This document shows positions 1 to 64,000 of a DNA stretch of 64,000 nucleotides, piece after piece. This DNA is from Fimbriimonadia bacterium (lineage in GTDB: Bacteria > Armatimonadota > Fimbriimonadia > Fimbriimonadales > JABRVX01), in NCBI GenBank assembly GCA_041483895.1, contig JBGPGO010000013.1:1-64000 (forward strand). Reading direction: 5' to 3'. Each line of letters opens with the position of its first letter. Within the stretch, counting starts at the first letter, position 1. A program made the position numbers and the translations under genes. The notes under the pieces are model-generated. The model was not told the origin of the DNA. It was given only the letters and a program-made list of their open reading frames with translations, and did no database searches.

Positions 1-134
1 GCTGGTCGAACGCGGCATGCCGAAGAAACAAGCCCTGATCGCGGCGATGCGCAAGCTGCTGCTGATCCTCTACAGCGTGCTCAAAAACCGCAAGCCGTTC
101 TACGATCCACTCGCCACTTGACAAGACAGCATCT
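1..134 (+). mobile_element. Right end of an IS110-family insertion sequence (truncated by the window start)
   Basis: Transposase-like C-terminus in frame 2, followed by a very short right end: TTGACA (118-123) and ACAGCATCT (126-134) ending in a CT core, as recalled for IS621-type ends. Confidence 0.75.
2..121 (+). CDS. IS110-family transposase/recombinase, C-terminal fragment
   Basis: Own translation: LVERGMPKKQALIAAMRKLLLILYSVLKNRKPFYDPLAT*, matching the G-x-P-K-K-x-A-x-x-A-x-x-R-K-L-L tail of IS110 (Transposase_20) proteins. Confidence 0.8.
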   Translation: MVERGMPKKQALIAAMRKLLLILYSVLKNRKPFYDPLAT

Positions 135-167
135 TTCAGAAGCCCCCAACTGCCTACAACGGTTTGA

Positions 168-199
168 GAGGGATTCCTCGCTTCGCTTCGGAATGACAG
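168..199. repeat. Short palindromic repeat unit (GATTCCTCGC...GGAATGACA type)
   Basis: gagggattcctcgcttcgcttcggaatgacag with ATTCC/GGAAT arms; resembles a widespread intergenic palindromic repeat. Only one copy in the window. Confidence 0.45.
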
Positions 200-240
200 T
201 TTCTCAACTTCCTGCGTCCTGACTATTGGAGGTGACAAAC

Positions 241-681
241 GTGAAGGCAATCTGGGGAGTTCTGGTCATCGTTTTAGTGGCGGGGTGCGGCGGCGGCGCG
301 AGGCACCACAACCCGTGGGAGGGCCGGTATCAGGGCAGCTACGACTACACGGACGATTACGGCGATCTGGACATCTACGTGCACCGTGAGGGCGACATCG
401 ACGGCAGTTGGGCGAGCCGCATGGACGGCGCGACCGGCAACGTGTGGGGCAACATCAGCGACCCCGGCTATTTTGCGATCAATACCAAGTGGTTCACCGG
501 CACCGGGCACGGTGAGATTCAGCATGGCACGCGCATTCTGATTATCGATGACATCACCAGCCGCGCGCCGGGCGCCAAACTGCCCAAATTCACGCCGCTA
601 AAACAGGTCTCGCCGAACGATAACAAGCAGGCGTCGGCCAAACTTGCGGATAAGTCTGCGGGAGATTTGATTGGTTCGTGA
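241..681 (+). CDS. Hypothetical lipoprotein
   Basis: GGAGG upstream of GTG at 241; signal peptide with lipobox-like LVAG-C; beta-rich repeat of G-x-I-x-G-x-W. Confidence 0.7.
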   Translation: MKAIWGVLVIVLVAGCGGGARHHNPWEGRYQGSYDYTDDYGDLDIYVHREGDIDGSWASRMDGATGNVWGNISDPGYFAINTKWFTGTGHGEIQHGTRILIIDDITSRAPGAKLPKFTPLKQVSPNDNKQASAKLADKSAGDLIGS

Positions 682-710
682 GGCAGAATGACTAACTCCC
701 CTTGGATGTC

Positions 711-748
711 ATAGGACATATAGGACCTATACGACCTATATGTCCTAT
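711..748. repeat. 9-bp-period tandem repeat forming a perfect 14-bp hairpin
   Basis: ataggacat/ataggacct/atacgacct/atatgtcct; 711-724 is the exact reverse complement of 735-748. Confidence 0.8.
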
Positions 749-788
749 TGAACCTTCTTCTGGTACAATCCCCCCAACCTTCCGATAC

Positions 789-3530
789 ATGAAAGGGGAT
801 GTTCCAGAAGTGGAAGAGATCAGCACCCGTTACGAACCCAAACAATTTGAGCAAAAGTGGTACGAGTTTTGGGAGCAGAAGGGCTACTTTCGGCCCGAGA
901 GCGACCGGGACCCCAAGACCACCAAGAAGGCCTACTGCATCACCATCCCGCCGCCCAACATCACCGGCTCTCTGCACATCGGCCACGCGCTCTGCTACAC
1001 CATCCAAGACGTTTTAACCCGCTGGAAGCGAATGCAGGGCTTCAACACTCTCTGCCTGCCCGGCGCCGATCATGCCGGCATCGCCACACAGATGGTGGTG
1101 GAAAAGGCCCTCCGCGCGGAAGGCACGAGCCGCCGTGAGTTGGGGCGCGAAAAGTTCATCGAGCGCGTGTGGCAATGGAAAGAGCAGTACGGCGGCACCA
1201 TTATCGCGCAGTTCCGCCGCATGGGATTCTCTTTCGATTGGTCGCGGCTTCGATTCACGATGGACCCCGACTATGCCCACGGCGTGACGAAGATGTTCGT
1301 GGATTGGTGGGAGAACGGGCACCTCTACCTTGGCACGCGCGTGGGCAACTGGTGCCCCACCTGCCATACCGTTATTTCCGATATCGAGGTGGAGGACAAA
1401 GAGACAAACGGGAAACTGTATTACATTCGGTACCCGTTCGCGATGGGTGAGGGGCACATTGTTGTCGCGACGACCCGGCCGGAGACGATGCTGGGCGACG
1501 TGGCGGTGGCGGTCAATCCGGCGGACGAGCGATATATTCGATACCACGGCCAGGAGCTGGTTTTGCCCCTTGTTGGGCGCCCGATCCCCATCATCGCTGA
1601 CGAGCATCCTGACCCGGCTTTTGGCACGGGTGCGGTGAAGGTGACGCCCGCCCACGACCTGAATGACTACGAAATCGGACAGCGGCACGGCCTGGAGATG
1701 CCGGTGATTTTGGACGAGGACGCCCGTGTGGTCACGACCGATTTGATCAATGAATATGATGAAAACTTATACTTAACTAAGTACAACGGCATGGATCGGT
1801 ACGAGGCGCGCAAGGCCGTTCTGGCGGACCTGGAAGAGTTGGGACTGCTGGAAAAGGTGGAGGACCACAAGCTGGTGATGGGCGCCTGCGCCCGCTGCCA
1901 CACCGTCCTGGAACCCCTCCTCATGGAGCAGTGGTACGCCTACATGAAGCAGTTAGCCGAACCCGCCGCTGAGGTCGTGCGCAAGAATGAAATCCAGTTT
2001 TCGCCGAGCCGGTTCGAGGACATCTACCTAAGGTGGATGGAGAACATTCGGGACTGGCCGGTGTCGCGTCAATTGTGGTGGGGACACCAGATTCCGGCCT
2101 GGTACTGCCGCGCCTGCCACCCCGAGGACTTTGAGCAGGAAGACGGCGAGTGGAGGGTTTTGAAGCGCCGTTCGCCCATCGTCGCAATCGAACCTCCGAC
2201 GAAATGCCCCCATTGTGCGAGCAAGGACCTGGTGCGGGACCCCTGGGTGCTGGACACCTGGTTCTCCTCCGCCCTCTGGCCCCACGCCACGCTTGGTTGG
2301 CCCAAAGAGACGGACGACCTGCAGCGCTTCTACCCAACCGGCGTGCTGGTGACTGCCAAGGACATTATCTATCTCTGGGTCGCGCGCATGATCATGACCG
2401 GACTCTATTATCGCAAGCAGATTCCATTCAAGGATGTGTACATTTACGCGACCGTGCTGAACGAGCAGGGGCAACGGATGAGCAAGTCGCTGGGCACCGG
2501 CATTGATCCGTTGGAAGTGATCGACAAGTATGGCGCGGACGCGCTGCGCTATTCCCTGCTGCTGCAAACCGGTACAAATCAGGAGATTCGGTTCGGGGAA
2601 AAGCGAATCGAAGAAGGCCGCAACTTCTGCAACAAGATATGGAACGCGTCGAGATTTGTGTTGATGAACATCGAACCTCCTCTAACCGCGCCGTCCGCTC
2701 AAGGGGACCTGATCGATACGTGGATCCTTTCGCGACTGTCAGATACCATCTCCGCGGTGACGAAGGGGCTGGAAGACTACAACATGGCAGACGCCACGAA
2801 GCCGCTGTTCGAGTTCTTTTGGGGCGAGCTGTGCGACTGGTACATCGAGGCAGCGAAACCGCGGCTGGCGGACCCCGCGCGGCGCGGCGCGGTGCAGTCG
2901 GTGCTGCTGCATGTGATGGACTCCTATCTGCGATTGCTCCATCCCTTTATGCCGCATATTTCGGAAGAGATCTACCAGCGTTTGCCGGGTCACGGGGAGA
3001 GCCTTTGCATCGCGGATTGGCCCACACCCACCCCACGCGATCCGGAGGCGGAAAAGGCGATGGAGACGTTGATGGAGATCGTGCGCGGTGTGAGAAATCT
3101 GCGCGCCGAAGTGGGAATTTCCGCGATGCAGACCCTGCCACTCGTGTACATCGTCGCCCAATCGGAAGAAGCGACCGCCGCTATCGCTCAGGAAGACGGC
3201 CTGATTGCGGGCCAAGCATGGTTCGAGCGCGTGGAATTCGCCATGCCCGGACACGACGTGAAGAGGGTCGAGATATCCGCCGGGGGAGCGGACATTTACT
3301 TGCCTATCGAAGGCGTCATCGATATGGGCGCAGAGCGGTCCCGGCTGGATCGCGAGCGCCAAAAGCTGGAAGCCGAATTGGAAGCGGTGAAGGGCCGCCT
3401 GGGCAACCCGATGTTTGTGGACCGCGCCAAGCCCGAGGCGGTGGCAAAGGCCCGGCAGGACCTGGAATCGCTTGCGTCTGCCCTTGCGAAAGTCATGGAC
3501 CGGCAACAGCTCTTTGCTAATACAGATTAA
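789..3530 (+). CDS. valS: Valine--tRNA ligase
   Basis: PPPNITGSLHIGHA (HIGH), ATTRPETMLGD, SRQLWWGH, RMSKSLG (KMSKS), C-terminal coiled coil. Start at 789 or GTG 810. Confidence 0.97.
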   Translation: MKGDVPEVEEISTRYEPKQFEQKWYEFWEQKGYFRPESDRDPKTTKKAYCITIPPPNITGSLHIGHALCYTIQDVLTRWKRMQGFNTLCLPGADHAGIATQMVVEKALRAEGTSRRELGREKFIERVWQWKEQYGGTIIAQFRRMGFSFDWSRLRFTMDPDYAHGVTKMFVDWWENGHLYLGTRVGNWCPTCHTVISDIEVEDKETNGKLYYIRYPFAMGEGHIVVATTRPETMLGDVAVAVNPADERYIRYHGQELVLPLVGRPIPIIADEHPDPAFGTGAVKVTPAHDLNDYEIGQRHGLEMPVILDEDARVVTTDLINEYDENLYLTKYNGMDRYEARKAVLADLEELGLLEKVEDHKLVMGACARCHTVLEPLLMEQWYAYMKQLAEPAAEVVRKNEIQFSPSRFEDIYLRWMENIRDWPVSRQLWWGHQIPAWYCRACHPEDFEQEDGEWRVLKRRSPIVAIEPPTKCPHCASKDLVRDPWVLDTWFSSALWPHATLGWPKETDDLQRFYPTGVLVTAKDIIYLWVARMIMTGLYYRKQIPFKDVYIYATVLNEQGQRMSKSLGTGIDPLEVIDKYGADALRYSLLLQTGTNQEIRFGEKRIEEGRNFCNKIWNASRFVLMNIEPPLTAPSAQGDLIDTWILSRLSDTISAVTKGLEDYNMADATKPLFEFFWGELCDWYIEAAKPRLADPARRGAVQSVLLHVMDSYLRLLHPFMPHISEEIYQRLPGHGESLCIADWPTPTPRDPEAEKAMETLMEIVRGVRNLRAEVGISAMQTLPLVYIVAQSEEATAAIAQEDGLIAGQAWFERVEFAMPGHDVKRVEISAGGADIYLPIEGVIDMGAERSRLDRERQKLEAELEAVKGRLGNPMFVDRAKPEAVAKARQDLESLASALAKVMDRQQLFANTD

Positions 3531-4214
3531 TCACCGAGCAAGCGGTGATAGCTTGTCCAGTTTCCACCATTCAGGAATCATCCAAAACGGCACGTATGTC
3601 TCAGCGGAGACAAAGTCGACACCCGTGACGTTGTTTATCCGAAAGATTTCGACGGCCCTCTCTGAAGCGAACTGATAGCCACCCCAACCAATGACTTCAA
3701 AGAGGTCTGTGCCATCGTAGTTCTGGGTATCGAGAATTAGGCCATTATATTTCTTGACCTGCTCATTTGACTGACAAAATATACACATATCCTTCGATTT
3801 CCGAACAAAACCCGACATCCTTTCATCAAACTTAAGTGGAAGTTGGATGAGATGAATTTCCCGATAAACGGGCGGCTGCTTTTTCAATTTGTCAAGCGAA
3901 CGATGGGCCACTCGGACGACGGTCGCAGGAGGTGCCATACTTTCAATTCCGGTGATACCATTATCTAAGACAATCTGCAAGAGCCGATCCGATGCGAAGA
4001 GCGAAAAGGTGACATGAAGTAGGTCGGGATATTTCGTGTTGCTCAGCTCAAACAGATGGGGAGGTAACCACACTTTGTGACCAAGCTGACTTCCGCATTC
4101 GGGGCAACGGGGACCGTCTCCAATCAGAACCGGATCAACCTCGTCAGGCTCGGCGTAGTGGGCTTCGTATGTCGGGGAGCCACTAAGGCCCCGATTTATC
4201 AGAAAGAACTTCAT
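3531..4214 (-). CDS. Putative immunity protein for the RHS toxin (two CxxC motifs; Imm11/DUF1629-like)
   Basis: 4-nt overlap with the toxin stop; CPEC and CIFC motifs; YDGTDLF...FASER C-terminal motif; AT-richer than flanking genes. Confidence 0.7.
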   Translation of the reverse strand: MKFFLINRGLSGSPTYEAHYAEPDEVDPVLIGDGPRCPECGSQLGHKVWLPPHLFELSNTKYPDLLHVTFSLFASDRLLQIVLDNGITGIESMAPPATVVRVAHRSLDKLKKQPPVYREIHLIQLPLKFDERMSGFVRKSKDMCIFCQSNEQVKKYNGLILDTQNYDGTDLFEVIGWGGYQFASERAVEIFRINNVTGVDFVSAETYVPFWMIPEWWKLDKLSPLAR

Positions 4215-7200
4215 CGGCGGGGAATTCCTCCACGAAGGGTTGGAATATAGCCTGGGAATTTGCTTTGGGAATCAGGTCGACCGTACCAATCCTGGAGAAA
4301 TCCTTCGAACTCCTCGATTGTCGCCTTCCTATTGGTGCCCAACCAATCCTCCACAGTCGGGTCGAATTCTCTATGCCAGCTGCAATAGCCGTCGTGAGCA
4401 GCGGCATCCTTCGCTCTAACCATCAAATTGGCATCCTCCCTGGAAACTTTTCCGGCGAGGGTCTGGTGCTTCGCCAGCGCCCGCTCGGTCCTTCTCGTGA
4501 TCACGTGGTGCTTCTGACCGCACTGATTATGAACCAGAATTCCGGCTGGCGAGACAAAGTAGGTATGGTCCTCGCCGACCTCCAGGTTGTACACCTTGAC
4601 AGGGAAGACCTCTCTCGAGACCACCGCAATCTGAAGCGGTCCTGCGCGGGTCTGGACGCAGTTGCCAACTTGAAGCAGCCCAGCGGGAACCCATCCGGCG
4701 TCAGGGACATAGACCGGGTGCTCCTCGGTCAGTCGGAGAATGGTTCCGTCAGAAAGACCGAGAACGACCAAGCTCTCCACCTGCCGAACGAACGCCCGCG
4801 TGACTGAAGCGAGATGCACCTTCAATTCGGCGGTCCCAGGTGCCGGCGACGCAATCTTCCCCATCCGCTGTACGGTGGCGCCGCCGACGGCAAACACCTT
4901 GTCCCCGGGCCGAATCTGCTCGATCGGCCGCATCCCGTCTTCTGTCCACACAAGCGTGCCGGCAGGGAAACAGTTACCGAGCCCAAGAAGCTTCCGGATC
5001 CAGTTACCGAGACTAGCCCACTTGTTCTTGATGCCGGTCCAAAAGCCCGCAAGCCACTTGTTGTGCGCCAAAACCTGATCCGAGCCGACAAAGTAGGTGT
5101 GAGGTGAATCAACCGAGAGGTTATAAACGGGGACGGCAGGAAGCGACTCGATAGCCGTAATCTGCACCTGGTCGGAGTGCGTCACCAACCAATCGCCGAC
5201 CTTCAGTCGGGACGCGGGGACCCAGCCGGAACCGACCCGATACAAGGGGTGCTCGCCAGTCACTTCCAAGGCGCCCTGCGAGGCGAACGTCAAACGCAAT
5301 CTCTCCGCCCCAGGAAGCTCGATCAGAGATAGCACCTTGGCGGTCGTATTCAGCCCGGTCGACGCATCGCGAGCGACCACGACGTCACCCGAATGAAGCT
5401 GATCGATGGCCGTGTAGCCCGTGGGCGTCAGTACCGGTGTTCCCGCCGGAAAACATGCATGAGATTCCTTTGCTACCTTGAAATACTCGACGGCCTCCTG
5501 CGTGCCTTTGATCAACCCCTTTACCAATGGCGGCGCCGCAAATGGGACCGCCGCACAGGCCACGTCGATTGCGGCGTCCATGAACTTCTGCCGCGCAGTC
5601 TCCGAATCGCCGGAGAGTTCCGCCCCGATCCCTTCTCCCAAATCGTACAAGAAGAATGCCCCGTCCATTATCAGCCACCAACACTCGCCGGAGGGATCCG
5701 ATCGAACGATGGGACTGTTGCCGCAATAGGAATAGACATTTGGGTCGTTGCCGAACGGTCCGATCGGGTCCCGCTGCAGCCACCGGCCAACATGCGGGTC
5801 GTACTCCCTAGCGCCAATGTGATATAGCTTTGTGGCGGGAATGTATTGGTAGCCGTCAGCCGAATTCCAACGGAATGGATTGGAAGTGGCGCCCGTCTGA
5901 CTTACGATGTTGCCCCAGGCGTCGTATGTGTATTTGTCGGTGATCGTGCCCTGATTGGTGACAAGAAGCCGGGAATTTCCCAGGCCGTCCCCAAGGTAAT
6001 ATTTTCGTGCGGCGCCCGCCACCTGATACACCGGACCCGCCGGACCCCACACATAGCGAGCGACCAAATTGCCGGCGCTATTCAGCTCGGCAATCAGGTC
6101 ACCGAACTGATCGTATAGATAGTAGCTGGTGGTGGTGCCAACCGTTTGCTTAACGCGTTGGTCTAGGGCGTCATAGGATGCTTGATTGATGGGTGAGCCG
6201 GACAGCCGTACTTCAACAAGATTGTCCAAACTGTCAAAATTGGTGTCCGTGACACCCGCCGCATCCGTTCTTTGCGACCGAGCTCCGTTGCTATCGTAAA
6301 GATAGCTGGCCACTCCGCTGTCTGTCGCTAGCTGATTCGTATGGACCGTGCCGGCCGAATATTCCGTGAATGTGCGCGTGCCCAAAGTGGCCAGATTCCC
6401 GCCCAGGTCATATGTGAAGTTGGTCGGCGTGCCCGCGCGGGTCTCTTGACGAAGCTGCCCGTACGGATCGTATGCCCATGCAACGTTGGTGGTGCTCAGA
6501 CCGACCATTTCGGTGGAAGACGCAGGCAGGTTGTCGGGATACGGAGCGTAAGAGTAACTCGCTAGCACCGCGCCCGGATTGCCGAACAGCATCATTTGGA
6601 ATGCGACCTTGCGATGCTCCACTCGCTCGAGGAAATCATGTCCGTGACCGGCCGAATCACCCCAATAAAGGGACGTCTCCAGCTTTTCCCCGGCCATCGA
6701 GATCAGGACGAGATTGCCCGCGCCGTCGTAGGTGAAGGTCGTCACTTCCGTCGGCGAAGTTGTGTCATCGTCGATTTCTATCACACGACCGGCCGCGTCA
6801 TACGTGTAGTTGAGGCGTTGCAGAATCGTCGATCCGAGCTTCAGAGTCTCTCGGCTGACGGAACCGTCGGGCGTATACAGGTAGTCGATGACGTATCCGG
6901 TCCCCGGCCCATTTGGGTATTGCGTCATCCGGCTCACCCAATTCGTGAGAGGGTCGTAGATAAAGTCAGTTCGTCGCAGCTCCACGCCGCTATCGGTCAC
7001 CTTCGCGGACTGGACAACTCCGCCCGGGTCATACACATATTCGTGCGTTGTCGTGCCAAATATCCTCTTGCGCAGCCATCGGTTCTTGTTGTATTCATAG
7101 CTGACCGTGCCGGTCGGCCGGACGATCTGCCGGATCAATCCATCGGTTGTGTAGTTGAACAGAACTGTGCGTGACGCGACGGTCGATCCGTCCCAGGAAT

Positions 7201-9184
7201 CGAACGATTGGGAGTCGGGTTCTTCCAGCGCGCCGTAAGAGTAAGTCTCCTTCGCGCCATTGCCACAGGCGGCGCTCGACAGTTGACCGTAGCTGTTGAA
7301 ATCGAGCGTCAGCAGGTCTCTCGCCGGATACGATTGTCCTTGCCAATTGGACCAAAACGGGACGGAAACCTGATAGGGAAAGCCGGTATCTTCGGAACCC
7401 GCCGGATTGTAGGCGAGGTTGAAGATTCGGCCTCGCTCGTCCGTCCCGTGAACCAGCTTGCCCGAAGTATAGGAGAGATCGAAGTGGTTCCCATCGCTGT
7501 AGAGGATTTGAGTAGGCTGGCCCATCACGTTGTAGCTGAATTGCGTCGTGACGCCCCCATTCTCCCCACCTTCAATCACGCCCGGAGTGGATGGATCGTC
7601 GAGAGGATAGTTGCGGGACGATGTGACGTTGCCAAACGCCGAATAGTCCAAAAACTTGCTAATTCGGCCGGAAGCGTCGGTGATTTGGCTGGTCCAGCCT
7701 TGATATGGACCTGATGAATAGTATGAGAGCTTGGTCGGCGCGTCGATTCTTGGCTCCCAAATCTCAGCAACCTCATAATTGGCGCCGTAATTGATGTGCC
7801 ATTTGTTCTGCGCCGGATTCCAGATTTGCGTCAAGGCATTCGTTGGATTATGCGTATTCGGATCGTAGTTGCCGTTGCCGATATACCAGTCCGTGCCGTA
7901 CCCAAAATTCTCCGCAAAACTGTTCGGCCACGTCTCCGAAGTCTTATTGAATCCATCCCAGCCCACCAGCCACGGATTGCCTTCAAAGTCCGTTACTCTC
8001 CAAACGTTGCCATTGGATAGCCGGTCAATCGCGCTGTCGATGGATCCGAAATTGCCATCGATCTCCGTCGACATTTGAATGCTGACCGGCAACCCTTGTG
8101 AGTCGAGTTGCGTCGTAACGCTCGGCGCGGTCCACGCGTTCTGAAATTTCAAACCGGACAGAGAAGTCGCGCTCAGTTCGGTGGTGTTGGAAGTGGGATG
8201 ATGCGTGTAATGAAATTCATGCGTCGGATAGCCGACGGACCTGCCGTAGTCGACCAACAGTTCCGGATCGGGTAAGTCATTATAGGTATAGGCAATCGTA
8301 ACCGGAGCCGTCGATCCTAGGCTTTGCGATGCGTCCGAAACGTATGGTACTTGCGGATTGACGACGTAGTTGCTGACGAGCTGACTCCAGGCGTCGACGA
8401 GCGTCGCGGTGGCGTCGGTTTGGCCTACAATCCAAGAAAGAGTCTGGCTGCATTCGAGCGCCTCTTCATCCTCTCCAACGCTCGCCCCCCAATCCGCGCC
8501 AGCTGTGGAAGCCGCCGGATCGGTCGCCGCGATCCGGCCAAAATTCTTCGTCGGGTCATCGAACGGGCCCGATGCGAGTATCGCGTCGGTATAGGGAGAA
8601 GGCAGAGTGCTCCAATGAATCCGTATGGGATGCGCCGCCGTCGGATCGGTCACTTCGACATAACCGCTCTCGAGGTGCCAATCGAACTGATAGACTCGCC
8701 CGATCGGATCCGTCATGGAGATCAGATTGCCGACCGGCGATCCTTCAGTCCCATGGAATCGATACACCCAATTGCCCGCCATGTTCATCGCCCCGGGAGG
8801 ACCGGCGGTCAACGCGTAATCGTCGCCGACCTGGATGACGCTCTTCGTGGTCGCATCCGGCGACCAACCCGCGCCAAAGTTTGTAAACGAAGGCCCGCTG
8901 CCGTCGATATCGGCGACAAATATACGCGGAAATCCCTGCACGCCCTGCCCCTCGGTCAATCGTATCGCCAAGAACCCGTAACGATTGCCCCAATAGTCTT
9001 GGGTGACAACCGCGGAAAGGCTCTCCCAAATGTAGCCGGTAGGGTCCCACGTGAAGCCGAAATCGGTCCACATCTGGCCAACCGATGGCGCATCGAACGG
9101 AATAGGCCATACGTTGGGAATCTTGATCTCGTCTTGCGAAAAGCCCAGCGCCGGCAACAGCACGGCAAGGGCGATCGAGCGCAT
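4211..9184 (-). CDS. Sec-signal RHS/YD-repeat polymorphic toxin with two tandem HINT domains and a His-rich nuclease-like tip
   Basis: Signal peptide MRSIALAVLLPALGFS; YD repeats; RHS core GAREYDPHVGRWLQRDPIG...YSYCGNSPIVRSDPSG; two CFPAGT...YNL.V...HTYFV...HN domains; tip with HH...HDGYCSWH. Confidence 0.93.
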   Translation of the reverse strand: MRSIALAVLLPALGFSQDEIKIPNVWPIPFDAPSVGQMWTDFGFTWDPTGYIWESLSAVVTQDYWGNRYGFLAIRLTEGQGVQGFPRIFVADIDGSGPSFTNFGAGWSPDATTKSVIQVGDDYALTAGPPGAMNMAGNWVYRFHGTEGSPVGNLISMTDPIGRVYQFDWHLESGYVEVTDPTAAHPIRIHWSTLPSPYTDAILASGPFDDPTKNFGRIAATDPAASTAGADWGASVGEDEEALECSQTLSWIVGQTDATATLVDAWSQLVSNYVVNPQVPYVSDASQSLGSTAPVTIAYTYNDLPDPELLVDYGRSVGYPTHEFHYTHHPTSNTTELSATSLSGLKFQNAWTAPSVTTQLDSQGLPVSIQMSTEIDGNFGSIDSAIDRLSNGNVWRVTDFEGNPWLVGWDGFNKTSETWPNSFAENFGYGTDWYIGNGNYDPNTHNPTNALTQIWNPAQNKWHINYGANYEVAEIWEPRIDAPTKLSYYSSGPYQGWTSQITDASGRISKFLDYSAFGNVTSSRNYPLDDPSTPGVIEGGENGGVTTQFSYNVMGQPTQILYSDGNHFDLSYTSGKLVHGTDERGRIFNLAYNPAGSEDTGFPYQVSVPFWSNWQGQSYPARDLLTLDFNSYGQLSSAACGNGAKETYSYGALEEPDSQSFDSWDGSTVASRTVLFNYTTDGLIRQIVRPTGTVSYEYNKNRWLRKRIFGTTTHEYVYDPGGVVQSAKVTDSGVELRRTDFIYDPLTNWVSRMTQYPNGPGTGYVIDYLYTPDGSVSRETLKLGSTILQRLNYTYDAAGRVIEIDDDTTSPTEVTTFTYDGAGNLVLISMAGEKLETSLYWGDSAGHGHDFLERVEHRKVAFQMMLFGNPGAVLASYSYAPYPDNLPASSTEMVGLSTTNVAWAYDPYGQLRQETRAGTPTNFTYDLGGNLATLGTRTFTEYSAGTVHTNQLATDSGVASYLYDSNGARSQRTDAAGVTDTNFDSLDNLVEVRLSGSPINQASYDALDQRVKQTVGTTTSYYLYDQFGDLIAELNSAGNLVARYVWGPAGPVYQVAGAARKYYLGDGLGNSRLLVTNQGTITDKYTYDAWGNIVSQTGATSNPFRWNSADGYQYIPATKLYHIGAREYDPHVGRWLQRDPIGPFGNDPNVYSYCGNSPIVRSDPSGECWWLIMDGAFFLYDLGEGIGAELSGDSETARQKFMDAAIDVACAAVPFAAPPLVKGLIKGTQEAVEYFKVAKESHACFPAGTPVLTPTGYTAIDQLHSGDVVVARDASTGLNTTAKVLSLIELPGAERLRLTFASQGALEVTGEHPLYRVGSGWVPASRLKVGDWLVTHSDQVQITAIESLPAVPVYNLSVDSPHTYFVGSDQVLAHNKWLAGFWTGIKNKWASLGNWIRKLLGLGNCFPAGTLVWTEDGMRPIEQIRPGDKVFAVGGATVQRMGKIASPAPGTAELKVHLASVTRAFVRQVESLVVLGLSDGTILRLTEEHPVYVPDAGWVPAGLLQVGNCVQTRAGPLQIAVVSREVFPVKVYNLEVGEDHTYFVSPAGILVHNQCGQKHHVITRRTERALAKHQTLAGKVSREDANLMVRAKDAAAHDGYCSWHREFDPTVEDWLGTNRKATIEEFEGFLQDWYGRPDSQSKFPGYIPTLRGGIPRR
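4526..4972 (-). other. Pre-toxin HINT domain 2
   Basis: CFPAGTLVWT ... TEEHP ... VYNLEVGEDHTYFVSPAGILVHN; catalytic motifs intact. Confidence 0.9.
5060..5455 (-). other. Pre-toxin HINT domain 1 (aa 1244-1375)
   Basis: CFPAGTPVLT ... TGEHP ... VYNLSVDSPHTYFVGSDQVLAHN; Cys1, TxxH and terminal His-Asn intact. Confidence 0.9.
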
Positions 9185-9237
9185 ACCAACACCTCATTTA
9201 TCTCTCAATTTAGTATAGATATAAGTACTTGTTTATT

Positions 9238-9265
9238 ATTATAAGCTAATTACGATAAATGTCAA
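9238..9265 (-). promoter_or_regulatory. Consensus sigma70 promoter for the RHS toxin operon
   Basis: Minus strand TTGACA (9265-9260), 16 nt, TATAAT (9243-9238) within an AT-rich intergenic region. Confidence 0.75.
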
Positions 9266-9348
9266 GTAGTTAAGCGGAAATATTTTTGGCAGCTATAATC
9301 GGGGAGACGGGCCTTCTCGAGGCGAATGGTTCAAGCAAGAGGTGAGGA

Positions 9349-12081
9349 ATGGTGTTTCTCGTGGCGATGATGGGGCTGCTTTCCCAAGACAGCTGCTCCG
9401 TGGACTGGACCCCGGCGGAGCGGCAGGGGATCGAGACGGCCCTGCATGCGATGAACATGACGCCGGAGGACCTGCGCTACAACAAGCGCCCGTTCAACGA
9501 CAAATATCGGCTGCCGATTGTGGACAGGTGCCTGGATGATCCGCTCGCCGTGCCGGTGGAAGTGGAGATACTGAGGAGCCATTTGTTCCAGCGCTTCGAA
9601 CGGCTTCCGTCAGTCTTGATGAGTCCGCTCTTCTCCGATTATCATCAGACAATTCCGGCGATGGTAGGCGGCTTTCAGAATAATAGCAATTTGCGGCAAT
9701 TGCCGAAAGCTTTGCATGAGCCGGCACGACGATTGATAGAATCGGTGGAATATGTAAACGCACGTCTCTCCAAAGTGTTTCGTCCCCTCAATGAGTCGGA
9801 AAGGCGCGATCTCATTAACAGCTTGCCTCAAATCGCTTTGGAAGAAGAGACGAAGATTCAGTTCGATTTTCAAAAGCCAAATGCTAAAAGATTAAAACCC
9901 GATTCTGTCTGGAAACTTCTCGATAAGATCGATATGCGCGAACTTGCCAACGTTGCTGATTTGCTCTCGTGGCAATCGCACGAACTGGCTTCAGATTTTT
10001 CCCATGCACGCAGAATGATTTCTAATTGGCGCGGTAAGGTCTCCATAAACACTGCCTACGGAAGAATTGTCATTGCGGGGACCGGAGATGACGTTCATGA
10101 CTACGGGCGCGATGTGATCGCAATCATCGAACTCGGTGGCAACGACACCTACCGCGGTGCAACCGGCGGAGCAATCGGCAACGCGACCATGATCATCGAT
10201 CTGGCGGGCAACGACAACTACGATCTCGGCGATCTTTCCGGCGGAGCGGGACTGCTCGGAATCGGCCTGCTCTATGATGTCGCGGGCGATGACACTTTTC
10301 GCGGCGGGCATCTCTGTTTCGGCGCGGGGCTGGCCGGCGTCGGAATGCTTATCGATCGAGCCGGCAACGATGTCTACACGGGAAAGACCATGACGCAAGG
10401 GTTCGCGATGTTCGGCCTCGGGTGGCTTGATGACTGGGCGGGTAACGATCTCCACGACGCCTGGTTCATGGCGCAAGGCGCGGCGGCAACGATGGGAATC
10501 GGCATTCTTTCCGACCATCGCGGCAACGATATCTACCGCGCCGGAGGGTGGCTTCTCAACGCGCCGCTGTTAGAAAAAGAAAAGGTCCATTATAGTTTCG
10601 CGCAGGGGTTCGCGACAGGATTCCGCGAAGACACCGGCGGCAAATCGGGCGGCATCGGCTTCCTTTATGACGGCGCTGGGGACGACACATACAGCGCCGA
10701 AAGCTATGCCCAAGGCGCAAGCTACTGGTTCTCTTTCGGCGCGCTTCTCGACATGGGCGGACATGATAGCTACGATAGCTACTACTACTCGCAAGCGTCC
10801 GCCATGCACCTGACCGTCGCCGCGCTGATGGATATGGGCGGCGACGATTCCTATTCCTGCAAGAAGGGCGCGATGCACGCCATCGGCCACGATTACGGCG
10901 TCGCGGTCATGCTGGATCGCGCAGGCAACGACGCATACACAGGCGCAAATACCAAACCCGGCGTCGGCAATGCGAACGGCGTGGGTATATTCGTTGACTC
11001 TGCCGGCGATGACGGATATAATGGCCCGCCGGCGGTCGGCAATCCCGCGCGCGGATCCGGAAGCGTCGGCATCTTTGTCGATCTCGGCGGCGCGGATCGC
11101 TATTATCCAGGATTCGCGGACGGCCAAGTTGCGGTCAAAGATCAGTGGGCGGTCGCGCTCGACATGCCCGATCCGCTAAAAACCGAGACGACCACGCAGG
11201 CAACCGAAACGCCAAAACCGCCCATCGTCGGATCCATCCCCGCCCCGAACGAGAAAGACATGGAGCAGATCTACAAGGATGCCAGTCTGTGGGAGGTCGG
11301 CGGCGCGCGTGAAAAAGTACGAGCGGCCCGCCACAAGCTGATCGGCATCGGCCTCCCAGCCTGCAAATACCTGGCGTACAAGAAGCTTAAAACAGTGGAT
11401 AACCTGAGCATGCGGACCTTCGTCGAAGTGTTTGGCGCGGTAGGCCCGGAAGCGCAACTTCTCCTCGTGAAACACCTGAACGATTCGGACGAGAATCAGA
11501 CGAAGAACCTGTTGCGGATGGTGCAGGAGATCAAAATCACCTCCGCCGCCGACTATCTCGTGCCACTAATATACAATCCCAAGTTCATCAAGCAAGCGCT
11601 GCGTGTCGCGGGTGCGCTAAAGGCGAAGGACCTTGTCCCGGAACTAATTATCCCGGCGATCAGCCCAGACGAAACAATCGCACTAGAAGCCGTGATCGCC
11701 TTGGGACAGATCGGCGACCCGAGAGCGGCGGAAGTTCTCGCCGACGCCCTGTCCGAAGATTCCATGCCCGTTCGCGAAGCCGCTGCAGTATCTCTTGTCC
11801 AGCTCGGTCCCATCGTTATTCCGCTGCTAAATGCATATCTCGCCTCCGATATCGAGAGGGACAAACGAATGGCCCTAAAGGTACTTCGACAACTCAAAGT
11901 CGCAGATGCCGAATCGTACGCGGTTCGGTTCTTAGATGATAAGGATTGGGGCGTGCGGCTGGATGCGATCGAAACCCTGGTGGCAATCGGCAAATCCGAC
12001 ATCGCGCTCACCCATCGGGAGCGGGAGACAAATCCGCTCCTTCTGGCAAGACTCGACGCCATCGCGGCGAAGAACAACTAG
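9349..12081 (+). CDS. Large exported protein with D-x-x-G-[ND]-D-x-Y repeats and C-terminal HEAT repeats
   Basis: Hydrophobic N-terminus; more than ten G-x-L-x-D-x-x-G-[ND]-D-x-Y motifs; ALGQIGDPRA and VREAAA HEAT-like repeats. Confidence 0.8.
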   Translation: MVFLVAMMGLLSQDSCSVDWTPAERQGIETALHAMNMTPEDLRYNKRPFNDKYRLPIVDRCLDDPLAVPVEVEILRSHLFQRFERLPSVLMSPLFSDYHQTIPAMVGGFQNNSNLRQLPKALHEPARRLIESVEYVNARLSKVFRPLNESERRDLINSLPQIALEEETKIQFDFQKPNAKRLKPDSVWKLLDKIDMRELANVADLLSWQSHELASDFSHARRMISNWRGKVSINTAYGRIVIAGTGDDVHDYGRDVIAIIELGGNDTYRGATGGAIGNATMIIDLAGNDNYDLGDLSGGAGLLGIGLLYDVAGDDTFRGGHLCFGAGLAGVGMLIDRAGNDVYTGKTMTQGFAMFGLGWLDDWAGNDLHDAWFMAQGAAATMGIGILSDHRGNDIYRAGGWLLNAPLLEKEKVHYSFAQGFATGFREDTGGKSGGIGFLYDGAGDDTYSAESYAQGASYWFSFGALLDMGGHDSYDSYYYSQASAMHLTVAALMDMGGDDSYSCKKGAMHAIGHDYGVAVMLDRAGNDAYTGANTKPGVGNANGVGIFVDSAGDDGYNGPPAVGNPARGSGSVGIFVDLGGADRYYPGFADGQVAVKDQWAVALDMPDPLKTETTTQATETPKPPIVGSIPAPNEKDMEQIYKDASLWEVGGAREKVRAARHKLIGIGLPACKYLAYKKLKTVDNLSMRTFVEVFGAVGPEAQLLLVKHLNDSDENQTKNLLRMVQEIKITSAADYLVPLIYNPKFIKQALRVAGALKAKDLVPELIIPAISPDETIALEAVIALGQIGDPRAAEVLADALSEDSMPVREAAAVSLVQLGPIVIPLLNAYLASDIERDKRMALKVLRQLKVADAESYAVRFLDDKDWGVRLDAIETLVAIGKSDIALTHRERETNPLLLARLDAIAAKNN

Positions 12082-13083
12082 GTGGAACCTCTCACGCCGG
12101 CCAAGGTCGCCGAGCTGCTGATCAATTCCGGCCTCACCGTCGCCGGCTCGCTGGTCGTTGCCTGGATCGCATCCGCCGTCCTGCATGGTGCCGCGAATCG
12201 GCTCGCCGCGATTCGAAGAGTGGAGTCGCATCAGACCTCCGCCGCCGCACTTCGTCCATCGGTCTGCTGGGGGATTCTGCTGTTTGGCGGCTACGAGGCG
12301 TTTCTGCTTTGGCCGTGGCACGACACCGTCTTGAGTATCGGCGCGCACGTATCCTTGGCGCTGGCCACACTGCTCGGCGTCCTCGCCGCCGTGCGGCTGA
12401 TCAATGTCGCCGTGCGATGGTACACGTCGCGGGAAAACACCGTCCATGCCCACGACATCGTCGGCATCCTTGCGAAATCAGCCATTGCAACCGTCTGGAT
12501 CGTGGGTCTGCTGCTCACGCTGGATCTATTCGGGTACAAAATTGGTCCACTGCTGGCTTCATTGGGAATCGCGGGCGCGGCGATCGCGCTCGGCCTGCAA
12601 GATACGCTGTCTTCCCTTTTCGCGGGAGTCTATCTGATGATCGACCGGCCCATCGTTCCGGGAGATTTCGTGAGGATTGACGGCGGCCACGAAGGCATCG
12701 TCGAACGCATTGGTTGGCGCAACACGTGGCTGCATTCTTGCGACGGCCGGCCCATTGTGGTTCCCAATGTTACGTTGGCAAAGAGCGTGATCAGCAACCT
12801 TGCCGCGCCGGATGCGCGCCGCGTGGAGATCACTTCCCGTGTCGCCAACGGCACAGAGATCAATCGGTTGGAAAATCTATGCCTCGAAGTCACTGCCGGA
12901 CTGGATCGCTTTTTGGAATCGGAGTATCCTACGGAATTTCGCGTTATCGACGTTGGCGGCGCGGGCATCGGTTTCTCGCTTGCCGCCCGGGCGCGCGAAA
13001 ACGTCGACCGACTTGATGCCGAAAGCGAATTGCGAAAGGCCATCTATCGCCGCTTGTCGGAAGAAGGCATCCAACTGGCGTAA
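12082..13083 (+). CDS. mscS: Small-conductance mechanosensitive channel (MscS family)
   Basis: LASLGIAGAAIALGLQDTLSSLFAG, RPIVPGDFV, G-x-V-x-x-IGWRNT, IVVPN. Confidence 0.9.
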   Translation: MEPLTPAKVAELLINSGLTVAGSLVVAWIASAVLHGAANRLAAIRRVESHQTSAAALRPSVCWGILLFGGYEAFLLWPWHDTVLSIGAHVSLALATLLGVLAAVRLINVAVRWYTSRENTVHAHDIVGILAKSAIATVWIVGLLLTLDLFGYKIGPLLASLGIAGAAIALGLQDTLSSLFAGVYLMIDRPIVPGDFVRIDGGHEGIVERIGWRNTWLHSCDGRPIVVPNVTLAKSVISNLAAPDARRVEITSRVANGTEINRLENLCLEVTAGLDRFLESEYPTEFRVIDVGGAGIGFSLAARARENVDRLDAESELRKAIYRRLSEEGIQLA

Positions 13084-13089
13084 CAGATC

Positions 13090-13114
13090 CCCTTGGCAGA
13101 GCGACTGTGAAGGG
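13090..13114. repeat. Degenerate copy of the CCCTTCACAGT-N3-ACTGTGAAGGG palindrome
   Basis: cccttggcagagcgactgtgaaggg; right arm identical to copies at 20576, 20695 and 45776. Confidence 0.55.
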
Positions 13115-13179
13115 ACAGCAATCGTCACTGTCAGCACGGGCAACCACCCGTCCACGATGTTAGAGGAAACGGTCCTCCA

Positions 13180-13578
13180 TCATGTCACCTTTCGAACGTG
13201 GTCATAGAGAAGTATCTTTTCATCGGAAGTCACAAGGACATAGTTTTGAACTCTCGCTGTGGCGACGATGATTTGATCGGCCGGATCCTTGTGAAATTCC
13301 CCTGGTAATCGGGTCGATTCCACCGCGATTTCCGGTGTCAGTTCCGCGATTTGAATTCCCGATGGTGCAAGCGCGTCTTGAAACCAATCCTCAATCTGCA
13401 TATGCAGCTGAAGGCGATTTCGCTCGACCAGCTTCGCTACTTCCCAGCAAGAGATCGCGCTGACACGAATGGGGACGTTCAAGTCGGTCATTTCCGTGAG
13501 AAAAACTCTGTAGCTGTCGCTAAGTTCCTTGCTGCTATGAACCCACCATATCCAAATGTGGGTATCTAAGAGGATCAA
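13180..13578 (-). CDS. vapC: VapC/PIN-domain ribonuclease toxin
   Basis: LLDTHIWIW, SAISCWE, HKDPADQIIVATA, LVTSD. Confidence 0.92.
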   Translation of the reverse strand: MILLDTHIWIWWVHSSKELSDSYRVFLTEMTDLNVPIRVSAISCWEVAKLVERNRLQLHMQIEDWFQDALAPSGIQIAELTPEIAVESTRLPGEFHKDPADQIIVATARVQNYVLVTSDEKILLYDHVRKVT

Positions 13579-13988
13579 CTAGTGGCTGTCCACTCATCTA
13601 TCGATACCGGTTCGAACGGATCGACTAGCGTTACCGCCTTCCCACGCAAAGGGTAAGTCGGCCGCTCTGATGGCGTCATTGATGGTTGCTTCCCTGGCTC
13701 GGCAGTTTTTATCTTCAGTCTCTGCAGGAACTCGGCCTCAATCATCTTTCCACTAATCGTGACGCTTGCGGCGACCGCGATGACAAGAAGTGGCGCCGCC
13801 ACATACACTAAGGGCGATCCGATCGCCAGAGAATATGCCAGGAAACCACCCGTTAGCACATTCAGTAACGCGACCGAAAACAGCGAGGCTACCAATCTTC
13901 GCCCATTCCTTCCCGAAATCTTATCGGGATATGAGCCAGGCAAAGGTCTGTCCACAGATGAAATGTCAGTTACGCCGTGGGTTTGCAT
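13575..13988 (-). CDS. Putative antitoxin-like protein with two N-terminal transmembrane segments
   Basis: 4-nt overlap with the vapC start; tail YPLRGKAVTLVDPFEPVSIDEW resembles tails of small proteins upstream of PIN toxins; two hydrophobic stretches. Start uncertain. Confidence 0.55.
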   Translation of the reverse strand: MQTHGVTDISSVDRPLPGSYPDKISGRNGRRLVASLFSVALLNVLTGGFLAYSLAIGSPLVYVAAPLLVIAVAASVTISGKMIEAEFLQRLKIKTAEPGKQPSMTPSERPTYPLRGKAVTLVDPFEPVSIDEWTATS

Positions 13989-14168
13989 CGGATTACTCTC
14001 ATGTATCTACGATTGCTGTATCGCAATGGTACCTTCGTTAAATCTCACGATCCAAAATCGAGCCAGATTTCACAACTGGCTAGCATCATACTCCGAAGTC
14101 AACTGTTCCCTGAGAATGGAACCCAGAATCCAGGCAATACCCTTTGCAACGATGCCGACGAGCTCTTG

Positions 14169-15176
14169 TTAATTCGCCTCAGTAATAAATAGCCGCACCG
14201 AAGGGAAGGCACGTAAGGTCTCGCCCGCTCCGTCCGCCCCAAGGACGCAGAAGGCGGTCGCGAGCGAGTCGGACGTGATGCCGTCCTTGGCGATGACGGT
14301 CGCCTCCGTCCTGGTCGTTAGACCCAAACCCGTCTTCGGGTCCACGATATGCGAGTACCGCTTCCCGCTGAAGATCACAAACTGCTCCGTATCCCCGGAC
14401 GTTGACACCGCGCAGTCATGCAGCTCCAAGATTCTAGGCAGAGTTTTGGAGGACGCCGCGGCTTCCGGCGCCAAGTGCGACATGGGAAGCGGCGGCACCC
14501 GGCGGCCGGTGGGAACGACAAGTTCCGCGCCAGCGCTCTGCATCTGCACCCGCCAACCCACAGTCCCGGGCGGAGGACCGGACATGACGATATCCCCCCC
14601 GGCCTCAATCAACGCCCGCTCGATCCCATTCTGCCGCAGCACGGACATGGCACAATCCAATGCGTAACCCTTCGCGATGCCCCCCAAATCCAGTCGTATC
14701 CCAGGCATCGCCAATTCGACCGTCCGCTGATTCCGATCCAACTTGATCCGCTGCCAACCAACCAGCGACCGGGCAGCGGCAATCTCCGAGGCGCTCGGCA
14801 ACACCCCGGTCCTACGCGCCGTCCGCCACAGCGTAACCACCGGCCCGACCGTAACATCAAACGCTCCGTCCGAAGCCCGCGACAGCTCAACCGACCGCCG
14901 CAAAACCAGGAAAAGTTCCGGGCTGACCGGCACCGGCCCCTGCCCTGCCCGATCGCACAGCCGCATCAACTCGCTGTCCGGCCGGTAGTCGCTCATCATC
15001 GCGTCGATCTGCGCGATTCGGTCAAAAGCGGCGGTGCAAGCCTGTTCGGCGGACGCCTGATCCGCCGCGTATACCGTCATGTTCACTTGAACGCCCATGT
15101 GGAGTTGCGTATAATGGAACCGGTGTAGGCCGGGATCGCCCAAACGAAGCAGCATGAAGAGAGATAAAAGACCCAT
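14169..15176 (-). CDS. apbE: FAD:protein FMN transferase (ApbE)
   Basis: MSDYRPDSEL, GAFDVTVGP, LDLGGIAKGY, VSTSG, YSHIVDPKTG. Confidence 0.93.
   Translation of the reverse strand: MGLLSLFMLLRLGDPGLHRFHYTQLHMGVQVNMTVYAADQASAEQACTAAFDRIAQIDAMMSDYRPDSELMRLCDRAGQGPVPVSPELFLVLRRSVELSRASDGAFDVTVGPVVTLWRTARRTGVLPSASEIAAARSLVGWQRIKLDRNQRTVELAMPGIRLDLGGIAKGYALDCAMSVLRQNGIERALIEAGGDIVMSGPPPGTVGWRVQMQSAGAELVVPTGRRVPPLPMSHLAPEAAASSKTLPRILELHDCAVSTSGDTEQFVIFSGKRYSHIVDPKTGLGLTTRTEATVIAKDGITSDSLATAFCVLGADGAGETLRAFPSVRLFITEAN
15087..15115 (+). promoter_or_regulatory. Putative sigma70 promoter inside apbE, antisense, upstream of the FGE/Gfo operon
   Basis: TTGAAC (15087-15092), 17 nt, TATAAT (15110-15115). 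Confidence 0.5.
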
Positions 15177-15963
15177 GGTTCAGCCGTTTACCACGTTGGC
15201 GGGAAAAGCTCCTGCCCTACTAGCGCTCTTGGCGACAACGCTCGTGCCGGCATTTGCCGACAACCCGACGACGATCCAGATCCCCGACTCGCTCGTCAAG
15301 TTCGACCTCATCTCCATCCCCGCCGGAAAGATCACCCTCGCAGGCAAAGAAGTGGAGATCAAGCCATTCAAGCTGGAAAAGACCGAAGTCACGTGGGATG
15401 AGTACGACATCTGGGCGTTTCGCTTCGACCTGACCCCGGAGCAACAGGCCAAAGGCGTCGATGCCCAATCGAGACCGAGCCGACCCTATCTGCCGCCCGA
15501 CCGAGGCTGGGGCCACAAGGGCTGGCCCGCCGGCAGCGTCGCATACAACGCTGCGGAAATGTACTGCAAATGGCTGTCGGCCAAAGTCGGCAAGAAATTC
15601 CGCCTGCCGACCGAAGCCGAATGGGAATATGCCTGCCGGGCGGGCGCGGACGCTGGCGACGCAGCCAAGGCATCCTGGTTCCGGGATGACGCGGAGATAA
15701 AGACCCACGAAGTGGCCAAGAAGGACGCCAACGCGTGGGGTCTCTACGACATGATCGGCAATGTCGCGGAGTGGGTAAGGGGGCAGGACGGCAAACCTAT
15801 CCTATGCGGCGGATCCTATAAAGATGAGGCGCAGGAGATTGGACCCGCGGCGCGAAAGAAATATGATATCACTTGGCAGACAAGCGACCCACAGAGCCCA
15901 AAAAGCAAATGGTGGCTCTCCGACGGACCGTTCGCGGGCTTCCGGGTCGTATGTGAGGAGTAA
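15175..15963 (+). CDS. Secreted FGE-sulfatase (SUMF1/EgtB-type) fold protein
   Basis: RLPTEAEWEYACRAG, NAWGLYDMIGNVAEW, GFRV; signal peptide; lacks the catalytic Cys pair after GGS. Confidence 0.88.
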   Translation: MVQPFTTLAGKAPALLALLATTLVPAFADNPTTIQIPDSLVKFDLISIPAGKITLAGKEVEIKPFKLEKTEVTWDEYDIWAFRFDLTPEQQAKGVDAQSRPSRPYLPPDRGWGHKGWPAGSVAYNAAEMYCKWLSAKVGKKFRLPTEAEWEYACRAGADAGDAAKASWFRDDAEIKTHEVAKKDANAWGLYDMIGNVAEWVRGQDGKPILCGGSYKDEAQEIGPAARKKYDITWQTSDPQSPKSKWWLSDGPFAGFRVVCEE

Positions 15964-15966
15964 GCC

Positions 15967-17244
15967 ATGAAGAAAGATTTAACCCGTCGCGAGTTCATCA
16001 AGGGTTCCGCAGCGGCGGCCAGCCTGACCGCGCTCGGCCTTCCAAAGAAGAACTATGCCTGGACAGCGGGCTCCGACAAGCTCAAAATTGCCCTAGTCGG
16101 CTGCGGCGGCCGAGGTACCGGAGCCGCCCGTGACTGCCTGACCAGTTCGGAAGGCGTCGAGATCATCGCCCTGGGGGACCTTTTCAAAGAAAGGCTCGAC
16201 AGTTGCCGCGCCAATCTCCAGGACCTGGGCGACAAGGTCAAGATCATCGACAACAAGTGCTTCACCGGATTCAACGCATTTGAATACGTTTTGATGAGCG
16301 GACCGGACATTGTGCTTTGCGCGACCCCGCCCGGGTTCCGCCCATTCCACGTCCGTGCCGCGATCGAGGCAGGCAAGCACGTGTTTATGGAAAAGCCGAT
16401 CGCCACCTGTCCGACCGGCGTCCGGCACGTGATGGAAACGGCGAAAATGGCGGACTCGAAAGGTCTTGGGATGCTGGCTGGTACGCAGTATCGCCACCAC
16501 GGCGGCTACCAAGAGATCATGAACCGCATCCACAAGGGCGAAATCGGAAAGCTGACAATCTGCAATGCCTATTACATGATGGGCCAATTGTGGAACGTGC
16601 CCCGCAAGCCCGGCATGTCCGATATCGAGTGGCAGATCAAGAACTGGCTGTATTTCACCTGGCTGTCCGCGGACCAGCCGGCCGAGCAGTTCATCCACAA
16701 CCTGGACATCATGAACTGGGTCAACGAATCCCACCCGGCGAAGGTAAACGCCCTGGGCGGACGCCAGGTCCGTACCGACCCGGCCTTCGGTGGTGTATAT
16801 GATCACTTTGCCATCGAATACGAATATCCGAGCGGCGCAAAAGTGCATGGGCAATGCCGCCAGATGGACAACTGCTTCAACAAGGTGTGCAACTACTTTA
16901 TCGGCACCGAGGGGAGCGCCTATACCGAAGGCTTCAACGACCCGGTAGGCTGGATCAAGAAGGGCGACAAGATCGATTATGTCGGCGGGAAGTTCAGCCC
17001 TTACGTCCAGGAGCATGGGGACTTTATCAAGAGTCTGCGCGACGGCAAGCCGCTCAACGAGGGGCAGCAGGTCGCGGAAAGCACGCTGACATGCATCATG
17101 GGTAGGATGGCCGCATACACCGGCCAAGAGATCACGTGGGAGCAGGCCCTCAATTCCAAACTTGACCTAATGCGGGATATCCGCTCGTTCGGACCGATGG
17201 AATGCGACGCGGTCGCAATGCCCGGCCGAACGCCGCTGATTTAG
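15967..17244 (+). CDS. Gfo/Idh/MocA oxidoreductase with Tat signal
   Basis: TRREFIK twin-arginine motif; VGCGGRG; HVFMEKP. Confidence 0.92.
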   Translation: MKKDLTRREFIKGSAAAASLTALGLPKKNYAWTAGSDKLKIALVGCGGRGTGAARDCLTSSEGVEIIALGDLFKERLDSCRANLQDLGDKVKIIDNKCFTGFNAFEYVLMSGPDIVLCATPPGFRPFHVRAAIEAGKHVFMEKPIATCPTGVRHVMETAKMADSKGLGMLAGTQYRHHGGYQEIMNRIHKGEIGKLTICNAYYMMGQLWNVPRKPGMSDIEWQIKNWLYFTWLSADQPAEQFIHNLDIMNWVNESHPAKVNALGGRQVRTDPAFGGVYDHFAIEYEYPSGAKVHGQCRQMDNCFNKVCNYFIGTEGSAYTEGFNDPVGWIKKGDKIDYVGGKFSPYVQEHGDFIKSLRDGKPLNEGQQVAESTLTCIMGRMAAYTGQEITWEQALNSKLDLMRDIRSFGPMECDAVAMPGRTPLI

Positions 17245-17257
17245 GAGAGGTGCAGAG

Positions 17258-18433
<1,176 letters not shown>

Positions 18434-18458
18434 CAATTCGAAAAATGAGGTGAAAAGT

Positions 18459-19169
18459 ATGAAGACAACGATTTCGATCCTTGCTATGTTGGCGGCCTGT
18501 GCCGTCGGCTTCGGCCAAACCCAAGTCCAGCCTGGGAAAGTTCTTCCCAACCTGAAGCTCGGCAAAGCGATCAAGCTGTTCAACGAAAAGGATATGACCG
18601 GCTGGACCTACTGCCTCACGGATCCGAACGTGAAGATGGAAGACGTGTGGCACGTGGATACAAGAGAGAAATCCATTGTCTGCAAAGGCACGCCCAACGG
18701 CTACATCCGCACGACCACCGACTACACCAACTTCATTCTTAAGCTGGAATGGCGCTGGCCCGACCCCAAGAACGCGGTCAACAGCGGCGTGCTGCTCCGA
18801 ATGGTAGGACCGGACAAGGTGTGGCCAAAAAGCATTGAGGCGCAGCTCATGACCGGAACCGCTGGCGATTTCTTCCTGATCGATGGCGAGAAGCTCGTAA
18901 CCCCTCCCGACCACCCGAACAAGCTCAACGGCATCTACCAACAGCGCGTCAAGACGGCGGAAAAACCGATGGGCGAATGGAACGACTATGAAATAATCGT
19001 CAACGGCGGCGAGATTATTCTGAAGATCAACGGTGAGCTCGTCAATCACGGCCTCGAAGCGGAAGAGGTAGCAGGAAAGATCTGCCTTCAGTCCGAGGGC
19101 GGCGAAATCCATTTCCGCAACATCCGCCTCTATCCGATCATGCGGCCGGCACCGCCTGCGGGAAAATAG
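18459..19169 (+). CDS. DUF1080 / 3-keto-disaccharide hydrolase family secreted protein
   Basis: LFNEKDMTGW, NSGV, GEWNDYEI, GKICLQSEG, FRNIR; signal peptide. Confidence 0.88.
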   Translation: MKTTISILAMLAACAVGFGQTQVQPGKVLPNLKLGKAIKLFNEKDMTGWTYCLTDPNVKMEDVWHVDTREKSIVCKGTPNGYIRTTTDYTNFILKLEWRWPDPKNAVNSGVLLRMVGPDKVWPKSIEAQLMTGTAGDFFLIDGEKLVTPPDHPNKLNGIYQQRVKTAEKPMGEWNDYEIIVNGGEIILKINGELVNHGLEAEEVAGKICLQSEGGEIHFRNIRLYPIMRPAPPAGK

Positions 19170-19188
19170 GACAGCAGCAGGATTAACT

Positions 19189-20511
19189 ATGCTAGCGGCG
19201 CTTGTAGCAGTCCTCCTTCTGCCAATCGCGGTTTTCGGCGAAGCACCTTCGTTGTCGGATGTGCTGCTGACCGATAAGGACGCCTTCCTCCTGCTAGCTC
19301 CGGAACTCATCGCCGCGCCGACCGTCAAAATAGTCGCGGCGTCGGCGAACGGCAAGTACATTCTTGCAGTGCGCGAAGAGTTGCGGATCCGGCCAAATAT
19401 GGTGTTGGGAGCGCAGCCGCTCCCATCCGTCCCAACCACTTCCCTTGTGGCATACGACGCAGAGAAGGGCGTGACGAAAGAAATTTGGAAGTCCGTGGAC
19501 AGCGCGGTGAAAGTCGTGGAAATGGCCTGGATGCCGGGCACTAACAATGCCTTCGTCCTAGTTCTCAGGGCACCGGCACCAGATGCGCAATCGCCAGGCA
19601 CGTTCACACTCCTACGCATTAGCCGAATGATGATCTCATACCAGTACGACTCAAAGCCAAATGAATCGATCGAGTTGGAAGTCTCGCCTGATTCGCCATG
19701 CGCCTACGTAGAGCTGTTCCCTTCAGCGGGAGCCTGGGACCCACCCTCAATACAGCATTGGGTGTTTGATGTAAAAGGCGAGAAACCGTTGCCTCTGAAA
19801 ATTCATCCAGCCGAATCCGTCACATTCTTGCGATGGCAGTCCGGAGCGACCGCGCTCTTTGCGGAACAGTTCCTTAACGCTCCGACCCAAGAGAATCGCC
19901 CAGCACTAAAGTGTCTCGTGCTCGATTTACTGACCGGCGAATCCAGTGAATGCGACTCGCCGCCGCCACCCGTCGCAGAAACGACGAAGCCACTCTTGCC
20001 GCTGGAGATCGGGGCTGGGACGATTCCGATCTCCGGCGGCGACAACCCGGCCGCGGCGAAAGTTGTTTGGCTTGGGGTTCGAGGAAAGTCCAGTGGCCCG
20101 AAGCTGACCGTTTGCACCGATGCGGAAGACGGGCAGATCATCGGCGACTGCGGCGCAATCGTTTACCACTCTCAGGGAGCGTTGTGGATCCGCCCGATTG
20201 CCCGCACATCCCGCGACCAATACGAGCAGGCCGCAATCGCCGCAAAAAAGACCGAAGCGCTCTCCACCGGCAAACAGATCGGCATTGCCATCGTGATGTT
20301 CGCATCGGACAACGATGACGCCATCCCCGGGGCCGCCTCGTTCCATGATGACGTCTTGCCCTACCTCAAGACCGGATCGCTGCTCGATAACTTCGTGTAC
20401 ACAGGGTCCGGCGGTACCATCGCGCCGACCATGGAGTTAGGCTACATTCCCAGTCCCGGCGGCCGCGCGGTGCTCTTCGGCGACGGGCATGTGGAGTGGA
20501 AAGCCGACTAG
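19189..20511 (+). CDS. Secreted protein with C-terminal DUF1559/H-X9-DG-like domain
   Basis: Signal peptide; KQIGIAIVMFASDNDD and RAVLFGDGHVEW. Confidence 0.7.
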   Translation: MLAALVAVLLLPIAVFGEAPSLSDVLLTDKDAFLLLAPELIAAPTVKIVAASANGKYILAVREELRIRPNMVLGAQPLPSVPTTSLVAYDAEKGVTKEIWKSVDSAVKVVEMAWMPGTNNAFVLVLRAPAPDAQSPGTFTLLRISRMMISYQYDSKPNESIELEVSPDSPCAYVELFPSAGAWDPPSIQHWVFDVKGEKPLPLKIHPAESVTFLRWQSGATALFAEQFLNAPTQENRPALKCLVLDLLTGESSECDSPPPPVAETTKPLLPLEIGAGTIPISGGDNPAAAKVVWLGVRGKSSGPKLTVCTDAEDGQIIGDCGAIVYHSQGALWIRPIARTSRDQYEQAAIAAKKTEALSTGKQIGIAIVMFASDNDDAIPGAASFHDDVLPYLKTGSLLDNFVYTGSGGTIAPTMELGYIPSPGGRAVLFGDGHVEWKAD

Positions 20512-20573
20512 CTTTTCACCGCGGCAATCAGCCCGGCCTTCGTCTGAAACGTCAGCTACTTGCCCGATGTTTT

Positions 20574-20721
20574 ATCCCTTCACAGTCGTACTGTGAAGGG
20601 GTTGGCTTCGATCTCCCCCGATGTGTTGGGGTCCTCGTCTACCGGAACCTTCCGAACGCCACCCAACCCCAGACACCAACACCGCCGGGATCTGCCCTTC
20701 ACAGTACGACTGTGAAGGGAT
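20574..20721. repeat. REPIN/MITE-like element bounded by 27-bp exact inverted palindromic units
   Basis: 20574-20600 (atcccttcacagtcgtactgtgaaggg) is the exact reverse complement of 20695-20721; lies between convergent genes. Confidence 0.85.
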
Positions 20722-20726
20722 GAATA

Positions 20727-22451
20727 CTAGTCGTCCACCAGTTCGGGATCGAGATGTTTCGGGACCTCGAACCAGAAGGTCGAGCCCTTGCCGACCTCCG
20801 ACTCCGCCCAAATGCGCCCCTGATGAATAACCTCCACGAGGTGCTTCACCAAGAACAGGCCCAATCCCGTCCCGTACACCTTCCGGTTATCCCGATTGTC
20901 CACGCGGTGGAACTTTTCGAAGACCTTGGCGAGATGCTCCTTCGGAATGCCCATTCCTTGGTCGGAGATTCCAAATCGAATCGCATCCGGAAGGTCCTCA
21001 ATGATGAGGTGCACCTCGCCACCGCCGGGCGAGTACTTGATGGCATTGTTGATCAGGTTCGTAAGAATCTGATCCAGCTTATCCTCGTCCGCTGTAATCT
21101 TGGGCAGTTCAGCGGGCGCATCTAAGAACAGAGTGTGCCGGTGGGTGGACTGCTTCTGGATCATGACCACCTTCTGCGCAAGCTCCCGCACGCTGACCTG
21201 AGAATACGAAGGCTTCAGGGATTCTCCGGCCTCGATGCGGGCGATGTTGAGCAGGTCGTTGATCAGCCGGGTCAGGCGGTCGCATTCGGAATCGATGATG
21301 CCGTAGAACTCCCGCCGTTCGACCTCCTCGAAGCCCGTATCATCCATCAGCAGCGTGGAAACGAACCCCTTGATGGCAGTGAGCGGGGTTCGGAGCTCGT
21401 GGGAAACGGTCGCGACGAAGGCTGACTTCATCCGCTCGATGTTCCGGATCTCCGTAATATCGTTGAAGATGCAGACGATGCCCATCGGTTTGCCCTCTTC
21501 GCTCTTTACGGTAGCCGATTGGCATTGATAGACATGCTCGTGGCCGTCGGCATTAATTGTCAGTTCGGCGGTTGATCCGGCCTCGCCCTCGTCCTTCGCC
21601 ATATTATCCAAACCGAGACGGAACAGCTCGACGGCGCCCTCATGCTGGAACACATCCTTGTAATGCTTGCTGTCCAAGGTCCCAGAAATGCCGAACATGG
21701 CGCGTGCGGAAGCATTCAACTGGGCGACTCGGCCATCCTTGTTCACAAGCACGAGCCCTGCATATAGGCTCTCGATGGTCTGGAGCAGCTCCTTGCGCTC
21801 TTCCACCACCTCTTGGTAGATGCGCATGTTAGTGATGACGGCTGCGAGGCTGCTGGCAAGACGTTCGAGCAGACGCACGTCTTCGTCGTTGAACTCTTCA
21901 CCGTGGCGCTTGTTCCAGACGTGCAGCACGCCGATCGTCTGCCGATCGATCACGCGATTTTGGTCATCCCTCTTGATGACGATGAGGGGGACCGCAACGC
22001 CATTGACCACGTTAAAGTACGCCACTTGGTCCTTCAGCGTCCGGGCATCGCGTACCGCATCCAAGAATATCTCGGGCCTGCCCTCGCGGAAAACGACGCC
22101 GGAAATTCCTTGGGTCGCCCGAATGCGAAACGTCTTCAGGTGATCCTCATCCACCCCGTAGGCCGGAGGCTTGGCGACCAATTCGCCGGATTCCCGATCG
22201 TACAACATCCAAACGGTCTTTTCGGCCTGGAGGATCATGGCGATGCGCTGGACGAGCCGCCGCAGCGTCGTCTCCATCTCGTCCAGCGGCGTGGTTTCCA
22301 GACCGGTGTCGGGACCGCCCTTTGCGGCGCTCGCAGAATCCAGCTTTTCCTGGAGGTCCGCAATCGTGCGGTTTGCCTCTTCCAACTGCTCGCGCAGGCC
22401 GGCAATCAGCTCGTTTGGGTCTTCGGGAAATGAATTCTCACTAACAACCAT
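20727..22451 (-). CDS. Cytoplasmic GAF-PAS sensor histidine kinase
   Basis: SHELRTPL (H box), NLINNAIKY (N), DQGMGI (G1), GTGLGL (G2); N-terminal coiled coil, GAF and PAS. Confidence 0.93.
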   Translation of the reverse strand: MVVSENSFPEDPNELIAGLREQLEEANRTIADLQEKLDSASAAKGGPDTGLETTPLDEMETTLRRLVQRIAMILQAEKTVWMLYDRESGELVAKPPAYGVDEDHLKTFRIRATQGISGVVFREGRPEIFLDAVRDARTLKDQVAYFNVVNGVAVPLIVIKRDDQNRVIDRQTIGVLHVWNKRHGEEFNDEDVRLLERLASSLAAVITNMRIYQEVVEERKELLQTIESLYAGLVLVNKDGRVAQLNASARAMFGISGTLDSKHYKDVFQHEGAVELFRLGLDNMAKDEGEAGSTAELTINADGHEHVYQCQSATVKSEEGKPMGIVCIFNDITEIRNIERMKSAFVATVSHELRTPLTAIKGFVSTLLMDDTGFEEVERREFYGIIDSECDRLTRLINDLLNIARIEAGESLKPSYSQVSVRELAQKVVMIQKQSTHRHTLFLDAPAELPKITADEDKLDQILTNLINNAIKYSPGGGEVHLIIEDLPDAIRFGISDQGMGIPKEHLAKVFEKFHRVDNRDNRKVYGTGLGLFLVKHLVEVIHQGRIWAESEVGKGSTFWFEVPKHLDPELVDD

Positions 22452-22951
22452 ACTAGGAAATCGCTCCAAGGGATAGCCAATCCGGATTCGCCGCCGTCAA
22501 CGTGATGACGCATTATACTCGCCAGAGTTGGCCTCCGGGCAACCGAATCCGGTAGTCGATGATAGACTCCTGGTGATATTTTCGGCGAACCAAGAAACGA
22601 ATCTTCCCTTCCATTTGAACCGAGCAGAGGCCTGGGGCTTGCCTTACCCAGCGATTTTCCCTAAAAAAGTGAGCTTTTTCGGATGCATTTTCCCAATTGT
22701 CCTGTATAATGTGTGCAGGCTTGGTTTAAGAAAGCCAACTCTTCTATTGCTTTGCTTCTTTTCGTCCCCTCCTAACGTGGTTGCGGTTTAGTGCGCGCCA
22801 TGCTCACTGGCCAAAGCGGAATCATGTCCATGCTTGTTGGGCGTTCGGTAGGCGCGGTTCTCCGCAAATACGGCCTGCGGCGTGGGGTGTGCTCTGTCGC
22901 ACCACGTTTGTTACATTTGGGTTTGCAAACCATCGAAAAGGAAGGGTTGTT

Positions 22952-23632
22952 ATGAGATTAAACAGAATCGCGAAGCACGTGGCTGCTTTTGGAGCCTTGT
23001 TCTGCTTTATTTCCCTCGCGATTGCTTCTCCGTCCTACACTGACCCGAGCGGATCGAACCCGGATCTCACGTTCTACAATCCCGGCGGCGCCGCCGGCGA
23101 CTTCGTAGACTTGGTCCCCGGGCCGGATTCCGTTGGTACGGTTAAACTTGGATTCTGGGTCTTCAAGACGTCAGACGATTCAGGATTCTATTATGCGTAC
23201 CAGTTGGTCAACATCGACGCCGGTTCGGTCGCTAACGGGCCGAGCACCGCTTCGCTGAAGATCTTCGATCTCGCCGAAATCGCTCCGCACGACGTGTTTG
23301 GTAATGGTGGCGGGCGCCACGGTGGCGCCTTCTACACCGCGTGGTTGTACGGCGGCGACAATACGACGGAGGCATTGTGGATCGGCAACGCGGCAATCGG
23401 CATCGATCCCGGCGAAAGCTCTCCGACGGTACCAGACACCGCTCCGATGTTCGAACTTTACAGCGGCTATGGCCCTGGCGACGGCATCCTGCATGTGACC
23501 ACCACATCCGGTGGTGGCTACACAGGGCAGTCGATCAGCGTATGGATGCCGATCGTTCCGGAGCCGAGCACGGTTGCAGGATTGCTGACCGGAGGGCTCG
23601 CCCTCCTTGGTCTGCGACGCCGAAGCAAGTAA
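22952..23632 (+). CDS. PEP-CTERM sorting-domain protein
   Basis: Signal peptide; C-terminal VPEPSTVAGLLTGGLALLGLRRRSK. Confidence 0.88.
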   Translation: MRLNRIAKHVAAFGALFCFISLAIASPSYTDPSGSNPDLTFYNPGGAAGDFVDLVPGPDSVGTVKLGFWVFKTSDDSGFYYAYQLVNIDAGSVANGPSTASLKIFDLAEIAPHDVFGNGGGRHGGAFYTAWLYGGDNTTEALWIGNAAIGIDPGESSPTVPDTAPMFELYSGYGPGDGILHVTTTSGGGYTGQSISVWMPIVPEPSTVAGLLTGGLALLGLRRRSK

Positions 23633-23656
23633 CGCGTTATCAAGGATAAGCGTATT

Positions 23657-23683
23657 GGGCCGTTCCTTTCGGAGCGGCCCTTT
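23657..23683 (+). terminator. Probable intrinsic terminator
   Basis: gggccgttcc-tttc-ggagcggccc followed by ttt, between convergent genes. Confidence 0.6.
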
Positions 23684-23692
23684 CGATTCGTG

Positions 23693-24772
23693 TCACGGAC
23701 GATTGGTTCGTTGGCGCAACGCCGCGTCCATGAGAACCAGCGCCATCATCGCCTCAACGATGGGAACCGCCCGAGGAAGGACGCAGGGATCGTGCCGTCC
23801 CTTTGGCTTGAACACAGTTGGCTGCCGATCCCGAGTCACAGTTTCCTGCTCGCGCATTATCGTGGCCGTGGGCTTGAACGCCGCCCGAACTACGATCGGC
23901 TCTCCGTTGCTGATGCCACCTTGTATCCCGCCGGAGTAGTTCGTCCGAGTATGAACCTCGCCCTGGTCGGCATAGAACGGATCGTTGTGGCTGGACCCGG
24001 TCATCAGCGTGCCGCCAAATCCGGAGCCGATCTCAAATCCCTTGCACGCCGGGATGCTCAGCATGGCTTTGGCAAGGTCCGCCTCCAATTTGTCGAACAC
24101 CGGATCCCCGAGGCCGGGCGGGACTCCCGTCGCCACCGCCCGCACCACGCCGCCGAGGGAATCGCCGTCCTTGCGCGCCGCGACGATGGCCTCCTCAATC
24201 GATCGTGCCACTTCCGGGTCCGGGCAGCGCGTCGGCGTCGCCTCAACCATTTCCATCGTGACGGTGAGCGGATCGATATCCGTTCGCAGAGACCCCACGC
24301 TTTCCACATATCCGCAAATGCCCACGCCAAGCTGCTGGCGCAGCCATTTCCTTGCAATCGCTCCGGCGGCGACCCGTCCGATCGTCTCGCGGGCGCTCGC
24401 CCTTCCCCCGCCCTGCCACGCCCGCACCCCATATTTGGCATCGTAGGTGTAATCGGCGTGACTGGGACGATACAGCTCCTTCAGATCCTCGTAGTCCTTC
24501 GCCCGCGCGTCCTTGTTGTGGACGATGAGCAGAATCGGCGTCCCTAGCGACACGCCCTCGGAAACGCCGGAAAGGATCTGAACCTGATCCTCCTCGTTGC
24601 GCTGAGAGACCAGGTTGCTCTGGCCTGGCCGGCGGCGGTCCAATTCCGGCTGAATATCGGCTTCGGAAAGCTCCAACATGGGCGGACAGCCGTCGACGAC
24701 CACGCCGACCGCCCCGCCGTGGGACTCTCCGAAAGTGCTGATGCGAAACAGAGTGCCGAAGCTGCTGCCCAT
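23693..24772 (-). CDS. aroC: Chorismate synthase
   Basis: [39 protein letters not shown]. Confidence 0.97.
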
Positions 24773-24800
24773 ACAATCATTCTAGCCCGAAAACCCCTCC

Positions 24801-24827
24801 CCCCGTAACGCCGGCTTCCAGCCGGCA
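24801..24827. repeat. REP-like palindrome CGTAACGCCGGCTTCCAGCCGGC (intergenic copy)
   Basis: 27 nt identical to 26014-26040 inside purA. Confidence 0.8.
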
Positions 24828-24853
24828 AAGACAATCAGCGCGCAGAATTAGGA

Positions 24854-24891
24854 CCCCCACCCCAACCCTCCCCCGCAAGCGGGGGAGGGGG
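24854..24891. repeat. CCCCACCCCAACCCTCCCCCGC-AA-GCGGGGGAGGG palindromic repeat
   Basis: 11-bp perfect inverted arms at 24866-24876 and 24879-24889; resembles a widespread intergenic repeat type. Confidence 0.65.
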
Positions 24892-24951
24892 CCGCAGGCG
24901 CTCCTGGTTGCGAGGTATCATAGCCGAGCGGAAATTCCAGGGAGTTGACAA

Positions 24952-26286
24952 GTGCCTACGTTGGTTGTTGTCGGAGCGCAATGGGGAGACGAGGCTAAGG
25001 GTAAGGTGGTGGACCTGCTCTGCGAGCGCGCGCATCTGGTCGTCCGCTTCACAGGGGGCCACAACGCCGGCCACACGGTTCTCGCGGGCGGCAGGCTGCT
25101 GAAATTCCATCTTCTCCCGGCGGGAATGCTCTGGCCGGACATCCAAGGAGTTATGACCTCCGGCGTGATGATCTGCCCGAAAACGCTGGCCAATGAGCTA
25201 GACGGCTTCCCGGACATCACACCCGACCGCCTAGTCATTTCCAAGGCGGCTCAGATCGTTTTTTCCTACCACGCCCTCCTAGACGGGGCGGAAGAAGAGG
25301 CCCGCGGTGCGCAAAAGCTCGGAACCACCAAGCGCGGCATCGGCCCATCCTATGTCGACAAAGTGGCGCGATGCGGAATGCGAATGGCGGAATTCATCAA
25401 CCCGGAGCGGCGGGAAACCAAGCTGCGATGGCTGCTGGAAGCCAAGAACGAGCATCTCGCGCGATTGGGGCAGACCCCCCTCGATACCACGGCGTTCCTG
25501 GCCGAATACGCAGGGTATGCCGACCGATTGAGGCCTTTTGTCGGCGAGGCGGAGCGGATCGTCACCGACGCGGTGGCCGCCGGAAAGAACGTGGTGTTCG
25601 AGGGTGCGCATGGGACGCTGCTGGACATTGACCTGGGCACCTACCCGTACGTCACGTCCTCGCACTGCACGGCCGGCGGGGCGACGAACGGCACCGGCAT
25701 CGGGCCGACCGCCATCAATAATGCGCTGGGAGTGGTCAAGGCCTACACGACGCGGGTGGGCGAGGGCCCTTTCCCCACAGAGCTTTGTTCCGACGATGCG
25801 GAACGGCTGCGGCAGGCGGGCAAAGAGTTCGGGACGACGACCGGCCGTCCGCGCCGTTGCGGCTGGCTGGACCTGGTGGGGTTGCGGTACGCCGTGGAGG
25901 TGAACGGCCTCACGTCCATCGCCGTCACTCGCCTGGATGTGCTTTCCGGCTACGACAAGCTGCCCGTCTGCGTCGCCTACCGCAAACGTAACGCCGGCTT
26001 CCAGCCGGCCCAGCCCCGTAACGCCGGCTTCCAGCCGGCATCCGACGTCATCGACCGCTTCCCCAACGACATCGCCGAGCTGGCCGAGTGCGAGCCGATC
26101 TACGAGACCGTCCCGGGCTGGACGGAAGACATCAGCGGATGCCGCACCGAGGCCGACCTGCCGGACGCGGTCCGTTTCTATCTGAAGTTCATCTCCGACC
26201 ACCTCGGCATCCCCGTCTCCCTCGCCAGCGTCGGCGCGGAACGCGAGGCCACGATCCTCATCCGCCCCGATCTGCTCGGCCGGTAG
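24952..26286 (+). CDS. purA: Adenylosuccinate synthetase
   Basis: GAQWGDEAKGK, GHNAGHT, GTTKRGIGP, EFGTTTGRPRRCGWLD. Confidence 0.97.
   Translation: MPTLVVVGAQWGDEAKGKVVDLLCERAHLVVRFTGGHNAGHTVLAGGRLLKFHLLPAGMLWPDIQGVMTSGVMICPKTLANELDGFPDITPDRLVISKAAQIVFSYHALLDGAEEEARGAQKLGTTKRGIGPSYVDKVARCGMRMAEFINPERRETKLRWLLEAKNEHLARLGQTPLDTTAFLAEYAGYADRLRPFVGEAERIVTDAVAAGKNVVFEGAHGTLLDIDLGTYPYVTSSHCTAGGATNGTGIGPTAINNALGVVKAYTTRVGEGPFPTELCSDDAERLRQAGKEFGTTTGRPRRCGWLDLVGLRYAVEVNGLTSIAVTRLDVLSGYDKLPVCVAYRKRNAGFQPAQPRNAGFQPASDVIDRFPNDIAELAECEPIYETVPGWTEDISGCRTEADLPDAVRFYLKFISDHLGIPVSLASVGAEREATILIRPDLLGR
25987..26039 (+). repeat. Two tandem REP-like palindromes in frame within purA
   Basis: cgtaacgccggcttccagccggc at 25987-26009 and 26017-26039 (30-nt period), encoding RNAGFQPA twice. 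Confidence 0.85.
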
Positions 26287-26295
26287 TTGCGGCAT

Positions 26296-26504
26296 CCCTC
26301 AATGGGGCCTCCTATTGAGGGAGTTCCGGGAGCCTGACTGCAACACAATCCCCAGAATGGTGTAAGATATCCACATGGAGTGCCCCGACCATTTCAAGTC
26401 CGTCGCCGAGACGGGAAGTTCATATTCGGCGGAGATGGCGACCGACGCCTTTTCAATCGCCAGGAAGGTTGCCGGACGCCCCTCAACTGGAGGACCTGTT
26501 GAGG
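26296..26504. repeat. Inverted pair of CCTCAACAGG-N4-CCTGTTGAGG palindromes (left doublet)
   Basis: Copies at 26296-26321 and 26481-26504 with opposite loop orientation. Confidence 0.75.
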
Positions 26505-26643
26505 AATGAAACACCTGTGCGACATTCCTTCATGAAGTCTCGCATTGTGGCGGAACGGAGGACATGGATGACAACAACCAAGATGACTGCAATGCGCAGA
26601 ACGTCGAAATCTGCATGCGTGAGTTCGTCTGCTAGGTAGCTGA

Positions 26644-26997
26644 ATGAAGTTATCAAGAAAGACACTCGCCCTTTGCATAGGTATTACCTGTTTTGGAGCA
26701 GCAGGGTTGGTAGCATTCTGTTTCATTCCAGCGACATTCGTCGTGATTGAGGGCGACCAATTCCGATACGCGACGTTCGGAGAGAGCAGGGTAGTTGGGT
26801 ACGGGTACTCGCGTCTAAGTCAGATTACCCTGGGTGATGGCCCTCAATTTTCAGAACGCTCGTATCGGGGCAGATGCTTTGTTGACGTGGAAACGGGCGA
26901 TCACATAGTGAGAGAATGGGGGTGGTTTCTAGATGTGAGAACCTATTACGACCGGGATGCCGAGCGTAGATTTAGGAAAGTGTTCCACTTACAATGA
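26644..26997 (+). CDS. Small hypothetical membrane-anchored protein
   Basis: ATG start, hydrophobic N-terminus, 117 aa, AT-richer than neighbours. Confidence 0.55.
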   Translation: MKLSRKTLALCIGITCFGAAGLVAFCFIPATFVVIEGDQFRYATFGESRVVGYGYSRLSQITLGDGPQFSERSYRGRCFVDVETGDHIVREWGWFLDVRTYYDRDAERRFRKVFHLQ

Positions 26998-27036
26998 TTC
27001 TGCGACAATTTACCGGGTGCATTGGGGTGTTCAATG

Positions 27037-27305
27037 CCTCAACAGGTCCTCCTGTTGAGGGCGCCTGGCAGCCACCGCGGCCAGCGACAGAAATCCGCCG
27101 GTAGCGGCGGACAGGCCACGCATGCAGGCCCCAGAACCCGGACGGCGGACATCGAACCGGCGATGCACCCGGGTGAATGAGCCTCGACCCGGCCAAGTGA
27201 GAACTTCAAATCATTTGCAGCCGTTTTGCGGATGTGAGCCTCCCGAGGACCCTCAACAGGAGGACCAGTTGAGGGATGGGACAATGTGATTGTTGAGGGA
27301 TGGGA
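27037..27305. repeat. Inverted pair of CCTCAACAGG-N4-CCTGTTGAGG palindromes (right doublet) plus a partial copy
   Basis: Copies at 27037-27060 and 27251-27274; gttgagggatggga repeated near 27292-27305. Confidence 0.75.
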
Positions 27306-27428
27306 TTCAGCGAAAAACCAACTTCTCTAGACCCAAATCAGCAAATATCCCCTGTAAATGTGAGAAAAACTGCTGTACAATGGAAACGTACGGGCTTCCG
27401 GTCCGTCTAAGGTTGCAGGAGAAAGGTC

Positions 27429-28049
27429 ATGCGCAAACGTTCTCGGATGGGTCGTTCCTATCTGTTTGCCGTTTTGAGCGGCATCATCGTAGCTGCCTCG
27501 TATTTTGTGCAGGATATACGCGCGAAGGAGCCTGGCGCAATGCTCGCCAGCGCCGCTTTGCGCTGTGCCCCACGCCAATGGGCCGCCGACTATGCCCCTG
27601 CCCTGCTGCCCACCTTCAACACCGATGAAGATGCCCGCGCCGTCCGCGACATCCTGAAGCGAGCGGAACCGAAACCAGCCCCGGCGACGCCCAAGGCGCC
27701 CGTCGTCGTCGCCACAGCCGTACCAGAGAAGCCGAGCGCCCATCGGTACACCCTTAGCCAGTTGCAGGCCATGACGGACAACATGGCGGCGATGGCTCGA
27801 AAATTCGACCAAAAGCAGGAGAGCCCGCGGCAGGTCGCATTGGCCCCGACGGTCCTTGCCAACTACGAAGTGGTCGAGCATAACACCCCGGTCCTCGTGT
27901 TCCTCATCAAGGACTCTCACGGCGTGAAAATGGAGCGCTACGAGATTGTCGTCCAGGGCCCGAACATTGACGCGCAGTTCTGCCAGGCCACCGAGCGCGT
28001 CCGGTTGCTGCTGAAGAAGACCACGCTGCGAATAGAAACAACCCAGTAA
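27429..28049 (+). CDS. Hypothetical protein with N-terminal membrane anchor
   Basis: GGAG upstream; basic N-terminus, hydrophobic helix, Pro/Ala linker. Confidence 0.65.
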   Translation: MRKRSRMGRSYLFAVLSGIIVAASYFVQDIRAKEPGAMLASAALRCAPRQWAADYAPALLPTFNTDEDARAVRDILKRAEPKPAPATPKAPVVVATAVPEKPSAHRYTLSQLQAMTDNMAAMARKFDQKQESPRQVALAPTVLANYEVVEHNTPVLVFLIKDSHGVKMERYEIVVQGPNIDAQFCQATERVRLLLKKTTLRIETTQ

Positions 28050-28075
28050 GCCGCGAAGTTGTATAATCGTAGGCC

Positions 28076-28561
28076 ATGAGCACGGGATCCCACACCAGTT
28101 TCGAACGCCGGCGCGGCGTCAATGCCGTTCGCGTCCGTGATGGATTGGCCCATCTGCAGGTCGTGGGCTTGCCGCGCGAATCCCTCATGCCCTCCCGGCT
28201 TGCCGCACTGGACCGCCTCAAGCAGGCCGGCATCAAGATCGATTTTCTGAAACTCACCTCGGACGGGTTCACATTTGTCGTGGATGAGAAGATGGCTTCC
28301 GATGCGGCCGCCGCGCTTGTCGGCACGGAGGTCATGGCTACGACCGGGCGCGCCATGCTATCCGTCCATTGCGCCAATATCCGGGACGAGGCGGGCATCG
28401 TGGGGAAAATCGCCGAAAGCGTGATGGCTTCCGGCGCGCGAATCGAGCAGGTGGGCGATTCCCACGACTGCATCCTTCTTGTGGTGGAAAGCGACAGGGC
28501 CAACGATGCCGCCGCCCGCTTGCGCGCCGACTTCGGTTTGGACGGCGACGATGCGCATTAA
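28076..28561 (+). CDS. Stand-alone tandem ACT-domain protein (aspartokinase regulatory-subunit-like)
   Basis: LKQAGIKIDF and LSVHCANIRDEAGIVGKIAESV..GARIEQVGDSH ACT-like motifs; overlaps the start of the aspartokinase gene. Confidence 0.75.
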   Translation: MSTGSHTSFERRRGVNAVRVRDGLAHLQVVGLPRESLMPSRLAALDRLKQAGIKIDFLKLTSDGFTFVVDEKMASDAAAALVGTEVMATTGRAMLSVHCANIRDEAGIVGKIAESVMASGARIEQVGDSHDCILLVVESDRANDAAARLRADFGLDGDDAH

Positions 28562-29909
28562 GGTTCTGAAATTCGGCGGCACCAGCGTGGAACTGCTTGC
28601 GCAACGACGCCAGGCGGCGCTCAAGGTGATTCAGGCCAAGGAGCAGGGATTCGCCCCGGTAGTGGTGGTCAGTGCAGCGGGACGGGCCGGATCGCCCTAT
28701 GCCACCGATACCCTTGTTGCGGGTCTCGTCGAAGTCGATTCCAGTCTGGCGCCCAACCCGCGAGAGCTTGACATGATGATGTGCTGCGGGGAGATCATGT
28801 CGGCCGTTCTGTTCGCGCATCTGCTCACTGTGCTCGGACATCCCGCCACGGCGTTCACCGGCGGGCAAGCGGGCATCGTCACCGACGACGTCTTCGGCAA
28901 CGCGCGCATCGTGGAGGTCAATCCGGCGGACATTCTCCACGTTCTGCAAGAGGGAAAAGTTTGTGTTGTCTGCGGGTTTCAGGGCGTTTCCAACCCGCCA
29001 CCCGGCGCGGTGCATGGCCCCATCACAACCCTTGGGCGCGGGGGAAGCGACACAACCGCCTCCGCTTTGGGGGCCGCCCTGAAAGCCGAAGCCGTCGAGA
29101 TTTACACCGATGTGGATGGGGTGATGAGCGCCGATCCCAAGGCGGTTCCCGACGCGCCGACCCTGCGCCAAATCACCTACGAAGAGGTTGCCGAGCTCGC
29201 GCACCTGGGCGCAAAAGTGCTCCATCCGCGCGCCGCCGAAATCGCCATGCAGCACAACATTCCGCTGTGGGTGAAGTCCACGTTTACCAACGACCCCGGC
29301 ACGCAGGTGGTCTCCGGCTCCGAGGCAACGGTCCGAAGGGTTACGGGCCTCACGACCACCGGCCAGGTCGTTTATCTGAATTTCGTTCTGCCCCCCAACG
29401 ACGAGGCCCGGCACATCGAGATGGAGATCTATCGCCTGTTGGGCGAGCAGGACATCGTGGTGATGATGCTCGGCGTCGGGCCGCGCGGGTTCGGGTTGGC
29501 GGTGCCTCGAACTGATTTCGGCAAAGTCCGAAGCGTTCTTGATGGCCTCGTGATGCCGTCCGAGCGTGGCCGGCGTTTCCACATCGTCCAGATCGGCTCG
29601 GTGCGGAGTGCGGCGACAGAGGCGCAATATGATCTGCTTTCCAAGAGCGCCGGCGATGCGGACATCCGGTTTGTTGTGGCCGAGACGACCGAGAACTGCA
29701 CCGTCGTCTCGATGATTGCGTACAACTACCTGGATCAGGCCGGGGTCTATTTAGAGGTCTTGCGGGCCTTGGACGACGCGGGCATTCCGGTATGGCAGAC
29801 CTCGGATAGCGCCCACTCCATTTCCTGTTTGATCCCGGAGACGGATGCCCGCCGCGCGATCGTCGCCCTCCACAGCCACTTCGAGTTGGATAAGTTGACG
29901 ATGGGATGA
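28551..29909 (+). CDS. lysC: Aspartate kinase
   Basis: KFGGTSV, VVVVSA, TTLGRGGSDTTA, IYTDVDG, GAKVLHPRA; C-terminal ACT domains. Confidence 0.93.
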   Translation: MRIKVLKFGGTSVELLAQRRQAALKVIQAKEQGFAPVVVVSAAGRAGSPYATDTLVAGLVEVDSSLAPNPRELDMMMCCGEIMSAVLFAHLLTVLGHPATAFTGGQAGIVTDDVFGNARIVEVNPADILHVLQEGKVCVVCGFQGVSNPPPGAVHGPITTLGRGGSDTTASALGAALKAEAVEIYTDVDGVMSADPKAVPDAPTLRQITYEEVAELAHLGAKVLHPRAAEIAMQHNIPLWVKSTFTNDPGTQVVSGSEATVRRVTGLTTTGQVVYLNFVLPPNDEARHIEMEIYRLLGEQDIVVMMLGVGPRGFGLAVPRTDFGKVRSVLDGLVMPSERGRRFHIVQIGSVRSAATEAQYDLLSKSAGDADIRFVVAETTENCTVVSMIAYNYLDQAGVYLEVLRALDDAGIPVWQTSDSAHSISCLIPETDARRAIVALHSHFELDKLTMG

Positions 29910-29911
29910 AC

Positions 29912-29968
29912 GGTAGCCGCACGCTTTAGCTTGCGAACAGATCCCTGCGCAAGCTAAAGCGTGCTACC
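29912..29968. repeat. GTAG-type REP doublet (GGTAGCCGCACGCTTTAGCTTGCG)
   Basis: Copy at 29912-29935 and inverted copy with a 3-nt deletion at 29948-29968, between convergent genes. Confidence 0.8.
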
Positions 29969-29980
29969 GGAGCGGCCCGA

Positions 29981-31975
29981 TTAGTTGTCGCCCGTCATCG
30001 CAAAGTTGATAAACACGATGTTTAGGTCGGGCAGATCGACGAAGCCGGTGCCGTCCAGATCTCCATCGGGATCCACCATCGTGAAATTGATGAACTCGTG
30101 ATTCAGATCATCCAACGCCACTTTGTTATCCATCGTGGAATCGCCGTTGACCTGATCGAAATTGAGAACGTTGCTGCCGGCGGCAATGTTCACATTGTTC
30201 TTCACGACCCGCAGCCAATGGGACATCTTGAGAGCGATGTTGTAGTGTCCAACATATACGGGATACACTGAATATTCGCTGAAACCGTCCAGCGTCACGG
30301 GGTAGCTGTGAACAACTGTCAACGTCCCCGGTTTGCGGAATTCCAACACGCCCTGCAGGCCCGACGTGCTGCCGAAATAGCTGTCCAGATTGACCTTTCC
30401 GCCAATCTTCGCGCCGGACCCAAGATCAAAGCTGAACACCTCGGTATCCCAATAGTTGCCGGCGGGGTTCGGGATCATCTGGAACCCCCAGAATGTCAGA
30501 TCATCGGCGGGATCGACCACGAGGCCATTGTAGTCGCCCCAGCGCACCGTGCCGCCGGGATTCTCGCCGGTATAGTGTAGTGTCCCGGCAAGAACCAATG
30601 AGGGCGCCGCCATCGTGCCCAACCCATCGGTGGAAAGCCGCCCGGACCGATAGATGGAAATGAATTCCGCCGCGCCCGATCCCACGAATGCCGCACCGAT
30701 ATGTCCCGAGCCGTTCATGTTGATGTTTCCAAAATATTGGTGCCGCGCGGCGGTCGTCATGGTCCCGCTTTGGACAAGACTGAAGGAAGAAGGCATCAAC
30801 GTCGCATCGAACTCATACCATCGAACGCCCGCAACGCCACCCGCATCAATTGGCTGGGAAACGGTGAGATGCTTGTCCCGCTCGTGGACATCGAAGACCC
30901 GCGTATCTATAGTCCAGATCATCGTTGTGCCCCCGGCCTGGTTTGCGTTCGGCGGATCGGTGTAGCCCGTCACTCCGATATCTTTGACCGTCAACGTGGG
31001 CGCTGCCGGGTTCGAAACGGAAACGACGTTTATCCGATCCGGATCACCGGGTGTCACAACATACGCAAGGCTGGTTACGCCGTACGATCGCGCCGGCTGC
31101 ATGCTGTAGAGAATGCCCCCGGATGGCTGCGGGATCGACCAGATATCGGTCCAACTAATTGTCGATGACCCAGACAGAAAATCGCTCTTTTTCATCACGC
31201 GGAGCTTCGCATATAACCAGCCGAAGCCCGACGTGTACTCATTTGCCGTGATCAACAGCGTGTCATCATTTCCGCCGATGCCCGGATAGTCGGTCCAGTT
31301 CGTTGTTAGCGTGGACCCGTCCATGCTGGAATCGAGGGCCCACATTGTCCAAGCGCCATTCGGATCCGAATCGTCCGAAAGCGCAACGAGGTAATAGCTG
31401 TGATCGAATGCGCCGGTCAGAATCGCCGGATACAGGACCCAGAATCGATTGTATGTGCGATCGTAATACGTGCGCGGATCGAAAATGAGATAGAACCCTC
31501 CGAGGGAGCTGAAAAACGCACCCGGCGACGCGTCGAAGGTATTCACGCCGGCCTTCGTGTAGAACTGAATCCTGCCATTGATCGTGCAGATAACATGATT
31601 TGGTCCAACCGAGAGATTCGGATCAGCCGGCGTCAACCCGTTGACGCTGGGACCTGGAAAAGCTGTGTCAAGTTGGCCGGCATGTCCAGACAGACCCCGT
31701 GCCGCATCGATGCGGCCAAGGAACTGCATTCCCGATCGCCCCGCAAACGGCGGACGTGGTCGTCCTTGCGGAACAACGATTGGCGGTCCGACGGATGGAA
31801 ACAGTGCGCTGCGTGCCATGATGGCGTCGGTCGTATCCACCGCCATTGGCACGCGGCCGGAGAAAACGCCTCGCTCGCCAGCGTCCGAAGGAACCGAAAA
31901 TCCGGCCGCAATAAGACCGCAAGTGGAAATGGCAACCGTCACAAATTTTATCGTTCTATTCATTCTCTTCACCAT
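29981..31975 (-). CDS. Secreted beta-rich protein with C-terminal Ig + dockerin-like module
   Basis: Signal peptide; PADPNLSVGPNHV and RWGDY motifs; tail KMSHWLR...NGD...GDLDGTGFVDLPDL...FINF..GD. Confidence 0.8.
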   Translation of the reverse strand: MVKRMNRTIKFVTVAISTCGLIAAGFSVPSDAGERGVFSGRVPMAVDTTDAIMARSALFPSVGPPIVVPQGRPRPPFAGRSGMQFLGRIDAARGLSGHAGQLDTAFPGPSVNGLTPADPNLSVGPNHVICTINGRIQFYTKAGVNTFDASPGAFFSSLGGFYLIFDPRTYYDRTYNRFWVLYPAILTGAFDHSYYLVALSDDSDPNGAWTMWALDSSMDGSTLTTNWTDYPGIGGNDDTLLITANEYTSGFGWLYAKLRVMKKSDFLSGSSTISWTDIWSIPQPSGGILYSMQPARSYGVTSLAYVVTPGDPDRINVVSVSNPAAPTLTVKDIGVTGYTDPPNANQAGGTTMIWTIDTRVFDVHERDKHLTVSQPIDAGGVAGVRWYEFDATLMPSSFSLVQSGTMTTAARHQYFGNINMNGSGHIGAAFVGSGAAEFISIYRSGRLSTDGLGTMAAPSLVLAGTLHYTGENPGGTVRWGDYNGLVVDPADDLTFWGFQMIPNPAGNYWDTEVFSFDLGSGAKIGGKVNLDSYFGSTSGLQGVLEFRKPGTLTVVHSYPVTLDGFSEYSVYPVYVGHYNIALKMSHWLRVVKNNVNIAAGSNVLNFDQVNGDSTMDNKVALDDLNHEFINFTMVDPDGDLDGTGFVDLPDLNIVFINFAMTGDN

Positions 31976-32017
31976 ATTTGATGGGCATTGCCGTCCAGAT
32001 TGAGCTCAACAATACAG

Positions 32018-33655
32018 CTACGAAGCGCCAACCATCGAAAAGCCTATGAGAACCATGTTTAGCTCCGGCAGGCCGGTCACATTGTCACCATCCATATCCC
32101 CGTCGGGCGTTGTGAAGTCTGTAAACACCTTGTTGAGATCATCGATGTCGATTTGATTGTTGATCGAGATATCGCCGTTCGTGTTCATTGACCAATCCTG
32201 GGAATCGGTAGAACCCGTGTGATTGAAATTATCCACCTTTTCCGCAAGCCAATGAGAGCATTTCGCCACCAATTTGTACGTTCCTGGAGCACTAGTGAGG
32301 GAGACATAGTATTCTCCGAGCGCGCCGATCGTCGTATCGACAGATTCAACGACGGTCATGCCGTTCTTCAGTTCAATCGTCATCGGCGTCCCCGTTGGCG
32401 GAGCGAAGAACAGATCGAGAGTGACTTTGCCGGAGAGTGTGGCGGGCTGAGTGACCGGGCGAATTCGGTAGATAGCCCCATTCCCAAGCGAACATACGTA
32501 CAGATTGCCGTCCGGGCCTATCTGGACCCCGGTTACGACTCCAAATCCCGATCCCCATTTGTTCAAATCACGTTCCGCGGCTGAATCTGCCACCAAATCC
32601 GCAACCCCGCCGGATAGCACAAAACCATCCCGATTTGCATTCACATGGAACAGGTAGAGAAAGCCAAGGTTGTTGTCGCCAAGGACCAGATCGTCGCGGA
32701 TGTCGGATGGGAACTGGGCGGAGTGAAGAAAGGCCAGGCCGGTCGGAGCGATCGTCGCCACCCAACTGAATTCCGGATCGCTATAGAAAGCGTTGGGGAT
32801 CATGTATAGCCCCGACAGAGGCGAGCCGTCGCGCGCCTGGGGACCCATAATGTCCTCCCACCCACTGTTGAGACCGGGATCGACTCGATTCACCTCATCA
32901 TAATTGTTTTCTCCGTTTTCCGTATCCCAGAGCGCCCCGGTCTTCGAATCGAATGTCATGCCGAAGCTGTTGCGAACCCCGTAAGCATAAAGGCGCTTGA
33001 ATTCTGGACGCGAGTCGCCCTCGAAAGGATTGCCCCCGGGAACCGTGCCATCTTTATTGAGGCGGAAAATTCCCCCCACTCCCGATACGCTTGCCGATTC
33101 GAAATTCTGCTCCAGACCGTTCCGGTTCAGATCGCCGGTCACCCCGTAAAGCTTGCCATCGGGACCGGTAAGCAGAATGCCGCCATCGTGATTGGGGCCG
33201 TTCCCCATCCCGGACGGCAGGAACTTGATCAGCGTGGTGGGCGCAGTAAGGGTTGTCCCGTTCCAAATGAAGCTTTCGACGCGGTTATCCTGCCACGTAC
33301 CGGTGGTGGCGGTATCAGCGGCTGTCGTGGATTTGCTGTAGTAGAGAAAGACTTTGTTGATGGTTGGGAAGTCAAGGTCCAGTGCGATTCCAAGCAGTCC
33401 CCGCTCGCTATTGGAATTGACAGCCAGGTCGAGAGCCATCGTGCCAAATGCGCCATTGGTAACACGGCGGACTATGCCGGTGGCCTTTTCCAGCACCAAC
33501 ATGTCGTTTGGGCCGATGAAAACGAAGGATGTTGGCTGAGACAGACCGCTTCTAACCGTATCAACCGTCAATCGTGCATCGAGCACCGATTGCGTGAATG
33601 CTGAGGTCACGAGGCCAAGGCAGGCAACTGGGCAGACGTTGCGAATGAACCCCAT
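32018..33655 (-). CDS. PQQ-dependent glucose/sorbosone-type dehydrogenase with C-terminal Ig + dockerin-like module
   Basis: ERGLLGIAL, NHDGG, GPDGKLY, YAYGVRNSFG, DEVN...GLNSGW; same tail module. Confidence 0.85.
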   Translation of the reverse strand: MGFIRNVCPVACLGLVTSAFTQSVLDARLTVDTVRSGLSQPTSFVFIGPNDMLVLEKATGIVRRVTNGAFGTMALDLAVNSNSERGLLGIALDLDFPTINKVFLYYSKSTTAADTATTGTWQDNRVESFIWNGTTLTAPTTLIKFLPSGMGNGPNHDGGILLTGPDGKLYGVTGDLNRNGLEQNFESASVSGVGGIFRLNKDGTVPGGNPFEGDSRPEFKRLYAYGVRNSFGMTFDSKTGALWDTENGENNYDEVNRVDPGLNSGWEDIMGPQARDGSPLSGLYMIPNAFYSDPEFSWVATIAPTGLAFLHSAQFPSDIRDDLVLGDNNLGFLYLFHVNANRDGFVLSGGVADLVADSAAERDLNKWGSGFGVVTGVQIGPDGNLYVCSLGNGAIYRIRPVTQPATLSGKVTLDLFFAPPTGTPMTIELKNGMTVVESVDTTIGALGEYYVSLTSAPGTYKLVAKCSHWLAEKVDNFNHTGSTDSQDWSMNTNGDISINNQIDIDDLNKVFTDFTTPDGDMDGDNVTGLPELNMVLIGFSMVGAS

Positions 33656-33839
33656 TTATTATCTGCACTCCTTTGTCAGAATCGCGCGAAAGAACAGTAC
33701 CTTCTAATACTATAACATGAAATCACGGCCAACGGAACGGCATTGCAAGTGATCCTACCAACCATTTGAGACCTGGAAAGAGTTCCCGATATTGGTTCGA
33801 AGATTCCGCAATCGTGGCAAGGTATATTTTCCCATCAGA

Positions 33840-34805
33840 GTGTTTGACATCGAACGATTCCGTTCACGGCTGCGATATCCGGATAGATTGCGGTCAAATG
33901 TGCCGCTGCGGATGCACACGACGCTGCGGGTCGGCGGGACCGCCGACGCCTACTACCGGGCGGCCGACTCCGACGAGCTAGCCGAAGTCGCAGGGCTGGC
34001 ACAGCGGGAGAGTGTTCCCTACGAGGTTCTCGGACTGGGCAGCAACGTGCTGCTGTCCGACCGGGGCGTCCGGGGGCTGGTGCTCCATTTCACCTGTTCC
34101 GCGATGAGTATCGGGCCTACAACGGTTGTGGATTGTGGCGCGTCGTTTCAGGACCTGTTCCTGGCGACCGCGCAGGCGGGGCTGTCTGGGCTAGAGTTCG
34201 CGGTCGGCATTCCGGGTACCGTGGGCGGCGCGTTGGTGTCCAATGCCGGCGCATATCGGGCCAATATCGAGGACTTGATCGAGTCGATTGAGGTGGTGGA
34301 AGGCGGCGAGCGCAAGACGGTGGAGCCGCAATGGATGGAGTTCAGCTACCGGGACAGTTGTCTTCGAAAAGGGACGAAGTCCGGGCTGCTGCTGCAAGTC
34401 ACCCTGCGTTTGACACAGGACAATCCGAAGGCGATCTACGACCGGGCGCGGGATTTTCAGCTCCAACGCCGCCTGAAGCAGCCGCCTGGTCCCTCGGCGG
34501 GATCCTTCTTCAAAAATGTTTACGACGATCCGTTGCTGGAGCGCCTGCCCGACTTGCCGGCGCATCTGCTGGAGGCGCGGGTCGTTCCCGCCGGCTATCT
34601 GATCGCGGCCGCGGGGTTGAAAGGGACGCGGGTCGGCGGCGCGGCGATTGCCCATCGTCACGCCAACTTCCTGATGAACCTGCACGGTGCTACGGCCGCC
34701 GACATCCGCTCGCTTGCGGACCTGGTAAAGAAGCGAGTCGCCGCGGAGTTTGGGGTCCTGCTTGAGGAGGAGGTTCTCTACTTCGGCGACTGGACAACCC
34801 GGTAG
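33840..34805 (+). CDS. murB: UDP-N-acetylmuramate dehydrogenase
   Basis: HTTLRVGG, GSNVL, GLEFAVGIPGTVGGA..NAGAY, SAGSFFKN, HANF. Start GTG 33840 inferred. Confidence 0.95.
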   Translation: MFDIERFRSRLRYPDRLRSNVPLRMHTTLRVGGTADAYYRAADSDELAEVAGLAQRESVPYEVLGLGSNVLLSDRGVRGLVLHFTCSAMSIGPTTVVDCGASFQDLFLATAQAGLSGLEFAVGIPGTVGGALVSNAGAYRANIEDLIESIEVVEGGERKTVEPQWMEFSYRDSCLRKGTKSGLLLQVTLRLTQDNPKAIYDRARDFQLQRRLKQPPGPSAGSFFKNVYDDPLLERLPDLPAHLLEARVVPAGYLIAAAGLKGTRVGGAAIAHRHANFLMNLHGATAADIRSLADLVKKRVAAEFGVLLEEEVLYFGDWTTR

Positions 34806-34824
34806 CCGCACGCTTTAGCTTGCG
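34801..34824 (+). repeat. GTAG-type REP copy overlapping the murB stop codon
   Basis: Identical to 29912-29935; its TAG (34803-34805) ends murB. Confidence 0.85.
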
Positions 34825-34900
34825 CCTTTTGACGATGCGATCATCAATGAAAACTTCCACTTGGTTCTTTCATTGCCGATCGCATCGTCAAGCCCTTTCT

Positions 34901-35821
34901 CTAGTCGCCGTCGCCGATGACAATGATTGTGTTGGTCGCCGGATCGATGATGGCGTGCTCGAAGCCCGGAATGCCGTTGTAGCCGCCCGACTGCGTGCCG
35001 CCACCGGCAGCACCGCCGCCCCCGCCGTAACCGCCACGGCCGCCGCCCTGCATTCCACCTTGCCGACCGCCGGGACCCTGATTGCCGGGGAATCCACCAC
35101 CTTGAAAACCACCGCCCTGATTGCCAAATCCGCCGCCTTGGAATCCGCCGCCCTGATTGCCAAATCCGCCGCCTTGAAAACCACCGCCCTGGTTACCAAA
35201 CCCGCCGCCTTGAAAACCACCGCCCTGGTTACCAAACCCGCCGCCTTGAAAACCACCGCCCTGGTTACCAAACCCGCCGCCGGGATAACCGCCCTGCGAG
35301 CCGCCGAAGCCGCCCTGATTGCCAAACCCGCCCTGACCGCCACCAAACCGCCCAGTGCTCCACTCAGGGGACATAACCTGCTGGCCCTGCAGAAGCATCA
35401 AAACGACCCACGGATCGGCATGATAGATGGGAAATCGAGCCACCTTCGTCTTAGAAGGGGTCACTTCCGGTTCCGTGGGGTTGCCGTTGTCCGGCGTCGC
35501 GAAAACCGGCTCTTGCCGCAGGGACACCACGTACACGCCGCCTTCCACACGATAGGTTGCCTTGACTTGGTTGAGCAACACGCGCAACGCGGTCTCCAGC
35601 GGAACGTCCTTGAGGCTCACGGTCACCGAACCCTGAACGTCTGCATCGACCGAGTAGTTCAACCCGGCCTGGTTGAACAGCATGCGGAGCGCGTCTCGGA
35701 TATCGGCCTGGGTCGCGCTCACGGTCACGTTCTGCTTGCCGGGGTCGGGCGTCCCCTGTGCCATCGCCCCCATTGTTACCAGCCCCAACAGAATTCCTAC
35801 CAGAAGGTCTCGCAGTCTCAT
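34901..35821 (-). CDS. Secretin/TonB N-terminal (STN) domain protein with Gly/Phe/Gln low-complexity insert
   Basis: Signal peptide; ADIRDALRMLF...VQGSVTVSLKDVPLETALRVLL (STN); IYHADP...IIDPATNTIIV (secretin N-domain halves); no secretin core. Confidence 0.8.
   Translation of the reverse strand: MRLRDLLVGILLGLVTMGAMAQGTPDPGKQNVTVSATQADIRDALRMLFNQAGLNYSVDADVQGSVTVSLKDVPLETALRVLLNQVKATYRVEGGVYVVSLRQEPVFATPDNGNPTEPEVTPSKTKVARFPIYHADPWVVLMLLQGQQVMSPEWSTGRFGGGQGGFGNQGGFGGSQGGYPGGGFGNQGGGFQGGGFGNQGGGFQGGGFGNQGGGFQGGGFGNQGGGFQGGGFGNQGGGFQGGGFPGNQGPGGRQGGMQGGGRGGYGGGGGAAGGGTQSGGYNGIPGFEHAIIDPATNTIIVIGDGD
35100..35280 (-). repeat. Five 36-bp tandem coding repeats (GGFGNQGGGFQG)
   Basis: 36-nt periodicity visible in the DNA with synonymous variation. 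Confidence 0.9.
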
Positions 35822-35881
35822 CCCTTCACCTCCGATTGTCTCAGTGTGTAAGACGTATATTATCCAAATCAGTTTCATCGA

Positions 35882-36012
35882 CGGTAGACGCGGGCCGTCT
35901 TGCCGCAACCCCACACCTACGAACAACCAAGGCCCGCGGCGTGGTCGGCATACAACGCGGGCCATCGCGGTTCACAATCGAGAGCATTCGCCAAGACGGC
36001 CCGCGTCTACCG
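35882..36012. repeat. GTAG-type REPIN-like element with 21-bp perfect terminal inverted repeats
   Basis: cggtagacgcgggccgtcttg (35882-35902) and caagacggcccgcgtctaccg (35992-36012); inner ggcccgcg/cgcgggcc arms; overlaps the flhF stop. Confidence 0.85.
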
Positions 36013-36996
36013 AAGAATCATATCGACCAGCTCATCGGTCGAAGGCTGGTGGATGTCGCCCGGGATGCGGGGACCGTCGGAAACATAGGAGATGGGAAAA
36101 CCGTGCCGGGCGCCGACAACGAGCAGGCCCCCGAAATCGGTGGTGAGGTCCATCTGCGTAAATATCAAGTTCCGTGGATTGAGCGATGCGGCAAGCTCGA
36201 TAGCGCGAAGATTGTCTTTCGGCTTGGCCGCCGCGCTCAAAACCAGGTTGCAAATGCAATCGGCCTGCTCGAGAGCCAGCCGCATCTCCTCAAATCGCAC
36301 CCCCTCGCCCGGTTGAATTGCCGGCGTATCGATAAGAACGGCCTGGCAATCGCCCATCGCCCGGATGCGCATGGTTGCATCGTCCGGCGTTGAGGCTTCC
36401 TCAAACCGAACATCCAACACCTTCGCGTAGGACCGCATCGATTCCATAGCCCCGATTCGATGGCTGTCCAAGCACAATATGCCAACGGACCCGGCCCCTT
36501 TGAGGCGGGCGGCCAATTTGGCGATTGTTGTGGTCTTTCCGACCCCCGGTGGGCCGACAAACGAATGCCTGCCGTCCGTTATCTCCACGCCGGTTAGCAG
36601 CATGGAGGTCAGCGCTTCTCGCGACGGAGCCTTGTCCGCATAGCGCCCAACATCTTCCGGGTCGATACCAAGCGCCTGCCAGGACCGCCGGGCCTGATCC
36701 GGCGCGGAAGGGGCCATGACAACCGCGCCCTTTCCCTGGATGGTCTGTATCATCTCGCGAAGCTCATCCAATTCGTTGCGCATCCCGTCGACATCCAGCG
36801 GCGGCTCGGCGGGCGCAGGTTCCGGCTTTATGGGCATCTGCACGACGACTTCGTACATGGTTTTGCCAAGCCGTCCGGCAATCCCCGCGGCCGGCACCCT
36901 TTTCTCGGCGACGATGGCGGCATCCGGTCCGACCTCGGCCTTGACCTTCAATATGGCTTCCAAGCGGCTGTCCGCTCGTACGGTAATCTGACTCAC
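36007..36996 (-). CDS. flhF: Flagellar SRP-type GTPase FlhF
   Basis: GPPGVGKTTTIAKLAA, DSHRIGA, LIDT, GPRIPGDI; directly follows flhA. Confidence 0.88.
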   Translation of the reverse strand: MSQITVRADSRLEAILKVKAEVGPDAAIVAEKRVPAAGIAGRLGKTMYEVVVQMPIKPEPAPAEPPLDVDGMRNELDELREMIQTIQGKGAVVMAPSAPDQARRSWQALGIDPEDVGRYADKAPSREALTSMLLTGVEITDGRHSFVGPPGVGKTTTIAKLAARLKGAGSVGILCLDSHRIGAMESMRSYAKVLDVRFEEASTPDDATMRIRAMGDCQAVLIDTPAIQPGEGVRFEEMRLALEQADCICNLVLSAAAKPKDNLRAIELAASLNPRNLIFTQMDLTTDFGGLLVVGARHGFPISYVSDGPRIPGDIHQPSTDELVDMILR

Positions 36997-39062
36997 GCAG
37001 CCAGCCTCCCAACGGGATTTACTTCGGTTCTGGGCACGATCTCATTATAGGCAATGACCGCCACGCTCGGCATGGAGCGCTCGACGAGCCTCCGCAAGGG
37101 AAGCCGGACGCCGCTGGAGCAGAGGATCACCGGTGTGACCCCATTTGCCGCGGCCCGCTGCGCCTCTTGCTCCAAGCCGTTCAGCAGCTTCTCCGCCACT
37201 CCCGGCTCCAGGGCCAGAGTCGATCCGAACGTCGTGGCCTGTATGCTCTCCCGCAGGGACGCCTCCAACTCCGGGTCCAAGCTGATAACGTGCAGCGATC
37301 CGGCCGTATCCGCATAGAGACGGGTAATGGAGCGCGAGATGTTGGAGCGGACCAATTCACCGAGCTGCTCCGTGTCCTTGACGCGGGGGGCATAGTCGGC
37401 AAGCGTTTCCAGGATGGTCACCATGTCGCGAATCGGTACCCTCTCCCGCAACAGGTGGGCGAGCACCTTCTGAACCTCCCCTACCGTCAACACGTCTGGG
37501 ATCAGCTCCTCGACCACCGCGGCGTTCAGAATTTTAACATGGTCGATGAGCTGCTGCACGTCCTGGCGAGTCAAAAGCTCGTTCGCGTGGCTCTTCACGG
37601 ATTCGGTGAGATGGGTGGCGATCATCGCGGCGGGCTCGATCACCGTGTACCCGTTGCGTTCGGCAGAATCTTTGTCTCCCGGCTCGATCCAACGGGCAGG
37701 CAGACCGAAGACCGGCTCCGTGGTGGGCGAACCAGGGACCTGCTGCGTGACGAAGCCGGATTCGATCGCAAGCAGTTGGGAAACGTACGCATCTCCTCCG
37801 CCGACACGTTCGCCGCGTATCTTGATCGCGTATTCGTTGGGTTTTAGCTGAATGTTGTCGCGAATTCGCACAGAGGGCATAATGAAGCCCAATTCAGTCG
37901 CCACCTGCCGCCGTATGGCGGTCACCCGGTCGGCGAGGTCCCCCTGCTCCTTCGGATCGGCAAGGCGGGTTATGGCGTAGCCGAGCTCCACCTCGATCGG
38001 GTCCACGGTGATCAAAGGCATCATCTGTTCGGGAGTTTGCGGCATTGACGTCTTGGCCGGCTTCTTGGCCTCCGCAGCAGCGTCCGACACCCTCTTCTTG
38101 ACGCCTGTCCGTACGCTGGCGGCAACGAAGTAGAGGGCGCCGCCCACGAGGAAGAAGGGGATTTTCGGGAAGCCGGGGACGAATGCCAACAAGGCCAAAA
38201 CGCCGCCGGCCGTCATCAGCGCCTTCGGCTGCCCGGTGATTTGGTTGACCAACGCCGTTCCCAGCGGTTCGGCGGAGCCCGACCGGGTAACCATAAGGCC
38301 GGCGGCAGTCGAAACGAGCAGCGCCGGGATCTGCGCCACCAGTCCTTCGCCTACTGTCAAGAGAGTATAGGTGCGGAAGACGGTCATCATGTCCGTGTTG
38401 CCGCGGAAAAAGCCGACCGCGAACCCGCCGATGATGTTGACGATCATGATCAGGATCGATGCAATCGCGTCGCCTTTGACGAATTTGCTCGCGCCATCCA
38501 TCGCGCCGTAGAAGTCGGCCTCCATCTTGATCTGCTGACGCCGCGCCTTGGCCTCATGCTCATCAATCAGCCCCGCGTTGAGGTCGGCGTCGATGCTCAT
38601 CTGCTTGCCGGGCATCGCATCCAATGTAAATCGGGCGACAACTTCCGCCACGCGCCCAGCGCCATTTGTGATGACGACAAATTGCACGATAACCAAGATA
38701 AGGAACGCGACAAAGCCGACCACCATATCGCCGCCGACGATAAACCCGCCAAACGTATTGATGACGTTCCCAGCGCTACCCGTTCCCAAAATCAGTTTGG
38801 TGGCCGCGATGCTGAGCGCCAAACGGAGCAGAGTAGTGATCAGCAGCAGGGACGGGAATGCCGCGAACTTGAGCGGGTCGGTGACGGAAGCTGCCATCAG
38901 CGCGATGATGACCGAGGAAGCGATGCTTACGACGAGCGCCAAATCCAGCGCCCATTCCGGCAACGGCAGGATCAACATGCCGACGATGACCATGATGCCG
39001 ATGGCCACCAGCACGTCCGTGTGGCGCAGCAGCTTGCTCATGCCGGGGGGCTGGTTCGACAT
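36993..39062 (-). CDS. flhA: Flagellar export gate protein FlhA
   Basis: RVAEVVARFTLDAMPGKQMSIDADL, FYGAMDGASKFVKGDA. Confidence 0.97.
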   Translation of the reverse strand: MSNQPPGMSKLLRHTDVLVAIGIMVIVGMLILPLPEWALDLALVVSIASSVIIALMAASVTDPLKFAAFPSLLLITTLLRLALSIAATKLILGTGSAGNVINTFGGFIVGGDMVVGFVAFLILVIVQFVVITNGAGRVAEVVARFTLDAMPGKQMSIDADLNAGLIDEHEAKARRQQIKMEADFYGAMDGASKFVKGDAIASILIMIVNIIGGFAVGFFRGNTDMMTVFRTYTLLTVGEGLVAQIPALLVSTAAGLMVTRSGSAEPLGTALVNQITGQPKALMTAGGVLALLAFVPGFPKIPFFLVGGALYFVAASVRTGVKKRVSDAAAEAKKPAKTSMPQTPEQMMPLITVDPIEVELGYAITRLADPKEQGDLADRVTAIRRQVATELGFIMPSVRIRDNIQLKPNEYAIKIRGERVGGGDAYVSQLLAIESGFVTQQVPGSPTTEPVFGLPARWIEPGDKDSAERNGYTVIEPAAMIATHLTESVKSHANELLTRQDVQQLIDHVKILNAAVVEELIPDVLTVGEVQKVLAHLLRERVPIRDMVTILETLADYAPRVKDTEQLGELVRSNISRSITRLYADTAGSLHVISLDPELEASLRESIQATTFGSTLALEPGVAEKLLNGLEQEAQRAAANGVTPVILCSSGVRLPLRRLVERSMPSVAVIAYNEIVPRTEVNPVGRLAA

Positions 39063-39063
39063 G

Positions 39064-40074
39064 CTATTTCCTGCCCTTGAGGAGCTGGACCGAGCGACTG
39101 ATGTGGTTGAGAGCCGCTTGCTTCTTGTCGCCGGTCAGGACCTTGGGACCTTTCGGGCCGATGCGCACCGGCGTCAGGTGGATGCCGCGCAGGCCGTTGC
39201 GGTCGAAAACGGTTTCGAAAATGACCGTTTCGCCCAACCGCCCGCTATTCTTAGGCGCGACAAAGTTGCCCAACGAATAGTAGATCGGCCTTCCTTTATA
39301 GAGTTCGTAGGGTTGCAGAACGTGCGGATGGTGGCCGAGAACCATGTCGGCGCCCAGGTCGATCGCCATGCGGCCGAGACTGACCTGATACGGATCCGGC
39401 ATAGTGCGGCGCTCGATGCCCCAATGAAAGGAGACGACGACGAAGTCGGCCTTTTTTCGCGCGGCTTGGATGGCCTGGCTGAGGTTGGCCTTCGCAGCGG
39501 GAGCGCCGCTGCCGTGAAGGGCGTTGACACCGGCCGACTTTGCCGTCGCCGGAGTACATGCCGCGAGGCCGCCGGGCGTGCGGAACGCGAGGTAGGCGAT
39601 GAACGCGACGCGAATGCCGTTCTTGGTGAGAACAACCATTTGCGATGCGGCGGCCAGGTTCGTCCCGGCCCCGGCATGGCGCACCTTATTCTCGTCCAGC
39701 GCCCTGATCATCCGTGCGATGCCCGCGCCGCTGTAGTCGCCAGCGTGGTTATTCGCAATCGATACGACATCGAAACCGGCCTTGGCAATCGGTCCGGCCC
39801 ATGCGGGATCGGCGCGCAGGATGAACTGCTTCTTGGCCGCCACCGCCGCCGCGCTCTTATGGGGCGTCCGCATCCCAACGTCGGTGAGGGGTATCTCCAA
39901 GTTGGCAAAGGCGATATCGGCCTTGGCGAGTATCGGCGCGACATCCGCAAGGAACTGCTTCTGGTTTTCCTTGGAGGCAGGAATTCCGTTGAACATCAGG
40001 TCCCCCACTGCTGCGATCCTAATAGTCGCCATCGGCCCGGCGCTGCAAGCAATTGCCAGCAATGCAAGTAGCAT
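39064..40074 (-). CDS. CapA/PGA_cap family metallophosphoesterase-fold protein
   Basis: AVGD, ANLE, IANNHAGD, FHWGIE, GHHPHVLQ, YSLGNF. Confidence 0.9.
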   Translation of the reverse strand: MLLALLAIACSAGPMATIRIAAVGDLMFNGIPASKENQKQFLADVAPILAKADIAFANLEIPLTDVGMRTPHKSAAAVAAKKQFILRADPAWAGPIAKAGFDVVSIANNHAGDYSGAGIARMIRALDENKVRHAGAGTNLAAASQMVVLTKNGIRVAFIAYLAFRTPGGLAACTPATAKSAGVNALHGSGAPAAKANLSQAIQAARKKADFVVVSFHWGIERRTMPDPYQVSLGRMAIDLGADMVLGHHPHVLQPYELYKGRPIYYSLGNFVAPKNSGRLGETVIFETVFDRNGLRGIHLTPVRIGPKGPKVLTGDKKQAALNHISRSVQLLKGRK

Positions 40075-40119
40075 GCTAAAAGCATTTCAACGGGCATTCG
40101 TTTCGTCCCGCCGAACTGG

Positions 40120-40626
40120 TTATTCGGCATCGCCCAGCACCTTCGCAACGTACGCCTGGGTCTCGGCAAACGGCGGCACGTCTCCGTACCGTTTCACAGC
40201 GCCGGGCCCGGCGTTGTAGGCGGCAACGGCCAGCCGCGGGTCCTGAAATCGGTCCATGAGGGAGCGGAGATACTTGGCGCCGGCGTCCAGGTTTTGCTCG
40301 GGATCAAAGGGGTCGCTCACTCCGAGGGCCGCCGCCGTTCCGGGCATCAACTGAGTCAATCCCATAGCGCCTTTGGGGGACCGCGCGTTTGGATTCCCAC
40401 CGCTCTCCGCCGATACGAGGTTCTCGAAAATATTCGGATCAACGCCATTGCGCACGGCCGCCTCGTGGACCATGTTCTGCATGTCCACAGTCAGCGGGCG
40501 CAGCGTTCCGGAGGCCACCTTTTTCGGTTCATTTGGCCTGGGAACCGGCCCGAATATCTGCGTCATTTTGTTTTCGATCGCGGCCATACGGCTCTCGATT
40601 GCCGCCATACTCGTTTCGACTTTCAT
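40120..40626 (-). CDS. Lytic transglycosylase (SLT domain)
   Basis: AESGGNPNARSPKGAMGLTQLMPGTA, AAYNAGPG, ETQAYV. Confidence 0.92.
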   Translation of the reverse strand: MKVETSMAAIESRMAAIENKMTQIFGPVPRPNEPKKVASGTLRPLTVDMQNMVHEAAVRNGVDPNIFENLVSAESGGNPNARSPKGAMGLTQLMPGTAAALGVSDPFDPEQNLDAGAKYLRSLMDRFQDPRLAVAAYNAGPGAVKRYGDVPPFAETQAYVAKVLGDAE

Positions 40627-40640
40627 TCCCGCACCTCCAG

Positions 40641-41069
40641 TTAACTGTGCCGAGCCGATCGGAGAACAGTCCATTCGTCCAGTTCGCGCTGTTGCTCGCG
40701 CTCCAGCTCCAGCCGATACTCCGCCAGATCTTTCGATCGCAGCCGCTCAGCAATCTCCCTGCCCCGCCGGGCTTCCACGTAGGCTTTGAGAGCCACTTCT
40801 TCTTCCCGCTCAATCATCTCGATGGTCAGCTCCTGCGCGGCGACTGCGTCCAAAACCCGCGTCTGATAGATCTCCGACCATTCTCGCCGCACCGGGTCCG
40901 CTGTGACCCACTCCGATCGAATTCTGTGGATCTCGTTTTGCAATACCTTTAGTTGCCTCTCCGCCGCCATTTTTCTAACTCGCACCGCCATCAAATCGCG
41001 CTCCTTCAACTCTTCAATGACAACCCGATAGCGAAGGACAGACTCCAAGCGAAATCGGAACTTACGCAC
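40641..41069 (-). CDS. fliJ: Flagellar export protein FliJ
   Basis: KFRFRLESVL start, EQQRELDE end, helical, downstream of fliI. Confidence 0.85.
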   Translation of the reverse strand: MRKFRFRLESVLRYRVVIEELKERDLMAVRVRKMAAERQLKVLQNEIHRIRSEWVTADPVRREWSEIYQTRVLDAVAAQELTIEMIEREEEVALKAYVEARRGREIAERLRSKDLAEYRLELEREQQRELDEWTVLRSARHS

Positions 41070-42390
41070 CGATCGCCTCCACCATCCCTCGCACCGCCTC
41101 ATCGATAGGACCCGACTCTTGTCGGCCTTGGCGCAAGAACGCAACCATCGCTTCCCGACACTCGATTGCCAAATCCACTGTCGGGTTGGCGCCTGCCTGA
41201 TAGGCGCCGATCTGGATCAGGTCCTCCGCACCGGTGTAGGCCGCAAGCAGTTCACGGAAACGCAGCGCGGCCACTTTATGTTCCGGCGTTGTCACGCCGT
41301 CCATCACGCGCGAAATGCTTTGGCTGATATCCACTGCCGGATAGTGCCCTTGGTGCGCGAGCGCCCGTGTGAGAATGATGTGCCCATCCAAGATGGCCCG
41401 GGCATGGTCCGAGATCGGCTCGTTTATATCGTCTCCTTCCACCAGCACGGTGTAGACGCCCGTGATCGTTCCCAGCCGCGACGTGCCGGCGCGCTCCAAC
41501 AGCCGCGGCATCATCGCGAAAACCGATGGCGTGTATCCTCGTGTGGTGGGGGGCTCGCCCACCGACAGCCCAACCTCCCGCTGCGCCATCGCAAGCCGCG
41601 TGAGGGAGTCCATCATAAGCAGAACATCGAGTCCCTGATCCCGGAAGTACTCGGCGATTGTGGTGGCGACGAGGGGCGCCTTCACGCGTACCAAAGGGGG
41701 TTGGTCGGAGGTCGCCACGACGACTACGCTGCGCTTCATCCCCTCTTTGCCCAAATCGTTCTCCAAAAACTCCCGCACCTCGCGTCCCCGTTCGCCGACC
41801 AGCGCGATCACGTTGACCTGTGCAGAGGTGTTCTGGGCGATCATGCCGAGGAGAGTGCTTTTGCCGACTCCGCTGCCGGAGAATATGCCGACGCGCTGGC
41901 CTTTGGCACAGGTCAGTAGCGCGTCAATGCTTCGAACGCCCATGCAGAGCGGTTCGGTGAGCATGCTGCGCTCCAGCGGGGGAGGAGGCATGGCATGGAT
42001 TGACCGCGGAGGGGCGGAAGCCAGTTCCGGACCGCCATCCACGGGCTGCCCCATGCCATCCAGGACGCGGCCCAGCATGGCGTCGGATACATTGACGGTG
42101 AGCGGCATGCCGGAGGCCCGGACGATCGCGCCCTCCGATATCCCCTCGAGAGTTCCCAGCGGCATCAGCAATACGCGGTTGTCGCGAAATCCGACCACCT
42201 CGGCCTGGCGGGTTATTTTTCCCTCCGCGTCGGCAACGTTGCACAGCTCTCCCAGCCCGGCCCGCGGTCCGTTCGATTCGATCACCATACCCACCATTTG
42301 CGCGACCCGGCCGTGCAGGCGAATCGGTTCGCAGCTCGCGATCGATCGGCGCTCTTGCTCGAACATCGGGGGAGGCGGTTGCGCGATCAT
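41062..42390 (-). CDS. fliI: Flagellar export ATPase FliI
   Basis: GSGVGKSTLL, GERGREV, LLMMDSLTR, GEPPTTRGY. Confidence 0.96.
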   Translation of the reverse strand: MIAQPPPPMFEQERRSIASCEPIRLHGRVAQMVGMVIESNGPRAGLGELCNVADAEGKITRQAEVVGFRDNRVLLMPLGTLEGISEGAIVRASGMPLTVNVSDAMLGRVLDGMGQPVDGGPELASAPPRSIHAMPPPPLERSMLTEPLCMGVRSIDALLTCAKGQRVGIFSGSGVGKSTLLGMIAQNTSAQVNVIALVGERGREVREFLENDLGKEGMKRSVVVVATSDQPPLVRVKAPLVATTIAEYFRDQGLDVLLMMDSLTRLAMAQREVGLSVGEPPTTRGYTPSVFAMMPRLLERAGTSRLGTITGVYTVLVEGDDINEPISDHARAILDGHIILTRALAHQGHYPAVDISQSISRVMDGVTTPEHKVAALRFRELLAAYTGAEDLIQIGAYQAGANPTVDLAIECREAMVAFLRQGRQESGPIDEAVRGMVEAIGA

Positions 42391-43037
42391 GCAGCCTCCT
42401 TCCTCATTGCCACGTTGATATTTTCCACTTGCGATGGCAGTGTCGCGTCAACAACCCCTGTGCTGCTCTCTACCACGCATCCGCCGGGAATCATGTCCGC
42501 GCTGGCCATCCACTCAATTCGCGAGATGCCCTCGACGGCGGCGAGCAGATCCGCCTGGTGCGACCGCAAGGCGGGCAGGTCGGAGGTGCACACCCGCACG
42601 CGCACATCATGGGTATTGGCGACGCGTATCAGCGCCTCGCGGACGATGGCGAGGATCGCTTCGGGATTCTGCTGCAGCTCTTGTTTGAGCAATTTCTGCG
42701 CGATATCCACGGCAAGCTGTCGCAAGCCCTCTTCCGCCGTGAGCCAATACTGCTCCACTGCCTGTTGAATTCTTCGGTGCATCTCGGCGAAGTCGCCCGT
42801 ACACTTCGCAAGCGCGTCCCGCTGTTCCGCAAGCCCGATGCGCAACGCCTCGTCCGTCCCTTCCTTCTGCCCAAGCGCATACCCTTCGTCGTACCCCTTT
42901 TTCCGCTCTTCCTCAAACGCCGCCCGGGCGCGAGGATTGGTTCGGATGCGCATCTCGATCGGCGTCAGGCTGGAATCCATGAGAGACTTGTAATCGCCCT
43001 CCGGCTCCTGGTCTCGGAACACCTTTTTAGACGACAA
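42387..43037 (-). CDS. fliH: Flagellar assembly protein FliH
   Basis: GxxxG repeats GYDEGYALGQKEG; GGCVVES..GVVDA; between fliG and fliI. Confidence 0.88.
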   Translation of the reverse strand: MSSKKVFRDQEPEGDYKSLMDSSLTPIEMRIRTNPRARAAFEEERKKGYDEGYALGQKEGTDEALRIGLAEQRDALAKCTGDFAEMHRRIQQAVEQYWLTAEEGLRQLAVDIAQKLLKQELQQNPEAILAIVREALIRVANTHDVRVRVCTSDLPALRSHQADLLAAVEGISRIEWMASADMIPGGCVVESSTGVVDATLPSQVENINVAMRKEAA

Positions 43038-44037
43038 CTTCGTCTTCTCCGGTCCGGCTGATTTCCAGCTCGCCTGCCTCTTCCAATCGGCGGATGATCG
43101 CGACGATGCGCTGCTGCGATTCTTCTACTACGCGCAGCTTGACCGGCCCCATAAACTCCATGTCCTCTTTGAGCTGCTCCGATGCGCGCTCCGACATGTT
43201 CTTGTAGATGTGTTCCTGGACCTCTTTGCTGCTGCCGCGCAGCCCGATGGACAGCTCTTTGATGTCCACCTCTTTCAGTATCTGTTGAACGGCCCTGTCT
43301 TCCAGCGTCAAGATGTCCTCGAAGACGAACATCATGTTCTTGACCTCTTCGGCAATCTCCGGATTGGTCTCGGTGAGGCCGTCCATAATGGTGCGCTCCG
43401 TCGATCGCTCCACCCAGTTGAGGATGTCAACGAGCGCCTTCGGTCCACCGGCGGTCGTCAAATCGTGCGATATGATGCTGGACAGTTTTCGCTCGAGCAC
43501 AGCCTCCACTCTGCGGACCACGTCGGGAGGGGTGCGGTCCATAACCACGAGCCGCTCCGCGACGTCAACCCGCAGCTCGGCGGGCAGCTTGCTCATGATC
43601 GCGGCGGCGTGGCTGGGCTTCACGTATGCCAACACCAGCGCGATGGTTTGCGGATGCTCGTCTTGGATGAAGCTGAGGAGCTGCGCGGGATCGGTGTTCT
43701 TGAGAAAATCGAACGGCACGACTTCCAACGCGCGTTTGACGCGATCCAAAATCTCCGCAGCCTTGTCTCCACCGTATGCGGCGAGGAGGTTTCGTTCCGC
43801 GAAGTCCAGGCCGCCTTCGGAGATATAGTTTTGGGCGGCGCACAGGTCCCGGAACTCCTCGATCACCTCGCCGCGCTGGTCCGGAGTGATCTTCTCCAGC
43901 CGGGCCACTTCGACCGACAGCTTCTCAACGTCCTCCTCCGACATGCACTTCAACACGTTGGCGGAAAGGTCCGGACCGAGGGCGGTGAGGAGGATGGCGG
44001 CTTTCCGCTTATGGTTGAGGGCGTTGGCAGTGCGCAT
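43027..44037 (-). CDS. fliG: Flagellar motor switch protein FliG
   Basis: KAAILL, EHPQTIA, MFVFEDI, NMSERA. Confidence 0.96.
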   Translation of the reverse strand: MRTANALNHKRKAAILLTALGPDLSANVLKCMSEEDVEKLSVEVARLEKITPDQRGEVIEEFRDLCAAQNYISEGGLDFAERNLLAAYGGDKAAEILDRVKRALEVVPFDFLKNTDPAQLLSFIQDEHPQTIALVLAYVKPSHAAAIMSKLPAELRVDVAERLVVMDRTPPDVVRRVEAVLERKLSSIISHDLTTAGGPKALVDILNWVERSTERTIMDGLTETNPEIAEEVKNMMFVFEDILTLEDRAVQQILKEVDIKELSIGLRGSSKEVQEHIYKNMSERASEQLKEDMEFMGPVKLRVVEESQQRIVAIIRRLEEAGELEISRTGEDEVVV

Positions 44038-45717
44038 CTAGTGCTTGTCCTCCATCATCCAGCTTTTGAGGAGCACGGCAATCGTCTCCGGCTTCTCTTT
44101 CGCCATGACGGAGATCTGTTCGAAGGCAAGGTCGAACTTTTGCGGGATCATCGTGACGATGCGAGCCTCGTGGGAATCGGTGTACACGATGTTGGGACCG
44201 CTGTCGATCTGTGCGGATGGAACCCTGGCGATTGCGCCCTCGCCCGCCGTCGGCATCGATTCCACGCCGGGGCCAAGGGCAAGCGGCATCAACCCTTCCG
44301 GAAGAACGGGGGATTGGACTTTGATCGACTGTTTGCCTAGGGCTCGCATCACGAGGATGGCGGCGAGGATCAGGGCGATGGAGGGCGCGAGACCGAAGAT
44401 TCGGTCCATCATCTGGGAGCTTTTCTCTTTGTCTCCAGCCGCCTTCGCCTGCTTTGCCTGCTCCTGATCGAATGGCAGTTTGGATACGGTAACGGCGTAT
44501 CCCGGCTTCGGCGTGCTTGGCGATATTCCGACTAGCCCGTTGACGTAATCGGTGATGGCTTGGACCTGCGGCTGCTTCAGACTGTCGTCGAGCAGGACGG
44601 CGACGTTGAGTGCCTCGACCTTGCCCGGTGTCGTTATTGTGCGCAGATGCTCGCGATTGAAGGCGTATTCGGCGGTTTTCTTGTCTTCAGAGTATTCGCG
44701 ACCATTTGGAGTCGTGCTGCCGGTCGAACCCGTTCCGCCGCCGGTCAGATTGGACGGGGTGCCGGCCGTGCCCTTGATGCCGCCCGCTCCATTGGCATAA
44801 GTGGTCTTGCTGGTCGTTTCGGAAACCTTGTTCGTGTCGTTGGTTGGCGCCTTGTTGGTCGCGTCCACTGCCGGCGTATTGATATTCTTATCCGATTCGA
44901 TTGAATCGAAGTTCATCGTGGTCTCGACGCTGACGAGCGCCTTGCCGGGGCCAAGCACCTGATCGAAGTGTCGCTCCAGCTGCCCACGCAGGTTGGAGGA
45001 GTAGGCCATCTCTTCCTTGCGCTTCTCGTCATAGAGGCCCGTTCCCCCGTTTTGAGTCGTGCCATCGTACAGCACTCGGCCCGAGCCGTCAACAACGGAA
45101 ACGTTGTTTTTATCGAGATCGGGAACACCCTGAGTGACGATATGCACGACGCCGTTGACCTGGTCGGGCGCCAGAGTGCCGCCCTGTTTCAAATGGAGGA
45201 CGACGGTGGCGGCGGCTTTTCGCTGCTGGTCGGCAAATGCCCCCGACTCGCCCATGGAGATGTGGATACGCGCGCTGTCCACCCCGTCCAGTGTCTGGAT
45301 CGTCTTCTGCATCTCCTCTTCCAGCATCACGCGCTGGAGAATCTGCTCCTCGGCCTGGGTGCGGCCGATGCTGGATTTGTCCAGCCATCCGTTTCCTTCG
45401 CCGCCTGCCTGCGCGGGAAGGCCATCGGCGGCCAGCTTCATCCGGATCTCGTCTCGCTGGCCTTTGGGTACCTCGATCGTGCGGCCATCCGAACCTATGC
45501 GGAATGTAACCTTGAGGTCCTTCAGCTTGTTGAGGACCTTTCCCGCGTCCCCGGCGCTCAGGTCGGCATAGATGACGACGTAGTCCGGCTGGCTGGCGTA
45601 GTTGAACACCACAACCAATGTGACAAGGAGGAACAGAACGCCGACGACGGTGACCGCCTTCGCCGTTTTGTCCGCGATATTCCACCAGGCGCGTATTTTA
45701 AGGACTAGACCTTGCAT
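44038..45717 (-). CDS. fliF: Flagellar M-ring protein FliF
   Basis: Two TM segments; ARIHI, AATVVL, V.VVD..G; C-terminal PETIAVLLKSW. Start 45717 or 45732. Confidence 0.93.
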   Translation of the reverse strand: MQGLVLKIRAWWNIADKTAKAVTVVGVLFLLVTLVVVFNYASQPDYVVIYADLSAGDAGKVLNKLKDLKVTFRIGSDGRTIEVPKGQRDEIRMKLAADGLPAQAGGEGNGWLDKSSIGRTQAEEQILQRVMLEEEMQKTIQTLDGVDSARIHISMGESGAFADQQRKAAATVVLHLKQGGTLAPDQVNGVVHIVTQGVPDLDKNNVSVVDGSGRVLYDGTTQNGGTGLYDEKRKEEMAYSSNLRGQLERHFDQVLGPGKALVSVETTMNFDSIESDKNINTPAVDATNKAPTNDTNKVSETTSKTTYANGAGGIKGTAGTPSNLTGGGTGSTGSTTPNGREYSEDKKTAEYAFNREHLRTITTPGKVEALNVAVLLDDSLKQPQVQAITDYVNGLVGISPSTPKPGYAVTVSKLPFDQEQAKQAKAAGDKEKSSQMMDRIFGLAPSIALILAAILVMRALGKQSIKVQSPVLPEGLMPLALGPGVESMPTAGEGAIARVPSAQIDSGPNIVYTDSHEARIVTMIPQKFDLAFEQISVMAKEKPETIAVLLKSWMMEDKH

Positions 45718-45773
45718 ATTGCTCTTCGACAACGAAATCCGGATCCTGGCCCTTCATAGTCCACCATCAGGAC

Positions 45774-45803
45774 ATCCCTTCACAGTCGCACTGTGAAGGG
45801 CAG
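45774..45803. repeat. CCCTTCACAGT-N3-ACTGTGAAGGG palindrome between fliE and fliF
   Basis: One mismatch to the copies at 20574-20721. Confidence 0.85.
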
Positions 45804-45805
45804 GC

Positions 45806-46099
45806 CTAGACCGGTATCCGGTTGATTTCTTGGTATGCCTCGAGAAGCTTGTTTCGTACCTGGACAGCCAGTTGGAGGGCCACGCCGGACTTCTCCAGCG
45901 CGATCAGAACGTCATGAATCTCGACATTGTCCCCTCGTACGAACGCATCCCGCAGCTCACCCGCCTCGGTCTGAGATTGGTTGATCTCTTTCAAGGCGTC
46001 CATGAGCATTTTGCCAAAGTCCTCCGCCCCACCCGGTTTTGCGGTTTCCGCAATCGGAGAGGGCTGGAGGCCGACCGGCGAAAGGTCTTCGATACGCAT
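45806..46099 (-). CDS. fliE: Flagellar hook-basal body protein FliE
   Basis: IHDVLIA...VQVRNKLLEAYQEI. Confidence 0.93.
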   Translation of the reverse strand: MRIEDLSPVGLQPSPIAETAKPGGAEDFGKMLMDALKEINQSQTEAGELRDAFVRGDNVEIHDVLIALEKSGVALQLAVQVRNKLLEAYQEINRIPV

Positions 46100-46106
46100 A
46101 AAACGA

Positions 46107-46508
46107 CTACGCGGATCCTATCTCCAGCGATCGCGCGACCATGTCCTTCGCGGCGTTGAACGCGGTGATGTTCGCCTCGTAGGCCCGCGTCGCGCCGATC
46201 AGGTCCACCATCTCCAAAACAGGATTGACGTTGGACCCTTCCACCATGCCGTCCGCATTGGCCCGCGGGTTATCGGGATCCTTGACCATCGGGCCGGGCG
46301 ATTTGTCCAATTCGATGGTGTCGACGCGAACGCCGGACAGTCCGTTCTCCAGGTCCTCGGCAAAGACCACCATTCGGCGGCGGAACGGTTCGCCGCTATC
46401 GGTGCGGGTCGTGCTGCTGTTGGCGAGGTTATGCGCTACCACATCCATGCGAAATCGCTCGGCATGGAGTCCGGAGGCGCTGGTTTGCATACTGCTCATT
46501 AATCCCAT
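46107..46508 (-). CDS. flgC: Flagellar basal-body rod protein FlgC
   Basis: SASGL.AER.RMDV.AHNLAN, PFRRR, NVNPVLEMVDLI.A.RAYEAN. Confidence 0.95.
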   Translation of the reverse strand: MGLMSSMQTSASGLHAERFRMDVVAHNLANSSTTRTDSGEPFRRRMVVFAEDLENGLSGVRVDTIELDKSPGPMVKDPDNPRANADGMVEGSNVNPVLEMVDLIGATRAYEANITAFNAAKDMVARSLEIGSA

Positions 46509-46900
46509 TACTTACCATCCCCACTGATCACGGACTTGAGTCCCTTGAAGAACCGACTGGTCAAAAGGGTAAGGGAGCGGTATCGGAGCTCAACCTCCGC
46601 CAGGTTGGCCATCTGCGTCTCCGGATTGACGTCATTGCCGTCCGGACGCAGCGGCGGGTCGTCGAGCGTCTCGACCTCGTAGTCGCTCCGGTTGGGGTCT
46701 TTGTCTTTGAAGGCGGCGTCGATCTTGGCGCTGTACTCGTCCTGTTTTTCAGACAGCAGGCTGTGGAACAGGTCCTTCGCCTGAAATCCGGGCGTGTTCA
46801 GGTTCGCGATATTGTGCGCAATGACGCGCTGACGAGCAGCCTCGAAACCCAACCCATCCTGCAAGGCAGGCACGGTTGGGCCAAACAGTTTGTCGAGCAT
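46508..46900 (-). CDS. flgB: Flagellar basal-body rod protein FlgB
   Basis: RQRVIAHNIANLNTPGFQAKD, DGNDV. Confidence 0.93.
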   Translation of the reverse strand: MLDKLFGPTVPALQDGLGFEAARQRVIAHNIANLNTPGFQAKDLFHSLLSEKQDEYSAKIDAAFKDKDPNRSDYEVETLDDPPLRPDGNDVNPETQMANLAEVELRYRSLTLLTSRFFKGLKSVISGDGK

Positions 46901-46999
46901 ACAGGTCGCTCCTAAGTTTTCCCCTAGGGGCGTCCAAGCCATTACCACGGTGCAGAATCCGTTGCTCCGGGAGCGAAGATGGAGTTCTCGCTACTTGGG

Positions 47000-47026
47000 A
47001 TATTGGCGGCGAATTCAGATTTTTGA
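47000..47026 (-). promoter_or_regulatory. Putative sigma28 (FliA/SigD)-type promoter upstream of flgB
   Basis: Minus strand TCAA-N15-GCCAATAT versus consensus TAAA-N15-GCCGATAA. Confidence 0.5.
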
Positions 47027-47109
47027 ACACTTGTTTTACGGGATATTTGGTTTTGAGCCGACTTTCTTTCGTCAACTGGGAGGAATTCTGGGATTTTTCT
47101 TGAAAAGGC

Positions 47110-47138
47110 TTGCAATATTTGAAGAAGTTTGTTAGCAT
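47110..47138 (+). promoter_or_regulatory. Putative sigma70 promoter for the TPR gene
   Basis: TTGCAA, 17 nt, TAGCAT with upstream TG. Confidence 0.35.
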
Positions 47139-47185
47139 AACCGAAAAGAGTAGCAAGAAATTCGTTCTTAGGAGCGTAGCTACGT

Positions 47186-47560
47186 ATGGCCCCTGACGGG
47201 ACAACGAGGACATTGCATGAAGCGGCAAAGCTAGAGCTGCGAGACCAACGCTATGCCGACGCCGCACGGAACCTAGAGAGAGCCATTGCTCACGACCCAA
47301 CGGACGCTTGGGCGCACGACAAGCTTGGCATCGCTTTTCAGCGGCTGGGCCGGACAGATGAGGCATTGAAGGAGTTTGAGCGTTCCGTAGAGTTGGCGCC
47401 GTCCGAGGCCGTTTATCTGTATAATTACGGGGCGATGCTGGCAAGCATGGGGCAGACAGACGACGGGATATCCGTTCTCCAACGGTGCCTGAAGCAGGAT
47501 CCGGACCACTGCCGAGCCAAGGAGTTATTGGACAAGACGCTGCAAACGCAAACGAATTGA
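47186..47560 (+). CDS. Small TPR-repeat protein
   Basis: Three TPR-like repeats (AHDKLG...EA...FERSVELAP; YNYG). Confidence 0.85.
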   Translation: MAPDGTTRTLHEAAKLELRDQRYADAARNLERAIAHDPTDAWAHDKLGIAFQRLGRTDEALKEFERSVELAPSEAVYLYNYGAMLASMGQTDDGISVLQRCLKQDPDHCRAKELLDKTLQTQTN

Positions 47561-47655
47561 CGATTTGACAGTACATCGAGAATCGACCGTCTCGGTGTGT
47601 GGGCAGGCGCTCCCCGGCTCCCCCGGGGAGCGCCTTTTGAGTACACTCCCACCAG

Positions 47656-49815
47656 ATGGATGCCTCCGTATTCCTCTTTGGAGCCGATTCCCTGGAACAT
47701 GTCGTCGCCGTGGAGCCGGCCGGCGACCGGGTTCTGCTCTATGTCCGGGACGGTCAGTCGGTCCGAACGGAGGAGCAGCCGTTTCGGCCGTGGCTGTACG
47801 CGCGGGGTAGGCCCGCGCTGCCGGGAGCGGAATGGCAGGCTTTGGAAGCTCCGGAAGAAGGGCAGTGGCTCGACCATCTTGCCCTCTTCCCGAACTGGGA
47901 CAGCTTTCAAAAAGCCCGCTGGGAGCTGCGGGAGTCCGGGGTGGATTTCCTGGCGCCCGCCTCCGCCCAGCGCCAATTCCTCACCGCAACCGGCATCACG
48001 TTGTTCAAAGGGCTGAACTACTCCGACCTTCACCGGCTTCAGCTCGACCTGGAGACCGGTTCGCTTTACCCCACCGAGCCCGCCGCGGAGGTCCTGATGG
48101 TCGCGCTTACCGACAACCGCGGGTTTGAGGAGTGCGTCCAAGGCGGGACCGAAAAGGAGCGGATCGAGCGTGCGGTCACGCTCATCATGGAACGAGACCC
48201 GGACGTGATCGAGGGGCACAATCTGTTCGACTTCGACCTCAATTACCTGAGCCAAAGGGCGGAGGCGCTCGGGGTGTCGCTCCGAATCGGGCGAAACGGG
48301 TCGGCCCTCACGCGAGGTCAGCGGCGGCGGCAGGAAGCATCGTCTTATCGCCGGGAGACCGCCCGCTTCTATCTGCATGGCCGGCACTTCGTCGACACCC
48401 TCCTCGCCGCGCAACGCTACGACTTCGGACGCGGAGAGATGACCAGCTATGGGCTGAAGGCCGTAGCGCAGACCCTCGGGGTCGCTGAGCCCGAGCGGAT
48501 CATCGTGGACCGATCGAATATGACGGTCCTGGTGCGGGAGCAGCCCGAAATGGTGCGGGAATATGCGCTGCAGGACGTGCGCGAGACGCGGGCCATCGCC
48601 GATCTGCTATGCGCGACCGACTTTTATCAGACCCAGATGGTCCCGGACGGATACCAAAACGTATCGACAATGGGCATGGGGGAAAAGATCAACACCCTGA
48701 TGCACCGCGCCTATCTCGCTGCCCGGCACGCCATCCCTATGCCCAGCCCGACGGAGGCGGTGGCGGGAGGATACACGGAGGTTCGGCGCGTAGGGGTGTT
48801 GCGGCCCGTAGTGAAGGCGGACGCCCAGAGCCTGTATCCCAGCATCATGGACGTCTACAACATCGCGCCGTCGTCCGACAAGCTCGGCGTCTTCCTGCCC
48901 ATGCTCCGCGAGCTGACCCGCAGACGAATCGACGCCAAAACCAAGATGCGAGATGTCACTGGGATTGAGCGCACCTATTGGGATGGTCTGCAGAGCTCCT
49001 TCAAGGTGCTTATCAATTCATTTTACGGCTACCTTGGGACAGTGGTGAGCTTCAACGACCCCAAAGCGGCGGGGGAGGTGACCGGCAAGGGGCAGGAGAT
49101 CGTGAAGCAGGCCGCCGCGGAAATCGAGCGGCTGTCCGGACAGGTGATCGAGATCGACACGGATGGGATCTACTTCGTCCCGCCAATAGACATAGCCGGG
49201 GATGAGGCGGAGGAGGAGTTCGTTGCGAAAGTGGCGGGGATATTGCCGAAGGGGATTCACTTGGTGCGCGACGGCAGCTATCGGGCCATGATCTCGCTCA
49301 AGGTCAAGAACTACGTTTTGCAAAAGCACGATGGAGAGCTGATTTTCCACGGGGCGGCGGTGCGGAGCCGGGCGGACGAGCCGTTCGGCCGCGAGTTTAT
49401 CGAGCAAGCCATTCGGATCCTGCTGGAAGGCCCGATCGAAGACTTAACAAAGATGTACCAGCAGACGGTGCAAGAGATTATGGATGGCAAGGTGCCGGCC
49501 GAAAAGCTCGCACGGCGCGAACGAGTGACGGAAAAGACGTTCCGCAGCTCGCTAAGAAAGAGAAGCAAGGCGGCGGCCCAGACCTCCGGCGCGAAGGTTG
49601 GGGATTACGTCAAGGTCTACCAAGCTACTGACGGGAGCCTGCAGCCATTGGACCAATACGCAAACGACGAGGACCGTGATTTCTACTTGGACAAGCTGTA
49701 CAAATTTGCCGTGCGGCTCCGCGACGCGATAGGAGACGAGTTCGACCGGCTGATCGCCTCACCGAAGTCCGCCAAGATGACGGCCTCCGGCCAGCAGAGC
49801 CTCTTCGACCCCTAA
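47656..49815 (+). CDS. polB: Family B DNA polymerase with 3'-5' exonuclease
   Basis: Exo DLETG, GHNLFDFD, YALQD; polymerase DAQSLYPS, KVLINSFYG, IDTDG. Confidence 0.92.
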   Translation: MDASVFLFGADSLEHVVAVEPAGDRVLLYVRDGQSVRTEEQPFRPWLYARGRPALPGAEWQALEAPEEGQWLDHLALFPNWDSFQKARWELRESGVDFLAPASAQRQFLTATGITLFKGLNYSDLHRLQLDLETGSLYPTEPAAEVLMVALTDNRGFEECVQGGTEKERIERAVTLIMERDPDVIEGHNLFDFDLNYLSQRAEALGVSLRIGRNGSALTRGQRRRQEASSYRRETARFYLHGRHFVDTLLAAQRYDFGRGEMTSYGLKAVAQTLGVAEPERIIVDRSNMTVLVREQPEMVREYALQDVRETRAIADLLCATDFYQTQMVPDGYQNVSTMGMGEKINTLMHRAYLAARHAIPMPSPTEAVAGGYTEVRRVGVLRPVVKADAQSLYPSIMDVYNIAPSSDKLGVFLPMLRELTRRRIDAKTKMRDVTGIERTYWDGLQSSFKVLINSFYGYLGTVVSFNDPKAAGEVTGKGQEIVKQAAAEIERLSGQVIEIDTDGIYFVPPIDIAGDEAEEEFVAKVAGILPKGIHLVRDGSYRAMISLKVKNYVLQKHDGELIFHGAAVRSRADEPFGREFIEQAIRILLEGPIEDLTKMYQQTVQEIMDGKVPAEKLARRERVTEKTFRSSLRKRSKAAAQTSGAKVGDYVKVYQATDGSLQPLDQYANDEDRDFYLDKLYKFAVRLRDAIGDEFDRLIASPKSAKMTASGQQSLFDP

Positions 49816-50405
49816 TCGTACAGCTCGGAAGCGGCCAGCAGCAGCACATGCACCGACTCTTCCGCTTTGGCCCGCAGCGGCGAGCCGTCAGGCAGACCCC
49901 GCGCCAAGTTCCGCGCCCGGTTCATGACGTTGACCGCCCGGAGCAGATCGCCCAAGCGCTCCAAAGCCGCGCTCCAGGCAATCAGGCCCTTGATCGTCAA
50001 CTCAAGATCGGCCGCCAATGCGGCGATCTGGACGCTTTGCGAGAAGCAGTCCGCGGCGGAACCATATTCGTCTTGAGCCCGAAAACAGTTTCCCATTCTG
50101 TAGAGAGACTGCGCCCGAAAGGTGGTATCGGCCTCCGTCGTCGGCGGTGGGGACTCGAAGTGGCGGCACAATGCCTTGTCCAGCGCGATGATGGCGTCCC
50201 TAAATTCCTTGAGACGCTCGTGAGCCATCGCAATGTTGCTCAGCAAGGTGGCGGCGAACCGGGAATTTTGCGGGGTCGGGCTCAGATTGTGCAGAACGTC
50301 TGCCCATGCGTCAATCGCCGCCCGCATGTCTCCGCTATCGAATTGTCTCCAGCCTTCCGCCTCTTGCAGCGACCAATCAGCTACCTGCGAATGCATGGAA
50401 TGCAC
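49812..50405 (-). CDS. TPR-repeat protein
   Basis: LLSNIAMAH, SLYRMGNCF, A...F.QSV TPR-like helices. Confidence 0.7.
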   Translation of the reverse strand: MHSMHSQVADWSLQEAEGWRQFDSGDMRAAIDAWADVLHNLSPTPQNSRFAATLLSNIAMAHERLKEFRDAIIALDKALCRHFESPPPTTEADTTFRAQSLYRMGNCFRAQDEYGSAADCFSQSVQIAALAADLELTIKGLIAWSAALERLGDLLRAVNVMNRARNLARGLPDGSPLRAKAEESVHVLLLAASELYD

Positions 50406-50673
50406 CCTCCCACTGACCTATACGACGGGGCGACTGGGAGTATCCCATCGTCCTCGCCGGCACGGGCCGCTGTTCTTGCTCGAGGTCACTCTCCGAAAAT
50501 AAAAGCATGTGCAGTAATATCGGTAATTCTACCACGGCTCCACGGATCATGCAAGGGAATCTTCAAAATATGGTTGGTAATTTCGGTGGGGCCGCTATAT
50601 GTGGATTTCCGGCCGTGCCTGCCTTGATTTTTCGTTTCCAGGCCCATCCTCGTACGTCTAATAGGTTACGAGT

Positions 50674-52713
50674 GTGGCAATTCGAATGATTTTCCGGGTT
50701 TGGAAAGGACTGCTCGCCTGCTTCTGGCTTCTGCCCGCGGTTTCCAACGCGGACGTCTCACGGTTCGCGACGGAAGATGCCCGGCTGCTGAAACCCATCG
50801 ACATCCGTGCCAATTGCCTGACCGCTCGGCGCTTTACGGAGCTGCTTGGGAAGAAGGTCGGCGCGAAGATGAGCGCCACTTCCCGCGTCGGGGATGACTT
50901 GCTGATCGTCTCCGCGCTCGCCCGCCCGGCCGCCGAAATCATGGATCGCGTCGCGGCGCACTTCAGCTTCACTTGGGAACGGTCGGGGAAAACGGCGCCG
51001 TTTAGCTACGTGCTCACCCAATCGGATGTTCAGGTGGGGGCGGAGCGCAAGGCGAGGGAGGCGCGCGACGCCGAGATATTCGACAATGCCCGCTCGCTGA
51101 TGAACGCGCTCGTTGCCGCATACAAGCTGGGCGATACCGAGAGGGCCACCAAGGCGGCGGAATACCAGAAGGCTGTGCTGACGGAGACCGACCCGGAGCG
51201 GATCAAAGAGCTGAATCGCGGCGATGCAGCCATGTGCGCGGATATCGTCAGTCTCCGGGCGAGGCTGTTTGCCGCTGTCGGCATGGATTTGTCGGAGGCG
51301 AGTTGGCAGAAACTGCGGAATGGTGAGACGCTGGTTTACAGTACACGACCGATTTCTGGTGAACGGAAACTGCCTCAGCCGGCGATGAAGGACGTCGAGA
51401 CCGTAATCACATGGGTGAAAATCCTATGTTGCCAACGGGGTATGCAAGGCGCCATATATTCCGTTCGAGGAGTGGACGGGATCGCGGAATTGTCCGACCA
51501 CGCGGCCGTCGATTTAGACCATCCTCCTGCGTATCTGATCTGCAATATCCAATTGCGATATTTCGACGGCATCTTGGCGTCGGCCGTCACCGTCCGCACG
51601 CCGGAGCGACATGCCATCGCCGGCGGATCGTATTACTTGAAAGACACAAAGCAGCCGGCCGGGACCAAGCCGGCAACGCCACCGGACATACCGGAAGAAT
51701 CGACGCTCAATCAAAAGTATCAATTGCCGGAAGGGCTCAAGGCCTTCGCCCGATCCGGCAAGCTGCGGCCGGGATTCTTCTTCCGTTCCGCGTGGGCGGA
51801 GGACAAGTCGAAGGAGTTCACCGAGCCGCTTTCCGTCAGCTATGGGGAGCTGCTTCTGAGCTTGGCCGATGCGGCCGGGATGTTGCTGGTTGCCGATGCA
51901 TTCGATCAGCACGATATGGAGCCTTCCGTTTTGCCAAAAGGCACGATTGCCGATTGGCTGACGGCCGTATGCAAAGGGACCGAATCGCAATGGGCGATCG
52001 ATGGGCAGTGGATCACAGTCCGTTGCCCGCGATATCCGATCTATCGCGCGCTGCAACTCTCGCCTGCTCTGCGTGCGCGAATCTATGAGGCGTTTGCGAA
52101 ATATGGCTATCCCGGCATTAAGTTTTGCGCCGAGATCGCGCGGCAAGTGACATCGGAGCCGAAGTGGAGCGTCGCTCCGTTTATCCGCGGACTTGGTCTT
52201 ACGACGACGCACTTTCCGGTGACGCAATACCCGTGGCTGAAGGTGATCGATGTGCTGCCGGACGAGACGCTGGGCGAGATGTTGAAAGGCCGCAGTGTTT
52301 TGCTCGGAGCGCTGCCGCCCGCGACGGTGCCAGCGTTGCGGAATGCGGTGGTGAGCGGCTGGCCGATCCCCGGCATGGAACCGACGGAAGAGCTGTCAAC
52401 CGCGGCGGCGCTGGCGATCAGTTTCGAATTGCAGGGGGATGTGATTCAATATCACGACGACGCGGAGTTGGGTCCCTCGCTGTTCACGCCGATGACCTTC
52501 GAACGCTGCCGCGAAATCTTCGATGCGTATCAGCACGGGCGGATCCAGGACCTGGACGGGGTGACGTTCGGCTATGTCCGGTTTGGCAGTTTGGCTACCT
52601 ACGCCATCCATCTCATCGGCGATTCGGACACCGAGATGGCGACGTTCCAGATATTGCAGATGCCCCCCGGCCCCACCTGGCCCCTTACTTCACCGCCGCC
52701 TACGGGGAAGTAG
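50674..52713 (+). CDS. Secreted hypothetical protein with STN-like segments
   Basis: Signal peptide; RPAAEIMDRVAAHFSFTW and GELLLSLADAAG...QWAIDGQWITVR segments. Confidence 0.65.
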   Translation: MAIRMIFRVWKGLLACFWLLPAVSNADVSRFATEDARLLKPIDIRANCLTARRFTELLGKKVGAKMSATSRVGDDLLIVSALARPAAEIMDRVAAHFSFTWERSGKTAPFSYVLTQSDVQVGAERKAREARDAEIFDNARSLMNALVAAYKLGDTERATKAAEYQKAVLTETDPERIKELNRGDAAMCADIVSLRARLFAAVGMDLSEASWQKLRNGETLVYSTRPISGERKLPQPAMKDVETVITWVKILCCQRGMQGAIYSVRGVDGIAELSDHAAVDLDHPPAYLICNIQLRYFDGILASAVTVRTPERHAIAGGSYYLKDTKQPAGTKPATPPDIPEESTLNQKYQLPEGLKAFARSGKLRPGFFFRSAWAEDKSKEFTEPLSVSYGELLLSLADAAGMLLVADAFDQHDMEPSVLPKGTIADWLTAVCKGTESQWAIDGQWITVRCPRYPIYRALQLSPALRARIYEAFAKYGYPGIKFCAEIARQVTSEPKWSVAPFIRGLGLTTTHFPVTQYPWLKVIDVLPDETLGEMLKGRSVLLGALPPATVPALRNAVVSGWPIPGMEPTEELSTAAALAISFELQGDVIQYHDDAELGPSLFTPMTFERCREIFDAYQHGRIQDLDGVTFGYVRFGSLATYAIHLIGDSDTEMATFQILQMPPGPTWPLTSPPPTGK

Positions 52714-52715
52714 AG

Positions 52716-54437
52716 TTATCGGTCTCCAACCTGCTCGAAATTTAGAAAGGTGATTGCTAGATCTCGCAAGTCGACCTGCCCGCTCTTGTCGAGATCGCCG
52801 TAATCTTGGAGTTTACCAAAGTTCAGGAAAACTGCAGACACGTCAAAAATATCAACGACATCGTCCAGATTGCAATCGCCATTTACCAAATTCAATTCCA
52901 ACGTATCAGCTAAACTGTCGGTCAGGTCAACATCTCTGATCGTTCGACGCAACCAATTACTCGCCTTGACGGAAATGTCAATGTCGAGGGACGGCAAAGT
53001 AGTTGAAAAGTTTCCAATCTCATCGATGGTCACCGGGACTACATTGAATGGAACCTCAAAATCTCGAAATCGCAACTCTAAGACTACATTGGAAGGCATT
53101 TGGCCGGCCAAACTGCCAAACTGCACGCAACCGCTAACTGGGGACAATGTATCTGTACCAAGTTCCCGTACATATATATCGACAGTGAAATTATGGTCCG
53201 AATCTACCAACGGATCCTTATGCATAAAAGCAACACAATTTCCATTGCCGCTGACGAGAACCATACCTGGCTGGATACCATCATCTACATCAACCAAGTT
53301 GCGAGACACCTTCTCTGTCACATGTGTATGTGAGTAGCGAACCAAGGCGTTCAAAGCCTTATAGGGCGGTTCAAGCGCTAGGTTGGCTGCATCGGACCCG
53401 AATGCAATGACAGAGCCATCTGCTGAAACTGTTGGTCCCTGGCTTCCACCAATTCCTTTCTCATCAGCGTTTGAAACGGAAGCTACCGAAAATAAGCCGT
53501 CATTGCGATCCCATGCTAAGATGTCAGCATATTGGTCAGTTTTGGAAGCCGTCAGGTTCGATGCATAACATTCGAATGCTATGAATCTGCCCGAATCACT
53601 TATTGCAGGTCGAACGGAATTCGCATTTGCCTGAACATTTTGTTGTGTCTTCGTAATGCGAGTCGTCGTGCCCATGAGACGGTCTCGCACGAATATGTCA
53701 TATACGCCGTTCGTATCATCCCCTACAAGATTGGTAGCCCAACTTGCAAACGTCACATACCGGCCGTCCGGAGTCATGGCGGGTTGCATCGAATCCCCAT
53801 TCCCAACACCACCTGTGATAGCGACGGATATCAATTCTAGATCACCAGTTACCAGATTCTTGACGAAGACATCACCTTTACCATTAGAATCGGCAGGAAT
53901 CATGTTTGTTGCTGTCGTTGAGAAACAGATAAACGTGCCATCTGAACTAATGCTAAGTGAAGAGATGTTTGCATTCGGGGACTGTCCCGCGGCATTTAGG
54001 GAAGCCGGGTAAGTCGAATTTCGCAATCGGTCTCGAACAAACGCCTGATTCACAAGATTTGGCGATACTCCAAAATTTGACGCTGAGCTTAAGAAAGCAA
54101 TGAACCTTCCATCCCGGCCTATGATTGGCTGTCGGCTACCAGAGTTGCCTTGTTCTCCGGATGAAGAAATAGATACTAGCTCGGTTGAATTATTCAACCT
54201 GTCGCGCAAGAACACATCAAGTGTTCCATTCTGGTCGATCGGCACCAAATTTGTTGCCGCTGACCAGAAAACTACAAATCGCCCATCCGCGCTCATGGAT
54301 GGATCATAGCAATCAGCATTCGCCGAAGAACCATCGAACGCAAGGCTTACGACGTGCAGGTCACCCGTCTTGCAAAACCCCACACTCACGAGTGAAAGCA
54401 GAAGCAAGGAGCAGGCAAAATTGCCGAATCGCATCAT
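52716..54437 (-). CDS. TolB/PD40-type beta-propeller protein with C-terminal Ig + dockerin-like module
   Basis: Repeats S.DGRFV.F.S.ATNLV..D.NG..DVF.RD; tail KASNWLR...NGD...GDLDKSGQVDL.DL...FLNF..GD. Confidence 0.85.
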   Translation of the reverse strand: MMRFGNFACSLLLLSLVSVGFCKTGDLHVVSLAFDGSSANADCYDPSMSADGRFVVFWSAATNLVPIDQNGTLDVFLRDRLNNSTELVSISSSGEQGNSGSRQPIIGRDGRFIAFLSSASNFGVSPNLVNQAFVRDRLRNSTYPASLNAAGQSPNANISSLSISSDGTFICFSTTATNMIPADSNGKGDVFVKNLVTGDLELISVAITGGVGNGDSMQPAMTPDGRYVTFASWATNLVGDDTNGVYDIFVRDRLMGTTTRITKTQQNVQANANSVRPAISDSGRFIAFECYASNLTASKTDQYADILAWDRNDGLFSVASVSNADEKGIGGSQGPTVSADGSVIAFGSDAANLALEPPYKALNALVRYSHTHVTEKVSRNLVDVDDGIQPGMVLVSGNGNCVAFMHKDPLVDSDHNFTVDIYVRELGTDTLSPVSGCVQFGSLAGQMPSNVVLELRFRDFEVPFNVVPVTIDEIGNFSTTLPSLDIDISVKASNWLRRTIRDVDLTDSLADTLELNLVNGDCNLDDVVDIFDVSAVFLNFGKLQDYGDLDKSGQVDLRDLAITFLNFEQVGDR

Positions 54438-56164
54438 TGATCGCCCCGCAATTCGAAATTTAGGAATACGATTGTTAGATCAGTGACACCAACGATGCCG
54501 TTGAGATCCAGGTCGGCACTAGCATTCGGACTTTCAAACGCAGCGAGCACCGCGTTTAGATCACGCAAGTCGATGACAGTGTCGTAGTACGCATTTCCGT
54601 TGATGAGCGCAAAATCGACACCGACGGCATTACCGTTCGCAGTATCAACATTTGTTAATGTTTTCCGCAGCCAATGTCCGACCGCAACCGAGAGATCTAG
54701 CTTAGCCGGAGGAACCTTGGACGAATACGATCCGTCACCATTGATCGCGACCGGCTGAATCCGAAATGCCACGGTTCTCCCGGGGATTCGAAGTTCGAGA
54801 TTTACTTTGCTTGGCGGAGGACCGAGAATTTTGTCGAAGTCAAAGATTCCAGAGATTGTCGGCCATGGTGGATCGCCCAGCACTCTCACATAAGCAGTGG
54901 CCAAAAACGGCGAGTCGGGATTTAGATCTGGGGCATCCGAAATGAATCCGACGATTCCTCCATCCCCGCTAATCGTTGTCTTGTAAGAGTCCCCCCTCGA
55001 TTGGATCCCAAGGGTTGAAGCGGATACCAATTCGGTCTTGCTCGCAGACAGTATTCGGATGTAAACGTTCGCTGTCCCAACCCCAGGGATATCATCGAAG
55101 TTCTTGGCGCTACTGATGAATGCAATTCGGTCCCCGTCATTTGACATACATGGCGTATAAGAACCGTTATCTGCCGGTACTCCGTTGGAATTCACAGTTA
55201 CCAATTGCGTCGTATGTTCAGCTTGGTCCCTGCGATAAATATGGCCAGCGACAGTTGTTACCAACGGATCGATATTATTCGACTCTGTAACGAACGTCAC
55301 AAACTTGCCATCCGGGGTTAGTGACCCCAGATAACCTGCCCGATTCCCCTGCACTCCCGCCGAAGACTTTGACACGAGCTCTGTACGGTAGTTAACACGA
55401 TCTCGCACAAACACATCACTGAACCCGTTCGTATCGCCCGATACTAAATTGGAGCTAAGACTCTCAAAGGCGACATATCGGCCATCCCCACTAACATAAG
55501 AATGCATTGACGCGCCGCTTCCCTGCTTCAAAGGAACGCCGTCTGCAATGGAGATAAGCTCTGTAGTCCCTAATAGTCGATCCCGCAGAAAAACATCATC
55601 CTGCTTATTTAGATCTCCTGTGACCAGATTCGTAGCCTTTGATGAAAAGGCAACGAATCTGCCATCTTGCGAGATCGTCGGGCGGTAACTATCCCCACTT
55701 CCTTGCACACCGGAACTGGAGCATGAAACAAGTTCGATCTGTCGTGAAGCACGATCCTTCAGGAAAATCTGCTGCTTGCCGTTTGTTCCACCCGCCAATA
55801 GATTTGTCGCAGCGCTCTGAAAGACGATAAATCTGCCGGAAGCATCAATACTGCAGTTGCCTGACGGACCATTTGCCTCTGCTCCGGTCGATGAAATTGA
55901 AACCCGCACGGTTGTAAGTAAAGACAGGTCACGAACGAAGACATCGCTGACAGTATTTCGATCGTTCGCCACTAGATTTGCGGCGTTGCTGGAAAAAGCG
56001 ACATAACGCCCGCTTGCACTCATCGCCACATCGTTAGATTGAAGGTCGCCGACGTCCCCATGGGTTGAAATGCTAACAAAGTCGTTCATGCCCTGATCGG
56101 CTCTCGCCAGAGCAAGGCTGACTGCCAAAAGGCTGAACGTGGACAATTTTATAGACTGTGCCAT
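54434..56164 (-). CDS. TolB/PD40-type beta-propeller protein with C-terminal Ig + dockerin-like module (tandem paralogue)
   Basis: Same repeats and tail; ATGA overlap with the downstream paralogue. Confidence 0.85.
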   Translation of the reverse strand: MAQSIKLSTFSLLAVSLALARADQGMNDFVSISTHGDVGDLQSNDVAMSASGRYVAFSSNAANLVANDRNTVSDVFVRDLSLLTTVRVSISSTGAEANGPSGNCSIDASGRFIVFQSAATNLLAGGTNGKQQIFLKDRASRQIELVSCSSSGVQGSGDSYRPTISQDGRFVAFSSKATNLVTGDLNKQDDVFLRDRLLGTTELISIADGVPLKQGSGASMHSYVSGDGRYVAFESLSSNLVSGDTNGFSDVFVRDRVNYRTELVSKSSAGVQGNRAGYLGSLTPDGKFVTFVTESNNIDPLVTTVAGHIYRRDQAEHTTQLVTVNSNGVPADNGSYTPCMSNDGDRIAFISSAKNFDDIPGVGTANVYIRILSASKTELVSASTLGIQSRGDSYKTTISGDGGIVGFISDAPDLNPDSPFLATAYVRVLGDPPWPTISGIFDFDKILGPPPSKVNLELRIPGRTVAFRIQPVAINGDGSYSSKVPPAKLDLSVAVGHWLRKTLTNVDTANGNAVGVDFALINGNAYYDTVIDLRDLNAVLAAFESPNASADLDLNGIVGVTDLTIVFLNFELRGDQ

Positions 56165-56220
56165 CGCGAAACTCCGTGAAACACGAATAGCAACAGTATA
56201 TCACCGGATACAGGACAAAG

Positions 56221-58335
56221 CTACAATTCCCTCCCATACAGCTCCGCCCACTCGGACTGCGAGATGAGAATCTCGCGAGGGCGGGGACCGTCCAGCGGCC
56301 CGACCACCCCGCGCATCTCCATGATATCGATCAGCCGCGCCGCGCGCTGATACCCAATCTTGAACTTCCGCTGCAACAGCGACGTAGATGCCTGGCCGTT
56401 GGAGACCACCAACCGCACCGCATCCAAATAGAGAGCATCCTCCCCATCGTCCGATCCCGCCTTGCGCCCGCCGCCGCCCTCAATCGCCGCCGGCGTAATC
56501 GTGTACTCCGGCGCCTCCTGCTGCTTCCAATGCTCCACAATCGCCGCGATATCCGCCTCGCTGATGTAGCATCCCTGAATGCGCGTGGGCTTGGGCGCAT
56601 CGATGGGCAGGTACAGCATATCGCCCCGCCCAATCAAACGATCCGCGCCCGTCTGGTCCAAAATCGTGCGGCTGTCGATCGCCGACGTAACCGCAAACCC
56701 AATGCGGCTGGAGATATTCGCCTTGATCGTCCCGGTGATGACATCCACCGACGGCCGCTGCGTCGCAAGCAACAAATGTATCCCAGTCGCGCGGGCCAGT
56801 TGCGCCAGCCGGCAGATGCAGTACTCCACCTCCGCCCCCTGCTGCATCATCAGGTCCGCCAATTCGTCCACCACCACAACGATAAACGGCATGCGCTGGT
56901 TATAGGAAACCTTTGCGTTATAGCTCTCTATGTTCTTGGCCTGCGCCTCGGACAGAATATCGTAGCGCTTGTCCATCTCCGCCAAAATAGACTTGAAAAT
57001 CCCCGCCGCCTTTTTCACCTCTTTAACAACGGGGCACATCAGGTGCGGTACGCCATCGAACAGCGTTAATTCCACGCGCTTCGGGTCGATGAGAACCAGC
57101 CGCACGTCTTTCGGCGTGTTGCGCATCAGCAGCGAAGATATCATGGCCGACAGCCCGACGCTCTTACCGGAATTGGTGGCGCCCCCCATGAGCAAATGGG
57201 GCATCTTCGCCAGATTGGCATAGCGCGCGTGGCCGGAGACATCTCTTCCCAACGCTAGAATGAGCCGGTCGGGAAGGTCCATGATCTCCTTGTGCGCCAA
57301 GATCTCCTTCAGCCCCACGGTGGCGGGATTGTCGTTGGGGACCTCCACGCCGATGGCCGACTTGCCGGGGATCGGCGCCTCCACGCGCAGACCGATGGCG
57401 GCGAGGGACATGGCCAGATTGTCCGCCAAACTCACAATTTTGGAAACTTTGATGCCTGGGCCAAGCTGGATTTCGTATCGCGTGACGGTGGGCCCCTGCG
57501 CGACCTCCACCACGTCCGCCTCGATGCCGAACTCCTCCATGGTGCGCTCCAGCACCTCGATCTTCTTGCCCACTTCTGCGACGGTGCTCTTGTTCGCCAC
57601 GGGAGGATCGTGGAGGATTCTTAGCGGCGGAAGGACGTATCCCTCTCGCTGTTGGCCCTCCAGGTTGGCGGGCGTGGGTTTCGGCGCTTTTTGCACCACC
57701 GGCTTCGGCTTTTCGGCGACCGGCTCCTCTTCGACAACAGGCTTGGTCGGCAGCTTCACGACCGCCTTCCCCGTCTGCTTCAAAACCTTCCTCTTCCGTG
57801 ACCGGTCCCGCCACCACGTTGTGAGGGCAGTAAATTTCCCCTCTAAAACATGGAAGATCGGATAGTTCGTGGCAGTCACGATTCCTAAAGCCCCGATGGC
57901 CCCAATCGCCACCGGGCCCGCCACGCCGAAGCAGAAGTGCATCGCCATCGCCAGCGCCGCGCCGATGTAACCGCCGCCGGCCATCACCATCTCCGGATCG
58001 AACCAATCGCCCCGATATTTGGCGGCCAATCCAAGAACGGAAACCACAGTTAAAATGAGACCCCAAAAAAGAGAAGAAAGACGAAGTCTTCGGCCAAACG
58101 CCACCGCCCCGGCGAAAATGAACAGCAGCGGCGGCACCAGCCACGCCCCCACGCCGAACATCATCCGGAAGAAATCCGCCGCCGCCTGCCCCACCACCCC
58201 GCGGTCCGCCAGCAGCAGCCCGGCCAGCACAATGACCCCGGACGCGAACAAAACGATGGCCGCGCCGTCGTTGCGCTTTTGCTTGCGCTTGGCCGCGTCC
58301 TTGCGTGCGGGCGCCGATCGGGTTCTTGTGCTCAC
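56221..58335 (-). CDS. ftsK: DNA translocase FtsK/SpoIIIE
   Basis: N-terminal TMs; PHLLMGGATNSGKS, VVDELADLM, ATQRPSVDVITG; gamma domain STSLLQRKFKIGYQRAARLID. Confidence 0.96.
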   Translation of the reverse strand: MSTRTRSAPARKDAAKRKQKRNDGAAIVLFASGVIVLAGLLLADRGVVGQAAADFFRMMFGVGAWLVPPLLFIFAGAVAFGRRLRLSSLFWGLILTVVSVLGLAAKYRGDWFDPEMVMAGGGYIGAALAMAMHFCFGVAGPVAIGAIGALGIVTATNYPIFHVLEGKFTALTTWWRDRSRKRKVLKQTGKAVVKLPTKPVVEEEPVAEKPKPVVQKAPKPTPANLEGQQREGYVLPPLRILHDPPVANKSTVAEVGKKIEVLERTMEEFGIEADVVEVAQGPTVTRYEIQLGPGIKVSKIVSLADNLAMSLAAIGLRVEAPIPGKSAIGVEVPNDNPATVGLKEILAHKEIMDLPDRLILALGRDVSGHARYANLAKMPHLLMGGATNSGKSVGLSAMISSLLMRNTPKDVRLVLIDPKRVELTLFDGVPHLMCPVVKEVKKAAGIFKSILAEMDKRYDILSEAQAKNIESYNAKVSYNQRMPFIVVVVDELADLMMQQGAEVEYCICRLAQLARATGIHLLLATQRPSVDVITGTIKANISSRIGFAVTSAIDSRTILDQTGADRLIGRGDMLYLPIDAPKPTRIQGCYISEADIAAIVEHWKQQEAPEYTITPAAIEGGGGRKAGSDDGEDALYLDAVRLVVSNGQASTSLLQRKFKIGYQRAARLIDIMEMRGVVGPLDGPRPREILISQSEWAELYGREL

Positions 58336-58373
58336 CGGCCCGGATTATAGCAGACGTATGTCACAATGAAGGC

Positions 58374-58607
58374 ATGCCCAACGTCCGCATCTATGTCCGT
58401 TTGAAGCCCGCCTTGCTCGATACGGAGGGGCGGGCGGTCGAATCGGCGTTGCATAAATTGGGGTGGCCTTCGGCGGCTCATGTGCGGATCGGGAAGCTGA
58501 TCGAGATGGAACTGCCGGGCGGGGACGAGGCTGTTGTTCGAGAAATGTGCGCGAAACTGCTGGCGAATCCGGTGATCGAGGAGTACACCATCGAGGTGGG
58601 CGCGTGA
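58374..58607 (+). CDS. purS: Phosphoribosylformylglycinamidine synthase subunit PurS
   Basis: LKPALLDTEG, VRIGK, LLANPVIE. Confidence 0.93.
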   Translation: MPNVRIYVRLKPALLDTEGRAVESALHKLGWPSAAHVRIGKLIEMELPGGDEAVVREMCAKLLANPVIEEYTIEVGA

Positions 58608-59293
58608 AAGTTGCTGTCGTGCAATTTCCAGGGTCCAACTGCGATCAGGACGCTCTGTTTGGTGTTCGTCTGCTGGGGCATCAGTCGGAATATGTGTGGC
58701 ACGCTTCCCGCATCCCGTCGGGATTCGACGCCGTCATCGTGCCGGGCGGGTTCACGTTTGGGGACTATCTGCGCTGCGGGGCGATTGCGCGGTTTTCTCC
58801 GGCGATGGAGTCGGTGCGGGACATGGCGGCGGCCGGCGCGCCGGTGCTGGGGATCTGCAACGGGTTCCAGATTTTGTGCGAATCGGGCCTCCTTCCCGGC
58901 GCCCTTGTCCGCAACGCCTGCGGGCGTTTCGTCTGCCGCGACATCTATCTGCGCGTCGATTCCACCGAATCCATTCTCACCTCCAATTGCCACCTCGGCC
59001 AGGTTCTGCGCATGCCGGTGGCGCACGGCGAGGGCTGCTATGTCATCGATCCTGCCCATCCCCCGCGCGTGGTGCTGCGCTATTGCGATGCGTCAGGCGA
59101 CTGCACCTCCGACTCCAACCCCAACGGCTCCGAGGACCACATCGCGGGGGTAGCGAACGATCGCGGCAACGTCGTCGGCATGATGCCCCATCCGGAGAGG
59201 GCTGTATCGGAGATGCTGGGGTCGTCGGACGGGAGCGCATTATTGGATTGTCTCCTGCAAATGACCGCCTTCAAGGTCGCCATCACCCTGTAG
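58604..59293 (+). CDS. purQ: Phosphoribosylformylglycinamidine synthase subunit PurQ
   Basis: FPGSNC, PGGFTFGDYLR, GICNGFQ, AHGEG, MMPHPER. Confidence 0.96.
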   Translation: MKVAVVQFPGSNCDQDALFGVRLLGHQSEYVWHASRIPSGFDAVIVPGGFTFGDYLRCGAIARFSPAMESVRDMAAAGAPVLGICNGFQILCESGLLPGALVRNACGRFVCRDIYLRVDSTESILTSNCHLGQVLRMPVAHGEGCYVIDPAHPPRVVLRYCDASGDCTSDSNPNGSEDHIAGVANDRGNVVGMMPHPERAVSEMLGSSDGSALLDCLLQMTAFKVAITL

Positions 59294-59434
59294 ACACTGT
59301 TTTCCGTGTGAGCACTAGGCAGCTTGTCCACAATACTTTCCCATTCTAGGCTCTACGAAATCTTCGCCTTTGGACAGTTTAGACGCCGCACAATTCGCGT
59401 CGAACTATGATATCATAAGGTATCGTGGGTTGAT

Positions 59435-61186
59435 ATGGAGATTTCAAGAACGCGTACAGCATGGGCTATCTCAGCAATTGCCATGAGCTTCGTCGTAATG
59501 TCTTCAGGGGGCTTTGGACAAGACCTCCTTTGGACCGCTCAATTGGGCACGATCTCATTGGCTGGAGAAATCGGTTGCCAATCAGACCACGACGGAAACA
59601 TTTACGTCGCTTGCGCAGCACCTTACTCGCCAGTTCTCACGAAGTATGACAAGAACGGCAATATGGTTTGGCAATACAAAGGGACCGGAGGCGGCATAAA
59701 TCATTCTCGCTTGGCAATCAGCAGCGACGGCAGCATCTTTCTTGTCTCCAATGACAGCGATAATGTCTTAACGTCTCGCTTTGACAGTTCCGGAAATCTG
59801 ATTTGGATGAAGACCTATGATTACGCAGGCTACGACGATTTAGCTGTTGCCGCGCAGACTGATAGCCTCGGCAACGTCTTTGTGGCGGGAGAAGGCTATA
59901 CTTACGGCGGCTATCAATTGGACTCGTTTGTTCTCAAATATGATAAGAACGGCAAGCTCCTATGGTCTCGGGTGCGGGCAGCGCCTCAGAGTGATATAAC
60001 GAGTGCGATCGCAGTCGATGACCAGAATAATCTCATCGTCATTGGATCGGTCGCCAATCCGATAACACCGCATAAGCTCGTACTCATCAAGTACGACCCG
60101 AAAGGAAACGTACTTTGGGAACAGGAATACAGTCCGGAACCAGACTGCTTGAGCGCCGGTTATTGCCTCGCAATCGATCATAAAGGAGGAGTGGTTGTTG
60201 GCGGGACATATCGAAAGCCGGACCTCATCGGAAGTACGGATTACGGGCATCTGTTGATATCGAAGTACGATCTTGCGACCGGAAACCTCGAATGGGTCAA
60301 CACTTCGCTGGCGACTCCCGATGGAGTTGATCTCTGCGTATCGGTAAAATTCGATCCCACAGGCACAATCCATGCCAGTGTTTTTTCTGGTCTTCGCCCT
60401 TATGAAACTCCAAGTTGGGTCACGATCATGCGCCTTGATGAACTTGGAAACGTGCTCAATCAGGTCGCTCAATCAGATTGCGAACGCCCAACGATCGCCG
60501 CCGAAAATGATGGGTCAACGTGCGTCGCTGTACAATCTCGCCGGTACCCATCCGATCTGATCACCTTTAGAGTCTCTCCAATCGGAAATATCGTCTGGAG
60601 CAAAGCGTTTCGTGTTGGGGAAACTTATTCGCAAACACCGGTAAGTACTATCACTGATCCATCAGGTAATTGTTACGCAATATGCGGCAGTTATGACTCG
60701 AATAACTTTTCGGACAAACGAGTTGCGTTGCTTGAGTATTCGAATCGCGAGGCCACCGGTTCTTTACTCGGATCCCTTGTGGCGAACGACCTCGCAGATA
60801 CTACGGGTTTTGAGGCAGTGATTGAATTGCGAGAGCCAGGGAATCTATTACCATTTGCCAAGTATCCAGTTGTTCTTGGATCATCTGGCACTTTCGCGAT
60901 CGATGAGGTTATTCCCGGAACCTATGACGCTTCCGTTAAGCCCTCCCACTGGCTTAGGCAGACGCTTCCCAATATCGATGTTGGACCAAGCGGCGCAAAT
61001 GTCGCTTTCTCGCTGCGAAATGGAGACGCAACCCGAGATAATTTTGCGGACCTAAAGGACATCAGCAGAATCTTTCTCGATTGGGAAACCACGGAGCCGA
61101 TGTCCGATCTGAACAGTGACGGAGTCGTAGATTTGCCTGACCTGAGCATCGCATTCCTGAACTTCGGCCAAAAAGGCGATCAATAG
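59435..61186 (+). CDS. SBBP-like beta-propeller secreted protein with C-terminal Ig + dockerin-like module
   Basis: Repeats D..GN.YV / KYD.NG...W; tail KPSHWLR...NGD...DLNSDGVVDLPDL..AFLNF..GDQ. Confidence 0.82.
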   Translation: MEISRTRTAWAISAIAMSFVVMSSGGFGQDLLWTAQLGTISLAGEIGCQSDHDGNIYVACAAPYSPVLTKYDKNGNMVWQYKGTGGGINHSRLAISSDGSIFLVSNDSDNVLTSRFDSSGNLIWMKTYDYAGYDDLAVAAQTDSLGNVFVAGEGYTYGGYQLDSFVLKYDKNGKLLWSRVRAAPQSDITSAIAVDDQNNLIVIGSVANPITPHKLVLIKYDPKGNVLWEQEYSPEPDCLSAGYCLAIDHKGGVVVGGTYRKPDLIGSTDYGHLLISKYDLATGNLEWVNTSLATPDGVDLCVSVKFDPTGTIHASVFSGLRPYETPSWVTIMRLDELGNVLNQVAQSDCERPTIAAENDGSTCVAVQSRRYPSDLITFRVSPIGNIVWSKAFRVGETYSQTPVSTITDPSGNCYAICGSYDSNNFSDKRVALLEYSNREATGSLLGSLVANDLADTTGFEAVIELREPGNLLPFAKYPVVLGSSGTFAIDEVIPGTYDASVKPSHWLRQTLPNIDVGPSGANVAFSLRNGDATRDNFADLKDISRIFLDWETTEPMSDLNSDGVVDLPDLSIAFLNFGQKGDQ

Positions 61187-61257
61187 CGTCACTGGTTGAC
61201 GGTCTCTGGAGGCAGCTAGGTGCTTCAGCAAACTACGGCGAAGGCTGTGGCCGGCGG

Positions 61258-62502
61258 CTATCTTGCCTGCACCACGTAACTCCGGCGGCCGGTGAGGGAG
61301 ATGGATTGGACGCCGAAGAGGAAGTTGTCTTTTGATATCCCTTTCAGCGTGATTTCGTTGGCGGCGCCGGCGTCGCGGGAGAACTGCCACAGCGGGTTGG
61401 TGGTCTCCCGCCAGCGGACGATGTATTTTGTGGCGGGGTCGGCGTGCCAGGTGATGTGTGTGTCGTAGCCCTGCCGTGCATTTATGCGCACGCTGGTCGG
61501 CGGCAGCGGGGCGAGGGCCAATTCGCTGAGGACCGCGAGGTTGAGGCGAGTGACGTTGGAGAGGTAATCGAAATCCATCTTGTCTATCGTATCGCCAAAT
61601 TTGCCGCGCACGTCCTGGTGCTGGGCGTCGAAGTTCTCATACACCTCGCAGAATCGTATGGCCGGATAGCCCGCACTATTAAACGAAGAATGATCCCCGC
61701 CTCGCCCATATCGATCCTTGCGATACACAAGCATCGGTTTGAATTTGAATCCATGATCCCCGGCGACCTCCGCCACAAATCGCGCGAGCTGGCGGCTGGG
61801 ACTCTCCTCCGGATCGGATGCCGCCTCCGGCTTGCCATAGACCGAAACTCCTTCCGAAAAAACGCGCACCCGATCCCCGGCCTTCTGCCCATCCCCGCCG
61901 CGCGAATTGCCAACGATATCGTTGCTCAAAACGGCGATGATCTCCATCCCGTCTTTGCGCGCGGTGTCGGCAAAATATCGGCTGCCGAGTAGGCCCTGTT
62001 CCTCGCCCGTGACGGCCAGGAATTTCACTGTGTGATATGGCTTGAGTTTCGCCATCAGTCGCGCGCATTCCAGCACCAAAGCAATCCCCGACCCATCATC
62101 GTTCGCGCCCGGCTCGTCGCTCGTGGAATCCATGCCGTTGGATGCGCGAGAATCGTAGTGGGCGCAGACAAGGACGACGCTCTTCGTGACGCCCTTCAGC
62201 GTCACCACGATGTTGCTGACCTCTTTCGGTTCCGGAACGCGGGCGCTTTTCGGCAGCATGAATCGCTGCTCCTCGACCTGCAGGCCGGGGATGGTTTCAA
62301 ACTCGCTCTTGATCCATTTCGCCGCCGCACCAACGCCGCGTTTCGGGTCGGCCTGATCGCTCAGCGTATGGCGGGTCCCGAAGGAGACCAGCTTCTCGAC
62401 CGTGGCGCGCAGACGAATTTTGGAGACCTGCCCGAGCATGCTTGGGATCGGATCGTCGGCGCGGGCGCAGGACAGTGCGAATAGGACGATCAGGGCTCTC
62501 AT
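61258..62502 (-). CDS. Secreted M28-family metallopeptidase
   Basis: AHYDS, GANDDGSG, GEEQGLLGS, GDH.SF. Confidence 0.9.
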   Translation of the reverse strand: MRALIVLFALSCARADDPIPSMLGQVSKIRLRATVEKLVSFGTRHTLSDQADPKRGVGAAAKWIKSEFETIPGLQVEEQRFMLPKSARVPEPKEVSNIVVTLKGVTKSVVLVCAHYDSRASNGMDSTSDEPGANDDGSGIALVLECARLMAKLKPYHTVKFLAVTGEEQGLLGSRYFADTARKDGMEIIAVLSNDIVGNSRGGDGQKAGDRVRVFSEGVSVYGKPEAASDPEESPSRQLARFVAEVAGDHGFKFKPMLVYRKDRYGRGGDHSSFNSAGYPAIRFCEVYENFDAQHQDVRGKFGDTIDKMDFDYLSNVTRLNLAVLSELALAPLPPTSVRINARQGYDTHITWHADPATKYIVRWRETTNPLWQFSRDAGAANEITLKGISKDNFLFGVQSISLTGRRSYVVQAR

Positions 62503-62585
62503 GCCGTACGGATTCGACCCCCACCGTAACCCTCCCCCTTTTTCCAGGCTTACGCCTTAAAAATGGGTAGGTAATCTCGGAACCA

Positions 62586-62716
62586 AGATGCGACCGGTCT
62601 CCTGACCGAGTCGCAACTCCAGATGCGTCCAGATGCGGCCGGTCTCCTGACCGAGCCGCAAGTCCCGATGAGGCCGGTTAGTCAGATGCGACTCGGTCAG
62701 GAGACCGGTCGCATCT
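62586..62716. repeat. Cluster of three 30-bp REP-like units (AGATGCGACCGGTCTCCTGACCGAGTCGCA)
   Basis: Direct copies at 62586-62615 and 62631-62660; exact inverted copy of the first at 62687-62716. Confidence 0.85.
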
Positions 62717-62744
62717 GAGGGGGGCCTGGAGGGATCGGAACAAT

Positions 62745-62785
62745 GAAAACTCCCCCGTCCAGAGGGCTTGGACGAGGGAGTTTTC
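62745..62785. terminator. Probable bidirectional intrinsic terminator
   Basis: gaaaactccc.cgtcca ... tggacg.gggagttttc hairpin with A and T tails. Confidence 0.6.
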
Positions 62786-62828
62786 TAGTTACCCAGCTTC
62801 AGAAAACTAGGCGCTGCGGTTGTCCGAG

Positions 62829-62852
62829 CGCAAGCTAAAGCTTGCGGCTACC
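62829..62852 (-). repeat. GTAG-type REP copy (same family as 29912 and 34801)
   Basis: Reverse complement ggtagccgcaagctttagcttgcg, one mismatch; just after the PEP-CTERM stop. Confidence 0.8.
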
Positions 62853-62859
62853 GGTGTTC

Positions 62860-63522
62860 TTAGCTGCGGCGTCGATTGCGGAAGCCGATGAGCGAGACCA
62901 GACCGGTGGCGATGGCGGCAATGCTGCCCGGCTCTGGGACGGCGCGGGTCAGATTGAACTTGGAAGAAGCGGCGATGGTACCGTCCTCCATGTCCGACCC
63001 CGGCTTGGCATACACATTACCCTCAAGCCAGAAACCCTTGCCGTCGCGAAGGTCATAGACCCTGGCGCCGTTCTTTAGGTTGATTGTAGCGCTGATCTGC
63101 ATCAGCGAGATTTCAATCATGTAGTTGGAAAGGATTGGGTTCATCCAAGCCATAGTGGCCCCGTCGATAACCAACGCCGTCTCGCCGAGATCGTCGCCGT
63201 AGACGCGCTTCAAGCGGTCGCCGACGTCACCAAGAACGGCGTTGCCGTTGTAATCGATCTCATAGAGATCCATCGCGCCAACATCCGGCAAGATCGGCAA
63301 GAAGTTCGCGCCGGGATCCGGTCCGAACAGGTCCGTGGCGGAAACGCCAAGAACGGTATGATTGCCAGTGCTGAAGCTGATGAACGAGCCAGAATCGAGC
63401 TCAATCTGGCCGTTCAGGTTGTAGTTGAGGGTCCAGTCGGAACCTGCATACGTGTTTGCGTTCGCAACGCCGCAGATGGCAGCTGCTGCCGAGACCGCGA
63501 CGATCCAATTCAGTCGGTTCAT
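62860..63522 (-). CDS. PEP-CTERM sorting-domain protein
   Basis: Signal peptide; AVPEPGSIAAIATGLVSLIGFRNRRRS. Confidence 0.88.
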   Translation of the reverse strand: MNRLNWIVAVSAAAAICGVANANTYAGSDWTLNYNLNGQIELDSGSFISFSTGNHTVLGVSATDLFGPDPGANFLPILPDVGAMDLYEIDYNGNAVLGDVGDRLKRVYGDDLGETALVIDGATMAWMNPILSNYMIEISLMQISATINLKNGARVYDLRDGKGFWLEGNVYAKPGSDMEDGTIAASSKFNLTRAVPEPGSIAAIATGLVSLIGFRNRRRS

Positions 63523-63735
63523 GTGTTTGCACTCCTATACGGCAAAGGCTACGTGTTGTTAGGAATGCTGCGATTGGCGTGCCAAATTGGCATGGTTGCG
63601 GGCCAAACAGGCAATGTGGCGGGGCTTAATCGAAACGGCCCCGCATCGCTGCGAAGCCGTCTCGGGTGTAGGCAGGCACTTTTGGTAGTGTCACAGTTCA
63701 ATACCCATCTGAGCGTGATTCGGTTCCCGGAAAAA

Positions 63736-64000
63736 TCATTTTTTCTGCCGACTCGACGCATTAGCCGGTGTTTCCTTTGGTTCGATTAGGACTATAGACC
63801 TGATTGTGTTGCCGCGGCAGAATGCGGACACCACCGCGAGCCCCTGTTTGACGGCTGTGAAGCCGCCAAATTGGTCCATTCTGCCCGGCCCCGGCGTCGT
63901 CCCCCACAGGATCTGCTCATTCGGCACCGGCTTGCCCGACTTCGGATCGACGAGGGACCAGGCGATCGTATCACCGGTCTTCACTTTGGTCACTTTCGGC
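63736..64000 (-). CDS. C-terminal part of a hypothetical protein (Ig-like beta segment), runs off the window
   Basis: Frame open to the window edge; W.TTPG.G.MD..G.FTA...G...V.A resembles bacterial Ig-like domains. Confidence 0.5.
   Translation of the reverse strand, partial: PKVTKVKTGDTIAWSLVDPKSGKPVPNEQILWGTTPGPGRMDQFGGFTAVKQGLAVVSAFCRGNTIRSIVLIEPKETPANASSRQKK

Follow-up and report, generated by a model that had tools for sequence, protein, structure and literature searches.

Two HINT domains around a short cationic amphipathic helix in an RHS toxin of a Fimbriimonadia bacterium

The RHS/YD polymorphic toxin P0001 contains two HINT domains in tandem, which are separated by 29 residues. This arrangement raises the question of how a second HINT domain comes to lie in one toxin, and whether the stretch between the two domains is a product, a working part or an accident of gene assembly. 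An earlier note on this DNA proposed that the two domains could release, cyclise or ligate an antimicrobial-like peptide, or splice it onto the nuclease as a membrane-penetrating leader. The gene lies in a window of 64,000 nucleotides, which is the whole stretch of DNA that was analysed, and its features are as follows.

9238..9265, reverse strand: sigma-70-type promoter consensus (12/12 matches), a consensus match and no proof of expression
9195-9190, reverse strand: ribosome-binding-like GAGGTG upstream of P0001
4211..9184, reverse strand: RHS/YD polymorphic toxin P0001 (1657 aa)
5687..5926, reverse strand: RHS-associated core ending in DPSG (aa 1087-1166; TIGR03696)
5456..5686, reverse strand: pre-HINT segment with a moderately hydrophobic stretch (77 aa), common to P0001 and its paralog
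5060..5455, reverse strand: HINT1, A-type BIL / PT-HINT (132 aa; Cys1, TGEH, terminal His-Asn, +1 Lys)
4973..5059, reverse strand: spacer, a cationic amphipathic Trp-rich helix (29 aa; 4 Lys, 1 Arg, 4 Trp, no Asp or Glu)
4526..4972, reverse strand: HINT2, A-type BIL / PT-HINT of separate origin (149 aa; Cys1, TEEH, His-Asn, +1 Gln, +2 Cys)
4211..4525, reverse strand: C-terminal domain, probable HNH/EndoVII-fold nuclease, AHH/SHH/GHH2-like (104 aa)
3531..4214, reverse strand: probable immunity protein, Imm11 / double-CXXCG-like (227 aa), overlapping the toxin stop codon

P0001 thus runs from the RHS core through a hydrophobic segment, HINT1, the spacer and HINT2 to an HNH-like nuclease tip, and re-reading of the sequence gives HINT1, the spacer and HINT2 the same coordinates, frame and residues as those first reported. 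The RHS/YD repeats and the core are above cut-off (PF05593, 86 bits; TIGR03696, 65 bits against a cut-off of 32.5), and the N-terminus is, by eye, hydrophobic and signal-peptide-like. DPSG at the end of the core is the autoproteolysis site expected from general RHS biology. The pre-HINT segment (76 aa scanned) has a top 19-aa hydropathy of 1.42 and no Pfam match. The N-terminal part of the carrier (window 9184-7700, reverse strand; aa 17-500 of P0001) likewise has no Pfam match; a metagenome scan finds nothing similar outside its own genome, and genomes of the order give weak matches only (6/200). The gene at 9349-12081 (forward strand) diverges from that of P0001 and encodes a 910-aa protein that combines Gly-Asp-Asp-type repeats with HEAT repeats at its C-terminus; the low-GC intergenic region between the two genes also holds the promoter of the toxin. 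Low-GC stretches at 53000-56000 and 59000-61000 of the window (0.47-0.54 against 0.58 for the genome) are possibly acquired DNA.

Both HINT domains are complete, as had been claimed, because each passes the PT-HINT cut-off of 27.7 bits alone (65 and 68 bits) with its motifs intact. They have the fold, Cys1, the block-B TxxH and the His-Asn of A-type BIL / PT-HINT domains, and contain no homing endonuclease. Neither has the Cys, Ser or Thr at +1 that defines class 1 inteins; this position is Lys after HINT1 and Gln after HINT2, in agreement with the earlier note. AlphaFold models both domains mostly at pLDDT >90 (overall pTM 0.46). The conservation of the motifs suggests that HINT1 and HINT2 would each cleave at their N- and C-terminal ends.

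The contigs of four sequencing runs, among which the source sample may be included, agree with the locus with no letter difference, indel or joint. X1 record 6 (4790-5304) spans both spacer junctions, X2 record 15 spans the spacer-HINT1 junction, and X4 record 27 spans the HINT2-spacer junction. An assembly artefact, which had been considered unlikely, is therefore ruled out by the contigs that bridge both junctions and by the divergence between the HINTs (37% identity). The contigs of all four runs become thin near 4650-4790, which proves nothing. A tandem duplication of HINT1 is also ruled out, because the two domains are 37% identical and are no sisters in the tree described below.

The tip is probably a nuclease of the HNH/EndoVII fold, as judged from its sequence. 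Its language-model features relate it to AHH and SHH clusters (0.92), six of its ten best named matches belong to one family or clan, and against the Tox-AHH motif ([AG]HH, N, H, H, Y) it shows KHH, two further His and Tyr. Pfam gives it no nuclease match, including AHH, and the search for homologs finds none but itself among 36 candidates. The 227-aa protein encoded downstream is probably the immunity protein for P0001, since its language-model features relate it to Imm11/CXXCG (0.95-0.97) with a low recognition score, and Pfam Gmx_para_CXXCG matches it at E 0.042, which is under the cut-off. The rows for Tox-AHH and Tox-SHH in the domain table of PMC3482391 name HINT, RHS and Imm11.

The spacer has a charge of +5, a mean hydrophobicity (H) of 0.58 and a hydrophobic moment of 0.57, which is equalled in 14 of 10000 shuffles, and is thus the strongly amphipathic cationic helix that was first described. 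When 29-mers from long ORFs of this genome are filtered for charge >=5, H >=0.45 and moment >=0.5, three of the 181,437 sampled pass, and two of the three are the spacer itself. Flanks of single HINTs combine a moment of >=0.45 with a charge of >=4 in 6/348 cases, and in 0/348 when H >=0.3 is included as well. AlphaFold gives a helix at low confidence (pLDDT 39-46) with no fixed partner, and no Pfam family matches the spacer at E<=10. The spacer therefore has the cationic amphipathic helix that is a criterion of antimicrobial peptides, and these properties, including four Trp, are found together in none of the 348 flanks and in none of the other 50 inter-HINT spacers of similar length described below. 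They speak for release of the helix by the HINTs, in linear, C-terminally ligated or cyclic form, as a second toxin or a permeabiliser. Cleavage at both ends of the spacer is plausible, because the catalytic residues (Cys1, TxxH and His-Asn) are intact in both HINTs and because the helix is membrane-active in character, beyond what a seam should be. BILs yield mainly N- and C-cleaved products according to the available part of PMC7664689, and a BIL can ligate via a lysine amine (PMC8616854), Lys being the +1 residue of HINT1.

Release of the helix as a separate agent is nevertheless quite unlikely. Lys is the commonest residue at +1 in this collection (224/581, many from one family), and is not peculiar to HINT1. 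The spacer is present as a single copy per 180-kDa toxin, while many copies of an antimicrobial peptide are generally required for each cell. The ORFs of >=60 aa at the locus include no bacteriocin-type precursor, exporter or immunity gene; neither a second immunity gene nor a transporter gene is present at the locus, and the immunity gene abuts a convergent valS-like gene (valS being a label given by sequence reading). The lack of a Pfam match for the spacer and the loss of cationic character in other twin-HINT toxins, as described below, also argue against it.

Comparison with a paralog suggests how the spacer arises. The paralog (G000:C2:151863-146743, reverse strand) matches P0001 with 61% identity over 1386 aa, as far as the C-terminus of HINT1, and its tip after the single HINT is Tox-REase-7, which differs from the P0001 tip. 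The two proteins thus show the constant carrier and variable C-terminal toxin of RHS systems. Three similar helical-repeat proteins are encoded downstream of the paralog and are probably a run of immunity genes. In a tree of 83 HINT domains chosen from fetched proteins (133 columns), in which deep support is weak, HINT1 and the HINT of the paralog form a sister pair (66% identity, support 0.985), and HINT2 lies with weak support among unrelated single-HINT toxins. When aligned from His-Asn, the first 22 residues of the spacer match the post-HINT stub of the paralog with a score of 35, while the other 580 stubs score <=14. When aligned to Cys1, the end of the spacer scores 17-24 with the top three of 530 pre-HINT flanks (P0214, P0230 and the paralog), a match that would be regarded as moderate only. 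The stub match at the start and the pre-HINT-like end together suggest that the spacer consists of a stub of the carrier followed by the pre-HINT helix of a cassette, and that it likely originated as a cassette seam. Replacement of toxin tips by cassettes is a described mode of change in polymorphic toxins (PMC3482391, in the part available), and in several genomes of this phylum short frames with a HINT adjoin long ones.

The exact junction point within the spacer is placed by inference, because the donor of the HINT2-nuclease cassette is found neither by the search for tip homologs nor by two metagenome contig scans, which confirm 0/173 and 0/217 pattern matches as close relatives of the locus. 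An origin of the spacer as the post-DPxG helix of another RHS protein in the same genome is rejected, because both other cores detected by motif scan are dissimilar; in comparisons of the spacer with post-DPxG regions, top local scores among fetched proteins are <=47. The proposal of a purpose-built antimicrobial-peptide device is not sustained, because a cassette junction accounts for the spacer and a second immunity gene is absent. A plain seam, on the other hand, does not explain why the spacer exceeds ordinary flanks in hydrophobicity and amphipathicity.

A seam may still be neutral; the twin HINT would then be a chance outcome of cassette exchange that is tolerated, with release of the nuclease left to HINT2 and the helix idle. 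The lack of a fixed partner for the helix in the AlphaFold models agrees with this, as does the distribution of twin HINTs. No second in-frame twin is found among the matches listed for 401 genomes of the phylum (66 with a PT-HINT match), and none among 61 relatives, so that the twin is present in one genome only within this scope. Six records in a phage collection are rejected as candidates, because by their coordinates they read as single HINTs matched twice. In a census of 358 proteins, retrieved by searches biased towards multi-HINT proteins, 137 contain >=2 full HINTs, indicating that tandem HINTs as such are common. Most of their spacers are short or polar: of 223 inter-HINT spacers, 145 are <12 aa, 51 are 12-60 aa and 27 are longer. 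The other short-spacer RHS twin, P0227 (LHH nuclease), works on paper with a non-amphipathic basic linker of 23 aa (moment 0.10). The earlier note had suggested testing whether spacers of RHS proteins with two HINTs stay cationic and amphipathic; they do not, since cationic, hydrophobic and amphipathic character occur together in 1/51 mid-length spacers, which is that of P0001 itself. A moment of >=0.3 is reached by 3/27 other mid-length spacers, and the 49-aa Gly/Trp spacer of P0182 is amphipathic with a net charge of 0. The extreme amphipathicity of the P0001 spacer and the intactness of both HINTs argue against an idle seam, as does selection on a second family described below, and this explanation is rather unlikely.

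The census contains other architectures. In a large family (P0003-P0012, P0093-P0097 and others), an N-terminus resembling a signal peptide is followed by 2-5 intact HINTs with Lys-Gly(1-5) linkers between them, then by a membrane segment and a Tim44-like domain. P0104, P0124, P0168 and P0217 are proteins of ~3400-3950 aa with internal HINT matches, and those shown have 2-3 residues between adjacent HINTs. P0163, P0138, P0185 and P0129 have two or three HINTs with spacers of 21-31 aa, and their toxin tip is small or absent.

Twenty-three Bacteroidota proteins (the P0112 family, with source names that include Pedobacter, Chryseobacterium, Flavobacterium and Myroides) have the order DUF4280 (PAAR-like), HINT, spacer, HINT and nuclease-type tip, and retain Cys1 and His-Asn around the spacer. 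For the tip, Pfam detects GIY-YIG in the related P0311. At L045:3374-5347, the locus for which the context was scanned, TssD and a VgrG-like gene come before the twin-HINT gene, and Imm26 comes after it; the twin loci L045 and L046 (Pedobacter), L047-L049 and L051 belong to this family. The spacers are 22-31 aa with moments of 0.37-0.62 and net charges of -2 to +4, the charge being zero in 12/23. A stub motif that follows the HINT in 51/52 single-HINT relatives starts 22/23 of these spacers, and their second half is similar to the pre-HINT helix of the same family. The HINT1s of the family cluster with those of single-HINT relatives (support 0.966), while the HINT2s cluster with that of a cyanobacterial single-HINT GIY-YIG toxin with the same tip type (support 0.945). 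In the six twin loci of nine fetched (15 non-independent pairs), the spacer is 56% identical, compared with 48% and 43% for the HINTs, and its pN is 0.27 against a saturated pS of 0.85. These data indicate that nesting arose separately in Bacteroidota and that the helix is under purifying selection there. Amphipathicity is kept, but positive charge is not. AlphaFold gives the spacer of a Bacteroidota twin low confidence (34-41) and no fixed position, and the P0001 and Bacteroidota spacers match with 6.1 bits, a score that is reached by 27/5000 shuffles and 4/46 amphipathic controls.

The P0112 family therefore resembles P0001 in its twin intact HINTs, amphipathic Trp-containing spacer built of a stub and a pre-HINT-like helix, nuclease-type tip and probable immunity gene, but differs in its T6SS carrier, Imm26, mostly neutral and less hydrophobic spacer and independent origin. 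The excerpted 2012 survey (PMC3482391) states that HINT was never found with T6SS; this statement is contradicted by the Bacteroidota PAAR-like family, as assigned to T6SS by gene context. In the single-HINT DUF4280 proteins P0262-P0315, Cys is present <=8 residues before and <=5 residues after the HINT in 48/49 cases, and this pair could form a disulfide that holds carrier and toxin together after HINT excision. Among 125 other single-HINT proteins, the two Cys go together only weakly (p 0.07).

For P0001, the reading that agrees best with these observations is that of a nuclease toxin with nested cassettes and a membrane-binding helix that can be cleaved, and for this reading belief and doubt are about evenly balanced. 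It builds on the anatomy, the separate origins of the HINTs, the stub homology and the amphipathicity, from which the cleavage steps and the membrane binding are extrapolated. On this view, a cassette with a nuclease, an immunity gene and a HINT of its own would have displaced the former toxin tip of a carrier, which consisted of the RHS shell, the hydrophobic segment, HINT1 and a short stub of helix. The core would be cut after DPSG, HINT1 would trim off the hydrophobic segment, and the spacer would then be a membrane-binding leader on HINT2-nuclease. HINT2 would free the nuclease via Asn cyclisation, and the nuclease would kill cells that are not protected by the Imm11-like protein. If HINT2 also makes its N-terminal cut, the helix would be released as a one-per-toxin by-product or entry helper, and not as a weapon. 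The helix thus probably aids delivery rather than acting as a separate antibiotic peptide. Of the functions first proposed, the membrane leader stands as the best reading, one that could equally well prove right or wrong, while a dedicated peptide-making device does not stand in view of 1/51 spacers. HINTs have been proposed to release nucleases in toxins (PMC3113570), and the accessible data on MafB (PMC7738311) and on umbrella toxins (bioRxiv 2023.12.09.570830) are compatible with HINT cleavage without mapping it.

The cargo after DPSG is 491 aa and 53.5 kDa, or ~65,000 cubic angstroms by a volume factor from general knowledge, and the cavity of one YD shell of a different family is ~44,000 cubic angstroms (PMC13018210). 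Full packaging inside the shell is therefore doubtful, and the earlier view of a peptide packaged in an RHS shell is probably incorrect for a 53-kDa cargo, which is likely too large to lie wholly inside. The volume would be less of a difficulty if both HINTs removed themselves by splicing and joined the hydrophobic segment, the helix and the nuclease into a chain of 210 aa (23.6 kDa), because this product (~28,500 cubic angstroms) would fit a cavity of that size and the unprocessed cargo would not. HINT2 has Cys at +2, as do 53/125 non-family single-HINT proteins. Splicing without a +1 nucleophile is reportedly on record, going by the titles of Dassa 2004 and Aranko 2013. However, BIL products are predominantly cleaved (PMC7664689), A-type BILs are unable to ligate according to the excerpted review PMC7765530, and a double reaction would multiply two low yields. 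In 38 RHS-HINT proteins the cargo usually measures 300-786 aa, and fitting inside the shell is therefore not required. Double splicing is thus distinctly unlikely. It is also unlikely that twin-HINT toxins are natural two-intein devices of at least two independent lineages (P0001 and the Bacteroidota PAAR-like T6SS family), which cut out or ligate a selected amphipathic helix without a protease, and that in P0001 this helix has become a membrane-active peptide (linear, ligated or cyclic) that opens the target membrane to the nuclease delivered with it. Should the helix prove to be released and active, P0001 would yield a membrane-active peptide with no need for a protease.

How HINT/BIL domains act in toxins (one-side cut, both-side cut or ligation), and how nuclease tips cross membranes, is still mostly inferred, and P0001 opens the HINT action to a direct test, since the possible outcomes differ in the mass of their products. 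The conserved family in Bacteroidota indicates that nested HINT cassettes can become fixed and stay under selection. We take the spacer to be similar to cationic helical bacteriocins and other antimicrobial peptides in length, positive charge, Trp content and amphipathic helix, but it differs from the bacteriocins in that it has no gene, exporter, immunity gene or Pfam match of its own and is embedded 1:1 in a 180-kDa toxin. As a whole, P0001 resembles the RHS toxins with a pre-toxin HINT, an HNH nuclease and Imm11 (PMC3113570, PMC3482391) in its RHS repeats and core, the HINT before a variable tip and the order of toxin and probable immunity gene. The RHS-HINT toxins of Zhang et al. 2011/2012, as far as the excerpts describe them, have a single HINT between the pre-toxin and toxin domains, whereas P0001 has two around a 29-aa helix. 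The top fold match of the HINTs is the Clostridium thermocellum BIL (PDB 2lwy; E 1e-13, TM 0.89 over the target, 36% identity), which like them has Cys1, TxxH, His-Asn and no +1 nucleophile; P0001 differs in having two copies of different origin with one short common extein. The second fold match, Tetrahymena BUBL1 BIL2 (PDB 6y75), lies between small exteins and ligates through a lysine amine according to the excerpts of PMC8616854, but these exteins are eukaryotic and ubiquitin-like, with no toxin and no short helix between HINTs. The literature search finds no description of a short amphipathic helix flanked by two intact pre-toxin HINTs, in agreement with the earlier note, and the supplementary architecture lists of PMC3482391 may contain such proteins. 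Every part of P0001 is from a known family, and the HINT-helix-HINT arrangement is what appears to be new.
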